Shown: positions 1 through 36,509 of the stretch, piece by piece
Position numbering within the stretch: the first letter of the stretch is position 1
How the letters are laid out: every line of letters begins with the position of its first letter
Virus record (IMG/VR): IMGVR_UViG_3300045988_066620
Span: 1 to 36,509 of that record
Strand: one strand, 5' to 3'
Origin: a virus
DNA: 36,509 nt
The notes under the pieces: model-generated
What the model was told of the DNA's origin: nothing
Databases searched by the model: none
The model's input: only the letters and a program-made list of their open reading frames with translations
Made by a program: the position numbers and the translations under genes

Positions 1-55
1 GCCATTCAGGGTGACCGCCTGAACACATCTGAATGTCGCAGCTATATGCTTCGTG
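1..55. repeat. Terminal direct repeat, copy 1 (identical to 36455..36509); most likely a circular-assembly overlap
   Basis: gccattcagggtgaccgcctgaacacatctgaatgtcgcagctatatgcttcgtg occurs at both window ends. Confidence 0.9.
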
Positions 56-118
56 ACCTTTTGCACGGAACGCTTTGCAGACCTCTTGTGATTCTTCACA
101 GGCTATTAATACCTTCAT
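1..118 (-). CDS. 5' end of the DNA (cytosine-5) methyltransferase gene; continues across the circular junction into 35895..36509
   Basis: ATG at 118..116 lies 1 nt after the TAA of the upstream gene. Translation is MKVLIACEESQEVCKAFRAKGHEAYSCDIQ, followed in frame (30 codons) by the MCSGGHPEW... ORF, whose first Met maps to position 28 = 36482. Confidence 0.75.
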   Translation of the reverse strand, partial: MKVLIACEESQEVCKAFRAKGHEAYSCDIQMCSGGHPEW

Positions 119-119
119 T

Positions 120-518
120 TTATCCCTCCTCAAACTCAGGACACTCAACCACAGTATACGAATGCAATATGCCGCCCTTTTGCACCTTGTAAATTCTGTG
201 CTGATGTGTTTTCCAACCGACAACAGGCTGTCTGTCTATCGACCAACTGCACCCTGTTATCTGTTCACCTGTCAGCTTGTCCCTCTTTGGCACTGCGTGT
301 TTGCAGTACCAACAGAGTGTTGTAGCAGCACTGCATTTTACAGTCTCTATCTTATCTTTGAATACTTCGCAGATAGGGTGCTGATAGTTGATTACTCTCG
401 GGCAAAGTCCCTGTCTCACACCATATTTACACAGCCCATATTTTTCGTTCTTCCTGCCACAGTTGTCAGGTGACTTCTCAAAATATTTGCAACTTGTGCA
501 GAATTTGTTGTTAGCCAT
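120..518 (-). CDS. Hypothetical Cys-rich protein (132 aa from MANNKF...)
   Basis: ORF track 120..563. The internal ATG at 518 has a GGAGGG RBS 9 nt upstream and sits just after the stop of the upstream gene (520..522). Contains many CxxC pairs. Confidence 0.7.
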   Translation of the reverse strand: MANNKFCTSCKYFEKSPDNCGRKNEKYGLCKYGVRQGLCPRVINYQHPICEVFKDKIETVKCSAATTLCWYCKHAVPKRDKLTGEQITGCSWSIDRQPVVGWKTHQHRIYKVQKGGILHSYTVVECPEFEEG

Positions 519-519
519 G

Positions 520-897
520 TTACTTGCCCTCCTCATACGGACCAAGCCCCGACAGCACATCAAACATATGCTTGATAAATTCTATCAGCTCTTCACGGCT
601 CTTTTTTTCAAATTCCGCATAGGGTCTGATGAATTTTTCCATTTCACGCATAACACGCACACTGTCGTTGAATGCTGCTATCACGTTTTCGTTAGGTTCG
701 CTCTGCTTTATCTGCTTGTCCAATTTCTGCGTCAATGCGCTTTTGGCTTTCGCTGCTTGCTCCGCAGGGATGTTGTTCAGCGTTGCTGTCTTGTACAGAT
801 AATACATAGCCAACCAATATATTTCATCAAAAATATTGCTGTCGTTCGGCAGTTCTTCGCCACGATATGCCAGTTTGTCTATTTCTGTTCTGTCCAT
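520..897 (-). CDS. Hypothetical protein (125 aa)
   Basis: ORF with a GAGGTG RBS, packed tightly in the minus-strand operon. Confidence 0.75.
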   Translation of the reverse strand: MDRTEIDKLAYRGEELPNDSNIFDEIYWLAMYYLYKTATLNNIPAEQAAKAKSALTQKLDKQIKQSEPNENVIAAFNDSVRVMREMEKFIRPYAEFEKKSREELIEFIKHMFDVLSGLGPYEEGK

Positions 898-909
898 TTG
901 TGCACCTCG

Positions 910-1053
910 TCAGCAAGCCCCACAAAGGCTTTTTGCATTTTTTGTTTTGCCGTTCAGAATGTCACTGCAATCGCTGTACGCAATCGCCTGCTTATCCTTT
1001 TGAAAATCACCGTATGCCTTTTTGACCCACTGTCTAAATTCCTTTTTGTCCAT
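910..1053 (-). CDS. Small hypothetical protein (47 aa, MDKKEFRQWVKKAYGDFQKD...CGAC)
   Basis: Translated by hand; below the ORF-track cutoff. A GGAGG lies 9 nt upstream of the ATG at 1053, and the ORF fills the gap between two genes. Confidence 0.55.
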   Translation of the reverse strand: MDKKEFRQWVKKAYGDFQKDKQAIAYSDCSDILNGKTKNAKSLCGAC

Positions 1054-1073
1054 TTTTTATTCCTCCCATTTTT

Positions 1074-2912
1074 TTAGAACGGCGGCAGCTCTTCGTTTTC
1101 AGCCGTGTCAACCTTTTTGAAACAACCATAGACCCTGCCCCATTCTGCATTGTTACAGCCGATACGTTTACAAATCTGACTGTAGGCAACTTTGATATTG
1201 TCCGCTACGTTACCCGTCAATCGGTTTTTTACAATGGCAATTTTACTTTGAAAATCGTCCTTGTCATCGTCGTTGTTTTTGCTATATGTTAAAACCAAAT
1301 CAACCCTATTTGTGATGTCACCCGAACCGCTGACACTATCTGCATTCAGTTCAATGCCGTCTGCGGTCTTGCGTGGGTGTGCTATCAATATGATAGCTAC
1401 GTTATATTTGACCGCTATGTATTTAACAGCATTTACAAAATCAGACTGCGCCCGATACAGCTCTTTGCTGAGGTCAACGTCCAGTGCCGTCATGAGGTTG
1501 TCAATCAGTATCAGTTTGACATTAAATCTGCGGATAGCTGTTTCAATCGTACCCAGCAATGATATCTTGCCGTCACGTTTTGCATTGTCGCCGTCAAGTT
1601 TAATTTCAGCCGTCACAGCTGTGTTGTCAAATATGTACGCCCTATCATCATACCAGTGATTGATTTTGTCGACCACATCATCAGGTATGTCATAGGTTTC
1701 ATCGCCATATTCGTTGACCGAACGTATAACATTTTGTTTTCCTGCAATTTGGAGGTCCAGCCAGCGTTTGAAATGATAGTCAGGCAGTTCGCCCGAATAG
1801 ACGAAAATCGAATACGGATTGCCGTCGGGATCTGATTGGTCTAGTGCATTTGCGATTATTTGCGACGCTAACGTTGATTTACCCTCACCACGCTTGCCCG
1901 TGATAACTACCACCTGTCCCATATAGATACCGCCGATATATCGGTCAACATCGTATATGCCAGTCCTGATATGTTCCTGCTTATCCAGGTTGACCGCCTT
2001 GACCTGCGATAACTTTTTGACAGCCGTGACAGGTATTTCTTCGGCATTGTTCACGGCATCGCATATCGCTTTGCAGCCGTATTTTTGTAAAATTGCATTT
2101 GCGTCCTTTTCGCCAAGATAATCTTGCGCCCTGACAACTTTCAGTTTCTTGTGCGGAAATGATGTTGTAAACTGGTCAACCAATGTTACATGGCCGTGTT
2201 CATGGTCTCCGAAAATTACGATTTCATCGAAGCTGTCCACAAAATCATAGCAGAACGGCACCCATGTTTTATTGCTCTGACCGCCTGGCACAGATACCGC
2301 ATTATCTATCTGACAATCTGCCACCGACAGACTATCTATCTGCCCCTCCGTGACTATCAGCCGATCATGTTTTTCCGTGCATCGGTTCATACCGAACAGT
2401 ATCGGTTTTGTGTTTTTTTCAAACCACTCTTTTTGATTGTCTCTACCCTTGACAAAATCTGTCTTGCGATACTTGACTGACGTCAGCACGTTGTTTTCAT
2501 CGAAAAACGGAAACATCAGCAAATTGTCACGTTTATCACCGACAGTAATGTTGTATTTCCGTGTGGTGATCTCCGAAATTCCCCTTGACCGCAGGTATTC
2601 AACCGCCTTGTCACGTGTGACTATCTTCACAGGCGGTAGCGTGCGGTATTTCTTTTTCTGCTCGTCGTCAAATTCCAGTGGATAGTTGAAATCCCTAGCC
2701 AGCTGCACAAAGTGACCTGTCATGCCACAACTGCTACGAAAACATTTGAACGCTCCTGTGTCAAGATTTATAGAAAATGTATCTTTGTCATGACCACCCC
2801 CGTTACAGTACGGACAGTATTTGAAATACAGTTCACGTCCCTTGCGGTGCGTTTCTGCATTCAGTGCCACAGCCAGACCGACCACATCATCATCACGCAT
2901 TGTATATCCCAT
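1074..2912 (-). CDS. Bifunctional DNA primase / DnaB-family replicative helicase (T7 gp4-like architecture)
   Basis: N-terminal zinc-binding CPYC...C..SCG segment, a Toprim-like IVTEGQIDSLS, and a Walker A VITGKRGEGKST with a RecA-fold C-terminal half. Confidence 0.8.
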   Translation of the reverse strand: MGYTMRDDDVVGLAVALNAETHRKGRELYFKYCPYCNGGGHDKDTFSINLDTGAFKCFRSSCGMTGHFVQLARDFNYPLEFDDEQKKKYRTLPPVKIVTRDKAVEYLRSRGISEITTRKYNITVGDKRDNLLMFPFFDENNVLTSVKYRKTDFVKGRDNQKEWFEKNTKPILFGMNRCTEKHDRLIVTEGQIDSLSVADCQIDNAVSVPGGQSNKTWVPFCYDFVDSFDEIVIFGDHEHGHVTLVDQFTTSFPHKKLKVVRAQDYLGEKDANAILQKYGCKAICDAVNNAEEIPVTAVKKLSQVKAVNLDKQEHIRTGIYDVDRYIGGIYMGQVVVITGKRGEGKSTLASQIIANALDQSDPDGNPYSIFVYSGELPDYHFKRWLDLQIAGKQNVIRSVNEYGDETYDIPDDVVDKINHWYDDRAYIFDNTAVTAEIKLDGDNAKRDGKISLLGTIETAIRRFNVKLILIDNLMTALDVDLSKELYRAQSDFVNAVKYIAVKYNVAIILIAHPRKTADGIELNADSVSGSGDITNRVDLVLTYSKNNDDDKDDFQSKIAIVKNRLTGNVADNIKVAYSQICKRIGCNNAEWGRVYGCFKKVDTAENEELPPF

Positions 2913-2927
2913 GTTTTTTCACCTCAC

Positions 2928-3413
2928 TCAAAAATCTGTCCTGCCTGGATTGTCCGTCCGCCTGCCGTTTGTGTGCGCTGCGGGAGCAGCATATATTTGT
3001 TTTTCTTTGTTTATCTTTGTTATCTTTGTTTCATTGTTGTCAGTTGTTTGTCGGTTGCTTGTCACTTGCTTGTCACTTGCTTGTCGGTTTGTTTGTCGCT
3101 TGTCTTGGTACATATCATAGTTTACTATCGTAAATACGCTATATTTGTTAGTTGCTTTGCTTGTCACTTCGTTTGTCGAAATTAGGTGACGAATTGCAGT
3201 TCTTACGTTGCGAACCGACAACCCTGTTTCTTTAGCTAGTGTGCCATAGCTTGCTACCCTCTGCCCCCTGTGAATAGCTTCGCCCTTGAAGCGTTTTTCC
3301 TCATAATTGGCGGTCAAAATTAAATGTTCAAAAACAATGCGCGTTGCAGGGTCTTTATACCACTCCCAGTTCACTATTTTTCTATGTAAAACTATAAATC
3401 CATTTTCCAACAT
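2928..3413 (-). CDS. Replisome organizer / replication initiator-like winged-HTH protein
   Basis: N-terminal pattern GFIVLHRKIVNWEWYKD...HRGQRVASYGTLAKETGLSVRNVRTAIRHL is typical of phage replisome-organizer / DnaD-like N-domains. It sits directly upstream of the primase-helicase, and its 3' part carries DNA-level iterons. Confidence 0.6.
   Translation of the reverse strand: MLENGFIVLHRKIVNWEWYKDPATRIVFEHLILTANYEEKRFKGEAIHRGQRVASYGTLAKETGLSVRNVRTAIRHLISTNEVTSKATNKYSVFTIVNYDMYQDKRQTNRQASDKQVTSNRQTTDNNETKITKINKEKQIYAAPAAHTNGRRTDNPGRTDF
3003..3107. repeat. About 10 tandem 9-12-nt iterons (TTGYTTGTCNN on plus = NNGACAARCAA on minus) followed by an AT-rich tract; candidate origin of replication
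   Basis: The sequence reads tctttgttta tctttgtta tctttgtttca ttgttgtcag ttgtttgtcgg ttgcttgtcac ttgcttgtcac ttgcttgtcgg tttgtttgtcgc ttgtcttgg. The ~11-nt period is not a multiple of 3, so the encoded peptide is not repetitive. Confidence 0.55.
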
Positions 3414-3938
3414 TTAATCACCGCCCAATTTCTGAAGATAATCCCTCAAGGCGTAGTATAGTATCGCCTTTATCAGCGTGCCACTCTCTTGTTTCCGACA
3501 CGCTATGATCGTGATGTTATATCGTGCCTGCCATGAACAGAACGTTGCCAGTAGTGCTTTTGGTGGCATTTTACTGCGGTAGTTGTGTAGCAGGATATTT
3601 TCCCATAATCTATCGTCCTCAACCATTAAAAACACTTTTGCATGGTCTTCAATCGACCGCTTAAATTCACGGTCAAACCGCTCTCGCCCCTTCGTGAAAT
3701 TTCCCACGATTTCGTCCAAATTTGCCTTACGCTCAATAACAACGTTCTGAGCAAGGCTTACAGGCTCGCTATTAGGTTTTACGGCTTCGCAAGTATAATC
3801 GCCATAGTTTAACTTGTGCTGTGTATATGGCGTTTCTGTGGCTTTCAGAGCCTTTTCGATATGCCCCCACTTTTGCTCTCGGCTATCAACGATAACCGAG
3901 AACGTTTTAAGTGTGGCGTCAATGTCTATCGGGTGCAT
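3414..3938 (-). CDS. ERCC4-type (XPF/Mus81/Hef-like) nuclease domain protein
   Basis: VDSRE near the N-terminus and GDY...ERK..LDE (YGDYT ... VIERKANLDEI) match the ERCC4 GDxnERKx3D signature. Confidence 0.65.
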   Translation of the reverse strand: MHPIDIDATLKTFSVIVDSREQKWGHIEKALKATETPYTQHKLNYGDYTCEAVKPNSEPVSLAQNVVIERKANLDEIVGNFTKGRERFDREFKRSIEDHAKVFLMVEDDRLWENILLHNYRSKMPPKALLATFCSWQARYNITIIACRKQESGTLIKAILYYALRDYLQKLGGD

Positions 3939-4564
3939 CAGAATGGTACTGTGTCATCGCCTGCGTTGATTTCAACGAAATCAGACAGATTAGCGTTCGG
4001 ATCAAAATTGTCATTGCTGGCTGTTGACGGCTTGTTTTTCAGCTCTTCACGTTTAGGAATGGTGAAATTGCCACTGCGGATATCGTTCGCAGACACGAAG
4101 CGTTTGCACTGTGTAAACCAGCCTGTCTTACCGTCCTTTTCCCATTCTTTTTCGTTGAAGAGAGCGCCGACGAGTTTGCCTTTCAACACGTTCTCGTCCC
4201 AGTCACGCTCGCAGTCTATATGTAGATTGGCATTTGAATTTTCAAACGCCTGTATCTGCGATTTGAAGTAGCCCAGCGACTTCTTGAACTTGGTCTCATC
4301 GCCTGTGTTATGCGGTATGCTCAAACGCATTGAACCCTTCCATTTTTTGTTTTCCCACTCGTCAGGCGTTGCCTTGTACAGCTTGTCGAAAAAGCCCTTG
4401 AATTCGCCCTCTGCGATGTCAAACTGAATTGCCAGCCTGCTGCCCCAGTCAGTGGGTTCAACCTTGACGTTGAGAATTTTTACCACATATCCACCTGGCT
4501 GGAGCTTTGGCAGCTCTGAAAAACTTGTTGCTTCCGCCTGTTTGTAACCTGTAATTCCTATCAT
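3938..4564 (-). CDS. DUF669-family phage ssDNA-binding-like protein with an SSB-type acidic C-terminal tip
   Basis: N-terminal LPKLQPGGYVVKI...FDIAEGEFKGFF pattern. The C-terminus ...DDTVPF resembles the bacterial SSB tail DDDIPF. The gene is adjacent to a RecA-fold ATPase. Confidence 0.55.
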   Translation of the reverse strand: MIGITGYKQAEATSFSELPKLQPGGYVVKILNVKVEPTDWGSRLAIQFDIAEGEFKGFFDKLYKATPDEWENKKWKGSMRLSIPHNTGDETKFKKSLGYFKSQIQAFENSNANLHIDCERDWDENVLKGKLVGALFNEKEWEKDGKTGWFTQCKRFVSANDIRSGNFTIPKREELKNKPSTASNDNFDPNANLSDFVEINAGDDTVPF

Positions 4565-5233
4565 TTACTTTTCCTCGCTTTCCGTGTTGTTTGGAGTTAA
4601 ATTCCAATATTCTCTGATTTTGGTGTCTACGAATTTCAAATCGTTTTCAATTTCATCGTCGAACATATCTTCGGGTGATTTTGCAGTTGAAATTCCCCTG
4701 GATTGTGTGATGAAATAGTGATGATTTTCGTCAGCCGTGCAGAACAGCACGATTGAAAACAGCCCTTCGACTGTCAACTGATTGTCTAGCATCTTGCCAA
4801 TAGTTTTTGCTTTGTACTTGCCCCCGTCGGTTAGTTCGACGTGGTGTAGAAAATACACGATAACGTCTGACGGCAGGTCATTTATAACAAATTCTATCAG
4901 CCGTTCAAAACTGACCGCCATATCAGTGAACTTTCCGTACCCTAGTTCTTTTGCCTTGTCGAAACTATCAAAAGCCATTAGGTACTGGCTATCATCAATG
5001 GCAAATGCCTTTGATTTCGATTGAAACATAGCCGCCTTGATAACATCATAACGGCTCTTGCCTTTGTTTGCCTTGACAAATTTTGCCACCGAAAGCGTCG
5101 CAAGACCATTGTTCTTGAACGGCAACGGCTTGCCAGCGACGTTGAAAATGCTTATCTCGCCTGGCTTGAAATTTTTGAGGGAACGGCTCTTACCACTGCC
5201 ACTTTCTCCCTCAATTAGAACAGGTAGTCCCAT
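4565..5233 (-). CDS. P-loop ATPase (AAA_24 / Sak4-like recombination ATPase candidate)
   Basis: Walker A GESGSGKS at the N-terminus and a Walker B-like hydrophobic strand + D (FAIDD). Synteny with the DUF669 gene. Confidence 0.55.
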   Translation of the reverse strand: MGLPVLIEGESGSGKSRSLKNFKPGEISIFNVAGKPLPFKNNGLATLSVAKFVKANKGKSRYDVIKAAMFQSKSKAFAIDDSQYLMAFDSFDKAKELGYGKFTDMAVSFERLIEFVINDLPSDVIVYFLHHVELTDGGKYKAKTIGKMLDNQLTVEGLFSIVLFCTADENHHYFITQSRGISTAKSPEDMFDDEIENDLKFVDTKIREYWNLTPNNTESEEK

Positions 5234-5236
5234 GTT

Positions 5237-5461
5237 TTATTCCTCCTCTTTGATTTCCAGTGGGCATTGAGCACCCACGAACGTGTCTGGTAAAAATACG
5301 ATTTCGTCGGTCAGATTGCACCGTCCTGACCGACGGCTGAAAAATCTGCAATACTTGCAGGCGGCGTATGTCACACCCTTGTTGTCAACGGGGAATGCAG
5401 TTTCAACTACCGCATAGCCCCTGACATATTTCTGAACGCCGTTGTCAAAACTAGCACTCAT
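5237..5461 (-). CDS. Hypothetical small Cys-containing protein (74 aa)
   Basis: ORF in the operon, ATGA-type overlap with its neighbour. Confidence 0.65.
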   Translation of the reverse strand: MSASFDNGVQKYVRGYAVVETAFPVDNKGVTYAACKYCRFFSRRSGRCNLTDEIVFLPDTFVGAQCPLEIKEEE

Positions 5462-5733
5462 AACAGGTTCAGGTCCTCCTCGTCATATTCAGCTCCTGCC
5501 AGCTCGGCAAGTTCATAGATTGAAATATCGTCGTCCTGATTGATTTCTTCAATCAGGATCTCACGAAAGCAGTCTTTGCAGTAGTCTTTGCCCTCATAGC
5601 AGAAAACATTTTCATTCGCAAGGTCTAACTGTTCTCTGCATTTGTCACATTCGACCACTGTGTAATTGCGGTCTCTTCCACAACATCTGCACCCGTCAGG
5701 ACAGCCGACGCAATCATTAGCTGTGTAACGCAT
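5458..5733 (-). CDS. Hypothetical Cys-rich (zinc-ribbon-like) protein with an acidic tail (91 aa)
   Basis: CVGCPDGCRCC...CDKC...CKDC motifs; gene overlaps on both sides. Confidence 0.65.
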   Translation of the reverse strand: MRYTANDCVGCPDGCRCCGRDRNYTVVECDKCREQLDLANENVFCYEGKDYCKDCFREILIEEINQDDDISIYELAELAGAEYDEEDLNLL

Positions 5734-6017
5734 TAAACCGCCCTCCTTTTATAGCAGAAAAATGCGATACCCCTATACATGAAGAAATACATTCCGTATT
5801 CACTATTAATTACCTCAGCACCGACCTCTTTTGCCACCGCCCAAATGTCAGGTGTGAAAATCTGAACGTTTGTCGTGGCATAATCAGACGGCAAAGCGTC
5901 ACTTGTCATCATAGGGTAAACGCCTTCGGTGACAGTCCCATACTCTTGCGTTTCTTTCATTTTAAGTTCCGTTAATGCCATGACGACCATATCGTCAAGC
6001 CTTTCTTTTACTGTCAT
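5733..6017 (-). CDS. Hypothetical protein (94 aa)
   Basis: ORF in the operon with a 1-nt overlap to the downstream gene. Confidence 0.65.
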   Translation of the reverse strand: MTVKERLDDMVVMALTELKMKETQEYGTVTEGVYPMMTSDALPSDYATTNVQIFTPDIWAVAKEVGAEVINSEYGMYFFMYRGIAFFCYKRRAV

Positions 6018-6133
6018 GCTTTCGACCTCTCCTTTCCAATATCGCTGGTTCTGCTAGCTGAAAGTATCTGCATGGATAAAGCCTGCTACTTTCCCAGCAG
6101 CCTTTCAGGTGCTTGCAGTCAAGGCAAGAATAG

Positions 6134-6481
6134 TTAGTCACTCTGCTCGCCTCTCAGCCTCTCGATATTTTTCTTTAAGGCTACGATATATCCCGTCAGA
6201 TACCCGTTTGGGTAGTCATTAAGGGCTATTACTGTTATTGCCTTTAGCTCCTCTTGACAAATGTCAAGAAGTGTGCTATCGTTAAGGCGTATGTTATCGG
6301 TATCTTTTGATACCTCCGAGCTTGTGCCTGTTGCCGCAGGTGCAGGCTCGTTTTTTATGCATTCAAGAACATTCTTCATAAAATCAGTAATGCAATTACC
6401 TCTATTTATAAACGGACAAGCTCCACAGTTGCCTGCTATACAGCATTCTGCTGCAAGAATTATTTCATCTCTCGTTAGCAT
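6134..6481 (-). CDS. Hypothetical Cys-rich protein (115 aa from MLTRDE...)
   Basis: ATG at 6481 with a GGAGG 7 nt upstream. Overlaps the end of the upstream gene by 7 nt. Confidence 0.7.
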   Translation of the reverse strand: MLTRDEIILAAECCIAGNCGACPFINRGNCITDFMKNVLECIKNEPAPAATGTSSEVSKDTDNIRLNDSTLLDICQEELKAITVIALNDYPNGYLTGYIVALKKNIERLRGEQSD

Positions 6482-7080
6482 TCTTCTTCCTCCCACTCAA
6501 ATCTTCCCTTGCCGCTGTTTCTCCATTGACCGATTCCTCTCAGCCTGCCGTAATCCAACCACTCACGCACGGCTGTTTCCATATCGTCTTTTAATATAAT
6601 GATTGTGAATTCAACCGTCGCTCCTGCAGGCACTGTTTCAGAGTGCGCCAGTGCAACACGTTCGCCCTGCGGTGTGCTTGCTCTGAGCGGTCTCTGACAC
6701 TCGCCCATACCGCCCTTGAATTCGTATGGTATTTTTCTTTCCTCAATGAAAACAAGTCCGTCAATCTCTTTCTTGTACGCTTTGATTTTTGAACTAGCCG
6801 TGCCTGATACCTTTTTCAGAACACCGCAAGCGTCCTTGAAAAATCCCTTGACCTGATAATCCCACAAGAATGGTGTGCCGTCTTCCAGTGTCGGGAATAT
6901 CGTCATAGATTTTTCGACCACTTCCGCTACACCAAGTGCGGCTATCTCTTCTTCACGGCTCTTTGCGTCGGGTGCTTTTGACGCTATGTATTCGTCGTGG
7001 ATTGTGGTTGTTGCGTTTGCCGTTCCCAGAATTTCTTCCGTGAATGTTAGTTTTACTTTGATTTTTTTCATGTTTTCCAT
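6475..7080 (-). CDS. Hypothetical early protein (201 aa), function unknown; has a RAMP-like C-terminal glycine-rich loop
   Basis: GGAGG RBS 9 nt upstream of the ATG at 7080. N-terminal beta-strand KIKVKLTF, then YQVKGFFKDA, and a C-terminal GIGQWRNSGKGRF followed by an acidic end. Confidence 0.8.
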   Translation of the reverse strand: MENMKKIKVKLTFTEEILGTANATTTIHDEYIASKAPDAKSREEEIAALGVAEVVEKSMTIFPTLEDGTPFLWDYQVKGFFKDACGVLKKVSGTASSKIKAYKKEIDGLVFIEERKIPYEFKGGMGECQRPLRASTPQGERVALAHSETVPAGATVEFTIIILKDDMETAVREWLDYGRLRGIGQWRNSGKGRFEWEEEEC

Positions 7081-7116
7081 TTTTTTGACCTCCGTTAAAT
7101 GTTAAAATTTTTTCCT

Positions 7117-7518
7117 TTGCGTGACAAATCTTTGCTAGGCCCTTGCGCCTCTATGCTTCGCAATGCCATAGCTACGCAATCATTTGCCAGGCCATTGCGT
7201 TTCATCGAATTGCGTTTCCACGAATTGCATTTCCTTTGCATGGCACCGCCAATCTGAGCCCTGCTATGCCTTTGCCTCTCGTTGCGTGTCAAAACTTTGC
7301 CTCACCTTTGCTTATCGAAACTCAGTTTAGCTTCGCCTTTGCCTATCAAAACGGTGCTGTGCATACCTAGCCGTTGCGAATCTATGTCAATCAATGCTGT
7401 GCCGTTGCTTATCGACGCTAGGCCGTTGCGTTGCTGTCCAAATCAACACCTTCGCACTTCGCAGCCGTTCACAGGTTCGCTTTGCCGTAGCTTATGCTAT
7501 CCAGAGCTAAGCCATTGC
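7117..7518 (+). repeat. ORF-free array: 19 same-strand TTGC cores, including 8 copies of GCCNTTGC and three tandem 15-mers (7194..7238)
   Basis: Counted by eye. GCCNTTGC starts at 7139, 7191, 7268, 7335, 7370, 7401, 7422 and 7511. Only two inverted copies (GCAAT at ~7160 and ~7176). Confidence 0.8.
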
Positions 7519-7521
7519 CAC

Positions 7522-7650
7522 TCAGTGCCATTCATCGCTGCATTCATGCTCCCATTTGTGCTGGTCTATGATACATGCTATGAATAATATCACAGCGTAG
7601 AAAACCGCCAGAACCACGATTGTTGCGCCAATTATTGCGGCTATAAACAT
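7522..7650 (-). CDS. Possible small membrane peptide (42 aa, MFIAAIIGATIVVLAVFYAVILFIACII...)
   Basis: Hand-translated; one clear hydrophobic helix. The GAGGG is only ~1 nt from the ATG, so initiation is uncertain. Confidence 0.4.
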   Translation of the reverse strand: MFIAAIIGATIVVLAVFYAVILFIACIIDQHKWEHECSDEWH

Positions 7651-7663
7651 ACCCTCTGACACT

Positions 7664-7873
7664 TTACCACTTACCTTTCGTCTGTATCTCGACCTTGACT
7701 ATGGGTCTTGCAGTTTCCTTCATTGCCTTCTCCAGTTCCTCACGGATTGCGGTTTCGGCGGTTTCTTTAACATTTCGATATAGTCCATATACCGCCAGTG
7801 CGAATAGCGCCACACACAGTGCTATTGCAGCCACGAATCTGATGATCTCCAGCGTTGCTATCATCTCGTTCAT
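7664..7873 (-). CDS. Small single-pass membrane protein (69 aa from MNEMIATLE...)
   Basis: ATG at 7873 forms an ATGA overlap with the stop of the upstream HTH gene. Hydrophobic helix IIRFVAAIALCVALFALAVYGL. Confidence 0.65.
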   Translation of the reverse strand: MNEMIATLEIIRFVAAIALCVALFALAVYGLYRNVKETAETAIREELEKAMKETARPIVKVEIQTKGKW

Positions 7874-8118
7874 CTTCTTCCACTCCTTTCCTTGCAATAC
7901 TCTGCAAAGATTTCTTCGGGGTTCGCCCCGATTATCTTGCAGTACGTTACGATTTGTTCAGCATTCATGGTGCCGAACTGCCGTTCCCACCTGCTTACGG
8001 CTGTCTGTGTCATGCTCAGCCGTTTTGCAATTTTTGCCTGCGTGATATCATTATTGGTTCTGATAGACCTCAGCCTTTTTGATATCACGTCATTGGCGGT
8101 CGTTTTTTTCGCTGGCAT
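7870..8118 (-). CDS. XRE-family helix-turn-helix protein (82 aa)
   Basis: RLRSIRTNNDITQAKIAKRLSMTQTAVSRWE HTH pattern. ATG at 8118 is preceded by GGAGGTG. Confidence 0.8.
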   Translation of the reverse strand: MPAKKTTANDVISKRLRSIRTNNDITQAKIAKRLSMTQTAVSRWERQFGTMNAEQIVTYCKIIGANPEEIFAEYCKERSGRR

Positions 8119-8132
8119 TGTTTTCACCTCCA

Positions 8133-8348
8133 CTATTCTGCATGAACATCACGGGTAAGATAGTCCAGCGTAACGTTCAGCCATTTGGCTATCTGCAGAA
8201 GCACCGACGCTGGCATATCGTTTTTATCCTGCCATTTAGACCATGTTCTGCGGTCTATTTCGATAGTCTTCGCAAGGTCCTGCTGGGTGAGATGTCTGCG
8301 TCTCAGTTCACCATTGATGTTGTCAAATATCGTTGTCTTTTCAGCCAT
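8133..8348 (-). CDS. Cro-like XRE-family HTH regulator (71 aa), first gene of the leftward early operon
   Basis: LRRRHLTQQDLAKTIEIDRRTWSKWQ HTH pattern. Divergent from the CI-like gene across an operator-rich spacer. Confidence 0.8.
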   Translation of the reverse strand: MAEKTTIFDNINGELRRRHLTQQDLAKTIEIDRRTWSKWQDKNDMPASVLLQIAKWLNVTLDYLTRDVHAE

Positions 8349-8380
8349 TTGTTACACCTCCGTTTTCATTTTGAATTCTC

Positions 8381-8490
8381 ATACTCGTTTTGAGTACATT
8401 ATCATTATATACTCATTTTGGGAATTTGTCAACCCCAAATTGGGTACAAATATGTACAAATTTGAGATTATATTTTTGTACAAAATACTC
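8381..8490. promoter_or_regulatory. Operator cluster: three ATACTCRTTTTG sites (8381, 8409, 8485) and three GTACAAA sites (8444, 8454, 8478)
   Basis: Includes the palindromes TACTCgttttGAGTA (8382..8396), GTACAaataTGTAC and TTTTGTACAAAA. Confidence 0.6.
8404..8432 (-). promoter_or_regulatory. Early-left promoter: TTGACA - 17 nt - TATAAT
   Basis: The minus strand reads TTGACAaattcccaaaatgagtaTATAAT (plus-strand tgtcaa at 8427..8432, attata at 8404..8409). Confidence 0.7.
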
Positions 8491-8518
8491 ATTTTGAAAA
8501 TAATGTGCCCTATTTTCA

Positions 8519-8547
8519 TTGACAAATTCCCATAATGGGTATATAAT
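8519..8547 (+). promoter_or_regulatory. Repressor-gene promoter: TTGACA - 17 nt - TATAAT
   Basis: TTGACAaattcccataatgggtaTATAAT. It is almost identical (27/29) to the divergent early-left promoter. Confidence 0.7.
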
Positions 8548-8570
8548 ATATATAGTAGGAGGTGATAAGA

Positions 8571-8900
8571 ATGTTTGACAACCGCCTAAAAAAACTGAGA
8601 ATGGCGAAAAACCTCACACAAGAGGAAGTTGCAAAAGCCTTAGGCTTGCCGAAAACAACCTACTGCAACTACGAACGTGATGAGAGAGAGCCGTCAGCAA
8701 TGACACTTTTGAAGATCTCAGCATACTTTGGCGTGTCTCTCGATTATCTTTGCGGAAACGAGGGCGAAAAAAATTCCCCGCCACCACAAAGTGACGAGGA
8801 AGCCAAGATTATCGACGCATTAAAGGTTCTTGAAGATAGCGAAATCAAAGACCTTGACAAATATGTCGATTTTCTCCTATTCAAGAGAGGGCTGCTTTAA
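8571..8900 (+). CDS. CI-like XRE-family repressor (109 aa, no S24 peptidase domain)
   Basis: ATG at 8571 is 8 nt after AGGAGG. HTH pattern LKKLRMAKNLTQEEVAKALGLPKTTYCNYE. Confidence 0.8.
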   Translation: MFDNRLKKLRMAKNLTQEEVAKALGLPKTTYCNYERDEREPSAMTLLKISAYFGVSLDYLCGNEGEKNSPPPQSDEEAKIIDALKVLEDSEIKDLDKYVDFLLFKRGLL

Positions 8901-8925
8901 GCAGCTCTTTTCTTTTTCTGCTCTT
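8886..8925 (+). terminator. Probable intrinsic terminator of the repressor gene
   Basis: GCTGC-tttaa-GCAGC stem, extendable with G-U pairs, with the stop codon in the loop. Followed by ttttctttttctgctcttatttttt. Confidence 0.45.
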
Positions 8926-9049
8926 ATTTTTTCCCACAATTCGGGGTGCTGTAGTATGTAAATCTTGTGGGCTAGTCTTTTTTCAAATTCTGTTCGTTCT
9001 TCTTCCGTCATATGTACTCCTCCTATGATTTATAAAACGTATGTTCGAT

Positions 9050-9084
9050 AAGCCTATTATATACCATGTAATCACGGCTGTCAA
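9050..9084 (-). promoter_or_regulatory. Near-consensus promoter pointing leftward, antisense to the 3' end of the repressor gene
   Basis: Minus-strand TTGACA (plus tgtcaa 9079..9084) followed 15-18 nt later by TATAAT. I could not fix the spacer length to the nucleotide. No ORF >12 codons lies downstream. Confidence 0.35.
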
Positions 9085-9258
9085 TACCCCTTTTATGTAC
9101 TGTCCGAAAAATCGGACTAAAATAAAAAAATGTCAAAAAGGTATTGCAAAATATGCGTTAAAATGCTATTATATATATGAAACACACTATATATAGGCTA
9201 TGTGTAAATTGTAGCATTTTTATGACATAAAATGCAAGCGTGTTTATAATATCGAACA

Positions 9259-9459
9259 TTATTTGTTAAAACTGAACAAATCGTCAAGACCGCATTTTAG
9301 CGATTTTGCCAATAGCACAGCCGTTGAAATGCGTGGGTCAACGTTATAGCGTTCTATCTGGTCAATTTCAGAAAAACTAACGCCTGACAGTTCGGATAGC
9401 TGGCGCAGTGTCAAACGTTGTGTGCGACGTATATCACGCAGATGTGTTTCGTATATCAT
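9259..9459 (-). CDS. XRE-family HTH protein (66 aa)
   Basis: LRDIRRTQRLTLRQLSELSGVSFSEIDQIE HTH pattern. AGAGGTG RBS 8 nt upstream. Confidence 0.75.
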   Translation of the reverse strand: MIYETHLRDIRRTQRLTLRQLSELSGVSFSEIDQIERYNVDPRISTAVLLAKSLKCGLDDLFSFNK

Positions 9460-9460
9460 A

Positions 9461-9506
9461 TATAATCACCTCTGTGGCTAGTATGCCCACAGGAGCCGTG
9501 ATTATA
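9461..9506. promoter_or_regulatory. 46-bp imperfect palindrome between divergent genes (candidate operator)
   Basis: TATAATCAC (9461..9469) and GTGATTATA (9498..9506) form a perfect 9-bp inverted repeat. Inner arms are CTCTGTGG / CCACAGGAG. It covers the RBS of the 66-aa HTH gene. Confidence 0.5.
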
Positions 9507-9524
9507 AGAAAAGGGGTAGAAAAC

Positions 9525-10382
9525 ATGGGATTCCGTTTTAGAAAATCAATCAAACTTGGCGGCGGTGCAAGATTAAACATCGGCAAAAAATCTGTCGGCA
9601 TGAGTGTCGGCGGAAAGGGCGCACGATACAGTGTCAACAGTTCAGGACGGCGCACAAAGTCTGTCGGTATACCAGGCACAGGGCTGTCATATGTATCAAC
9701 ATCTGGCGGCAGGAAATCGTCCAGCCGTAGGTCTCACGGCCGCAAAGCAAGTGGCACGTCAAAGGGCGGTTGCCTGCTGGTAATAATCATTTTCTGTGCT
9801 ATATCAGTTATAGTCTACGGAATAGCGCACCTATTCGGCTATAGGCGGCCGACAAAGGTTGAATGGACTAATGACAACTATTCTATCGCACTGAACGATT
9901 ATAATCGTGACTATAGCCACATAATCTATTTGCGAATCACAGGTGAAACCGACGCAGAGGGCGTTGATCCGAAAGATATAAAAATTGAAATCAGCAATCC
10001 TGACGTTTGTCAGTTAGAATATGATGATAGCGGTGCATATGTCACCTATGATGTGAAACCCCTGAAAGACGGCTTTGCGGACGTGACCGCCACATATGAC
10101 GGTGTGACATCAGACCCTATCACAATCACAGTGGATATGGGTGAAAAAGTCACTACTACCACCACGACAACAACTACTACCACGACGACGACAACCACCA
10201 CCGAAGCAATCCCTGCGACAACTACCACGCAGGACCCAGCAGAAACAATTGTATATATCACGGCTTCGGGCGACAAGTATCATAACAAATACTGCAGATA
10301 CTATGATGATACCTGCACACCAATGACCCTGCAGGACGCCCAGAACGCAGGCTACAAGCCTTGCAAGGTGTGCGGCGGATAA
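9525..10382 (+). CDS. DUF4236-domain membrane protein with an Ig-like domain, a poly-Thr linker and a C-terminal Cys/His metal-binding motif (285 aa)
   Basis: ATG at 9525 after AAGGGG. MGFRFRKSIKLGGGARLNIGKK... matches the DUF4236 pattern. TM helix CLLVIIIFCAISVIVYGIAHLF. 17 consecutive Thr codons at 10152..10202. C-terminal YITASGDKYHNKYCRYY...GYKPCKVCG. Confidence 0.75.
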   Translation: MGFRFRKSIKLGGGARLNIGKKSVGMSVGGKGARYSVNSSGRRTKSVGIPGTGLSYVSTSGGRKSSSRRSHGRKASGTSKGGCLLVIIIFCAISVIVYGIAHLFGYRRPTKVEWTNDNYSIALNDYNRDYSHIIYLRITGETDAEGVDPKDIKIEISNPDVCQLEYDDSGAYVTYDVKPLKDGFADVTATYDGVTSDPITITVDMGEKVTTTTTTTTTTTTTTTTTEAIPATTTTQDPAETIVYITASGDKYHNKYCRYYDDTCTPMTLQDAQNAGYKPCKVCGG

Positions 10383-10532
10383 ACAATACCGCACAACAAA
10401 AAAGCCCCCACAGAGCGACCTGTGAGGGCGTGTACAACCGACCTAGCAAGAGATGATACTATAATAGTAGGAAGTACCCTATTATTCTATCATAAATTGA
10501 AAACATTGTCAAGATAATAGGAGGAATTTTAC

Positions 10533-11582
10533 ATGGCAACAGCGAAGAAATTACCAAGCGGAAGTTATCGTGTGAGAGTGTACGATAAAAACACCGGTAA
10601 ATACAAATCTTTCACGGCCGAAACGAAAAAAGCCGCCGAGCTTGCGGCGGCGGAATGGCTGATAAAATGTCAGGACGAAGAAAACCAGCAAATAACATTC
10701 CAGACCGCAGCTGAAGAATATATCAAAATAAAAACGCCTGTGCTATCACCCACCACGATACACGGCTATCAGACTATCCTGCGTAACAATGTTGACAGGT
10801 TGAAAGATATTCCAATTGATGAGGTTACGCCGCAGCTAGTGCAGGACTGGGTAAACGGTTTGACCGTTGAAAAATCGCCGAAAACTGTTCATAACATCTA
10901 TGGTTTTTTTACAGCTGTTATGTCATACTATGACGTGGATATACGGTTAGGAAAAATTCGTTTGCCACCCAAAACAAAAAAATTTAAAATTCTGCCTGAT
11001 GTTGAAACCGTAGTGGGCCTGTTCCGTGGGTCAGATATAGAAATCCCTGTGCTGTTGGCTGTATGGGGCGGTATGCGTATGTCGGAAATACTGGGTATCC
11101 GCCGCAAGGACCTATGCGGTGATGTGTTGACACTGTCGCAGGTGCGTGTCACAGTTGGTAAGGAAATAATTGACAAAGAGCAGGCTAAGACCTACAACAG
11201 TCGCCGACAGCTACGGCTAGGGCAGCCGATAGTAAATCTAATAGACAGCCTAAACCTGCAACCCGATGATTATGTTGTGACCTACACCCGAAAACAGGTG
11301 TACGGCCGTTTCGTCAAAGCAATGCGATCGGCAGGCTATCAGATCACATTTCACGATCTACGCCACATCAACGCCAGCGTTATGGCGAAACTAAATGTTC
11401 CTGATGTATACGCTATGGAACGTGGCGGCTGGAGCAACACCAGCACATTGAAATCGGTATATCAGCAAACGTTTGACACAGACCGCCAGCGTATTGACCA
11501 AACCATTGATAACTATTTTCAGGACATATATGACACGAAATGTGACATGAAAAATATAAAACAGCGTAAAAACGTAGTTTGA
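10533..11582 (+). CDS. int: Tyrosine site-specific integrase
   Basis: N-terminal arm-binding-type KKLPSGSYRVRVYD. Catalytic-domain signatures GMRMSEILG, HDLRH and ERGGWS...Y. AGGAGG RBS. Confidence 0.9.
   Translation: MATAKKLPSGSYRVRVYDKNTGKYKSFTAETKKAAELAAAEWLIKCQDEENQQITFQTAAEEYIKIKTPVLSPTTIHGYQTILRNNVDRLKDIPIDEVTPQLVQDWVNGLTVEKSPKTVHNIYGFFTAVMSYYDVDIRLGKIRLPPKTKKFKILPDVETVVGLFRGSDIEIPVLLAVWGGMRMSEILGIRRKDLCGDVLTLSQVRVTVGKEIIDKEQAKTYNSRRQLRLGQPIVNLIDSLNLQPDDYVVTYTRKQVYGRFVKAMRSAGYQITFHDLRHINASVMAKLNVPDVYAMERGGWSNTSTLKSVYQQTFDTDRQRIDQTIDNYFQDIYDTKCDMKNIKQRKNVV
11526..11547 (+). repeat. Arm-type repeat, copy 1 (atatatgacacgaaatGtgaca), inside the int 3' end
   Basis: 21/22 identity with 11730..11751; the two copies flank the tRNA-like core. 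Confidence 0.6.
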
Positions 11583-11591
11583 ATAACTTTT

Positions 11592-11622
11592 GCCGTGGGT
11601 TCAAGTCCCGTCACCTCGACCA
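11592..11622 (+). other. attP core candidate: 3' fragment of a tRNA gene (T-arm + acceptor 3' strand + CCA)
   Basis: gccGTGGGTTCAAGTCCCGTCACCTCGACCA contains a canonical TTCAAGT T-loop flanked by GGG/CCC, then a 7-nt acceptor strand, A73 and CCA. No matching 5' acceptor strand lies upstream, so this is a fragment and not a gene. Implied C1:G72 plus A73 is tRNA-Pro-like (weak). Confidence 0.6.
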
Positions 11623-11729
11623 GTAAAAAACCGTTTGTTTGCGTCAAATGACGTAGATAGGCGGTTTTCTTTATGCCCTAAAATGCTAAAATATGCGTAG
11701 AAATGATAAAATATCATTCAAAATGATAA

Positions 11730-11751
11730 ATATATGACACGAAATATGACA
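11730..11751 (+). repeat. Arm-type repeat, copy 2 (atatatgacacgaaatAtgaca)
   Basis: 21/22 identity with 11526..11547. Adjacent aaatgataaa(a)tat direct repeats at 11701 and 11721. Confidence 0.6.
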
Positions 11752-11835
11752 CAGAATTTTGCACACACTGAAATTTTGTTCTGAAAATATGCACAAAAGG
11801 CAAGTCTATATTTGTGCAATCCTACAAAATTCAAT

Positions 11836-11892
11836 GTTATCTATATTTTTGTTATCTAACTACTTGACATTTGCTAGATAACATGGTATACT
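11836..11892 (+). promoter_or_regulatory. Promoter (TTGACA 11864..11869 - 17 nt - TATACT 11887..11892) with three GTTATCTA operator-like boxes
   Basis: GTTATCTA at 11836 and 11851. The inverted copy TAGATAAC at 11875 lies inside the promoter spacer. Confidence 0.6.
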
Positions 11893-11952
11893 ATAATCAC
11901 AGGCAAGAGATGAGACCTGAAATCAAAAATTAATTTTCGGAGGTACAAAATC

Positions 11953-12204
11953 ATGAAAATCACAGGCGTAAAAAAAGCAGTAGGAACTTTTAAGAGAGCT
12001 AATGAGGGCGGCTTCTATCGTTCAACAATGGGTGTGTTGATGGTTGATTGCTCAACAGGTTATGTATGGTGTGACGAATTAACATGTGACTCTTGGGTCA
12101 ACTACGAAGATAAGAATATCGCTTACTTGGAATGGGACGGGGAAGCCACTATGAAGAACATCAAGGCGGCAGCCGAAAGAATGTGCGCAGAACATATCGC
12201 ATAA
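11953..12204 (+). CDS. Hypothetical protein (83 aa), first gene of the att-proximal accessory operon
   Basis: GGAGG RBS 9 nt upstream. I recognise no family. Confidence 0.7.
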   Translation: MKITGVKKAVGTFKRANEGGFYRSTMGVLMVDCSTGYVWCDELTCDSWVNYEDKNIAYLEWDGEATMKNIKAAAERMCAEHIA

Positions 12205-12293
12205 ACAGCCCTGACGAGTATCTGAAAATTGATACGAAACGCCCGAAAGGGCGTCGGCTGGAAAGCAAAATAAATCTGAAAGGAACTGATAAC

Positions 12294-13001
12294 ATGAGTA
12301 ATTTGAAAAACATGAGAGAAGCAAGAGGCATGACACAAGATGAGCTGGCAAAGAGGATAGGTTCTGTTAGAAGCTATATCTGCCGTCTGGAAAGCGGTGC
12401 GCAGGATATCAATTTTATCCAGGCGAGCACACTGGGACGTCTATGCACGGCACTAGACTGCAAACCAGAAGATTTGCTGGAAGCCGATAGTTTTGAATTT
12501 GAGGAGATCAACGGCGAAAAGCGATTGATAGTTGATGGGCTGTATAGCCCCGAAGGCAACTATTTGCTGGTAAAAATCAAGAACCGCACATATCAGCTGA
12601 ACATGATTGATTTTTCAAACGTCAATGATGTATCAAAATATCTGATACCACGTGGAAATGTCAATGTCCCACGAAGCGCAGTGGAATTTGACAAAAAAGC
12701 ATACTGGATATATAAAATGGCACCACGTGACGGCGTGGAAGTCAAAGTCCTCGACCCTATCAATCCAGAGGATTGGAAGGTGCTAGTTGAAAAACTAGGG
12801 CTGACCGATGATGATATTTCGGATGAATTTGAGGTTGTCAAAGGTAAGAACTATGGTGAAAAGTGTGAGAAGCACTATATTTGCAGACAGATCAGACTTA
12901 CCGGTCCAAAAAATTCGGTTACAATCGAACGAGAACTGAAAAAGCACGGCATAGAAGCAACAAATGTAAATATCGACCGCATAAACATCAGGGTAAAATG
13001 A
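12294..13001 (+). CDS. XRE-HTH fused to a ~165-aa domain of unknown function (235 aa)
   Basis: ATG at 12294 after GAAAGGA. HTH pattern NMREARGMTQDELAKRIGSVRSYICRLESG. The C-terminal domain is unrecognised. The stop is coupled to the next start (TGAcATG). Confidence 0.75.
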   Translation: MSNLKNMREARGMTQDELAKRIGSVRSYICRLESGAQDINFIQASTLGRLCTALDCKPEDLLEADSFEFEEINGEKRLIVDGLYSPEGNYLLVKIKNRTYQLNMIDFSNVNDVSKYLIPRGNVNVPRSAVEFDKKAYWIYKMAPRDGVEVKVLDPINPEDWKVLVEKLGLTDDDISDEFEVVKGKNYGEKCEKHYICRQIRLTGPKNSVTIERELKKHGIEATNVNIDRINIRVK

Positions 13002-13002
13002 C

Positions 13003-13977
13003 ATGGCAAAACAAAAATACGAATTGCTGCCAGACAAAGTAGTAGCAGCCAACATAGAAACCATAAAAGCCATAGGACATATCGCAACCGATACCGATAT
13101 AGTGGACTATGTCAGCGGTCAGCTGATGCGTGACTATATCAAAATCGGTAAGAAGACACTAGACGAAGCCGCCAAGCTGACCGAACAAACGATAATGTCA
13201 GATGATTTTTTAGACAAGCTGGGGGCTATAAAAAATATGACAAACTGGTACTATAGTGGACGGCAAGTGTATCTATTTGATGATGATTTTGCAGATTTGC
13301 TCAGCGGTCAAGGCACAGCCGATTTGAAAATCAGCGCAGACGTTTTCAAACAATTGCCGTGTAACTGTTTTTATGTCCAGCGAAAATACAAAAATAGCGT
13401 GGGGTTTTTCTTCGATTTGCAGGGCGACCGAATGACAATGACAGAATATTTTTTTGACGATGCTGAAAAAGACTACTATTCGGAATCAATCGCTATAGAA
13501 TTGCAGTATGATATGACAGTTGAAGAACTGATATATAAAATTCTAGGCAGCTATGCCAAAAAAGACAAGGCAGGCACTAAGGCAATGATATGCGACATAG
13601 CCGAAAAATTGCAGTTCATTGTCTACCTATCAGCCGTAAACGCTGAAATCACACCTGTCACGAAACGACAGGCACAGAAGGAGACCGCCGCACAACATCC
13701 ACAGAAGCCGTCTGCACAGCCCCAAAAATCAGCCGTAGCAAATGTAGGATACCGCATAGGAATTGCTGTGCGCAAGCACAGACAGGCTGAAAGCAGTGTC
13801 AGCTACCAGCACAGTGCACAAGGTCACAGCGCACCGAAAGCACCGCACATCAGACGTGCGCATTTTCACGGATACCATACCAACAACGGCTATAAGGTGA
13901 AATGGCTGAATACGATTTTTGTAAACGCTGAACGTGACGACGGAGATATCAGTACCGTTCACAAGGTTCTGCAATAA
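13003..13977 (+). CDS. Hypothetical protein (324 aa), unknown function
   Basis: Translationally coupled to the upstream gene. Globular N-terminal part, a Q/P/A-rich linker, and a basic His-rich C-terminal motif HIRRAHFHGYHTNNGYKVKWLNTIFV. Confidence 0.75.
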   Translation: MAKQKYELLPDKVVAANIETIKAIGHIATDTDIVDYVSGQLMRDYIKIGKKTLDEAAKLTEQTIMSDDFLDKLGAIKNMTNWYYSGRQVYLFDDDFADLLSGQGTADLKISADVFKQLPCNCFYVQRKYKNSVGFFFDLQGDRMTMTEYFFDDAEKDYYSESIAIELQYDMTVEELIYKILGSYAKKDKAGTKAMICDIAEKLQFIVYLSAVNAEITPVTKRQAQKETAAQHPQKPSAQPQKSAVANVGYRIGIAVRKHRQAESSVSYQHSAQGHSAPKAPHIRRAHFHGYHTNNGYKVKWLNTIFVNAERDDGDISTVHKVLQ

Positions 13978-13991
13978 CTGCGTATCGCAAT

Positions 13992-14025
13992 AAAAAAAGC
14001 CGCCAGGGCAAACGCTCTGACGGCT
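13992..14025 (-). terminator. Intrinsic terminator at the convergence of the lysis operon and the accessory operon
   Basis: The minus strand reads AGCCGTCAGagcgtttgccCTGGCGGCT followed by TTTTTTT. The plus-strand reading has only a weak T-tract. Confidence 0.65.
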
Positions 14026-14059
14026 AAATTTATGAGGAATTTATGAGAATTTTATGCGA

Positions 14060-14719
14060 CTATTTCTTGATTTTTTCACGCAGTTTCTTGATGAATTTCT
14101 TGCCTGCAATGCCGTTCTGCTTGTAGCCCCACGCTTTCAGCCGTGCGTTGATAGCGGATACAGTGCCCTTGCCAATGACGGCATTATCGTCCAGCTTTGC
14201 ACCATCAAGGATTAGCAACTGTTTCAGGGCATACGACCCGTCTGTGCTTGCGCCTTTCTTATAGCCCTTGGCGTCAAGTGCGGGCGGATTGATAGCGTTC
14301 TGATTTTTCGGACGCAGAACGCCAAGAACATGGTTGTAATTGTGTTTGATTTTTGTACATGGATCGTTCCTGCCTGTCCAGTTCTGATCGTAGCTGTAGA
14401 AATATTTTGTGTTGCCTTCGCCTGTGGCTATGGCAACGTGACCGATACCGCCGTTCAAACTGCCGCCCCATACCACGATGTCACCCTTTTTCGGCACAAA
14501 CGACAGAGTGTTCTTTATTCTGGTAAAATAGCCCTTGACCGCCTGCCTGTCGAAATCTTCGTAAATCTGCCTAGCATACAGACCTGTGAACATACCGCAG
14601 CCGATAACATCACGGTTGTACTGGTTTGCCAGGTCAAAGCACTGTACATTATATGCTTTGTCAAAATCAATGCCCTTGCCTTTGTACTTTTTTACGAACT
14701 CGTCAAATGTCATTGCCAT
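14060..14719 (-). CDS. Endolysin: N-terminal CHAP amidase/peptidase + C-terminal peptidoglycan-binding-like domain
   Basis: Catalytic Cys context YNVQCFDLANQY and His context GIGHVAIA. The C-terminal IGKGTVSAINARLKAWGY resembles PG_binding_1. Follows the holin gene. Confidence 0.8.
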   Translation of the reverse strand: MAMTFDEFVKKYKGKGIDFDKAYNVQCFDLANQYNRDVIGCGMFTGLYARQIYEDFDRQAVKGYFTRIKNTLSFVPKKGDIVVWGGSLNGGIGHVAIATGEGNTKYFYSYDQNWTGRNDPCTKIKHNYNHVLGVLRPKNQNAINPPALDAKGYKKGASTDGSYALKQLLILDGAKLDDNAVIGKGTVSAINARLKAWGYKQNGIAGKKFIKKLREKIKK

Positions 14720-14721
14720 AG

Positions 14722-15099
14722 TTAGTCCTCCTTATCTTTAAAAACTCCGAATTTTTCCACAATCTTGTTTATCCAGTGCGCCTGTGGATTTATTTCACCA
14801 TAGTTTTCCAGTATGGAAACTATCTCCATGGCAAAAATATATCCGAAAACAACTAGTGCAGTTATAGTGCCTGCAATGCCTGCCAGCTCGCTGTGTCCGT
14901 AGTAGTGACCTAGCTGTTCAAAACCTATTTCCGAACCGATAGCCACGCCCATGACAACTATTTCGGCTAGTTTGTTCAGACCACCCTTGCGCATTTTCGA
15001 TGAACGGACGTCGCCTTTGCAATAGGCTTTTATCCAGCCTGTGGCAAAATCAGCCAGTGCAAGACCTATCACGATTATCAGCATGATTATGTATTTCAC
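14722..15099 (-). CDS. Holin (Phage_holin_4_1 / TcdE-like family)
   Basis: LALADFATGWIKAYCKGDVRSSKMRKGGLNKLAEIVV pattern and three hydrophobic segments. Lies directly upstream of the endolysin. GTG start overlaps the XkdX stop. Confidence 0.8.
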   Translation of the reverse strand: MKYIIMLIIVIGLALADFATGWIKAYCKGDVRSSKMRKGGLNKLAEIVVMGVAIGSEIGFEQLGHYYGHSELAGIAGTITALVVFGYIFAMEIVSILENYGEINPQAHWINKIVEKFGVFKDKED

Positions 15100-15239
15100 T
15101 TCACTACCTCGCTTTCATACTTCTCTCCTGTGATTTCCTCGTACTGCTCAGGGGTTATCTTCCCCCTGTCAGCAAAGTCCTTGACCTGTTCAGCGGTGTA
15201 CAACCCTAAATCGTACAAACGTTTGACTTTCTTATACAT
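15096..15239 (-). CDS. xkdX: XkdX-family small phage protein (47 aa)
   Basis: Hand-translated MYKKVKRLYDLGLYTAEQVKDFADRGKITPEQYEEITGEKYESEVVK. The LY..G..T.EQV...V..GKIT.EQY.EITGE pattern is characteristic of XkdX. Confidence 0.7.
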   Translation of the reverse strand: MYKKVKRLYDLGLYTAEQVKDFADRGKITPEQYEEITGEKYESEVVK

Positions 15240-15369
15240 CTTCCTTGTCCTCCTCAATCAGTGTGCCTGTCATAGCAGCTGTGTATAGCACTTGTGCCAT
15301 CATTTTGTCCTGCTCGGTCACTGTAGGTTTTTCAAAATCTTCGGTGGATAACCCTAGCTTCTCCACCAT
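15232..15369 (-). CDS. Possible small protein (45 aa, MVEKLGLSTEDFEKPTVTEQDK...)
   Basis: Hand-translated. Overlaps the XkdX start by 8 nt. No clear RBS. Confidence 0.4.
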   Translation of the reverse strand: MVEKLGLSTEDFEKPTVTEQDKMMAQVLYTAAMTGTLIEEDKEDV

Positions 15370-15412
15370 ATTTTTAGAATAACATTAGTTTATTATAGCC
15401 CTCTTTAGTTAA

Positions 15413-17899
15413 TTAAGAATTCTGCCAGCAGTTAATCTGATTGCATACCTCAAGACCCATTTTCTCATACCCTCCATTTGTAGGGTGAACGTTATCCCTT
15501 ATGTCAGTATCTGGATTCAAAATAAGATGGTTATATGAAACTCTAACTCTTGTAGTAGGATACAGTTCTTTCGCTTTTGTCGTAGCATAATCGCAATATC
15601 TAACAACCCTATTTCTGTACAAAGGCTCAAATACAGAGTGCTTCGACTGGTCAGCGTTAGGAGTCGTTGGAAGATTCAAGATAACTTTCACCGATGGATT
15701 AAACGCATGAATGCTATCAATCATAGCTTTGATGTTTTCCCATGTAGGTATGATTTTCGTATCATCAAAATTATACAAATCATTGACGCCAAGCTGAATT
15801 GCTACAAAATCAACAGACGAATAGTTATGATTTCTCATGTAGTAAGCAAAATCAAACGTCTGTGAAGATGGATTATAAAATGGATTAACAACACCGTCAT
15901 ATGTTTTGTTTGTGAAGTAATCAGATGTAGTCCATCCCGCACGACCTTCGTTATTGTTTCCAGTTCCTTTTCCATCCCCCAGAGTGCCAAGAAGTGTAAC
16001 GGTTTTGCCATTTTCTGTAAAGAAAGATTTGATTTTTGCGGTCATAACATCATGGTCTACCGTGCTATCTCCAATGCAAAGAAGCGAGCAATCCTGAAGG
16101 TTTAATGATTTGCAATTCCTTGCATATCCAGTTCCTGTGTTCGCTTCATTCTTCACGAGATTCAATAGCATGTCGTACAGATTCCACAAATATGCGTTGT
16201 TACCATAATATGAAGAGACATTAGAAAACGTATATTTTCCGTCATGTCTGTCTGCCTGTGAACCGCTGTACATGTTTACAAAAAATCCTTTAGGGGTTGC
16301 AAAGCTATCTGTATACCAACTTTCTTCAATTCCAACAGTCATAAAATATTCACTTTTTGGCAATGAACATCCGATGTTGTCAGTCAGCAATGACATTGTG
16401 TATTTTTTACTGTCAACATATTTAATAGTAGCGATTTTGCTACTTTCAATTATTTCATCTGTTAACTTTTTTGATGCACTTAAATAAGGTTCGTATATAG
16501 TAGGTGCGCCATCATCAGTCAGTTCGACCATCGAATCAACATCTAAAAAATAGGACTTATTAAGTGTAATCCTAACGAATGCTACACCGTTTGGAATAGT
16601 ACAAGTAGTCTTATTGTAGTCTCCACCGCTTTTTACGTTTTTATCTGCATCAAACATGCAAATTGATACATAACTGCTCTGTATGAATTTACCAGAAGAT
16701 ACCAAATAACGAGATAAAGTAACAACTTTGCCAGATTCAACTGGAATATAATCTGTGACAAAATTATTTCCATACGTTTCTGTGTTTCCATTCGGATTGA
16801 TATAGTTGTACGGAGAAGTTGTAACCTTTGTCTTATCAAGAAGATTTTTTGATTTAACATTAGTCAACAAATCATCTATGTCTTCCTTTAGCTGACTAAC
16901 ATTACTATTTGTATTATTAATTTCTGTTTTAGTTGCAAATGTACTATCGGCTAATTCTTTAGTATAATAATTAGAAGTTAAATTATTATATTCAGTATCT
17001 AACTTTGTAGCAGTATTAGATATCTCTATATATTTAGCATCAATATCTGTTTTAGCCTCATCAATGGCTGTTTTGTCTTCTGCTACCTTAGCGGCGTTTT
17101 CTACCACTGTAGCCTTGTCGGCTGTCACCTGTTCTGCCAACGTCTGCACCGCCTGTCTGTCTGCTGCAGTGCTGTCAGCATTGGTCTTGGCAGTTTTAGC
17201 GTAGCCTGCTGTTATGTTCTTGTCGGCTGTGGTCTGTTGTGCTGCCGTTGATGCCTGGGCTGCGGATACCTTTGCGGCGTTCTGTGCAGTGACCGCCTGC
17301 TGACATGCGGTTTCTGCGCCCTGCATAGCGGCTTCTGCCTGCGTTGCGGACGTTTCTGCAGATGCCTGTGCGGTTTCCGCACGGCTTGCCGCCTGTTCTG
17401 CCGTATCGGCTGATTTCTCTGCGTTTGTGGCAGATTTTTTTGCATTTTCAGCCGCTGTTGTCGCTGTATCTGCGGCGGTGACGGCTGTCTGCATATCTGC
17501 GTGCACCTGTCTGCCTATGGCGTCTATGCGGTCTAGTGCGTCCATAGCCACATCAGGCGACGGTACTGCATTATCTCCTATAGCCGCACCTATTCTCAGG
17601 CGGAATATGCGTGACTTCTTCACCAGCACATATTCATCACCTGACAGCTTCTTCGCCGCTATCTGGCACGATACTGTCTGCGCTGAACGCAGTATATCTG
17701 CTGTTGGCGTCCACTGTCCGCCTGTGATATCAACCTCATACTGAACGCCGTCGCCGTAGTCGATAGTCAGCACATAGCGGTCTGCTCCGTCTATCTCCAT
17801 GCCCTCGACCGATACAGGACGGGCATTAGTTTCACCAATGTAGCCCAAAAGGGCGGTTGATGTCATTGCGTTGTAATTTTCGTCTAGTCTGATTACCAT
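15413..17899 (-). CDS. Tail fibre / receptor-binding protein: BppU-like N-terminus, Ala/Thr/Gln-rich coiled coil, C-terminal SGNH (GDSL) hydrolase domain
   Basis: SGNH blocks in order: LCIGDSTVDH (block I), EGRAGW (block II Gly), QLGVNDLY (block III GxND), DNVHPTNGGY (block V DxxH). Lies downstream of Tal. Confidence 0.75.
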   Translation of the reverse strand: MVIRLDENYNAMTSTALLGYIGETNARPVSVEGMEIDGADRYVLTIDYGDGVQYEVDITGGQWTPTADILRSAQTVSCQIAAKKLSGDEYVLVKKSRIFRLRIGAAIGDNAVPSPDVAMDALDRIDAIGRQVHADMQTAVTAADTATTAAENAKKSATNAEKSADTAEQAASRAETAQASAETSATQAEAAMQGAETACQQAVTAQNAAKVSAAQASTAAQQTTADKNITAGYAKTAKTNADSTAADRQAVQTLAEQVTADKATVVENAAKVAEDKTAIDEAKTDIDAKYIEISNTATKLDTEYNNLTSNYYTKELADSTFATKTEINNTNSNVSQLKEDIDDLLTNVKSKNLLDKTKVTTSPYNYINPNGNTETYGNNFVTDYIPVESGKVVTLSRYLVSSGKFIQSSYVSICMFDADKNVKSGGDYNKTTCTIPNGVAFVRITLNKSYFLDVDSMVELTDDGAPTIYEPYLSASKKLTDEIIESSKIATIKYVDSKKYTMSLLTDNIGCSLPKSEYFMTVGIEESWYTDSFATPKGFFVNMYSGSQADRHDGKYTFSNVSSYYGNNAYLWNLYDMLLNLVKNEANTGTGYARNCKSLNLQDCSLLCIGDSTVDHDVMTAKIKSFFTENGKTVTLLGTLGDGKGTGNNNEGRAGWTTSDYFTNKTYDGVVNPFYNPSSQTFDFAYYMRNHNYSSVDFVAIQLGVNDLYNFDDTKIIPTWENIKAMIDSIHAFNPSVKVILNLPTTPNADQSKHSVFEPLYRNRVVRYCDYATTKAKELYPTTRVRVSYNHLILNPDTDIRDNVHPTNGGYEKMGLEVCNQINCWQNS

Positions 17900-17910
17900 T
17901 TCTGCACCCC

Positions 17911-18309
17911 CTATACGATTGCTATGTAGTCAATGCTATACGTTCCTGCAGGCACGTTGACAGTAGTTGCGCCATTGCTAGGACCCATGCAGATTACTGC
18001 AAAATATGCGCCCTTGTACACCTGCACATGGGTGCAGTAGTTCTGAAATGGGCTAGGTGTGCCGATATCCCTCAGCGACACACATATCTGCTTTGGCACA
18101 AAATCCAAATTCAACGGTATCTGCACGCTTGAAGCTGCCTTTTCCAACGTGTATTCAATCGTGCCGCTTTTGATTTTATTCTGATTCAGGTCATTTACTG
18201 CCTGCTCTGTTGCCGTCAGTGCGTCAACCAACGCCTGACGAACATCACGGCCGTAAAATGCGTTTCTGACAGTTTCGATTGCTGCTGCCAAATCAACGTT
18301 ATTTGCCAT
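17911..18309 (-). CDS. Hypothetical tail-associated protein (132 aa)
   Basis: AGGAGGG RBS. Assigned by its position between Tal and the fibre. Confidence 0.7.
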   Translation of the reverse strand: MANNVDLAAAIETVRNAFYGRDVRQALVDALTATEQAVNDLNQNKIKSGTIEYTLEKAASSVQIPLNLDFVPKQICVSLRDIGTPSPFQNYCTHVQVYKGAYFAVICMGPSNGATTVNVPAGTYSIDYIAIV

Positions 18310-18319
18310 TTTATCCCTC

Positions 18320-20194
18320 CTAGTCTAGTGTGTGGTTTTTCGTGGTAACGCTGTTACACATGATATCACCTGTTTTGCCGTAGCACTGCACTGCGGTTTT
18401 TTCATTTTCGTTGTACAGATACATTGCCCTGTTATTAGTATCAACCGTAAACACCTTTTTGCCGTTGTCCGTATATGTTGATATGTTACCACTGTTTGTG
18501 TCCAACGAAAATTTCAGTTCGTCATTCCAGTAGCCTGACATAGCACCAGCCTGCAGGACGATATGACCGCCGATTGTGCTGTTGTCAATGCGTATCTCCA
18601 GCGGACTGACTTTCAGCGTCCATTCGTTATGGGATAACTGAATTACACTGGTATTCTGGCTAGACGTTTTTATATTTATCGTTCCGCCTGTGATAGTTGC
18701 CGATTTCGACGACAGCCTATTGGCGATAACGTTACCGTTCTCGTCCACCTTGAACGTTCCGCTGCCGTTGTTGATTTTCAACCCTGTCAGGGTCAGGGCG
18801 GTTATAAAACTAGCCACCAAATTTCCGTCGATAGTCCACGCATTTGTGTACGGTCCGTCTTTTGCAGAACCGCCGTCGGACGATTTCCAAAAACCTAGTC
18901 CGTTTTTGTTCAGCTGAATGCAGGATTTACAGGTATTTATATCAGCCGTATCCATAATCAGAATGCGCTCTGGCTTTTCTGACGGGTCAAGAATGACGTG
19001 TCCGCCCTCTGCGCCCGTAATCAGTTTTGTGGCATTTTCAATTTTGCTGTCTATCACCTGACGATTTCTGAATTCGCTATCATCAATAGCGGTCTGCAGG
19101 CTCTTTGTTTTGGCGGTCATAAATCCTGTCATGGTCTCAAATTTGTCACCAAATGTCAACTCGGATTGCTCAGGGTTGTCAAGGTTGATAGTAATGCCGA
19201 TTATGCGTAAATCTTCGTCAATTCCCATAAGAGGGTTGACCACACGATACCAGCAACCTAGCTCAAACTGTTCAAAATTCATGTCAATTGTTGACAAATC
19301 AACCGCAGTTATTTTATACTGCTTTTTGGCTTTGTTTGCACTTTTCAGGAATGCTGTAGCTTTTGTCTTCAAAATTGACGCCTGTGTTACGTCGTCCCAC
19401 GTTTGTGTACCGCTGATTACGCCATACTTAGCGACCAACGCACTGTCTTCTATGTAGTCTTTGCCACTGTTCACAGTGCCAATCGTCAGCCTTTTCTCGC
19501 TATCGGTCAGCTTTGCACCCAGTGGATATAGCCGTGTAATAACGCTCGTTTCGTCCACTTCACGGCTGATAGTTTTGAGATTTACTGCCAGTTCTATTTT
19601 TGTGTCTGTGCCGTGTCCGATATGTTCCAGATAGTCTATATACACTTTGCCGTCTTGGTCTCTCAGCTGTATTTCACCGCCGAATTTTCCGACCAGTTGT
19701 TCAGATATTGCGTCCATAGTCGATACCCAGTTGACAGAATATGTGTAATTATTTTCAGCCGTTACAGTGACCTGCCCGACCGATATGTGTTTGTCGTCAC
19801 CGACCTGCGCATTGTGTTTGGAAATGAATGACGCTAGTACTGTACGAACGCCTACCATTTTGTATTCAATATATGGCTGAACGCTGTCATATAGCCAACC
19901 TAAACGCCCCTCGCAGGTAACAGTTTTGCAAATCAGACCTTGCTCGTCCATGCTGTCAGGACATTTCAGCACACGTCCGATAAAAACGTTTTTGCCTGTG
20001 TTGTCGTCCGTGACAGTGACCGATGTTGTCAGTGGTTTCAGTTTGTCATATCCTGCATTGTCAGGGTATATGGTAAACGTAAAACTGTCAACGGCATTGA
20101 CAGCCTTGACGATTTTTCCACCCGAAATGCGGTCAAGGTTATCACTATGTATCGTGGTTTTTTCTGTGCCGTTTGTGATAGTGACAGTATGCAT
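18320..20194 (-). CDS. Tail-associated lysin-like / tail tip protein (Tal; 'phage minor structural protein, N-terminal region' type)
   Basis: Follows Dit and TMP. The N-terminus ITNGTEKTTIH...SGGKIVKAVNAVDSFTFTIYPDN is typical of siphoviral Tal N-domains. Confidence 0.7.
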   Translation of the reverse strand: MHTVTITNGTEKTTIHSDNLDRISGGKIVKAVNAVDSFTFTIYPDNAGYDKLKPLTTSVTVTDDNTGKNVFIGRVLKCPDSMDEQGLICKTVTCEGRLGWLYDSVQPYIEYKMVGVRTVLASFISKHNAQVGDDKHISVGQVTVTAENNYTYSVNWVSTMDAISEQLVGKFGGEIQLRDQDGKVYIDYLEHIGHGTDTKIELAVNLKTISREVDETSVITRLYPLGAKLTDSEKRLTIGTVNSGKDYIEDSALVAKYGVISGTQTWDDVTQASILKTKATAFLKSANKAKKQYKITAVDLSTIDMNFEQFELGCWYRVVNPLMGIDEDLRIIGITINLDNPEQSELTFGDKFETMTGFMTAKTKSLQTAIDDSEFRNRQVIDSKIENATKLITGAEGGHVILDPSEKPERILIMDTADINTCKSCIQLNKNGLGFWKSSDGGSAKDGPYTNAWTIDGNLVASFITALTLTGLKINNGSGTFKVDENGNVIANRLSSKSATITGGTINIKTSSQNTSVIQLSHNEWTLKVSPLEIRIDNSTIGGHIVLQAGAMSGYWNDELKFSLDTNSGNISTYTDNGKKVFTVDTNNRAMYLYNENEKTAVQCYGKTGDIMCNSVTTKNHTLD

Positions 20195-20953
20195 TTATAA
20201 CACCTCCTCATGTAGATTCAGCGTGAGCGACCCGAAGCCATACGCTGACAAAGTATTCAAACCTGGTTGTAAAATTAGTTCGTCCATATCGAATGGTTTT
20301 TCTGTCGGTCTGTACACTTTTTCAGAAATATCAACGTTGTTGTTTTGAAAATGTGTGAATCCTACCTTGTCGATATCATCAACAGACCGCCTATATATCA
20401 GACGTGGTTTTATCGGTACGTCCGAATACAAATAGACTTTTAGAACGCCCATAGGGGCGTGTGGAGCCATTTCAATAGCCGTCAGTGTCATGCCCGTAAG
20501 ATTTAGATAGTCGTTTTCAAAACTGAAATTGTCAAATCCCTTGTCAGAAAAATCATCAGATATCTTGTACGGCTGTGCTTTGAACGTTGCCGTTACCTCA
20601 ACATGATAACCTTTTTCAATTTCAGCGCAGCTAATTGCTCTTACCTTATAATGGTAAATTTCGGCATCGTCATACAGGTCACATTCGCCAGCCGACAAAA
20701 TCCAGTTCTCGAAATCTGCCACTGTTTTCCGCAGGGCGGTTTTCGGACAGCCCATAAACACGAATTTATACGTCAGCGTCCGTGTATCATAGGTAGGTTT
20801 ACCGCCATTCTGATATGTGAAACATATGTCGCCATTGCGGTATGGTATAGTAGCCGATATATCCCTGATACTTGGCGGCGGTGTACTGCGTGATGTCAGC
20901 AACGCTCCAAAATCGGTATAGGAATTTTTACCATTTATCGTTATACTAGACAT
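20195..20953 (-). CDS. Distal tail protein (Dit)
   Basis: MSSITINGKNSYTDFGALL... Sipho_tail-like N-terminus. Lies immediately after the tape measure gene. Start moved to the ATG at 20953. Confidence 0.7.
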   Translation of the reverse strand: MSSITINGKNSYTDFGALLTSRSTPPPSIRDISATIPYRNGDICFTYQNGGKPTYDTRTLTYKFVFMGCPKTALRKTVADFENWILSAGECDLYDDAEIYHYKVRAISCAEIEKGYHVEVTATFKAQPYKISDDFSDKGFDNFSFENDYLNLTGMTLTAIEMAPHAPMGVLKVYLYSDVPIKPRLIYRRSVDDIDKVGFTHFQNNNVDISEKVYRPTEKPFDMDELILQPGLNTLSAYGFGSLTLNLHEEVL

Positions 20954-23339
20954 TGTCAGCCACCCTCCTAGCATTTAGATTGATTTTTTCAGCCATAGCA
21001 ACGTCCATGTATGGCGCTGTCACTGTGGCGAAACGTTTTCCGTCGATGTTCATAACCACTGTCAAATCACCGTTCTTGCCGTGTTGTGTGGTGCTGTCGG
21101 CTTCGGTTGATATTTTGTCAGCCGTTTTTCTTGCGGTCTGTCTGCCTATCATGACAGGATCCATTTCAGCCGATACACCTGCAACGCTGTCAACGATAGC
21201 CTGTGCCTCGTCAACTGGTTCGTCTGCAGTGTCTTCCATACCGACCGCAATTCCTGACGGCAGATACTGACCGACCTTTTTCGCCATGACCCTTGAAGGC
21301 GAATGGATATCGAAGAAATCGCAAAATCCGTCTATAATGGCACTGCCTACGTCTTCCACTACGCTCCAAATTCCGCTGACGGCAGAAACTAAACCGTTCA
21401 AAATGCCCTTGAGGATATTTGCACCCAAATCCAGCCAGTCAACGTCTTTGAATCCGTCTATGATAGCGCTGATTATATCAGGCAGTGCGTCTATGATAGC
21501 AGGAATTGCAGTCGGAAAGCCTTTTGCCAACGCAACTATCAATTCCATACCTGCCTTGACCAGCGCAGGCAGATTTTCGGTCAACGAATCTGTTATAACA
21601 GGTATCAACGCTATTATTGCGTCAATCAAATCGGGCGTACATTTAGTCAGACCTGTTATCAATCCTGTTAATAGCTGGAAACCGCCCTCGATAATTGCTG
21701 GCAGATTTTCAATCAGCGTGTCAGTTATTTGTTTTATCAAACTAGGTAACATCGGCATTAACTGTCCGATAACATCATTTAGTCCGTCAATCAGACCTAA
21801 AAACAGCGTGATTGCGCCCTGCACCAGTTCAGGCACTAGCGTAGGAATAGTTGAAACCAGTGCATTTATCAATCCAAAAAAGCCGTTAAGCAGTGACGGC
21901 AGAATTGAGTTGATTAGTGACGGGGCTGATTGTGCTAGCGATTGAATAATAGATGTTAAAACTGTGGTTGCCGCTGTGATTAGTGTAGGTGCGTTTTCAG
22001 CTAGCGTTTCTGACGCAGAACTGAACAGCCCAGATATAACAATCGGGATTTGTTCGGTCAAGCCGTCAAGACCGCCACTGTCATATGCGTCTAGCAAACT
22101 AGAAACGCCGTCAAACAGTTTGGTGAAACCGCCTGACAATTTCTGAACAGCTGGCAACGATTTTGTCAGAAAATCTGCCGCCATTCCCTTTGCGCCAGCC
22201 ATAACAGGCGTGAACGCAGTTCCCAAAGACGCAAGGGCGTCCTGCAATTCAAAACTAGCACGTTCATAGTCCAGCGTTGATTTATTTGCAGATTGGTATT
22301 CGTCGTTGATTTCCGACAGACCCGAATTTGCCAACCAGTCTAGGGCATACTGCTGACGTTCTGCCTCTGACGTGCAGTTCTGTAGACCCGCATTAAAATC
22401 GTCAACGCTATCACCCATACGCCCGATAAGCTCTGAAAACTGACCTGTCGCAGCACCTGTGGCAAGGGTTTCCTGCAAGCTGTCTGAAAGGCTCTCAATT
22501 TTCAAGGTATCAGGGAATTTTTCAACCGCTCCGCTGAGTGCATTTATAGCAGGCGTCATTTGTTCATCGCTGAAACCAACAGCCATAAGGTTTGATAACG
22601 CTTCAATGCTCGAATCGGATTCGCCCGTGATAGCTATCAAATCTTGCATTTTTGATTTCATAAAATCAAAATTGTTGCCGCTGGTTTCGGCGTTTGTTTT
22701 CAGTTTGGTCATATCGCTGTTCCACTCACGGCTTGCTTCAACGTTTGCCGCAAGTGCCGTTGTTACAGCTGCAAGACCAACACCTATGGTCTGCGTGTAT
22801 TTTTTGAACCCATCAGCCGCCTTGCCTATCATAGCCGTGTCTATCTTGCCTAGCGTTGCCGTGAATTTTACGGCTTTGCTTGTCGCACCGCCTATGGCAG
22901 AACCGACTTTTTCAACCTTTTTTATGACAGGTTCGACCTTGTCTTTGGCTTCTTTGAACGCTGTGCCGATAGCATTGACATTTTTCTTTTCATCTTTCAG
23001 ACTTGACAGCTTTGACTTTGTCGTTTCCAACTCACGCTGAAACGCACGATACTGTCCTGCGTCTATCTCGCCCTTTTTATACTGTGCTGTGACCTGCGAT
23101 TGCGCTTCTTTCAGCACGTCCAACTTGGATTTTGTTTCCTTGATACTGTCTTTCAGCAGGTCTTGTTTTTGTTTTACCAGCGTGACGTTGTTCGGGTCTA
23201 GCTTCAGGGCTTTATCGACCGCTTTCAATTCGCTCTCCAGCTCACGGCTCTTCTTGTTCGTTTCTTTCAGTGCCTTGTCAAGACCTGTGGTGTCACCGCC
23301 TATTTTGATAGTAATACCTTTTATGCTACTTTTTGCCAC
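20946..23339 (-). CDS. Tail tape measure protein (797 aa)
   Basis: Long ORF after the G/GT chaperones. N-terminal coiled coil and a long hydrophobic Gly/Ala/Leu/Ile-rich repetitive central region. Confidence 0.9.
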   Translation of the reverse strand: MAKSSIKGITIKIGGDTTGLDKALKETNKKSRELESELKAVDKALKLDPNNVTLVKQKQDLLKDSIKETKSKLDVLKEAQSQVTAQYKKGEIDAGQYRAFQRELETTKSKLSSLKDEKKNVNAIGTAFKEAKDKVEPVIKKVEKVGSAIGGATSKAVKFTATLGKIDTAMIGKAADGFKKYTQTIGVGLAAVTTALAANVEASREWNSDMTKLKTNAETSGNNFDFMKSKMQDLIAITGESDSSIEALSNLMAVGFSDEQMTPAINALSGAVEKFPDTLKIESLSDSLQETLATGAATGQFSELIGRMGDSVDDFNAGLQNCTSEAERQQYALDWLANSGLSEINDEYQSANKSTLDYERASFELQDALASLGTAFTPVMAGAKGMAADFLTKSLPAVQKLSGGFTKLFDGVSSLLDAYDSGGLDGLTEQIPIVISGLFSSASETLAENAPTLITAATTVLTSIIQSLAQSAPSLINSILPSLLNGFFGLINALVSTIPTLVPELVQGAITLFLGLIDGLNDVIGQLMPMLPSLIKQITDTLIENLPAIIEGGFQLLTGLITGLTKCTPDLIDAIIALIPVITDSLTENLPALVKAGMELIVALAKGFPTAIPAIIDALPDIISAIIDGFKDVDWLDLGANILKGILNGLVSAVSGIWSVVEDVGSAIIDGFCDFFDIHSPSRVMAKKVGQYLPSGIAVGMEDTADEPVDEAQAIVDSVAGVSAEMDPVMIGRQTARKTADKISTEADSTTQHGKNGDLTVVMNIDGKRFATVTAPYMDVAMAEKINLNARRVADNV

Positions 23340-23625
23340 CTATCATTCCCCCCTTTCCGAAATTTTCTCTCAAAGCCTGTCGGTCAGGCTTCGTCAGGGT
23401 CAGCCTATATGCGTTGTCAAGATATTCCTGACCGCTCTCACTCTGCCTGAGCCGTGCGATAAAAGCATCACGACGTATCAGCAGATAATCATAGTAGTCC
23501 ATATCATCAACATCATATAGCGATATACCCATATAGTCCGCAACCAGTTTTTCCCACGTTGAGGAAATTTCATATTTTTCCCCCTCCCTATCCTGCGGTG
23601 GATAGTAGGGGAGTGCTAGTTTTTT
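23326..23625 (-). CDS. -1 frame extension of the tail assembly chaperone (the 'T' part of the G-T fusion)
   Basis: The ORF in the -1 frame overlaps the end of the G ORF and reads ...KKLALPYYPPQD from the slippery site onward. It has no independent RBS. Confidence 0.7.
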   Translation of the reverse strand, partial: KKLALPYYPPQDREGEKYEISSTWEKLVADYMGISLYDVDDMDYYDYLLIRRDAFIARLRQSESGQEYLDNAYRLTLTKPDRQALRENFGKGGMIGGKK

Positions 23626-23930
23626 GAATTTTTGATTTCCAGCAGATAGTCGATATATGTGCGGTAGAATGTTTGAATGTCGTAGATATCCCAATCAGCA
23701 AGTGTTTCAGCCGTTATCGGTATCTTTGCGTTGTTGTGTGACATCAGCTTTGCGCACATTTCAATTGCTTCGTCCAACTTGTTGCCGCCAAGCTTTGCGG
23801 ATATTTCCCCGAACGCTTCAATCTCGCCCTTTGTGGGTGGCATAACAAAAATCGTGGTATGCTTTTCATCAGCCAGCTCGATACGCAGGCTAGGTTTTTG
23901 CATTTTATTGAAATTCAACGTCTTTGGCAT
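23616..23930 (-). CDS. Tail assembly chaperone (gpG analogue, 104 aa from MPKTLNF...)
   Basis: Lies between the major tail and tape measure genes. ATG at 23930 has a GGAGG 11 nt upstream. Confidence 0.75.
   Translation of the reverse strand: MPKTLNFNKMQKPSLRIELADEKHTTIFVMPPTKGEIEAFGEISAKLGGNKLDEAIEMCAKLMSHNNAKIPITAETLADWDIYDIQTFYRTYIDYLLEIKNSKN
23619..23625 (-). promoter_or_regulatory. Programmed -1 ribosomal frameshift slippery heptamer A_AAA_AAC
   Basis: The minus strand reads ...AAT TCA AAA AAC TAG. Slipping -1 gives AAA AAA CTA GCA..., the start of the overlapping ORF. Confidence 0.7.
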
Positions 23931-23945
23931 TTTTCTGTATACCTC

Positions 23946-23982
23946 CAAAAAAACAGCCCACTGAAAATCTCAGCAGGCTGTG
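23946..23982 (-). terminator. Intrinsic (probably leaky) terminator after the major tail protein gene
   Basis: The minus strand reads ACAGCCTGCTGAgattTTCAGTGGGCTGT followed by TTTTTTT. Confidence 0.6.
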
Positions 23983-23994
23983 TATTTGTGTTGC

Positions 23995-24564
23995 TTATGT
24001 GGCACTTATTGACTTATCCTCTTCGATGTAGGTAATCAGTGTTCCTTCGCTGTCGCTTGGCAGTGCTTTGAACTCTGCGTCAATAACGCTTTCCTTATCC
24101 TTTGCAAATGCCAGTTCGATGCCGCTCCGATTGTTACCCACGATCATGACCCATATATCTCCGTCAACTGCGTCAACGTGGTGGAAGCAGAGAACATACC
24201 TCTTGCGACGCATATTCTTCAGACCGCCAATTTTGACAGTTCTGCGCTTCTTGCTGGTATCTTCTGTAACTCTTGCGGTATCGCAGAGAACGTCAAGGGT
24301 ATTGCCGTTGAATACCATGATACCAGTTTTCAGCGTAGCCTCTTCCTCTGTGATGATTGTCTTCTGATGTGTGCCATCATCATCACTTGCGGTGTAGAAT
24401 GTCGGCTTATAGGACAGGGTTGCGCCGCCCTGGATATAACCCAGCACATTGGCTTCGGTGCAGATAGTATCAACATCAGGTACTGTTTCACCGCTGAAAT
24501 CCTGATAGTAGATATAACCGCTTCCAAGAATAATATTGCTTGGGGCTTTCTTTGTCTCAGCCAT
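23995..24564 (-). CDS. Major tail protein
   Basis: 189 aa, placed before the chaperones and after the head-tail joining genes. Strong RBS (AAGGAGG). Confidence 0.7.
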   Translation of the reverse strand: MAETKKAPSNIILGSGYIYYQDFSGETVPDVDTICTEANVLGYIQGGATLSYKPTFYTASDDDGTHQKTIITEEEATLKTGIMVFNGNTLDVLCDTARVTEDTSKKRRTVKIGGLKNMRRKRYVLCFHHVDAVDGDIWVMIVGNNRSGIELAFAKDKESVIDAEFKALPSDSEGTLITYIEEDKSISAT

Positions 24565-24576
24565 TTCAATTCCTCC

Positions 24577-24909
24577 TTATTTCAAATAATTGGTAAACGA
24601 ATATCTTATCTGATATTCCTTGCTGTCTTCAATCCAGCTTTCAGATTTTTCTAAATCAAAATCTGCAAACTGTTTCTCAACAGCCGTTTCTAATTCTACG
24701 TCGATTTTCCTAGTGTACAATTCAATGACTATCGTCTGCTCTCGCAGGCTTGCGGGGTGCATATCGTCTCCGCTGTCTATGGTGCTTTCACGATAGAACA
24801 CACAGTATGGCGTTTTCATTTCATCACGTGATGAATAGTATGCGACCTTGTCTTTCAGTTCGTCGATAGCCGTTAATCGTGAACGTATATCAGCCAATGT
24901 CAAATTCAT
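24577..24909 (-). CDS. Tail completion / tail terminator-type protein (assigned by position)
   Basis: 110 aa, between the HK97 gp10-like gene and the major tail protein. Confidence 0.5.
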   Translation of the reverse strand: MNLTLADIRSRLTAIDELKDKVAYYSSRDEMKTPYCVFYRESTIDSGDDMHPASLREQTIVIELYTRKIDVELETAVEKQFADFDLEKSESWIEDSKEYQIRYSFTNYLK

Positions 24910-25298
24910 TTCTTCAACCTCGTTTCTATCAACTCAGGCAGTGCCTTTTGTGCATAGTCTTCAACAGGTTTGATATGCACAAATGCCTTTACTCTGCCCT
25001 TACCGCCTTTTTTTGCGTGACCGTGCTCCAACAGATGTGTCAGATAGTAGTATTTTTTGTTACGCACAACAACACGTTTGTTGCCCGACTTAGCGTATAC
25101 TGTTTCGGCTTTCCAACTTTCGGCATACTCGCCTGTGCGACGTGGTGATGTGGTTTTCAGCTTTTCGACACATTGTTCTGCAACCTCGTCAATACAGCCG
25201 TCAACTATCTTTGCGGTTTCTTCGCTATATTCTTTCAGGTCATCAGCGACCTGTTTTGCCAGTTTGCTGACATCAATTTCAACCGATTTCATCAGCAA
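24906..25298 (-). CDS. HK97 gp10-family head-tail joining protein
   Basis: ...SPRRTGEYAESW...YYLTHLLEHGH... matches the HK97 gp10 family pattern. Confidence 0.65.
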   Translation of the reverse strand: MLMKSVEIDVSKLAKQVADDLKEYSEETAKIVDGCIDEVAEQCVEKLKTTSPRRTGEYAESWKAETVYAKSGNKRVVVRNKKYYYLTHLLEHGHAKKGGKGRVKAFVHIKPVEDYAQKALPELIETRLKK

Positions 25299-25603
25299 TC
25301 ACCGCCAAAACGTTCAGCCGTCAGTTCAATGGCTGTTCCTGCGACATATGTGCGTATGATACGATATTCCCGACCGTTATAGAATAACATATCTTCATCG
25401 TCATAGTCATAGTAATCTGCCATTTTGATTTTCAGCGTAGGTTGAAACCCTGCCTGTGCGGCACTGTAAAATTCAGAACGTGAAATTGATGATACTTGGC
25501 AGAAAACCTCTTTGGCGTTTTCCCAATCAACGACCTTTTCTTGATTTCCTATCTCGTCCGAAACTATCTTTGCTTTGGCGATTTTTACAACATCATTAAA
25601 CAT
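25292..25603 (-). CDS. Head closure / head-tail adaptor protein
   Basis: 103 aa. ...VFCQVSSISRSEFYSAAQAG...YRIIRTY resembles the phage head-closure family. Confidence 0.6.
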   Translation of the reverse strand: MFNDVVKIAKAKIVSDEIGNQEKVVDWENAKEVFCQVSSISRSEFYSAAQAGFQPTLKIKMADYYDYDDEDMLFYNGREYRIIRTYVAGTAIELTAERFGGDC

Positions 25604-25605
25604 CG

Positions 25606-25881
25606 TTAAATTCCCTCCGTGTAGTCCTCGTTCAGACTTAGTGCGTCTCGCAGGCGCTCGTAGTTCTTGCGGAAATCTTCACCTTTGCCGTTGAAATCAT
25701 ACTGCCATTTGACATAGTTTTCGATAGCCTTTTTCAGAATTGCACTGCAATCGTCAGCGTCAAAGGGAACGAACACGCCCACACGCTTTAGATCCTCCAT
25801 GCAGGCGTCAACGTTTGACATAATGTCGCTATCTAGCTTGTTATGTGATATCCTCAACGAATTTTTCAAACTTTCAAGCAT
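25606..25881 (-). CDS. gp6-like head-tail connector protein
   Basis: LKNSLRISHNKLDSDIMSNVDACMEDLKRVGV is typical of Phage_connect_1. Follows the capsid gene. Confidence 0.6.
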   Translation of the reverse strand: MLESLKNSLRISHNKLDSDIMSNVDACMEDLKRVGVFVPFDADDCSAILKKAIENYVKWQYDFNGKGEDFRKNYERLRDALSLNEDYTEGI

Positions 25882-25908
25882 TCGTTATGCCCCCCTTTAT
25901 CATCATGA

Positions 25909-27075
25909 TTACTTGCTCTTTTTTGTGAGTGTCACAAGGCTGTTCTTGTCGATAACCTTGCCGTCTACCAGCATGACCGCCTTTGTTACCTGGTCTTCGG
26001 TGTCATTATCCTCATATCTCTTGACTGTCATCTGGAGATTTGTGTTGAGGATATAGTCCTCAGGGCGGAAGAAGAATGCAACGATTGTATCAGCCGATAC
26101 AGTGTCTGCATAAGCGTCGATATCGTCAGAGAACACAACAGGTGTGCCAAGGATTGATGGCTGCATATCTCCGTTAAGACCATAGTTGACCCTAGCGATA
26201 GGCTGTCCGTTTGTGTCTGTCAGTGCCTGGATATCGCAGAATGTTGCATAGTTCATGAACATCTTAACGCCTGCTCTGTAGCCTGACGGAATTTTCTTCT
26301 TCATATTCCACAGGGTCTTGTATGTAATTCCGCTTGCCAGTGCAACGTCCACGTTCTGATCGCTGACAACAGTTTCCTTTGTGATGCCCTTCGGTTTGCC
26401 TGAACCGTCGCCCTTGATGATTGCTGTTTCGATAGCAGCGATCATTGCGTCGGCTACCTGATTGGCAAATACTGTCTCAAAGAAATCAAGAGATACTACC
26501 GAAACTTCAAGCGACATGGAGATAGCACATCTCAGCTTGTAGTAGCTGAAAGTGATTGAGCCTGTGGACTTCTTCTGTGTGTCAGAGCTTGCGCCCTCAG
26601 CGACCCATGTTGCAACTGGCTTGGCGCTTGAAGTAGGAATTGTCACGCCACCCTTGATATTTGTCTTTGTGACAAGGGCATAGATCTGTCCGTGCTCCTC
26701 CAGCTTCTCAACGATTCTCTGCATGGTTGTTGATGGAATAACAGCCGCAACGTCAGTGGTCTTTGTGGACTGTGCCTCGTTCGCAAACTTCGCAGGGATT
26801 GGTGTACCCTCGAGAACGTTGTGCATAAATGCAGTTCTGTACTCGACGCTGTCATAGATGTTTGATGTGTGTGTGATTGCATTCTCGCTCATTTTGTTTT
26901 CATTCCTTTCAATGATATTTTTCATAGTGTCTGACGCATGGTCCTTTGTCATAGCGTTCAGATTTGCCTGTGTCTTTGCCGCCTTTTCAGCGTCATTCAT
27001 CAACTTTTCAGCTTCCTCAAAATTGCCCTCGTCGATGAGAGCCTGAGCCTTGTCAAGCATTTCCTGTCTTGTCAT
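25909..27075 (-). CDS. Major capsid protein, HK97 family
   Basis: 388 aa with an N-terminal coiled-coil delta-like segment. Follows the prohead protease and portal genes. Confidence 0.85.
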   Translation of the reverse strand: MTRQEMLDKAQALIDEGNFEEAEKLMNDAEKAAKTQANLNAMTKDHASDTMKNIIERNENKMSENAITHTSNIYDSVEYRTAFMHNVLEGTPIPAKFANEAQSTKTTDVAAVIPSTTMQRIVEKLEEHGQIYALVTKTNIKGGVTIPTSSAKPVATWVAEGASSDTQKKSTGSITFSYYKLRCAISMSLEVSVVSLDFFETVFANQVADAMIAAIETAIIKGDGSGKPKGITKETVVSDQNVDVALASGITYKTLWNMKKKIPSGYRAGVKMFMNYATFCDIQALTDTNGQPIARVNYGLNGDMQPSILGTPVVFSDDIDAYADTVSADTIVAFFFRPEDYILNTNLQMTVKRYEDNDTEDQVTKAVMLVDGKVIDKNSLVTLTKKSK

Positions 27076-27739
27076 TTTTATAACCCTCCTTTAGTTTGTC
27101 AAGCCTTGCCTGTGCTGTTATCTTTTTATCAGCACGCTCAGCTTTCATTTTTTCGATTACGTTTTGCGGTATGATATCGCAGTAGGCCGCCACAAGCTGT
27201 GACTTGACGTTCCTGCTTTCTGCGATTTCGTCTATCAACCCCAGTTCGACCGCTTCATCAGCCGTCAGCCATGTTTCCTTGTCCATGATTTCCAGTGCCT
27301 TTTCCTTTGTCATGCCTGACTTGGTTATGTAGGCATTTGCAATGGTCTCATTGGCTTTTTGCAGAACCTCTGACATTTTGTCCATGTCATGGTAATCACC
27401 TCTTGTCGCTGATGATACGTTATGCACCATGATCTGTGCCGTCGGTGATATATCTGACTTGCCTGCACACGCTATTACGCTTGCCGCACTTGCTGCAAGA
27501 CCGACAACGTGTATCTTGACATCACCTGAATATTCACGGATTGCCGAATAGATTTCGGAAGCCGCAAAAATATCACCACCACCAGAGTTGATGTAAACTT
27601 CCAACGGCTCGCCTTTTTCAGTTGCCGCAGTTATATCTTTTAAGACCCTCGCAGGGGAAGTAGCGTCAATTTCGAAAAGGTCATAGATCCATTGGTCATC
27701 ATTCGGAACGATTGTACCTTTGACGTTAATTTTCATCAT
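27053..27739 (-). CDS. ClpP-family prohead (head maturation) serine protease
   Basis: YINSGGGDIFAASEIYSAI...VVGLAASAASVIACAG...MVHNV matches the ClpP/S14 pattern. GGAGGTG precedes the tandem ATGs at 27739/27736. Confidence 0.85.
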   Translation of the reverse strand: MMKINVKGTIVPNDDQWIYDLFEIDATSPARVLKDITAATEKGEPLEVYINSGGGDIFAASEIYSAIREYSGDVKIHVVGLAASAASVIACAGKSDISPTAQIMVHNVSSATRGDYHDMDKMSEVLQKANETIANAYITKSGMTKEKALEIMDKETWLTADEAVELGLIDEIAESRNVKSQLVAAYCDIIPQNVIEKMKAERADKKITAQARLDKLKEGYKNDKTGNA

Positions 27740-28907
27740 TTTCACCTCCCTCACTGCTGTCTATCTTTGCCGTGTCTAGTCTGACATAATACTGATCGCC
27801 CGAAGGAATGTCAGCCAGATTGAACACGCTTCGGATTTCATTTGCGTTCATGATACCTCTGTCGAAGAACTGCACCAGATTCAACTTGGTTGACATTGAC
27901 GCAGTGCTCAGGTTGAACGCTTCAAAAACTATCTTGTTGCCATACCCTCTTTCGATACGGCTGAATAGTTTTCGTGTGAATTCGCCAGCCAGTTCCATTA
28001 CTACTGGTTCTATCTCCGATTCGTAGTAGGCGTTGTACTGGTCTTCGGTGTAGTTCGATTGCACGATATTTGCGTTTGTGTTAAACAGCGAATAAATTCT
28101 CTGCGTGGTTTTTTCCATGACCGATGAATTCGGTACATAGTCCTTTGCGTCAACTTGTTTTGCATCCGCCTTGCTGTCGACTGCCGCAACGCCTGTGCCG
28201 TTCTGAACGCTCATGAATTGCTCGCTAAATTCTTGCGCCTGCTTTTTCAAATCCTCAGGGCGCAGGGAGCTTGTAAACTTCAACAGCCAGCGAATAATTG
28301 ACGAATTTTTGATAGCCTTGACAATACCTTGGTCTGTAGTTGTTACAATTTCCATTAGTGGCGTCAGCGTTTCACTCAGCCGTTCGCCGAAGATATCGTC
28401 CTTATAAAAATCACTACGCAGATGAATGATGTCAGCATATGGAAACGTATATCTTTGCCCGTTGAAAAACGTGAATTTCAAATACAAATCATTGCCGATA
28501 TATACGCATTCTGCACTGTCTGCAGGGATAGGATATAGTTCAGTAGGATAGCCGTTGCCGTCACGGATAATCAGAATAAATGCGTTGTTGTTCAAACACA
28601 GCTGCGTTGCAATCTTTTCCAGCATTTTTTGTAGCGTCATGAACTCATTTGGCTCTTCCAGCAGCATTCGCATATATGGTTCAGGGTTTATCTCGATACT
28701 GCCGTCCCCCTTTTGGCTATATGATTTTCTGATATGTTTTGCGGTCAGTTTTCCAATAGCCTTGACTTTGGGGCGAATGCAGGCACGTACCAAATCTGAC
28801 CGATAAACATTGCCGTCCCAACTATAGTAGCCGTTGCCGATTTCCGACATCATCTTATATCGGGTCACTACCTGTGATCTGTTTTTAAAACGATTTATCA
28901 GACCCAT
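27726..28907 (-). CDS. Portal protein, HK97 family
   Basis: 393 aa, between terL (plus the methyltransferase insertion) and the protease. Typical portal length and order. Confidence 0.85.
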   Translation of the reverse strand: MGLINRFKNRSQVVTRYKMMSEIGNGYYSWDGNVYRSDLVRACIRPKVKAIGKLTAKHIRKSYSQKGDGSIEINPEPYMRMLLEEPNEFMTLQKMLEKIATQLCLNNNAFILIIRDGNGYPTELYPIPADSAECVYIGNDLYLKFTFFNGQRYTFPYADIIHLRSDFYKDDIFGERLSETLTPLMEIVTTTDQGIVKAIKNSSIIRWLLKFTSSLRPEDLKKQAQEFSEQFMSVQNGTGVAAVDSKADAKQVDAKDYVPNSSVMEKTTQRIYSLFNTNANIVQSNYTEDQYNAYYESEIEPVVMELAGEFTRKLFSRIERGYGNKIVFEAFNLSTASMSTKLNLVQFFDRGIMNANEIRSVFNLADIPSGDQYYVRLDTAKIDSSEGGENDEN

Positions 28908-28940
28908 TTTTTCACCCCTCTCTTTGTATAATTTTCAAAA

Positions 28941-29816
28941 TTATTTCTTGTTCAATTCTGCTATAATAGCCTTTTCTCTCTCGCTCAGTTGCCATCGTTC
29001 TGCTCGTTCTCGTTCTGCTCGTTCTCGTTCTGCTCGTTCTGCTCGTTCTCGTTCTGCTCGTTCTGCTCGTTCTCGTTCTGCTCGTTCTGCTCGTTCTCGT
29101 TCTGCTCGTTCTGCTCGTTCTCGTTCTGCTCGTTCTAAACACATGGCAGCGTCATCTGAAATGAGGTATCCCGACCCGAATATTGCTTTTCTTTGCAAAA
29201 GTTGAGTGTCAAGAGCACGAACACGAAGGCTTTCAGATTTTTTAATTTCAAAGTCAATGCCAGCCTTTGAAAGCCGATTGATTTTAGCCGCTGTTGCAAC
29301 ATTTTTCGGATATTCATACTTTGGCATTGTCTTAGTTTTCTCTTTCCTGCTAACATCATTACAGCTTTTCAAAATCTTGTAAAGGCGTGGGGCGGTACGA
29401 ACCCGAATGTCGCTATCATCAAGATTCGTTACAAACGACGTGCTAACAACTGCCCCATTTTCGTAGGTTACGGCTGCACCCACTGGAATTGCTGTACAGT
29501 GTTCTGTTGCTCCTGAAAATAGAGTGAGAGCAGGTGCAAACAGAAAAAATTTTATGTTTTTTTCGATATAAAAGCGTAAAATCTTGCTAAGAATGCTGAA
29601 TGGCGGATTGTCAACTACAATTTTACCTGTATAATCAAACGTTTCATAATCGCCGCCTGGATAAAAAGGTCTGCAAAATTCATCACAATTTATGCCATAT
29701 TCGTTTGCTACCCAATTTGCCACACAATCATATATCAATGGCGGCGTGTAACAATCGTCAGTAGTTTTCTTTGGCTTGAACTTTTCGACGAACTGTTCGT
29801 ATGTTTCACCTTTCAT
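28941..29816 (-). CDS. Orphan DNA N6-adenine methyltransferase-like protein (NPPF motif) with a C-terminal (ERA/ER)n repeat
   Basis: CYTPP near the N-terminus and the catalytic motif IV VVDNPPFS. Inserted between terL and portal. No nuclease partner. Confidence 0.65.
   Translation of the reverse strand: MKGETYEQFVEKFKPKKTTDDCYTPPLIYDCVANWVANEYGINCDEFCRPFYPGGDYETFDYTGKIVVDNPPFSILSKILRFYIEKNIKFFLFAPALTLFSGATEHCTAIPVGAAVTYENGAVVSTSFVTNLDDSDIRVRTAPRLYKILKSCNDVSRKEKTKTMPKYEYPKNVATAAKINRLSKAGIDFEIKKSESLRVRALDTQLLQRKAIFGSGYLISDDAAMCLERAERERAERAERERAERAERERAERAERERAERAERERAERERAERWQLSEREKAIIAELNKK
28996..29136. repeat. 141-bp compound in-frame tandem repeat (9-nt GAACGAGCA and 6-nt GAACGA units, giving 15- and 24-nt higher-order repeats)
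   Basis: On the coding strand it encodes ERAER (ERAERAER)x4 ERAER ERAER. All units are multiples of 3. Confidence 0.9.
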
Positions 29817-29828
29817 TTTGTTCCTTTC

Positions 29829-31490
29829 CTATATCAAACTTTCAAATTCTTCCTGCCGATTATAATAGACCACATATGCGTCTAGCAGTGCCGCAAGTCC
29901 GTCTATTCTCTGCGTTCGGTCAGATTTCTTACACGGCTGAATGTTGCCATTGACGTCTGTCTTTACAGCCGTATTCAGAAAACACCATTTGTCAATCGGG
30001 TTGTTGTCGTAAACAATATTGTGTCGCTGAAACTCAGCTTTCAGGTTCTTCATCGGGTCAGACAGTGTTATAACGCCCTGGCGCACAGGTATTAAAACAC
30101 CCTTGCCAAACTCTTCTTCAAACGCTTTTATCAGCTCGTCTGAAACGTGCCAAGGGTCATAGCCGATAGCCAACGGATAAATATCTTCTTTATCCCTCAG
30201 TTCCAAAAACCAGTCTAGGATAACACGCTTGTTGACTTTGTTTCCCTCGCACGTCCTCAGTAGGCCTTGCGACTTCCACAATTCATACGGCACACTATCT
30301 CGTCCACGTCTGTCGCCCTTTTCAGCGTCAGCGTCAAGAACGGCTTGCGGAATCCAATACATAGATTTTACATACAATCTATCATCATCAGGCTTTTTGC
30401 AGATAGCCTTTGCAGCATTCAGGTCTATATAATCAGCAGCGTCAAAACCACCGATGAAATATCTGAACGGATAGTCCGTGATAGGTTCTTCATTGTTCAG
30501 CTCGTCCCATGTCAGCCAGCCGCTTTCGGTATTCTGCGGAAGGTTAAAATCTTTGACCATAACCGTTGCCTTGAAGCTAGGATCATCTTTGGCCTTTTGC
30601 ACCATTTGGCGCAAATAGTCTGTTGATTTTATCGTGCCCAGTCCAGGGTTTGCTTTCAACCAACAGTCTTCCTTGTCCCATTCATCAGGGCTATCCAGTT
30701 CATAGATAAACGGCAAAAATCGGTTATTGTTTTCTGTCAGCCGTCCGTATAGCAGGTTATTTGCATATTCGTATTGGGTGTCAAAAATGCCGCCACGAAC
30801 AAAGCCGTTTGTGGTAATGCAAAATAAAATGGGCTGCTGTCTAGCACCCATTGCTTGCTTTATCAAATCATATAGATCTCGGTTCTTGATTGCCGCCAGT
30901 TCGTCAATAACACCGCAGTGAACGTCCAGACCGTCAAGGCTGTTTGAGTTGCTGGCAAGAGCCTTTATAAATCCCATGTTCAATGGGAAATATAAATCGG
31001 TTGCACGTTTACGAATATGTTTGCTCAGTAGTGGCGATTGTTTTATCATTTTGTAGCAGGCATTAAAACCTAGCTTTGCCTGATCTAGCATTGTGGCGAC
31101 GTTATATATCTGCGGTGAACCCTCTCCGTCATTGACTAGCATATCATTTTCGACTGCCGCAATTTCCGTTGTCTTGCCGTTCTTTCGACCTTCGATTATC
31201 AGACACTCGTTATACTGTCGCAGATTGTTATCATCAACGAAGCCGAATAACGCCTGCAATCTCGCCTTTTGAAAAAGTTCCAACTTCAACGGCTGACCTA
31301 GTTTCCCAGACGGCTGCTTGCAGAATTTTTCGATAAAGTCCGTATGCCGTGTTGCAATAGCTTCGTCAAAATGAAATTCATCAGGGCTTGCAAATCTGTT
31401 CAACAGCATTTCCGAAACCTTTTTCATTTTCTCACACGCAACGATATTTCCGTCATAAATGCCAGTAAAATATTTTTCAAATTCCGTCAA
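29829..31490 (-). CDS. terL: Terminase large subunit (Terminase_1 family)
   Basis: 553 aa. Walker A-like EGRKNGKT. ATGA overlap with terS. Confidence 0.9.
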   Translation of the reverse strand: MTEFEKYFTGIYDGNIVACEKMKKVSEMLLNRFASPDEFHFDEAIATRHTDFIEKFCKQPSGKLGQPLKLELFQKARLQALFGFVDDNNLRQYNECLIIEGRKNGKTTEIAAVENDMLVNDGEGSPQIYNVATMLDQAKLGFNACYKMIKQSPLLSKHIRKRATDLYFPLNMGFIKALASNSNSLDGLDVHCGVIDELAAIKNRDLYDLIKQAMGARQQPILFCITTNGFVRGGIFDTQYEYANNLLYGRLTENNNRFLPFIYELDSPDEWDKEDCWLKANPGLGTIKSTDYLRQMVQKAKDDPSFKATVMVKDFNLPQNTESGWLTWDELNNEEPITDYPFRYFIGGFDAADYIDLNAAKAICKKPDDDRLYVKSMYWIPQAVLDADAEKGDRRGRDSVPYELWKSQGLLRTCEGNKVNKRVILDWFLELRDKEDIYPLAIGYDPWHVSDELIKAFEEEFGKGVLIPVRQGVITLSDPMKNLKAEFQRHNIVYDNNPIDKWCFLNTAVKTDVNGNIQPCKKSDRTQRIDGLAALLDAYVVYYNRQEEFESLI

Positions 31491-31828
31491 CGCTTTGCAC
31501 CGCCTAGGAACTCCAGCAACTCGTCGCCCTCAGATTTTTGCAGGCTGTCAAGGATAATATCCTCAACTGTCTTTGCCATTGCGTTGTATTTCCCAATTAA
31601 TGTTGCATACGCCTTGCTTGCTGGGTGCTCTGTCTTGACAGTGAAACCATTGCCGTTTGTTGCTTCGATGATTGCACCCTCTGCTTTTATCTTTTTTTGA
31701 TACTCGCTCAGCAGATTTTCCATGTACTCCAGCTGATCTAACAGCTTTATGCCCAGCTCCCTCTTAGCTGGTTCACAGCTATCCACAGCTTTTCGCAACT
31801 CGCTCAAATTCTTTTTGATTTTTGCCAT
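31487..31828 (-). CDS. terS: Terminase small subunit, P27 family
   Basis: 113 aa. ...NGNGFTVKTEHPASKAYATLIGKYNAMAK... matches the P27 family pattern. Adjacent to HNH and terL. Confidence 0.75.
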   Translation of the reverse strand: MAKIKKNLSELRKAVDSCEPAKRELGIKLLDQLEYMENLLSEYQKKIKAEGAIIEATNGNGFTVKTEHPASKAYATLIGKYNAMAKTVEDIILDSLQKSEGDELLEFLGGAKR

Positions 31829-31906
31829 TGTCAGATTATACCCCCTTATGCGATTTTATCGTGCGTAAAAAATGACCTTTGCCCCCTCGGTATCTTAGGA
31901 AAAAAT

Positions 31907-32233
31907 TCAGTCCAAATTTGAGGGGGGTACGGGCATACCAAATGCGTCAAATTCACATTTTGTTAATTTTTTAGGCGATTTTTGGTAAAAATGACCCTCG
32001 AAATTATCATGACATTTTTTGCATACAAATTCGAGATTGGCATGATTTAATGATACCTCAGGGTCACTAATGTTTGCTGGCGTCAACAATGTTCGGTGAT
32101 GAACAATATATCCAGCACGTTCGTGACATTCTTCACACAAACCGCCGTCGATTAATATGCGTTTGTCGATGTAAGATTGGCGACACTTCTTCCATGCCGC
32201 TGAGCGGTAAAAAGAATATGCAAAGTCTTTCAT
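31907..32233 (-). CDS. HNH endonuclease (terminase-associated, cos-type packaging)
   Basis: CEECH...IVHH...NLEFVCKKCH. ATG at 32233 is preceded by a GGGGGCGG RBS. Confidence 0.8.
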   Translation of the reverse strand: MKDFAYSFYRSAAWKKCRQSYIDKRILIDGGLCEECHERAGYIVHHRTLLTPANISDPEVSLNHANLEFVCKKCHDNFEGHFYQKSPKKLTKCEFDAFGMPVPPSNLD

Positions 32234-32247
32234 AGTGCCGCCCCCAT

Positions 32248-32296
32248 AAAATAAAAATGCCACACGTGGGACACATTGTTAAGAGGTGTGTGTGGC
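32248..32296 (-). terminator. Intrinsic terminator-like hairpin + U-tract immediately upstream of the HNH RBS
   Basis: The minus strand reads GCCACAC-(24 nt)-GTGTGGC followed by ATTTTTATTTT, ending ~15 nt before the HNH start. Confidence 0.5.
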
Positions 32297-32525
32297 TGAT
32301 TGGTATCGGCGTCAACATCATTGCAGTATCGACCGATATATCCGCCATAGCTAATGCCATAGCGGAAGTCAGGAGATCTAAAGCAAAAGAAGTAAAAAAA
32401 CATGGAGCAGGTTAAGTGATGGCGCACCGCCCCTGCACATTGCCTGAGGGCTAGCCACTCAGGCGTAAAAATAAGGTTGGCTTTTGTTGAGGAGATAACC
32501 AACTGACCTTTCACCCTATCGGGCT

Positions 32526-32575
32526 ATTATACAGTATAGCAGATTAATAACTGCATTTCACTGCATTTCACTGCA
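32526..32575 (-). promoter_or_regulatory. Candidate activator-dependent late promoter with 10-nt direct repeats (TGAAATGCAG x2 + partial)
   Basis: The minus strand reads GTGCAGTGAAATGCAGTGAAATGCAGttattaatctgcTATACTgTATAAT. GTGAAA-17 nt-TATACT has a weak -35. Lies directly downstream of the late activator gene. Confidence 0.4.
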
Positions 32576-33022
32576 CTCTTTTGGAACAACGATATGTTTC
32601 AGGGCTTCGCCGTGAATTTTATAAATCGTTCGTTCTGAGTAGTTCATATAGTCAGTGATCCCCATTATGTATTCACCATTTTCTTTGTTGAATTTTCCTA
32701 CCCAGCGTTGATAGAAAAGATACCGCCGTTCAAGGACTTCTCGCTGGTCTGCGTCTGCCACTGCGTCAATAGATTGTTCAATTTGCAGACGTTTGTCAAT
32801 CAGTATCAGCGCCAGTTCCTGCTGTCTGCGTTCGTATTCTGCTATGCGTTCTATGGTGCTTGACATCTTGTCGCCATTGCAACTGCCATGACTAGCACCT
32901 GTGTTTTCGTATGATATGCCAGCATATTCTAGTTGCGACCGCAGTTTCTTGACCTTGTTTTCAATGATTTTCACACGTCTCTCGATTTTATAAGCGTTCT
33001 GCAAATATTCTTTTGCTGTCAT
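32558..33022 (-). CDS. Late-gene transcriptional activator (sigma-70 region-4-like; ArpU/RinA/DUF1492-type)
   Basis: C-terminal REVLERRYLF...SERTIYKIHGEALKHI resembles a sigma region 4 HTH. It is the last early gene before the packaging module. Confidence 0.6.
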   Translation of the reverse strand: MTAKEYLQNAYKIERRVKIIENKVKKLRSQLEYAGISYENTGASHGSCNGDKMSSTIERIAEYERRQQELALILIDKRLQIEQSIDAVADADQREVLERRYLFYQRWVGKFNKENGEYIMGITDYMNYSERTIYKIHGEALKHIVVPKECSEMQ

Positions 33023-33023
33023 T

Positions 33024-33359
33024 TCAACCGCCTTTCTGCACTCTGTCGGTCATTTCCGTTGATATCAGTTCCGACAGGTCAATGCCGTATGTCTCTTTCA
33101 GATAACTGGCGTTGTTATCGTTATCGAATTCAGCCGCGTCCATGATTTCAAACGTGCTATTCACTGCGTCAATGAATGCACGCAGGCGTTTACCTTTCCA
33201 GCCGTACCACTTGTCTAGCGTCCACAAAACAGTCGCCATTATCTGTTCAGTGATATCCTGCATTATCTCGCCCTGCAGTTCAATATATCTTTTCTGCATT
33301 TCCTTTGCGACCTCTTTTTTGATGTCGCTTTGTCTGACGATGTTCGTTCGTGCTTTCAT
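33024..33359 (-). CDS. Hypothetical protein (111 aa)
   Basis: ORF in the operon with a 4-nt overlap to the upstream gene. Confidence 0.7.
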   Translation of the reverse strand: MKARTNIVRQSDIKKEVAKEMQKRYIELQGEIMQDITEQIMATVLWTLDKWYGWKGKRLRAFIDAVNSTFEIMDAAEFDNDNNASYLKETYGIDLSELISTEMTDRVQKGG

Positions 33360-33757
33360 GGCATTTCACCAGCTTTCAGAAATTCAGGGGTGTCGAAAAC
33401 ATTTCCGACAATTTCGCACATATAAAAATCGCTAGGGTATATGTTTGATGTGTCGCTTTCTCCGAAAAATCCAGCCTCAGGGTCAAATTTAATCTCAAAA
33501 ACTTTTTTGTCAATATGTTTTGAAATATTTCTGTCGCACAGGCAGAGATCCCCTTCAAAAATTTTATTGCCGTTCATGTCTGTCAGACCTGTGTACTGAC
33601 CGACAGTTTCAGGGTCAATTTCGGCTGTATATAACGCACTTGCATAATCGGGAATGATATAGTCTTTTTCTTTTCCTACCCAACCATAGCGGCAGGGATA
33701 GCCCTGAACCCATTCGCCATTATCTACACGTTTTCCTCTAAAAAGTATTTCACGCAT
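33356..33757 (-). CDS. YopX-family protein (133 aa from MREILFRGK...)
   Basis: MREILFRGKRVDNGEWVQGY...QYTGLTDMNGNKIFEGD...GNVFD is the typical YopX pattern. AAGGAGAG RBS. Confidence 0.75.
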   Translation of the reverse strand: MREILFRGKRVDNGEWVQGYPCRYGWVGKEKDYIIPDYASALYTAEIDPETVGQYTGLTDMNGNKIFEGDLCLCDRNISKHIDKKVFEIKFDPEAGFFGESDTSNIYPSDFYMCEIVGNVFDTPEFLKAGEMP

Positions 33758-33783
33758 TGTCGTCTCTCCTTGTTGCCAAACTT

Positions 33784-34350
33784 TTAGTGCCATTTTTGCA
33801 CCTGCGCAGGCACTGCCACAAACGACCACTCGTAAACTTCAAGCGGCTCGTCAAGAATGTGATAACACAGCCTACCGCCGTATTCACACCCCTTTTCATG
33901 GTCACAGCCGCCCTTGTGCATATCCTCTCCGCATACAGAGCAAAGCTTCTCTCCCATGGTGCAGGTAATGGATACTTCTTTCTTTATTCCACTCTGAATC
34001 TCGCTTATAAGATCGCCGTTAGAAGCAGTTCGCACCATGTAAGCCTTTGCCATAAGTCTGCGGTAGACCTCGCCGTCTGTCGTAGTTTTCTCAGGCAGAG
34101 TTTCCACCCAAGTGTCGAATATTCTAGCAGTCTGCTTTGAGCTTTTAGGGTCATGGTCGAAAATACCCGTTCTGCCCTTAAAAAGCTTCGCAAGCTTCCT
34201 CAAAGCGCCTGATGAAAACTTTTCACCGTCTCTGTCAATGTTATTGTCACAAAGCGCCACCCTGAAAACAAATACCTTGTCCTCCGTGAGCGGCTTTCTT
34301 GCATAGTCGTTTATCTTTTCAAGCTCCTCGCCTGATACTGTTTCGCTCAT
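33784..34350 (-). CDS. Prohead-protease-like (Peptidase_S78 / XkdF-like fold) protein with an inserted Cys/His zinc-ribbon (188 aa)
   Basis: IDRDGEKFSSGALRKL, GIFDHD, KKEVSITC and the C-terminal YEWSFVAVPAQ follow the order of S78 motifs. Insert: CSVCGEDMHKGGCDHEKGC...C. AGGAGG RBS at the ATG at 34350. Confidence 0.5.
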   Translation of the reverse strand: MSETVSGEELEKINDYARKPLTEDKVFVFRVALCDNNIDRDGEKFSSGALRKLAKLFKGRTGIFDHDPKSSKQTARIFDTWVETLPEKTTTDGEVYRRLMAKAYMVRTASNGDLISEIQSGIKKEVSITCTMGEKLCSVCGEDMHKGGCDHEKGCEYGGRLCYHILDEPLEVYEWSFVAVPAQVQKWH

Positions 34351-34363
34351 TGCATTTCCTCCT

Positions 34364-34624
34364 TTATAGTTCTTTCTGTTCTTTCTCTTTCTCGTCAATA
34401 TACTGTCCAATAACTTCTAATATTCGACTTTGTAACGCATAAGAAATTTCAATCTCGCAAACGTCTGGAACGCAAGTCTGCCTTCTTTTAAATTTCAACT
34501 TTGGCTTTGTAAAAATCAAAGTTGGACAAGAACTGGAACGAGTGCAAAATCCTTTTACAAATGTTTGTATAGGTCTTATTTCTTCCTCAATCTCTTTATA
34601 TTTTTTGTATTGCTTATCCGTCAT
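34364..34624 (-). CDS. Hypothetical protein (86 aa; the start could instead be at 34687)
   Basis: ORF track 34364..34687. The internal ATG minimises overlap with the upstream gene. No strong RBS for either start. Confidence 0.5.
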   Translation of the reverse strand: MTDKQYKKYKEIEEEIRPIQTFVKGFCTRSSSCPTLIFTKPKLKFKRRQTCVPDVCEIEISYALQSRILEVIGQYIDEKEKEQKEL

Positions 34625-35030
34625 TGCTGTCACCACGCATTCTTGCTCCGCAGTTAGGGCAGTATGGCGTTGCATCGCATTCATCATGCCCGTACCAACC
34701 GCAGACCGAACACACAGGCACTCTTACTGTAATACGTTTCTTCATAATCATGATTTTCTTGTTGACATTTGTATTGTCTACGACAGTACAATCATGACCA
34801 TTAGTGTACTCTTCTTTTATGCCAAGTTTGTTAGTCGGTACAAGTTTTGTGTGTTCGTGAAATATCCAATATCCACGCTTGACCTCCTGCACGTCTGCGG
34901 TAGGTTCATCATCAACCAGTTTGCACAGGTTATAATAAAGTTCTTCTATGGTCATATCCCAATCAAATATGCTGTCTGTTTCCGAATCAATAGAACACTT
35001 TAACTTTTCTGCGTCAATATATCTTGACAT
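34614..35030 (-). CDS. Hypothetical protein with a C-terminal zinc ribbon (138 aa)
   Basis: GGAGG RBS. CSVCGW...CPNCG. Confidence 0.7.
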   Translation of the reverse strand: MSRYIDAEKLKCSIDSETDSIFDWDMTIEELYYNLCKLVDDEPTADVQEVKRGYWIFHEHTKLVPTNKLGIKEEYTNGHDCTVVDNTNVNKKIMIMKKRITVRVPVCSVCGWYGHDECDATPYCPNCGARMRGDSNDG

Positions 35031-35045
35031 TGTTATACCTCCTCA

Positions 35046-35732
35046 TTATTCAAGCCAGATTTTGCTATATTCATCGAAACTTCCGACAAGCTTATCAAAT
35101 GCTTTCACTTCGGCGCTGTATTCATACCAGTCTTTTGCGTCCGCTTTGTCATATGCCGTTTCAATGTCCTTTATGATCTGCAAATATGAGGTATTTTGGT
35201 CTTTCAAGATATCAAAAGCAGCTTTCAAATAGTCATATTTGTATTGGACGTTGAGGTAAGACACTGCAAGCCCAAAGCATTGTCCACAAACGGACAGCAG
35301 CTCGTCCTTCGTAAGACGTTTAAGTCTCTTTGCGCTCTCACTTGATGCACATTTCGTGTCATATGACGAAAGTGCAAAGTAATCTTCTTCAAAGCTATCA
35401 TATCCATAGCACTTGAACGGACTATTTCCGTTTAGCATTATTCCGACAAAAAAATCGTCAAAATGTTCTGACACGTAGGTATCATTGACAATGTCCCTCA
35501 AACTATCACACTCATACGAAAGGTCTGAGAACATCATTTTAAATTCCTGCTCCTGTTCGTCATCTCCGTCAAGTGCGTTGAGAAGCGTATCATCATCGCC
35601 GCTGAAGTAATACTGATATTCCTCGCAAACGGAACTGATGTCGTATAGCTGAGATGTTATTTCCTCAAAATTGAGCTGCGATACAATTGCTTTCTTATAG
35701 CGCAGGTTTTTGGCTTTTTCAGCTTTTGTCAC
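35046..35732 (-). CDS. Hypothetical, strongly acidic protein (228 aa)
   Basis: GTG start after AGGAGGGAG. D/E-rich, for example GDDDTLLNALDGDDEQEQEF. Confidence 0.7.
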   Translation of the reverse strand: MTKAEKAKNLRYKKAIVSQLNFEEITSQLYDISSVCEEYQYYFSGDDDTLLNALDGDDEQEQEFKMMFSDLSYECDSLRDIVNDTYVSEHFDDFFVGIMLNGNSPFKCYGYDSFEEDYFALSSYDTKCASSESAKRLKRLTKDELLSVCGQCFGLAVSYLNVQYKYDYLKAAFDILKDQNTSYLQIIKDIETAYDKADAKDWYEYSAEVKAFDKLVGSFDEYSKIWLE

Positions 35733-35743
35733 TTTTCTCCCTC

Positions 35744-35893
35744 CTAAAAAGTTACAGTCACATTCAACACAGCCGCCGCTAACCAGTAGACAGCTTTCTT
35801 GTAGTCTTTCTGCACGGCGTATATAACCGCCGCTCCCACGTCCAGCAAAATCAGCAGAAGTGGGAAAATGTATTCGGGTTTGATTTTAACCAT
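35744..35893 (-). CDS. Small membrane protein (49 aa, MVKIKPEYIFPLLLILLDVGAAVIYAV...)
   Basis: Hand-translated. GAGGAGG RBS inside the end of the methyltransferase gene. Two hydrophobic segments. Confidence 0.55.
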   Translation of the reverse strand: MVKIKPEYIFPLLLILLDVGAAVIYAVQKDYKKAVYWLAAAVLNVTVTF

Positions 35894-35894
35894 G

Positions 35895-36509
35895 TTAATC
35901 CTCCTCGGTTCCCCATTGTTCAGCCATTGCTTGTGCTATGCCTGAAAATGTTTTGGATTTTGTCTTGCTGTCACGAAACGGCATTCCGCAGTTTGTGCGT
36001 GCAGTGCCGTCCGCCTTTTTGCTACCGCCTGACACCCATGAACATATGGGTTTAACAACATTTGTCGGTACCAATTTAGGCAGATTTTTCAGCCACAAAC
36101 ACGTTTTTTTGCTGTATGGGTGTCCATATTCATATGGCTGTATAATCTGCGTATATTTCGGCAACCGATATACTCCAGACGGGATTGGATTTTCAACAGC
36201 TATTTTTTCAACAGGTGCATGAATAAATTTCAGGAAAAATTCTTTTGCGTCTTGTCCCTTTTCAAATCTTTCAAGATCAATGTAGCTTTTTTCATTAATT
36301 TTTTTGTACAGACGTGCTGCCCCTGCGTTGCTAAGATATGTACACGGCGGATGGGCTATCAGCAAATCCCATTTGCCTGCCGTATGTGTCTGCCCGTCAC
36401 AAGTGGTGAAATCTGTATTGCCGTTGATAACAGCCAGAGCGTCGCCTAAGATATGCCATTCAGGGTGACCGCCTGAACACATCTGAATGTCGCAGCTATA
36501 TGCTTCGTG
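35895..36509 (-). CDS. DNA (cytosine-5) methyltransferase-like protein, 3' portion; the full gene is ~225 aa once joined to 56..118 across the junction
   Basis: Motif IV-like HPPCTYLSNAG and motif VI-like VENP. The reading frame stays open to the window end and continues in frame at the window start. Confidence 0.7.
   Translation of the reverse strand, partial: HEAYSCDIQMCSGGHPEWHILGDALAVINGNTDFTTCDGQTHTAGKWDLLIAHPPCTYLSNAGAARLYKKINEKSYIDLERFEKGQDAKEFFLKFIHAPVEKIAVENPIPSGVYRLPKYTQIIQPYEYGHPYSKKTCLWLKNLPKLVPTNVVKPICSWVSGGSKKADGTARTNCGMPFRDSKTKSKTFSGIAQAMAEQWGTEED
36455..36509. repeat. Terminal direct repeat, copy 2 (identical to 1..55)
   Basis: Exact 55-nt match to the window start. Confidence 0.9.

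Follow-up and report, generated by a model that had tools for sequence, protein, structure and literature searches.

The array of short repeats analyzed here and the gene for a 201-aa protein that adjoins it, immediately downstream on the same strand, very probably form a VIPR module in a temperate phage infecting gut Clostridia, the array encoding putative guide RNAs for the neighboring Cas7-like protein. VIPR (Viral Interference Programmable Repeat) systems combine a Vipr RAMP with vrRNA pentamer repeats (bioRxiv 10.64898/2026.04.26.720920, 10.64898/2026.04.26.720927). The RAMPs are phage-encoded, ancestral proteins of ~20 kDa, flanked by intergenic vrRNAs of YNNGG pentamers; the pentamer variants NNNGG, YNNNG and NNNNG and seven VIPR types have been described (bioRxiv 10.64898/2026.04.26.720920). 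A mechanism comprising a filament and a triplex has been presented, together with the residues responsible for reading G1, G2 and Y3 (bioRxiv 10.64898/2026.04.26.720927). Best characterized is type II, from Escherichia phage SUSP1 and a Pseudomonas fulva prophage (bioRxiv 10.64898/2026.04.26.720920, 10.64898/2026.04.26.720927). An accessory gene, vap, typically lies beside vipr, stand-alone vipr genes are also reported, and the vrRNA, which co-purifies with Vipr, guides dsDNA binding by an NN / 1-nt-skip rule (2026 VIPR preprints). The window, that is, the whole 36,509-nt stretch of DNA analyzed (IMG/VR record IMGVR_UViG_3300045988_066620), is a phage genome segment with a lysogeny switch, replication genes and structural genes. 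Its source is probably a temperate siphovirus-like phage of gut Clostridia, with Ruminococcus as the probable host genus. The features discussed below are listed in Table 1.

Table 1. Positions of the putative VIPR module and its elements in the window.
Feature	Position	Strand	Description
vipr-like gene	6475..7080	-	201 aa; predicted single-RRM RAMP (Cas7 fold), thumb hairpin ~126-150, G-loop
Shine-Dalgarno GGAGG	7089..7093	-	8 nt ahead of the vipr ATG; read from sequence
Putative vrRNA array	7115..7539	-	about 82 tandem units, mostly C-[A/T]-[A/T]-N-G, ~14 of them six-nt; cyclic HMM
18-nt semi-conserved element, copy 1	7134..7151	-	GAGGCGCAAGGGCCTAGC; centered on C-A-A-N-G-G
18-nt element, copy 2	7263..7280	-	GAGAGGCAAAGGCATAGC
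18-nt element, copy 3	7330..7347	-	GATAGGCAAAGGCGAAGC
18-nt element, copy 4	7396..7413	-	GATAAGCAACGGCACAGC
18-nt element, copy 5	7506..7523	-	GAGTGGCAATGGCTTAGC
Three 15-mers	7194..7238	-	three pentamers each, (AAACG CAATT CGNTG) repeated; TRF period 15, HMM segmentation
Early-left promoter	8404..8432	-	TTGACA-17-TATAAT; 12/12 consensus matches

The array is organized as a lattice of pentamers. An earlier note on this DNA had described a cluster of the motif GCCNTTGC, and the cluster is real: eight plus-strand copies lie within 7139-7518, and the genome-wide count against dinucleotide shuffles gives 22 copies on both strands of the window versus 5.75 +/- 2.3, with none of the 100 shuffles reaching 22. 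The reported excess of TTGC holds in direction and count (19 TTGC versus 2 GCAA on the plus strand of 7081-7521, the top TTGC density among all 440-nt stretches of the window) but not in size. The expectation of ~1.6 was too low, since the plus strand carries 340 TTGC across 36.5 kb because the opposite strand holds most genes; about 4 are expected, and the enrichment is ~4.6-fold rather than 12-fold. That note had also denied a codon-level repeat and called the spacing of the motif copies irregular (21-89 bp). It overlooked the pentamer periodicity; the copies are in fact phased at 5n+1 or 5n+2. The Fourier power of the array region peaks at a period of 5.1-5.2, a peak reached by 0 of 2000 dinucleotide shuffles, and base autocorrelation peaks at lags 5, 10, 15, 20/21 and 25/26. 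Strict runs of at least four NNNNG comprise 62 units, versus 9 in shuffles, and segmentation with a cyclic HMM yields 82 units with the consensus C(64%)-W-W-N-G(91%). This pentamer tract is the only one in the window when both strands are scanned, and the same periodicity statistic, applied to phage SUSP1, also singles out its validated vrRNA arrays.

On the minus strand, the tract is interrupted every 4-7 units by the hexamer C-A-A-N-G-G, whose reverse complement, taken with the adjoining G and C, is GCCNTTGC; this motif is a by-product of the pentamer pattern, a 6-nt punctuation unit plus its flanks and not the basic repeat. The motif as the earlier note gave it, GCAANGGC, corresponds to the 6-nt unit C-A-A-N-G-G with the full GGY motif retained, and we infer that this unit is a registry anchor or a vrRNA boundary. 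The five copies of the 18-nt element (repeat family D1) are 78-100% identical and 66-129 nt apart, and units of the constant CAANG type make up about 16-20% of the total. The three tandem 15-mers noticed before were recovered by TRF with a period of 15 (2.7 copies, 7194-7234).

In other respects the first description of the region is borne out. There is no credible ORF on either strand, and TAA, TAG and TGA stops are mixed through all six frames, which rules out a hidden ORF or stop-codon reassignment. The region is not hairpin-forming: RNA folding gives no signal on either strand (z about +0.3), and the array is therefore not a structured RNA. Nor is it a CRISPR array according to TRF, a repeat-family search and Rfam, and an Rfam gathering scan of the whole window returned no family, and thus no known ncRNA, ribozyme (hammerhead included) or CRISPR-DR. 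Within the 425-nt array, we found neither a repeated tail-like hairpin nor a conserved 3′ tail, and likewise no pseudoknot, no ribozyme and no terminator between units.

The product of the gene downstream, which had rightly been proposed as a binding partner to test, is predicted from its structural model to be a Cas7-type RAMP containing one RRM, a thumb hairpin and a glycine-rich loop. The AF2 model (pLDDT 78, pTM 0.71) contains a first beta strand (5-13), a helical insertion and a long beta-hairpin (126-150), followed in the C-terminal part by an alpha helix (165-181), the G-loop (182-193) and a beta strand (194-198); the predicted G-loop reads G182-I-G-Q-W-R-N-S-G-K-G-R-F194. In a Foldseek search of the PDB, the best matches were type VII Cas7, Csm3 and Cas7-11 (E down to 3e-8, probability 1.0), with a TM of about 0.55 to the Cas7/Csm3 fold, and the best BFVD match is annotated "Cas system-associated RAMP superfamily protein." At the sequence level there are weak matches to the G-loop of Csm4 and, marginally, to PADLOC Cas7_IIId, beyond which Pfam, PHROGs and PADLOC gave nothing; no match to ToxN, CptN or AbiE was found in Pfam or PADLOC. 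The model and the Foldseek matches thus agree with the small (~20 kDa), stand-alone, single-RRM RAMP with thumb and glycine-rich loop that is characteristic of VIPR.

Profile comparisons connect this protein to a validated Vipr, that of SUSP1 (KT454805 28474-29061). Alignment of profile against sequence with hhalign was full-length and collinear at E = 0.01; in comparisons of family against family, the E-value was 0.0019 with 26 against 30 sequences and 4e-5 (probability 70%, full length) with 90 against 120 sequences, the probabilities spanning a moderate 14-70%. Cross HMM matches between the two families reached E ~1e-4 at best, in small databases, and tblastn of the 201-aa protein against GenBank phages retrieved four unannotated gut phage records only and did not link it to SUSP1. 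Both proteins contain the motif G-x-G-[D/Q]-W-R-x(2,3)-G-R-F. The profile alignments therefore favor homology to SUSP1 Vipr, while not being decisive by sequence alone. The residues of SUSP1 Vipr that read G2 and Y3, W178 and R179, align with the invariant W186 and R187 of the 201-aa protein, whereas T20 and Q185 stand at the positions of the G1 readers H17 and D177. This replacement of the G1 readers would fit with most units having lost their first G and being YNNNG rather than YNNGG.

Protein and array are linked in related loci, which are IMG/VR contigs and prophages. In 120 of the 123 that could be evaluated, the vipr-like gene is directly flanked by a pentamer array on its own strand (upstream in 77, downstream in 38, on both sides in 2; no array in 3). 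Elsewhere in 0.94 Mb, the HMM called only 15 array segments, 12 of which are either second arrays a short way beyond the first or halves of an array that an ORF insertion has separated. The pair of protein and array is kept at 34-51% protein identity in MAGs of Planctomycetes, Cloacimonadota and Dissulfurispiraceae, and the family comprises about 1,900 clusters at 50% identity. Apart from the array, no neighboring gene is conserved across 65 diverse loci, and no dedicated vap gene was found. The translationally coupled downstream gene of 115 aa was considered as vap and rejected, its homologs in Ruminococcus prophages lacking a vipr nearby; the AF2 model of its product is uninformative (pLDDT 53).

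The arrays themselves vary as VIPR arrays do, with the motif kept and the inner positions hypervariable. In 44 closely related arrays, the unit-final G has an entropy of 0.11 and is invariant in 68% of columns, against entropies of 0.35-0.54 at positions 1-4 of the unit; position 1 (Y) is only moderately conserved, unlike in SUSP1. Related arrays range from 62 to 124 units and differ by block insertions and deletions. An intergenic flank of tandem pentamers on the strand of the gene, for which VIPR calls for at least four units, is present here with 82 C-N-N-N-G units and recurs in the relatives, and the module is virus-encoded and lies outside any CRISPR-cas locus, neither a CRISPR-DR family nor a CRISPR-like repeat being detectable.

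Transcription and processing of the array, ribonucleoprotein formation, DNA targeting, the code and the targets are what we infer of its function. The module is embedded in the early operon, with the recombination genes Sak4, SSB-like and ERCC4 further downstream. The early-left promoter, located by a consensus scan, is the probable source of transcription for the HTH and small membrane genes as well as for the array and vipr; between this promoter and the array, the minus strand lacks any strong terminator-like site. The cyclic HMM places the tract at 7115-7539, and the final ~18 nt of that interval overlap the 3′ end of a 46-aa ORF. On the minus strand, the array ends ~20 nt upstream of the Shine-Dalgarno sequence. 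The array would be transcribed from this promoter within the operon, and each pentamer would be bound by one copy of the 201-aa Vipr to form a helical ribonucleoprotein filament in which the G-loop and thumb would grip the conserved G and C of each unit junction, leaving the variable bases exposed for pairing. By analogy with SUSP1 and P. fulva, the filament may use a gapped code to recognize the dsDNA of rival phages, satellites or prophages and silence transcription. The earlier suggestion of a repeat-rich RNA made from the early-left operon therefore pointed in the right direction, the transcription being probable, but in place of a sponge the RNA is likely a guide for the Cas7-like protein.

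Like the SUSP1 and P. fulva systems, the locus is encoded by a phage or prophage without cas genes or a CRISPR array. It has one ~20-kDa single-RRM RAMP with thumb and G-loop (...G-x-G-x-W-R...G-R-F) and a long, same-strand, ORF-free flank of pentamers with conserved junction bases and variable inner bases, which can lie on either side of the gene. It differs in its units, which are C-N-N-N-G (the YNNNG variant named in the methods of the preprint) rather than YNNGG, in its hexamer punctuation at 5n+1 spacing and in the lack of a conserved vap gene. Furthermore, it consists of one uninterrupted tract of ~82 units, whereas the other two systems have several vrRNAs of 9-16 units, each with a pseudoknotted tail. 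Neither the structured 3′ tail of type II nor the ribozyme or staggered boundaries of other types were found here; given that the preprint allows other vrRNA architectures, the missing tail does not exclude VIPR membership. We tentatively raise the possibility that the clade has an uncharacterized VIPR architecture, with 60-120 C-N-N-N-G units, C-A-A-N-G-G anchors, neither tail nor vap, and G1 readers changed from H to T and from D to Q. If so, the registry or pairing code could differ from the published xNN, for example, by using short guides delimited by the anchors or by drawing information from a third base, and a new mode of processing would be possible.

Other systems that join repeats to a protein resemble the locus in part. 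The backbone proteins of class 1 CRISPR-Cas (Cas7, Csm3, Cmr4 and type VII Cas7) share the fold, as the best Foldseek matches indicate, and presumably the mode of binding, with one protomer per short RNA segment, a base-flipping thumb and an RNA-contacting G-loop. The RNA period is 5 nt here and 6 there, however, and the locus has no repeat-spacer array, Cas5, Cas6, large subunit or adaptation genes. Every unit would contribute its variable bases to the guide information, in place of a contiguous spacer. Direct repeats of 24-48 nt with unique spacers and cas genes, which define class 1 CRISPR, are absent, and the neighbors are phage regulatory and replication genes. Type III toxin-antitoxin systems (ToxIN, CptIN and TenpIN) also have a tandem-repeat ncRNA upstream of a gene for a protein of ~170-200 aa in phage-related DNA, and the two are cotranscribed, as they probably are here. 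Their repeats, however, are 34-45 nt long, nearly identical and few, versus highly variable 5-nt units, and their partner is an endoribonuclease of another fold rather than a RAMP; neither near-identical ~36-nt repeats nor a ToxN, CptN or TenpN endoribonuclease occurs at the locus. The sponge RNAs CsrB and RsmZ likewise contain a short purine-rich motif in many copies at irregular distances, but the A-N-GGA of Csr/Rsm lies in hairpin loops, whereas the array has no fold signal, does not conserve GGA, follows a strictly pentameric lattice and has a RAMP-fold partner encoded next door. Given the 5-nt lattice and the RAMP fold, the ideas of a type III toxin-antitoxin, a CsrA sponge, a Spo0A/DnaA-box cluster and primase sites were dropped.

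It is improbable, in our judgment, that the Vipr-like protein coats the pentamer RNA for a purpose other than RNA-guided DNA silencing of competitors, the candidate roles being to occupy host type I/III/IV CRISPR RAMPs as a decoy or sponge, much like an RNA anti-CRISPR, to regulate the early operon of the phage in cis, or to protect or scaffold RNA. Such a role would be consistent with the continuous, tailless tract of 62-124 units, so unlike the ~100-nt vrRNAs of SUSP1, with the absence of a vap partner, with the low coding information of the ~16-20% constant CAANG units, and with target searches that yielded no natural targets. Exact gapped 18-mers from 108 arrays, read by 15 rules, showed no excess over unit-shuffled controls in ~1 Mb of related loci, nor did all 4,798 guides against the earlier and newer locus sets (about 1.5 Mb of related phage DNA). 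Mismatch-tolerant scans with the window's 73 ten-unit windows and six rules gave a slight excess for the published xNN rule only, and three exact 20-base gapped scans of IMG/VR gave zero matches. The sole complex target match, 19/20 and in frame, falls in the KDNISSFGRK motif of a RusA-like gene in one related locus (L018) and its IMG/VR relatives; one mismatch is always retained and the match spans a putative punctuation element. We regard it as anecdotal and possibly due to chance. Against such a role, the variable positions shift fast between near-identical phages while the G is kept, which is guide-like and unlike a fixed mimic of host repeats; the Rfam CRISPR repeat families show no similarity to the array; and the protein shows probable full-length homology to a Vipr with experimentally shown guided DNA binding. 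We therefore favor a guide function.

A DNA-level loading site for proteins (iterons or a second origin, a centromere, or a site for operator or terminase titration), as the earlier note had entertained, is very improbable. Same-orientation short motifs do cluster here in noncoding DNA of the phage early region, as in lambda-type iteron origins, and GCAA also occurs on the minus strand in the iterons of the initiator. However, this phage already has a textbook lambda-O-type origin candidate at 2992-3107, inside the initiator gene, with iterons of an 11-bp period and an A/T-rich tract. The array, by comparison, has a period of 5 nt, not the helical ~10.5 or 11, and no A/T-rich tract that could serve as an unwinding element. 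Moreover, it shares its strand with the gene for a protein of RNA-binding fold in 120/123 loci, although the surrounding replication, partition and regulator genes all differ, and its motif is kept across phyla, whereas iterons covary with their initiator. The same linkage to one RNA-binding-fold protein across unrelated phages and phyla argues against Chi-like, orientation-dependent signals that shield DNA ends from AddAB/RecBCD, a reading we consider scarcely credible. It draws on the one-orientation bias (19 versus 2) and on the recombination genes downstream in the operon, but the motif is degenerate and part of an unbroken lattice that occurs in hosts of at least five phyla, among which Chi would be expected to vary, and 8 of the 22 copies lie within ~400 bp with no excess elsewhere in the phage, whereas Chi is normally dispersed. 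A decayed gene or functionless, compositionally odd junk, for which the lack of an ORF and of an RNA-fold signal might speak, has next to no probability and is effectively refuted by the comparative sequence data, as an intact ORF spans the interval in none of the related loci, the arrays are stop-rich in every frame, and the unit-final G is kept in >100 arrays from several phyla.

The locus is most likely a gut-phage member of the VIPR systems first described in the 2026 preprints. VIPR is a recently reported kind of RNA-guided DNA recognition, proposed to be ancestral to the CRISPR RAMP effectors. For annotation, labels can now be given to a 201-aa "hypothetical protein" and to the ORF-free flank beside it, which should not be taken for an origin, a pseudogene or an assembly oddity, and such an array is recognizable from raw sequence alone. 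The clade also offers a natural comparison for the mechanism, with a YNNNG lattice, hexamer punctuation and substitution of both SUSP1 first-G readers; the combination of lattice, punctuation and substitutions allows a specific link between structure and function to be predicted and tested. Temperate phages that infect the gut Clostridia of humans and animals carry the partner family in abundance, and it also occurs in MAGs ascribed to other phyla. Thus, VIPR-type interference of phage against phage may be common in the gut virome.

The ORF-free tract in the early operon of this phage is a lattice of pentamers. Because the operon lies on the minus strand, the element is to be read as the reverse complement. 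Its dominant periodicity is 5.1–5.2 nt, with a Fourier peak attained in 0 of 2000 dinucleotide shuffles, and base autocorrelation is maximal at lags 5, 10, 15, 20/21, and 25/26. A cyclic five-state HMM resolves positions 7115–7539 into 82 consecutive units of consensus C(64%)-[A/T]-[A/T]-N-G(91%), of which 62 fall in strict runs of at least four NNNNG, versus 9 in shuffles. HMM, periodicity, and run tests detected no second such tract in the window on either strand. Six-nucleotide units number about 14, and nine of them read C-A-A-N-G-G, which with the preceding G and following C is GCAANGGC, the reverse complement of GCCNTTGC, the plus-strand motif that an earlier note had described here. That cluster is confirmed (eight copies on the plus strand, 7139–7518), as are three 15-mers, the closure of every frame on both strands, and the absence of hairpins, folding being no better than in shuffles on either strand (z ~ +0.3). 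Across both strands of the window GCCNTTGC occurs 22 times, a count never attained in dinucleotide shuffles (5.75 ± 2.3). TTGC occurs 19 times on the plus strand of 7081–7521 against two for its complement, the top count among the window's 440-nt stretches. The proposed expectation of ~1.6 was too low; ~4 are expected (340 plus-strand copies in 36.5 kb), since the minus strand holds most of the genes, in which GCAA is frequent. Spacing that had been called irregular is phased, as neighboring GCAANGG motifs in 108 arrays lie 21, 26, 31, or 36 nt apart (5n + 1) in 58–70% of cases. The hexamer is a punctuation mark within the pentamer lattice, and an 18-nt semi-conserved element centered on it occurs in five copies, 66–129 nt apart. 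The observation in the earlier note is correct; the real structure is missed by its motif and by two of the three roles that it offered.

Past its promoter, the operon carries a pair of HTH genes, a pair of small membrane genes, the tract, the 201-aa gene (vipr), and a 115-aa gene, and further on Sak4 followed by SSB-like, ERCC4 nuclease, DnaD/lambda-O-like initiator, and primase-helicase genes. Transcription of the array would start at the leftward promoter. This promoter and a divergent one sit between oppositely oriented HTH genes, and the pair is likely the lysis/lysogeny switch. Overlap of the 115-aa start with the vipr stop codon suggests that the two genes are translationally coupled. 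Homologs of the 115-aa gene are named from Ruminococcus genomes, which hints at a Ruminococcus host, and occur in Ruminococcus prophages without vipr; a dedicated accessory role in VIPR is therefore improbable for this gene. Its predicted model was uninformative. Elsewhere in the window, a 24-bp tandem repeat (5.3 copies, 100% identity, 29009–29136) encodes an in-frame 8-residue protein repeat within a 291-aa ORF (28941–29816, minus strand). A 324-aa protein (ORF 9408–10382, plus strand), adjoining the integrase/repressor side of the prophage, carries a run of 17 threonines (10152–10202) together with a predicted membrane segment and, at the C-terminus, a Cys-rich motif.

Features of the early region and the probable origin
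Feature	Position	Strand	Remarks
Early-left promoter	8432-8404	-	perfect sigma-70 consensus, TTGACA-17-TATAAT, 12/12 positions
Second, divergent promoter	8519-8547	+	TTGACA-17-TATAAT, 12/12 positions
201-aa gene (vipr)	6475-7080	-	early operon, directly past ORF-free tract
115-aa Cys-rich gene	6134-6481	-	ATG overlaps vipr stop codon (ATGCTAA)
11-bp-period direct repeats	2992-3107	-	minus strand GACAAGCAAGT, 5-6 copies; then A/T-rich tract

The 201-aa product had no match in Pfam or PHROG searches. Its C-terminus, G-I-G-Q-W-R-N-S-G-K-G-R-F, resembles the glycine-rich loop of RAMPs, and weak matches to the Csm4 G-loop and PADLOC Cas7_IIId are consistent with such a loop. The RAMP fold is shown by an AlphaFold2 model (34 homologs, pLDDT 78, pTM 0.71) with an RRM core, a long beta-hairpin (thumb), and a G-loop, for which the top Foldseek matches in the PDB are all Cas7-type RAMPs (type VII Cas7, Csm3, and Cas7-11; E down to 3e-8, TM ~0.55). 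The top viral match (57% identity) was deposited as "Cas system-associated RAMP superfamily protein", and the family comprises >7,800 sequences at 90% clustering, or 1,943 clusters at 50% identity.

Protein and array are linked in almost every relative compared, the set comprising 46 loci from GTDB genomes and 80 from IMG/VR (126 in all). The HMM places a same-strand array just before the gene in 77 loci, just after it in 38, and on both sides in 2; only 3 of 123 evaluable loci are arrayless. Other array segments called by the HMM number only 15 in 0.94 Mb: 12 are detached halves of ORF-split arrays or second arrays just past the first, and three lie apart from the gene. The pairing persists in MAGs assigned to Cloacimonadota, Dissulfurispiraceae, Pirellulales, and Sedimentisphaerales, where protein identity is 34–51%. 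The window's remaining early genes all went undetected in the diverse loci, where vipr has no further gene family as a consistent neighbor. Downstream arrays are often followed by a terminator-like hairpin, judged by eye. Among 44 arrays whose proteins are 95–100% identical, length varies from 62 to 124 units through block insertions and deletions. In these arrays the unit-final G is held nearly invariant (entropy 0.11) and the other four positions vary (0.35–0.54). Diverse arrays have the same unit composition. Since the window itself served to train the HMM, this figure is partly circular; the Fourier and regular-expression tests do not depend on the HMM. In the close relatives L056, L057, L106, and about 8 others, a ~75-aa ORF, preceded by a Shine-Dalgarno sequence of its own, sits in the middle of the array, 490–820 nt upstream of vipr, dividing the array into two tracts; thus, arrays tolerate gene insertion between units.

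These properties recall the VIPR systems described in two 2026 bioRxiv preprints (10.64898/2026.04.26.720920, 10.64898/2026.04.26.720927). Vipr is a phage-encoded ~20-kDa ancestral RAMP with long intergenic flanks that encode the vrRNAs. The vrRNAs comprise 9–16 YNNGG pentamers (in some types NNNGG, YNNNG, or NNNNG), each taking one protomer, whose G-loop and thumb sequester GGY; the NN bases pair with dsDNA, every third target base being skipped. The systems naturally target competing phages, satellites, and prophages, and the seven types vary in array architecture and accessory vap genes. Our positive control was the validated VIPR locus of Escherichia phage SUSP1 (KT454805), in which vipr (28474–29061) and vap1 (28031–28471) are flanked by YNNGG tracts that our periodicity statistic detects. 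These genes are annotated only as "hypothetical protein", and the 450–530-bp flanks (27500–28030 and 29062–29510) are unannotated. Profile–profile comparison aligned the two families full-length and collinearly, with E 0.0019 for small alignments and 4e-5 (probability 70%) for 90 versus 120 sequences, and both share G-x-G-[D/Q]-W-R-x(2,3)-G-R-F. SUSP1 W178 and R179, the reported G2 and Y3 holders, align with invariant W186 and R187; H17 and D177, the two reported G1 readers, align with T20 and Q185, which would fit loss of the first G of GGY in most units. Full GGY is retained by the C-A-A-N-G-G hexamer alone; we suggest that this unit may be a registry anchor or vrRNA boundary. At the sequence level, homology to a validated Vipr is moderate, though supportive. 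Like VIPR, the window locus has RAMP architecture, a pentamer array on the gene's own strand with conserved and variable unit positions, and a viral, non-CRISPR context. Unlike the types so equipped, its array revealed neither a structured 3' tail nor ribozyme separators in Rfam, folding, and repeat searches, and unlike typical VIPR the locus lacks a dedicated vap gene. Since vipr genes that stand alone and further array architectures are accommodated in the preprint, we class the locus as VIPR with YNNNG-type units.

We propose that the early-left promoter drives transcription of the array, there being no strong minus-strand terminator between them, that Vipr protomers would coat the RNA, one per unit, gripping the G|C junction, and that the exposed variable bases may guide binding to foreign DNA and hence repression. 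Guides (gapped sequences) from 108 arrays were searched exactly and with mismatches, using the "NN, skip one" rule as published and alternative rules; in about 1.5 Mb of related phage DNA they matched no more often than unit-shuffled controls, and three exact 20-base gapped scans of IMG/VR gave zero matches. Window units 49–58 match 19 of 20 informative bases in a RusA-like resolvase gene of comparison locus L018 (7719–7748; gene 7509–7880) and in IMG/VR relatives; L128, L132, L136, L173, and L180 share the match. This match follows the published rule in frame, the skipped base being the wobble position, and falls on the resolvase's conserved motif KDNISSFGRK; RusA has no homolog in the window phage. 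The match is a single case, not significant against shuffled controls; one mismatch is always left, and the matched units run across a putative punctuation element.

The main residual alternative to guided silencing, a different ribonucleoprotein role such as a decoy or cis-regulation, has in our estimation only a slim chance of being correct. A protein-loading DNA array (iteron, centromere, or operator), as the earlier note had offered, is unlikely: a probable conventional origin, recognized from its 11-bp iterons, lies elsewhere, inside the C-terminal part of the initiator gene (2928–3413, minus strand), the period is 5 nt, and the element tracks the strand of one RAMP gene across unrelated replication modules. 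Conservation of the lattice across phyla excludes both Chi-like orientation signals, likewise offered, and gene decay.

A simple period-5 Fourier scan, which finds the SUSP1 arrays, could serve as a general detector. The VIPR kind itself was described only months earlier, and we judge the window element biologically important: with its hexamer punctuation, continuous array of ~82 units, absence of tail and vap, and altered G1-reader residues, it may represent an uncharacterized variant.

Follow-up and report, generated by a model that had tools for sequence, protein, structure and literature searches.

An att-proximal accessory operon of a temperate Ruminococcus phage with a gene assigned to the AcrVA2/FinQ family

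Organisation of the operon at the prophage edge

The window, that is the whole 36,509-nt stretch of DNA that we analysed, represents a temperate Ruminococcus prophage, and beside its attP lies an operon of three plus-strand genes (g1, g2 and g3, coding for proteins of 83, 235 and 324 aa, respectively; Table 1). The compact three-gene operon described in the first-pass annotation was recovered gene by gene, and its composition is like that of the phage (GC 43.4% in the operon vs 43.8% in the phage overall). The g2 stop codon and the ATG of g3 are only one base apart, in agreement with the translational coupling claimed for the 324-aa gene, and the lysis genes said to be convergent with the operon were confirmed as such, being a CHAP endolysin and a holin. 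Between the convergent g3 and endolysin genes there is a stem-loop (GCCGcCAGGGC-AAAC-GCUCUGaCGGC) with A7 before it and AAAUUU after it, likely a bidirectional terminator. The flanking host gene is of Ruminococcus bicirculans origin.

Table 1. Features of the operon and of the adjoining attachment site (positions refer to the window)
Feature	Position	Strand	Remarks
attP core, 3' end of tRNA-Pro(CGG)	11592..11622	+	T-loop, acceptor strand and CCA
Candidate terminator of the reconstituted tRNA gene	11627..11675	+	Hairpin and T-run; putative function
Conserved module TGCACAAA-N13-TTTGTGCAA-N3-TACAAAA	11790..11833	+	Upstream of the promoter; single copy in the window
Three TGTTATCTA boxes (putative operators)	11835-43, 11850-58, 11875-83	+, +, -	Exact-copy search
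Sigma-70-type promoter TTGACA-17-TATACT	11864..11892	+	Extended -10 (TG); 11 of 12 consensus positions
g1	11953..12204	+	83 aa, acidic (pI 5.3); variable cargo slot
Structured g1-g2 intergenic RNA	12206..12260	+	Includes GNRA hairpin; MFE -23.6 kcal/mol, z = -3.6 vs shuffled sequences
g2	12294..13001	+	235 aa; N-terminal XRE-HTH (residues 1-62) fused to a ~170-aa C-terminal domain
g3	13003..13977	+	324 aa; assigned to AcrVA2/FinQ family; HxRxxH motif (H282, R284, H287)
Candidate bidirectional terminator hairpin	13998..14025	.	Between convergent g3 and endolysin genes; putative function

The 25-mer at 11598-11622 was located inside a tRNA-Pro(cgg) called by ARAGORN in 85 of 123 metagenome matches, and the homology between the window and the integrated copies begins at 11592; within the 36.5-kb window itself ARAGORN called no tRNA. 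In three metagenomic loci (L031, L069 and L122) a complete tRNA is followed directly by the operon, so that the position at the prophage edge beside a rebuilt tRNA, which had been predicted, was seen directly. The tRNA gene's candidate terminator includes the inverted repeat I1, with arms at 11627-11646 and 11649-11668, followed by TTTTCTTT. A match to the 3' end of a tmRNA (11400-11622) was discarded as sub-threshold (Rfam 17.7 bits vs a gathering score of 47), the fragment being the 3' end of tRNA-Pro(CGG).

A search of 50,697 phage records with the operon DNA matched nothing beyond the 37-nt tRNA-like core, and the operon was found in no isolate phage among them. The whole cassette is missing from closely related phages as the result of two independent natural deletions; therefore, it is dispensable. 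This bears on the reading of the operon as an ordinary lysogeny function, precisely an excisionase or recombination directionality factor, an antirepressor or the phage immunity repressor, in favour of which are its proximity to int and attP and the fact that it encodes an HTH protein. We consider this reading highly improbable, given the loss of the entire cassette in close relatives, the presence of a separate 112-aa HTH_3 gene (8562-8900) already in the lysogeny module and the restriction of the operator box, within the window, to the operon promoter. Moreover, neither Xis, RDF nor antirepressor proteins were matched in Pfam, PHROGs or NCBIfam, in line with the earlier view that the operon does not have an ordinary phage function.

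The product of g1 matched no family in Pfam, PHROGs, NCBIfam or PADLOC and no PDB entry, and its homologues form only 6 clusters, confined to close relatives. Its identity falls to 67-68% in loci where g2 and g3 remain at 93-96%, a 144-aa ORF takes its place in L069 and L001, and it has no relationship with the small proteins that occupy the corresponding slot in L019 and L023. The g1 position is a swappable cargo slot in the operon. The GNRA hairpin reported between g1 and g2 (ACGCCC-GAAA-GGGCGT, 12239-12254) is indeed there, within a larger fold (Table 1), and the sequence of the hairpin interval is invariant in the three loci aligned there (L001 and L002 among them). It is not a canonical terminator, because no U-tract follows it.

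Assignment of g3 to the AcrVA2/FinQ family

The 324-aa protein had been described as belonging to no known family, and this did not hold: homologues with PF26125, profile comparison, Foldseek and tblastn all pointed to AcrVA2/FinQ. Homologues sharing 90-95% identity with g3 carry a recorded PF26125 (AcrVA2-like) annotation, as does the neighbouring gene in related loci, and in PHROGs g3 matched phrog_6160 (6.5e-20). AcrVA2 was the only significant PDB match of g3 both by sequence and by structure. It was retrieved by phmmer with the single g3 sequence (7ci1, E=1e-5), by a profile of 27 sequences of the g3 family (E=2.4e-15) and by Foldseek with the g3 model, for which 7ci2_A, 7ci1_B and 7ci1_A were the only matches with E<1e-3 (probability 1.0), at low TM-scores (0.32-0.37 against 7ci1/7ci2) and with a pLDDT below 50 in the C-terminal module. 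The hhalign comparison with AcrVA2 gave a probability of 98.5% over residues 165-310, that is over only the C-terminal ~45% of g3, the N-terminal ~165 residues having no profile alignment to AcrVA2. By tblastn, residues 82-310 of g3 aligned to an annotated finQ gene (E=6e-5, ~24% identity).

In the C-terminal alignment, H282-I-R284-R-A-H287 of g3 is placed on PHIRRGH of AcrVA2, with H282, R284 and H287 corresponding to H286, R288 and H291, respectively, and the three g3 residues are invariant in alignment A1 (27 family members). According to a preprint on AcrVA2, H286, R288 and H291 are required for the downregulation of Cas12a mRNA (10.1101/2022.11.29.518452). Judged by sequence, we thus assign g3 to the AcrVA2/FinQ family, with the HxRxxH motif retained. 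An alignment made only by eye, of AcrVA2 'GIYQLDEE' with g3 'QVYLFDDD', puts D89 at the invariant D93 and W82 one position off W79, in a region with no profile or BLAST alignment to AcrVA2; the tblastn alignment of g3 to finQ begins at residue 82. Matches of g3 to TadF and DUF126 were rejected as partial, uncorroborated, sub-threshold noise, and so was, as partial (75 of 316 model positions) and uncorroborated, a weak, sub-threshold match to the PADLOC model 'HEase' (E=3.8e-4).

The family member that we compared most closely, AcrVA2 of a Moraxella bovoculi prophage (PDB 7CI1, 7CI2; PF26125), resembles g3 in length (~322 aa vs 324 aa), in being encoded by a prophage near an att end and in the C-terminal module PHIRRxHxHxYW...VKW..FVN, which includes HxRxxH. 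In contrast to AcrVA2, g3 belongs to a Gram-positive host, a gut Ruminococcus, and it is coupled to an upstream gene for an HTH protein with a C-terminal domain and preceded by a promoter with operator boxes. FinQ, a fertility inhibition protein of IncI and F-like plasmids, is in the same protein family and, like g3, it is carried by one mobile element and possibly acts on another; unlike g3, it is plasmid-borne, is found in Enterobacteria and targets the expression of F tra. We know of no partner of the g2 type, with an HTH and a C-terminal domain, associated with FinQ. For FinQ and AcrVA2, the preprint describes an HxR motif that is conserved and C-terminal domains that are similar (10.1101/2022.11.29.518452).

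Because the N-terminal half of g3 is diverged, its target is probably not Cas12a. We would consider as a Cas12a anti-CRISPR of this type a protein that binds the N-terminal polypeptide of Cas12a and lowers both Cas12a mRNA and protein, in a host with a type V-A system. An inactive mutant of AcrVA2 is reported to have trapped Cas12a.

The promoter, its boxes and g2

The operon has its own consensus-like promoter, as claimed (Table 1), with the -35 TTGACA at 11864 and the -10 TATACT at 11892 separated by a 17-nt spacer, and both promoter and 5'UTR are conserved in all related loci. The exact copies of TGTTATCTA in the window were 3, all at this promoter, vs ~0.3 expected by chance, and the third one lies inside the -35/-10 spacer, as the first-pass annotation had described for one of its operator boxes. 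All three boxes are invariant across 11 related loci, in which the adjoining spacer bases vary. Their start-to-start spacing (15 and 25 bp) and mixed orientation are unusual for a simple HTH dimer. The conserved TGCACAAA/TTTGTGCAA module upstream of the promoter is flanked by the junctions of both natural deletions, and the full arrangement with TACAAAA recurs ~30 nt upstream of the -35 at other accessory-cassette promoters in unrelated loci.

The fusion of an XRE-HTH to an unrecognised domain, reported for the second gene, was borne out. Residues 3-64 of g2 match Pfam HTH_26, HTH_31 and HTH_3 (E from 1e-10 to 1e-8), and the C-terminal ~170 aa match no family in Pfam, PHROGs, NCBIfam or PADLOC; against the PDB, phmmer and a 28-sequence profile gave no match for this domain, and the Pfam matches of the members of its family were to HTH domains only. 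The full-length AF2 model (pLDDT 86) gave Foldseek results against PDB and BFVD that were dominated by HTH, the structural matches being only HTH controller and repressor proteins. The family of the C-terminal domain comprises ~80 clusters, in which the domain is either fused to an HTH or stand-alone, and a stand-alone copy was found next to a separate small HTH gene.

The TGTTATCTA box is unique, conserved and travels with g2 homologues. In fact, at the promoter of a distant g2 homologue (36% identical, in L026, a different phage with a different cargo) the spacer contains TGTTATCTA and TATTATCTA lies 5 nt before the -35, and closer or equally distant g2 homologues with differing recognition helices have different repeats at their promoters. 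From this association we infer that g2 binds DNA at the TGTTATCTA boxes.

By analogy with known systems, g2 is most likely the Aca-like autorepressor of the operon. As in acr-aca operons, a strong promoter is overlapped by repeats, an HTH gene shares the operon with a gene of counter-defence type (g3) and a variable small cargo gene is upstream of the more conserved regulator. The layout is that of an Aca, that is an HTH gene co-transcribed with an AcrVA2-like gene and accompanied by promoter repeats, and the sequence match is only to generic XRE-HTH. Unlike in acr-aca operons, the HTH gene precedes the AcrVA2-like gene and does not close the operon, g2 bears an extra ~170-aa domain, and the boxes are three and of mixed orientation instead of one or two palindromes. 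The best sequence and structure matches of the g2 HTH are the C proteins of restriction-modification systems (C.AhdI, C.BclI), which are autoregulators binding repeats over their own promoter; these are stand-alone HTH dimers of ~75 aa, unlike g2, and no restriction-modification genes are present here.

Proposed function and the readings that compete with it

We consider it probable (roughly 70%) that the locus, in a temperate Ruminococcus phage, is an accessory operon that regulates itself, with g3 as an effector of the AcrVA2/FinQ family, g2 as an Aca-like repressor and g1 as cargo. In the preprint, AcrVA2 is the first reported bacterial protein that destroys an mRNA upon recognising its nascent polypeptide (10.1101/2022.11.29.518452). 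If g3 works in the same way, its diverged N-terminal part (half to two-thirds of the protein) would specifically recognise a single target protein, probably in the form of a nascent chain, and its C-terminal PHIRRxHFH...VKW..FV module would cause the loss of the target's mRNA, hence shutting off its synthesis; we infer mRNA depletion by g3 from this analogy. Either an immune effector of the host or a protein encoded by a rival mobile element could be the target. The very strong promoter would allow a burst of expression, presumably followed by throttling as the XRE-HTH of g2 occupies the three TGTTATCTA boxes, which bracket the -35 and lie in the spacer, and g1 would be an exchangeable small cargo protein.

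The same family also suggests a role in prophage exclusion or defence, in which g3 expressed by the lysogen would act like FinQ, recognising a protein encoded by a superinfecting phage or plasmid, and would abort its expression and so protect the lysogen. The match of g3 to an annotated finQ gene and the moron position at the prophage edge beside the tRNA speak for it, as do two statements in the preprint, namely that FinQ inhibits F-plasmid transfer and lowers tra mRNA, and that AcrVA2 homologues are widespread on mobile elements, mostly where Cas12a is absent (10.1101/2022.11.29.518452). Against it, AcrVA2, the only mechanistically dissected member, is a counter-defence protein, and a strong promoter with a built-in autorepressor follows the classical acr-aca logic. 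Furthermore, the three proteins, when compared with PADLOC-DB v2, gave no defence family and only generic HTH matches, which for g2 were to HTH_VI, control protein, capH and the N-terminus of RmrA, all within residues 2-65. We therefore regard exclusion as possible, yet doubtful. As for the earlier proposal of an accessory or conflict cassette, it stands as far as a self-contained operon with its own promoter and operators, a prophage-edge position and a conflict-related family are concerned; the defence part did not find a PADLOC family.

The neighbourhoods of other AcrVA2-like genes bear on a third reading, a toxin-antitoxin or abortive infection pair in which g3 would be an mRNA-destroying toxin and g2 an XRE antitoxin, repressing the operon and neutralising g3 through its C-terminal domain. 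Consistent with it, an HTH gene precedes the larger gene in three lineages and is coupled to it in translation. The gene for a g2 homologue with a 41% identical C-terminal domain runs, in L023 and L024, into the start of an AcrVA2-like gene whose product is only 27% identical to g3; in L017 the overlap is between another AcrVA2-like gene and the gene for an unrelated 168-aa HTH protein. This linkage also speaks for the Aca-like reading of g2 preferred above. The persistence of the g2 C-terminal domain beside AcrVA2-like genes across deep divergence also points this way, and so does its stand-alone form next to a separate small HTH gene. On the other side, no HTH gene lies next to several of the sampled AcrVA2-like genes (L011, Mcat1, JCL1032; in L005 the HTH is 2.2 kb off), so that an HTH neighbour is not universal among the distant loci; the HTH partners in L012 and L017 have no C-terminal domain in common with g2; g2 homologues occur with unrelated cargo and without an AcrVA2-like gene (L019, L020, L026); and no toxin or TA family was matched in Pfam, PADLOC or NCBIfam beyond generic HTH. 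The lone AcrVA2-like genes and the g2 homologues without such a gene weigh against the Aca-like reading as well. AcrVA2 was reportedly expressed alone in a heterologous host with no toxicity described, which also counts against a toxin. In vivo assays of this kind are described in the preprint, the available text of which makes no comment on toxicity (10.1101/2022.11.29.518452). On balance, we judge a toxin-antitoxin pair to be quite unlikely.

A variant of the autoregulated-operon reading, which we hold to be unlikely, gives the g2 C-terminal domain a more specific task, as a dedicated partner (sensor, chaperone or inhibitor) of the AcrVA2-like protein; g2 and g3 would then be a two-component, self-regulated module for nascent-chain silencing, and the target would be an immune effector other than Cas12a, such as Cas13d. 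Ruminococcus bicirculans is the reference organism for subtype VI-D (Cas13d) in a review table. If this variant were true, g3 would be the first inhibitor of the AcrVA2 class to act on another defence system, and it would help to understand how the variable N-terminal half redirects the family to new targets.

With its assignment to this family, g3 adds to a known group of conflict genes rather than revealing a system of a new type. The locus is a compact and naturally regulated example of the family in an abundant human-gut Firmicute. The promoter and operator are clear, there is a co-evolving HTH partner, and both natural deletion variants and allelic swaps of the cargo exist; hence the locus could help as a test case, both in the search for a non-Cas12a target and in the study of how AcrVA2-family genes are regulated. 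AcrVA2-like genes recur in the accessory locus at lysis, att or int genes in phages of Ruminococcus, other Clostridia, Lactobacillus (JCL1032) and Moraxella (Mcat1).

Relationship of g3 to AcrVA2 and FinQ

The product of g3, the third gene of the plus-strand operon beside attP, had been assigned to no recognised family in the first-pass annotation, but profile, hhalign and Foldseek comparisons related it to AcrVA2, the anti-CRISPR against Cas12a of a Moraxella bovoculi prophage, and tblastn related it to FinQ, a plasmid fertility inhibitor. Precisely, AcrVA2 was its sole match among PDB sequences (7ci1, E=1e-5 with the single sequence), a profile of 27 g3 homologues matched AcrVA2 with E=2.4e-15, and hhalign paired g3 residues 165-310 with AcrVA2 174-318 at 98.5% probability. 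When the AlphaFold model of g3 (pLDDT 69; good for residues 1-215, poor for 216-313) was compared with the PDB, only AcrVA2 chains fell below E=1e-3, with a probability of 1.0 but TM-scores of only 0.32-0.37. In the tblastn search, g3 residues 82-310 aligned to a plasmid gene annotated 'protein finQ'. Among family libraries, g3 matched phrog_6160 (6.5e-20), a PHROGs entry without assigned function; the Pfam scan was empty because the set scanned lacked PF26125 'AcrVA2-like', a family found in precomputed annotations of homologues 90-95% identical to g3 and of the corresponding genes in related loci. We rejected a homing endonuclease, suggested by a weak partial PADLOC 'HEase' match (E=3.8e-4, residues 148-225 around QFIVYLSAVNAEI), as no other library agreed.

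The AcrVA2 sequence was taken from an alignment with the orthologue of Moraxella phage Mcat1 and its residue numbers were confirmed by counting. Residues H286, R288 and H291, given by Marino et al. as needed for downregulation of Cas12a mRNA and protein (bioRxiv 10.1101/2022.11.29.518452), correspond to g3 H282, R284 and H287; these are invariant in the family alignment and lie in what had been noted at first pass as a basic His-rich motif. According to the same preprint, AcrVA2 homologues are spread widely among mobile elements, typically in the absence of Cas12a, and FinQ belongs to the family, whose members have a similar C-terminal domain and a diverged N-terminus, which is the pattern of g3 as well.

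Several unrelated phages carry an AcrVA2-like gene in the interval from lysis module to att/int or else at the edge of the prophage: Ruminococcus prophages, other Clostridia phages (L011-14, L017), Lactobacillus phage JCL1032 (ORF32, between endolysin and mapped attP) and Mcat1 (1.7 kb from attL). In the distantly related prophage L017, reading of the sequence indicated integration in a tRNA-Pro(CGG) (L017:1940-2010), and the adjoining operon, convergent with an M23 endolysin, encodes proteins of 236 and 122 aa, a 168-aa HTH protein and an AcrVA2-like protein.

Position and structure of the operon

The window is the genome of a temperate, siphovirus-like phage, and the anatomy proposed earlier for its operon was borne out in every particular: promoter, boxes, three genes, hairpin and convergence with the lysis genes. 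The GC content of the operon is that of the remainder of the phage, and a single base lies between the g2 stop codon and the g3 ATG.

Features of the operon and its surroundings (window coordinates)
Feature	Position	Strand	Remarks
HTH_3 protein	8562-8900	plus	112 aa; lysogeny module; probably the phage repressor
DUF4236 protein	9408-10382		324 aa; just upstream of int
int	10533-11582		tyrosine integrase; Pfam Phage_integrase
22-nt direct repeats	11526-11547, 11730-11751, 11742-11763		ATATATGACACGAAAT(G/A)TGACA; both sides of attP core
tRNA-like fragment	just after int
25-mer	11598-11622		shared with tRNA-Pro(CGG)
Tandem repeat	11672-11711		20-mer
Upstream module	11790-11833		TGCACAAA-N13/14-TTTGTGCAA-N3/4-TACAAAA
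Box 1	11835	+	TGTTATCTA
Box 2	11850	+	TGTTATCTA
Box 3	11875	-	TGTTATCTA; inside -35/-10 spacer
Promoter	11864-11892		TTGACA-17-TATACT with TG extension
g1	11953-12204	plus	83 aa
Larger fold	12206-12260		z = -3.6 vs shuffles
GNRA hairpin	12239-12254		inside larger fold
g2	12294-13001	plus	235 aa
g3	13003-13977	plus	324 aa
Hairpin	13998-14025		between convergent g3 and endolysin genes
CHAP endolysin	14060-14719	minus	lysis gene
Holin	14722-15099	minus	lysis gene

The 25-mer following int occurs in >120 metagenome contigs, and for 85 of 123 matches ARAGORN called a tRNA-Pro(CGG) whose 3′ end it forms. Three related loci (L031, L069, L122) carry the complete tRNA-Pro(CGG) followed directly by the operon, hence attL, and these junctions directly verify the predicted position at the prophage edge; int, core and operon stand together in L089 and L108, as in attP, and int and core are followed by bacterial genes in L114, as in attR. 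In the window itself ARAGORN called no tRNA, since it contains just the 3′ part of one. An Rfam hit to a tmRNA 3′ end (11400-11622; 17.7 bits, below the gathering score of 47) was discarded, the fragment being really the tRNA-Pro(CGG) 3′ end. Since a sister prophage that carries this operon adjoins a Ruminococcus bicirculans glycoside hydrolase gene, we consider the host to be a human-gut Ruminococcus. The 22-nt repeats, one copy of which sits within the 3′ end of int, and the tandem 20-mer are probably integrase arm-type sites.

The promoter is the top-scoring site of the region in the promoter scan, with 11 of 12 consensus positions. There are exactly three copies of TGTTATCTA in the 36.5-kb window (~0.3 expected by chance), all within 49 bp; their spacing of 15 and 25 bp and mixed orientation make an unusual half-site geometry. 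An exact-copy search found none near the DUF4236 or HTH_3 genes. The upstream module, ~30 nt from the -35, occurs once in the window and is also found upstream of strong TTGACA-17-TATAAT promoters that serve unrelated cassettes, accessory or regulatory, of various Clostridia phages (L005:1247, L009:5005, L010:1668, L031:1707, L020:876 and 2511, L017:2197, L019:267, L011:5808(-), L015:8215, L044:4393, L095:3593), and each of these promoters has repeats specific to its cassette. A host or phage factor common to the cassettes may act at the module, or the module may be a recombination linker at cassette boundaries.

The cassette is dispensable, as two closely related phages have lost it by independent deletions of ~2 kb, removing promoter, g1, g2 and ~80% of g3 (first ~265-272 codons). 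L095 lacks window 11833-13796 (junction 11832|13797) and L074 lacks 11788-13819 (junction 11787|13820), the junctions lying just past and just ahead of the upstream module, respectively.

The first gene is an exchangeable, hypervariable slot. Its product matched nothing in family and PDB searches, its homologues form only six clusters, and in loci whose int, promoter, g2 and g3 share 93-100% identity with the window, g1 shares only 67-68%, varying most at its centre. The variable loci are L031, L089, L108, L122, L069:13125-13559 and L001:4500-4934. A 144-aa ORF replaces g1 in L069 and precedes an 84-aa g1 copy in L001; both retain promoter and 5′UTR as far as the ATG and, from the stop codon on, the intergenic region that follows, so that the exchange is bounded exactly by these two codons. 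The small, acidic product (pI 5.3) is compatible with an anti-defence protein, which is no demonstration of one.

The probable g2 regulator and its C-terminal domain

The first ~62 residues of g2 form a canonical XRE-HTH, whose nearest sequence and structure matches are restriction-modification controller proteins, CapH, SinR and P22 c2. Most likely, g2 is the autorepressor of the operon. We infer that it binds the boxes because these are unique to the operon promoter, because 11 related loci keep them unchanged despite variable neighbouring bases (as between the -35 and box 3), and because a g2 homologue in L026 has matching boxes at its own promoter. The L026 locus stems from another phage, has other cargo and lacks an AcrVA2-like gene, and its homologue is 36% identical over the ~170-aa C-terminal domain (CTD); there TATTATCTA precedes the -35 by 5 nt, just as box 2 does in the window, and an exact TGTTATCTA lies in the spacer. 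The g2 homologues of L019 and L020 have different recognition helices and their promoters bear other repeats, a pattern that co-evolving repressor-operator pairs would show.

The CTD model is confident (pLDDT 86) and beta-rich. In searches of the PDB and BFVD only the HTH of g2 was matched, leaving the CTD without annotated relative, and HMMER, run exhaustively on 1.84 billion representatives, gave ~80 CTD clusters, either HTH-fused (about 232-249 aa) or stand-alone (about 163 aa); in L025 a stand-alone CTD protein lies downstream of a separate small HTH gene. A g2 homologue (CTD 41% identical) overlaps the start of an AcrVA2-like gene, 27% identical to g3, in L023 and L024, and at such divergence the pairing must be older than the phage lineage of the window. 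The two partners are not always together: a g2-like gene accompanies unrelated cargo in L020 and L026 and no cargo in L019, and AcrVA2-like genes occur with other HTH proteins (L012-14, L015, L017) or without adjacent HTH gene (L011, Mcat1, JCL1032). The gene order would also suit a toxin-antitoxin system, but the many AcrVA2-like genes that stand without a partner weaken this reading.

Probable role of the operon

An autoregulated accessory operon with an effector of the AcrVA2/FinQ family is the best-supported reading. By analogy with AcrVA2, g3 would stop the synthesis of one specific protein through loss of its mRNA, which the HxRxxH module would trigger, and specificity would reside in the diverged N-terminal part. 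Candidate targets are a host immune effector, which would mean counter-defence as with AcrVA2, and a component of a rival element, which would mean exclusion as with FinQ. We give a role in counter-defence or such conflict a probability of about 0.7, host immunity being somewhat more likely than rival elements as the place of the target. We regard an ordinary lysogeny function as effectively excluded. PADLOC recognised no defence system in what had been proposed as a candidate defence cassette. A review table gives the host species as the subtype VI-D reference organism (PMC8036902), so a non-Cas12a CRISPR target is conceivable, as pure speculation.

Already published are the family, its wide occurrence on mobile elements in the absence of Cas12a, and the regulatory logic of acr-aca pairs (Aca being the anti-CRISPR-associated HTH autorepressor). 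Modestly new are the recurrent HTH-CTD partner with an operator that travels with it, and the swappable first gene together with a promoter-upstream module common to many accessory cassettes.

Two further arrangements were observed in other loci. Downstream of g3, sister phages carry an extra unit not present in the window (L009:5005-5485, L010:1668-2148, L031:~1707), made of a 54-aa ORF and a 58-aa HTH protein; the unit has a promoter of its own as well as ACGTCATTGA repeats, and looks like an acr-aca pair. Directly upstream of a distant AcrVA2-like gene, L015:2252-3643 and L016:2186-3577 encode a 463-aa ORF with a weak Pfam match to Cas12f1-like_TNB (TnpB-like), and a convergent double-HTH gene lies on the other flank.
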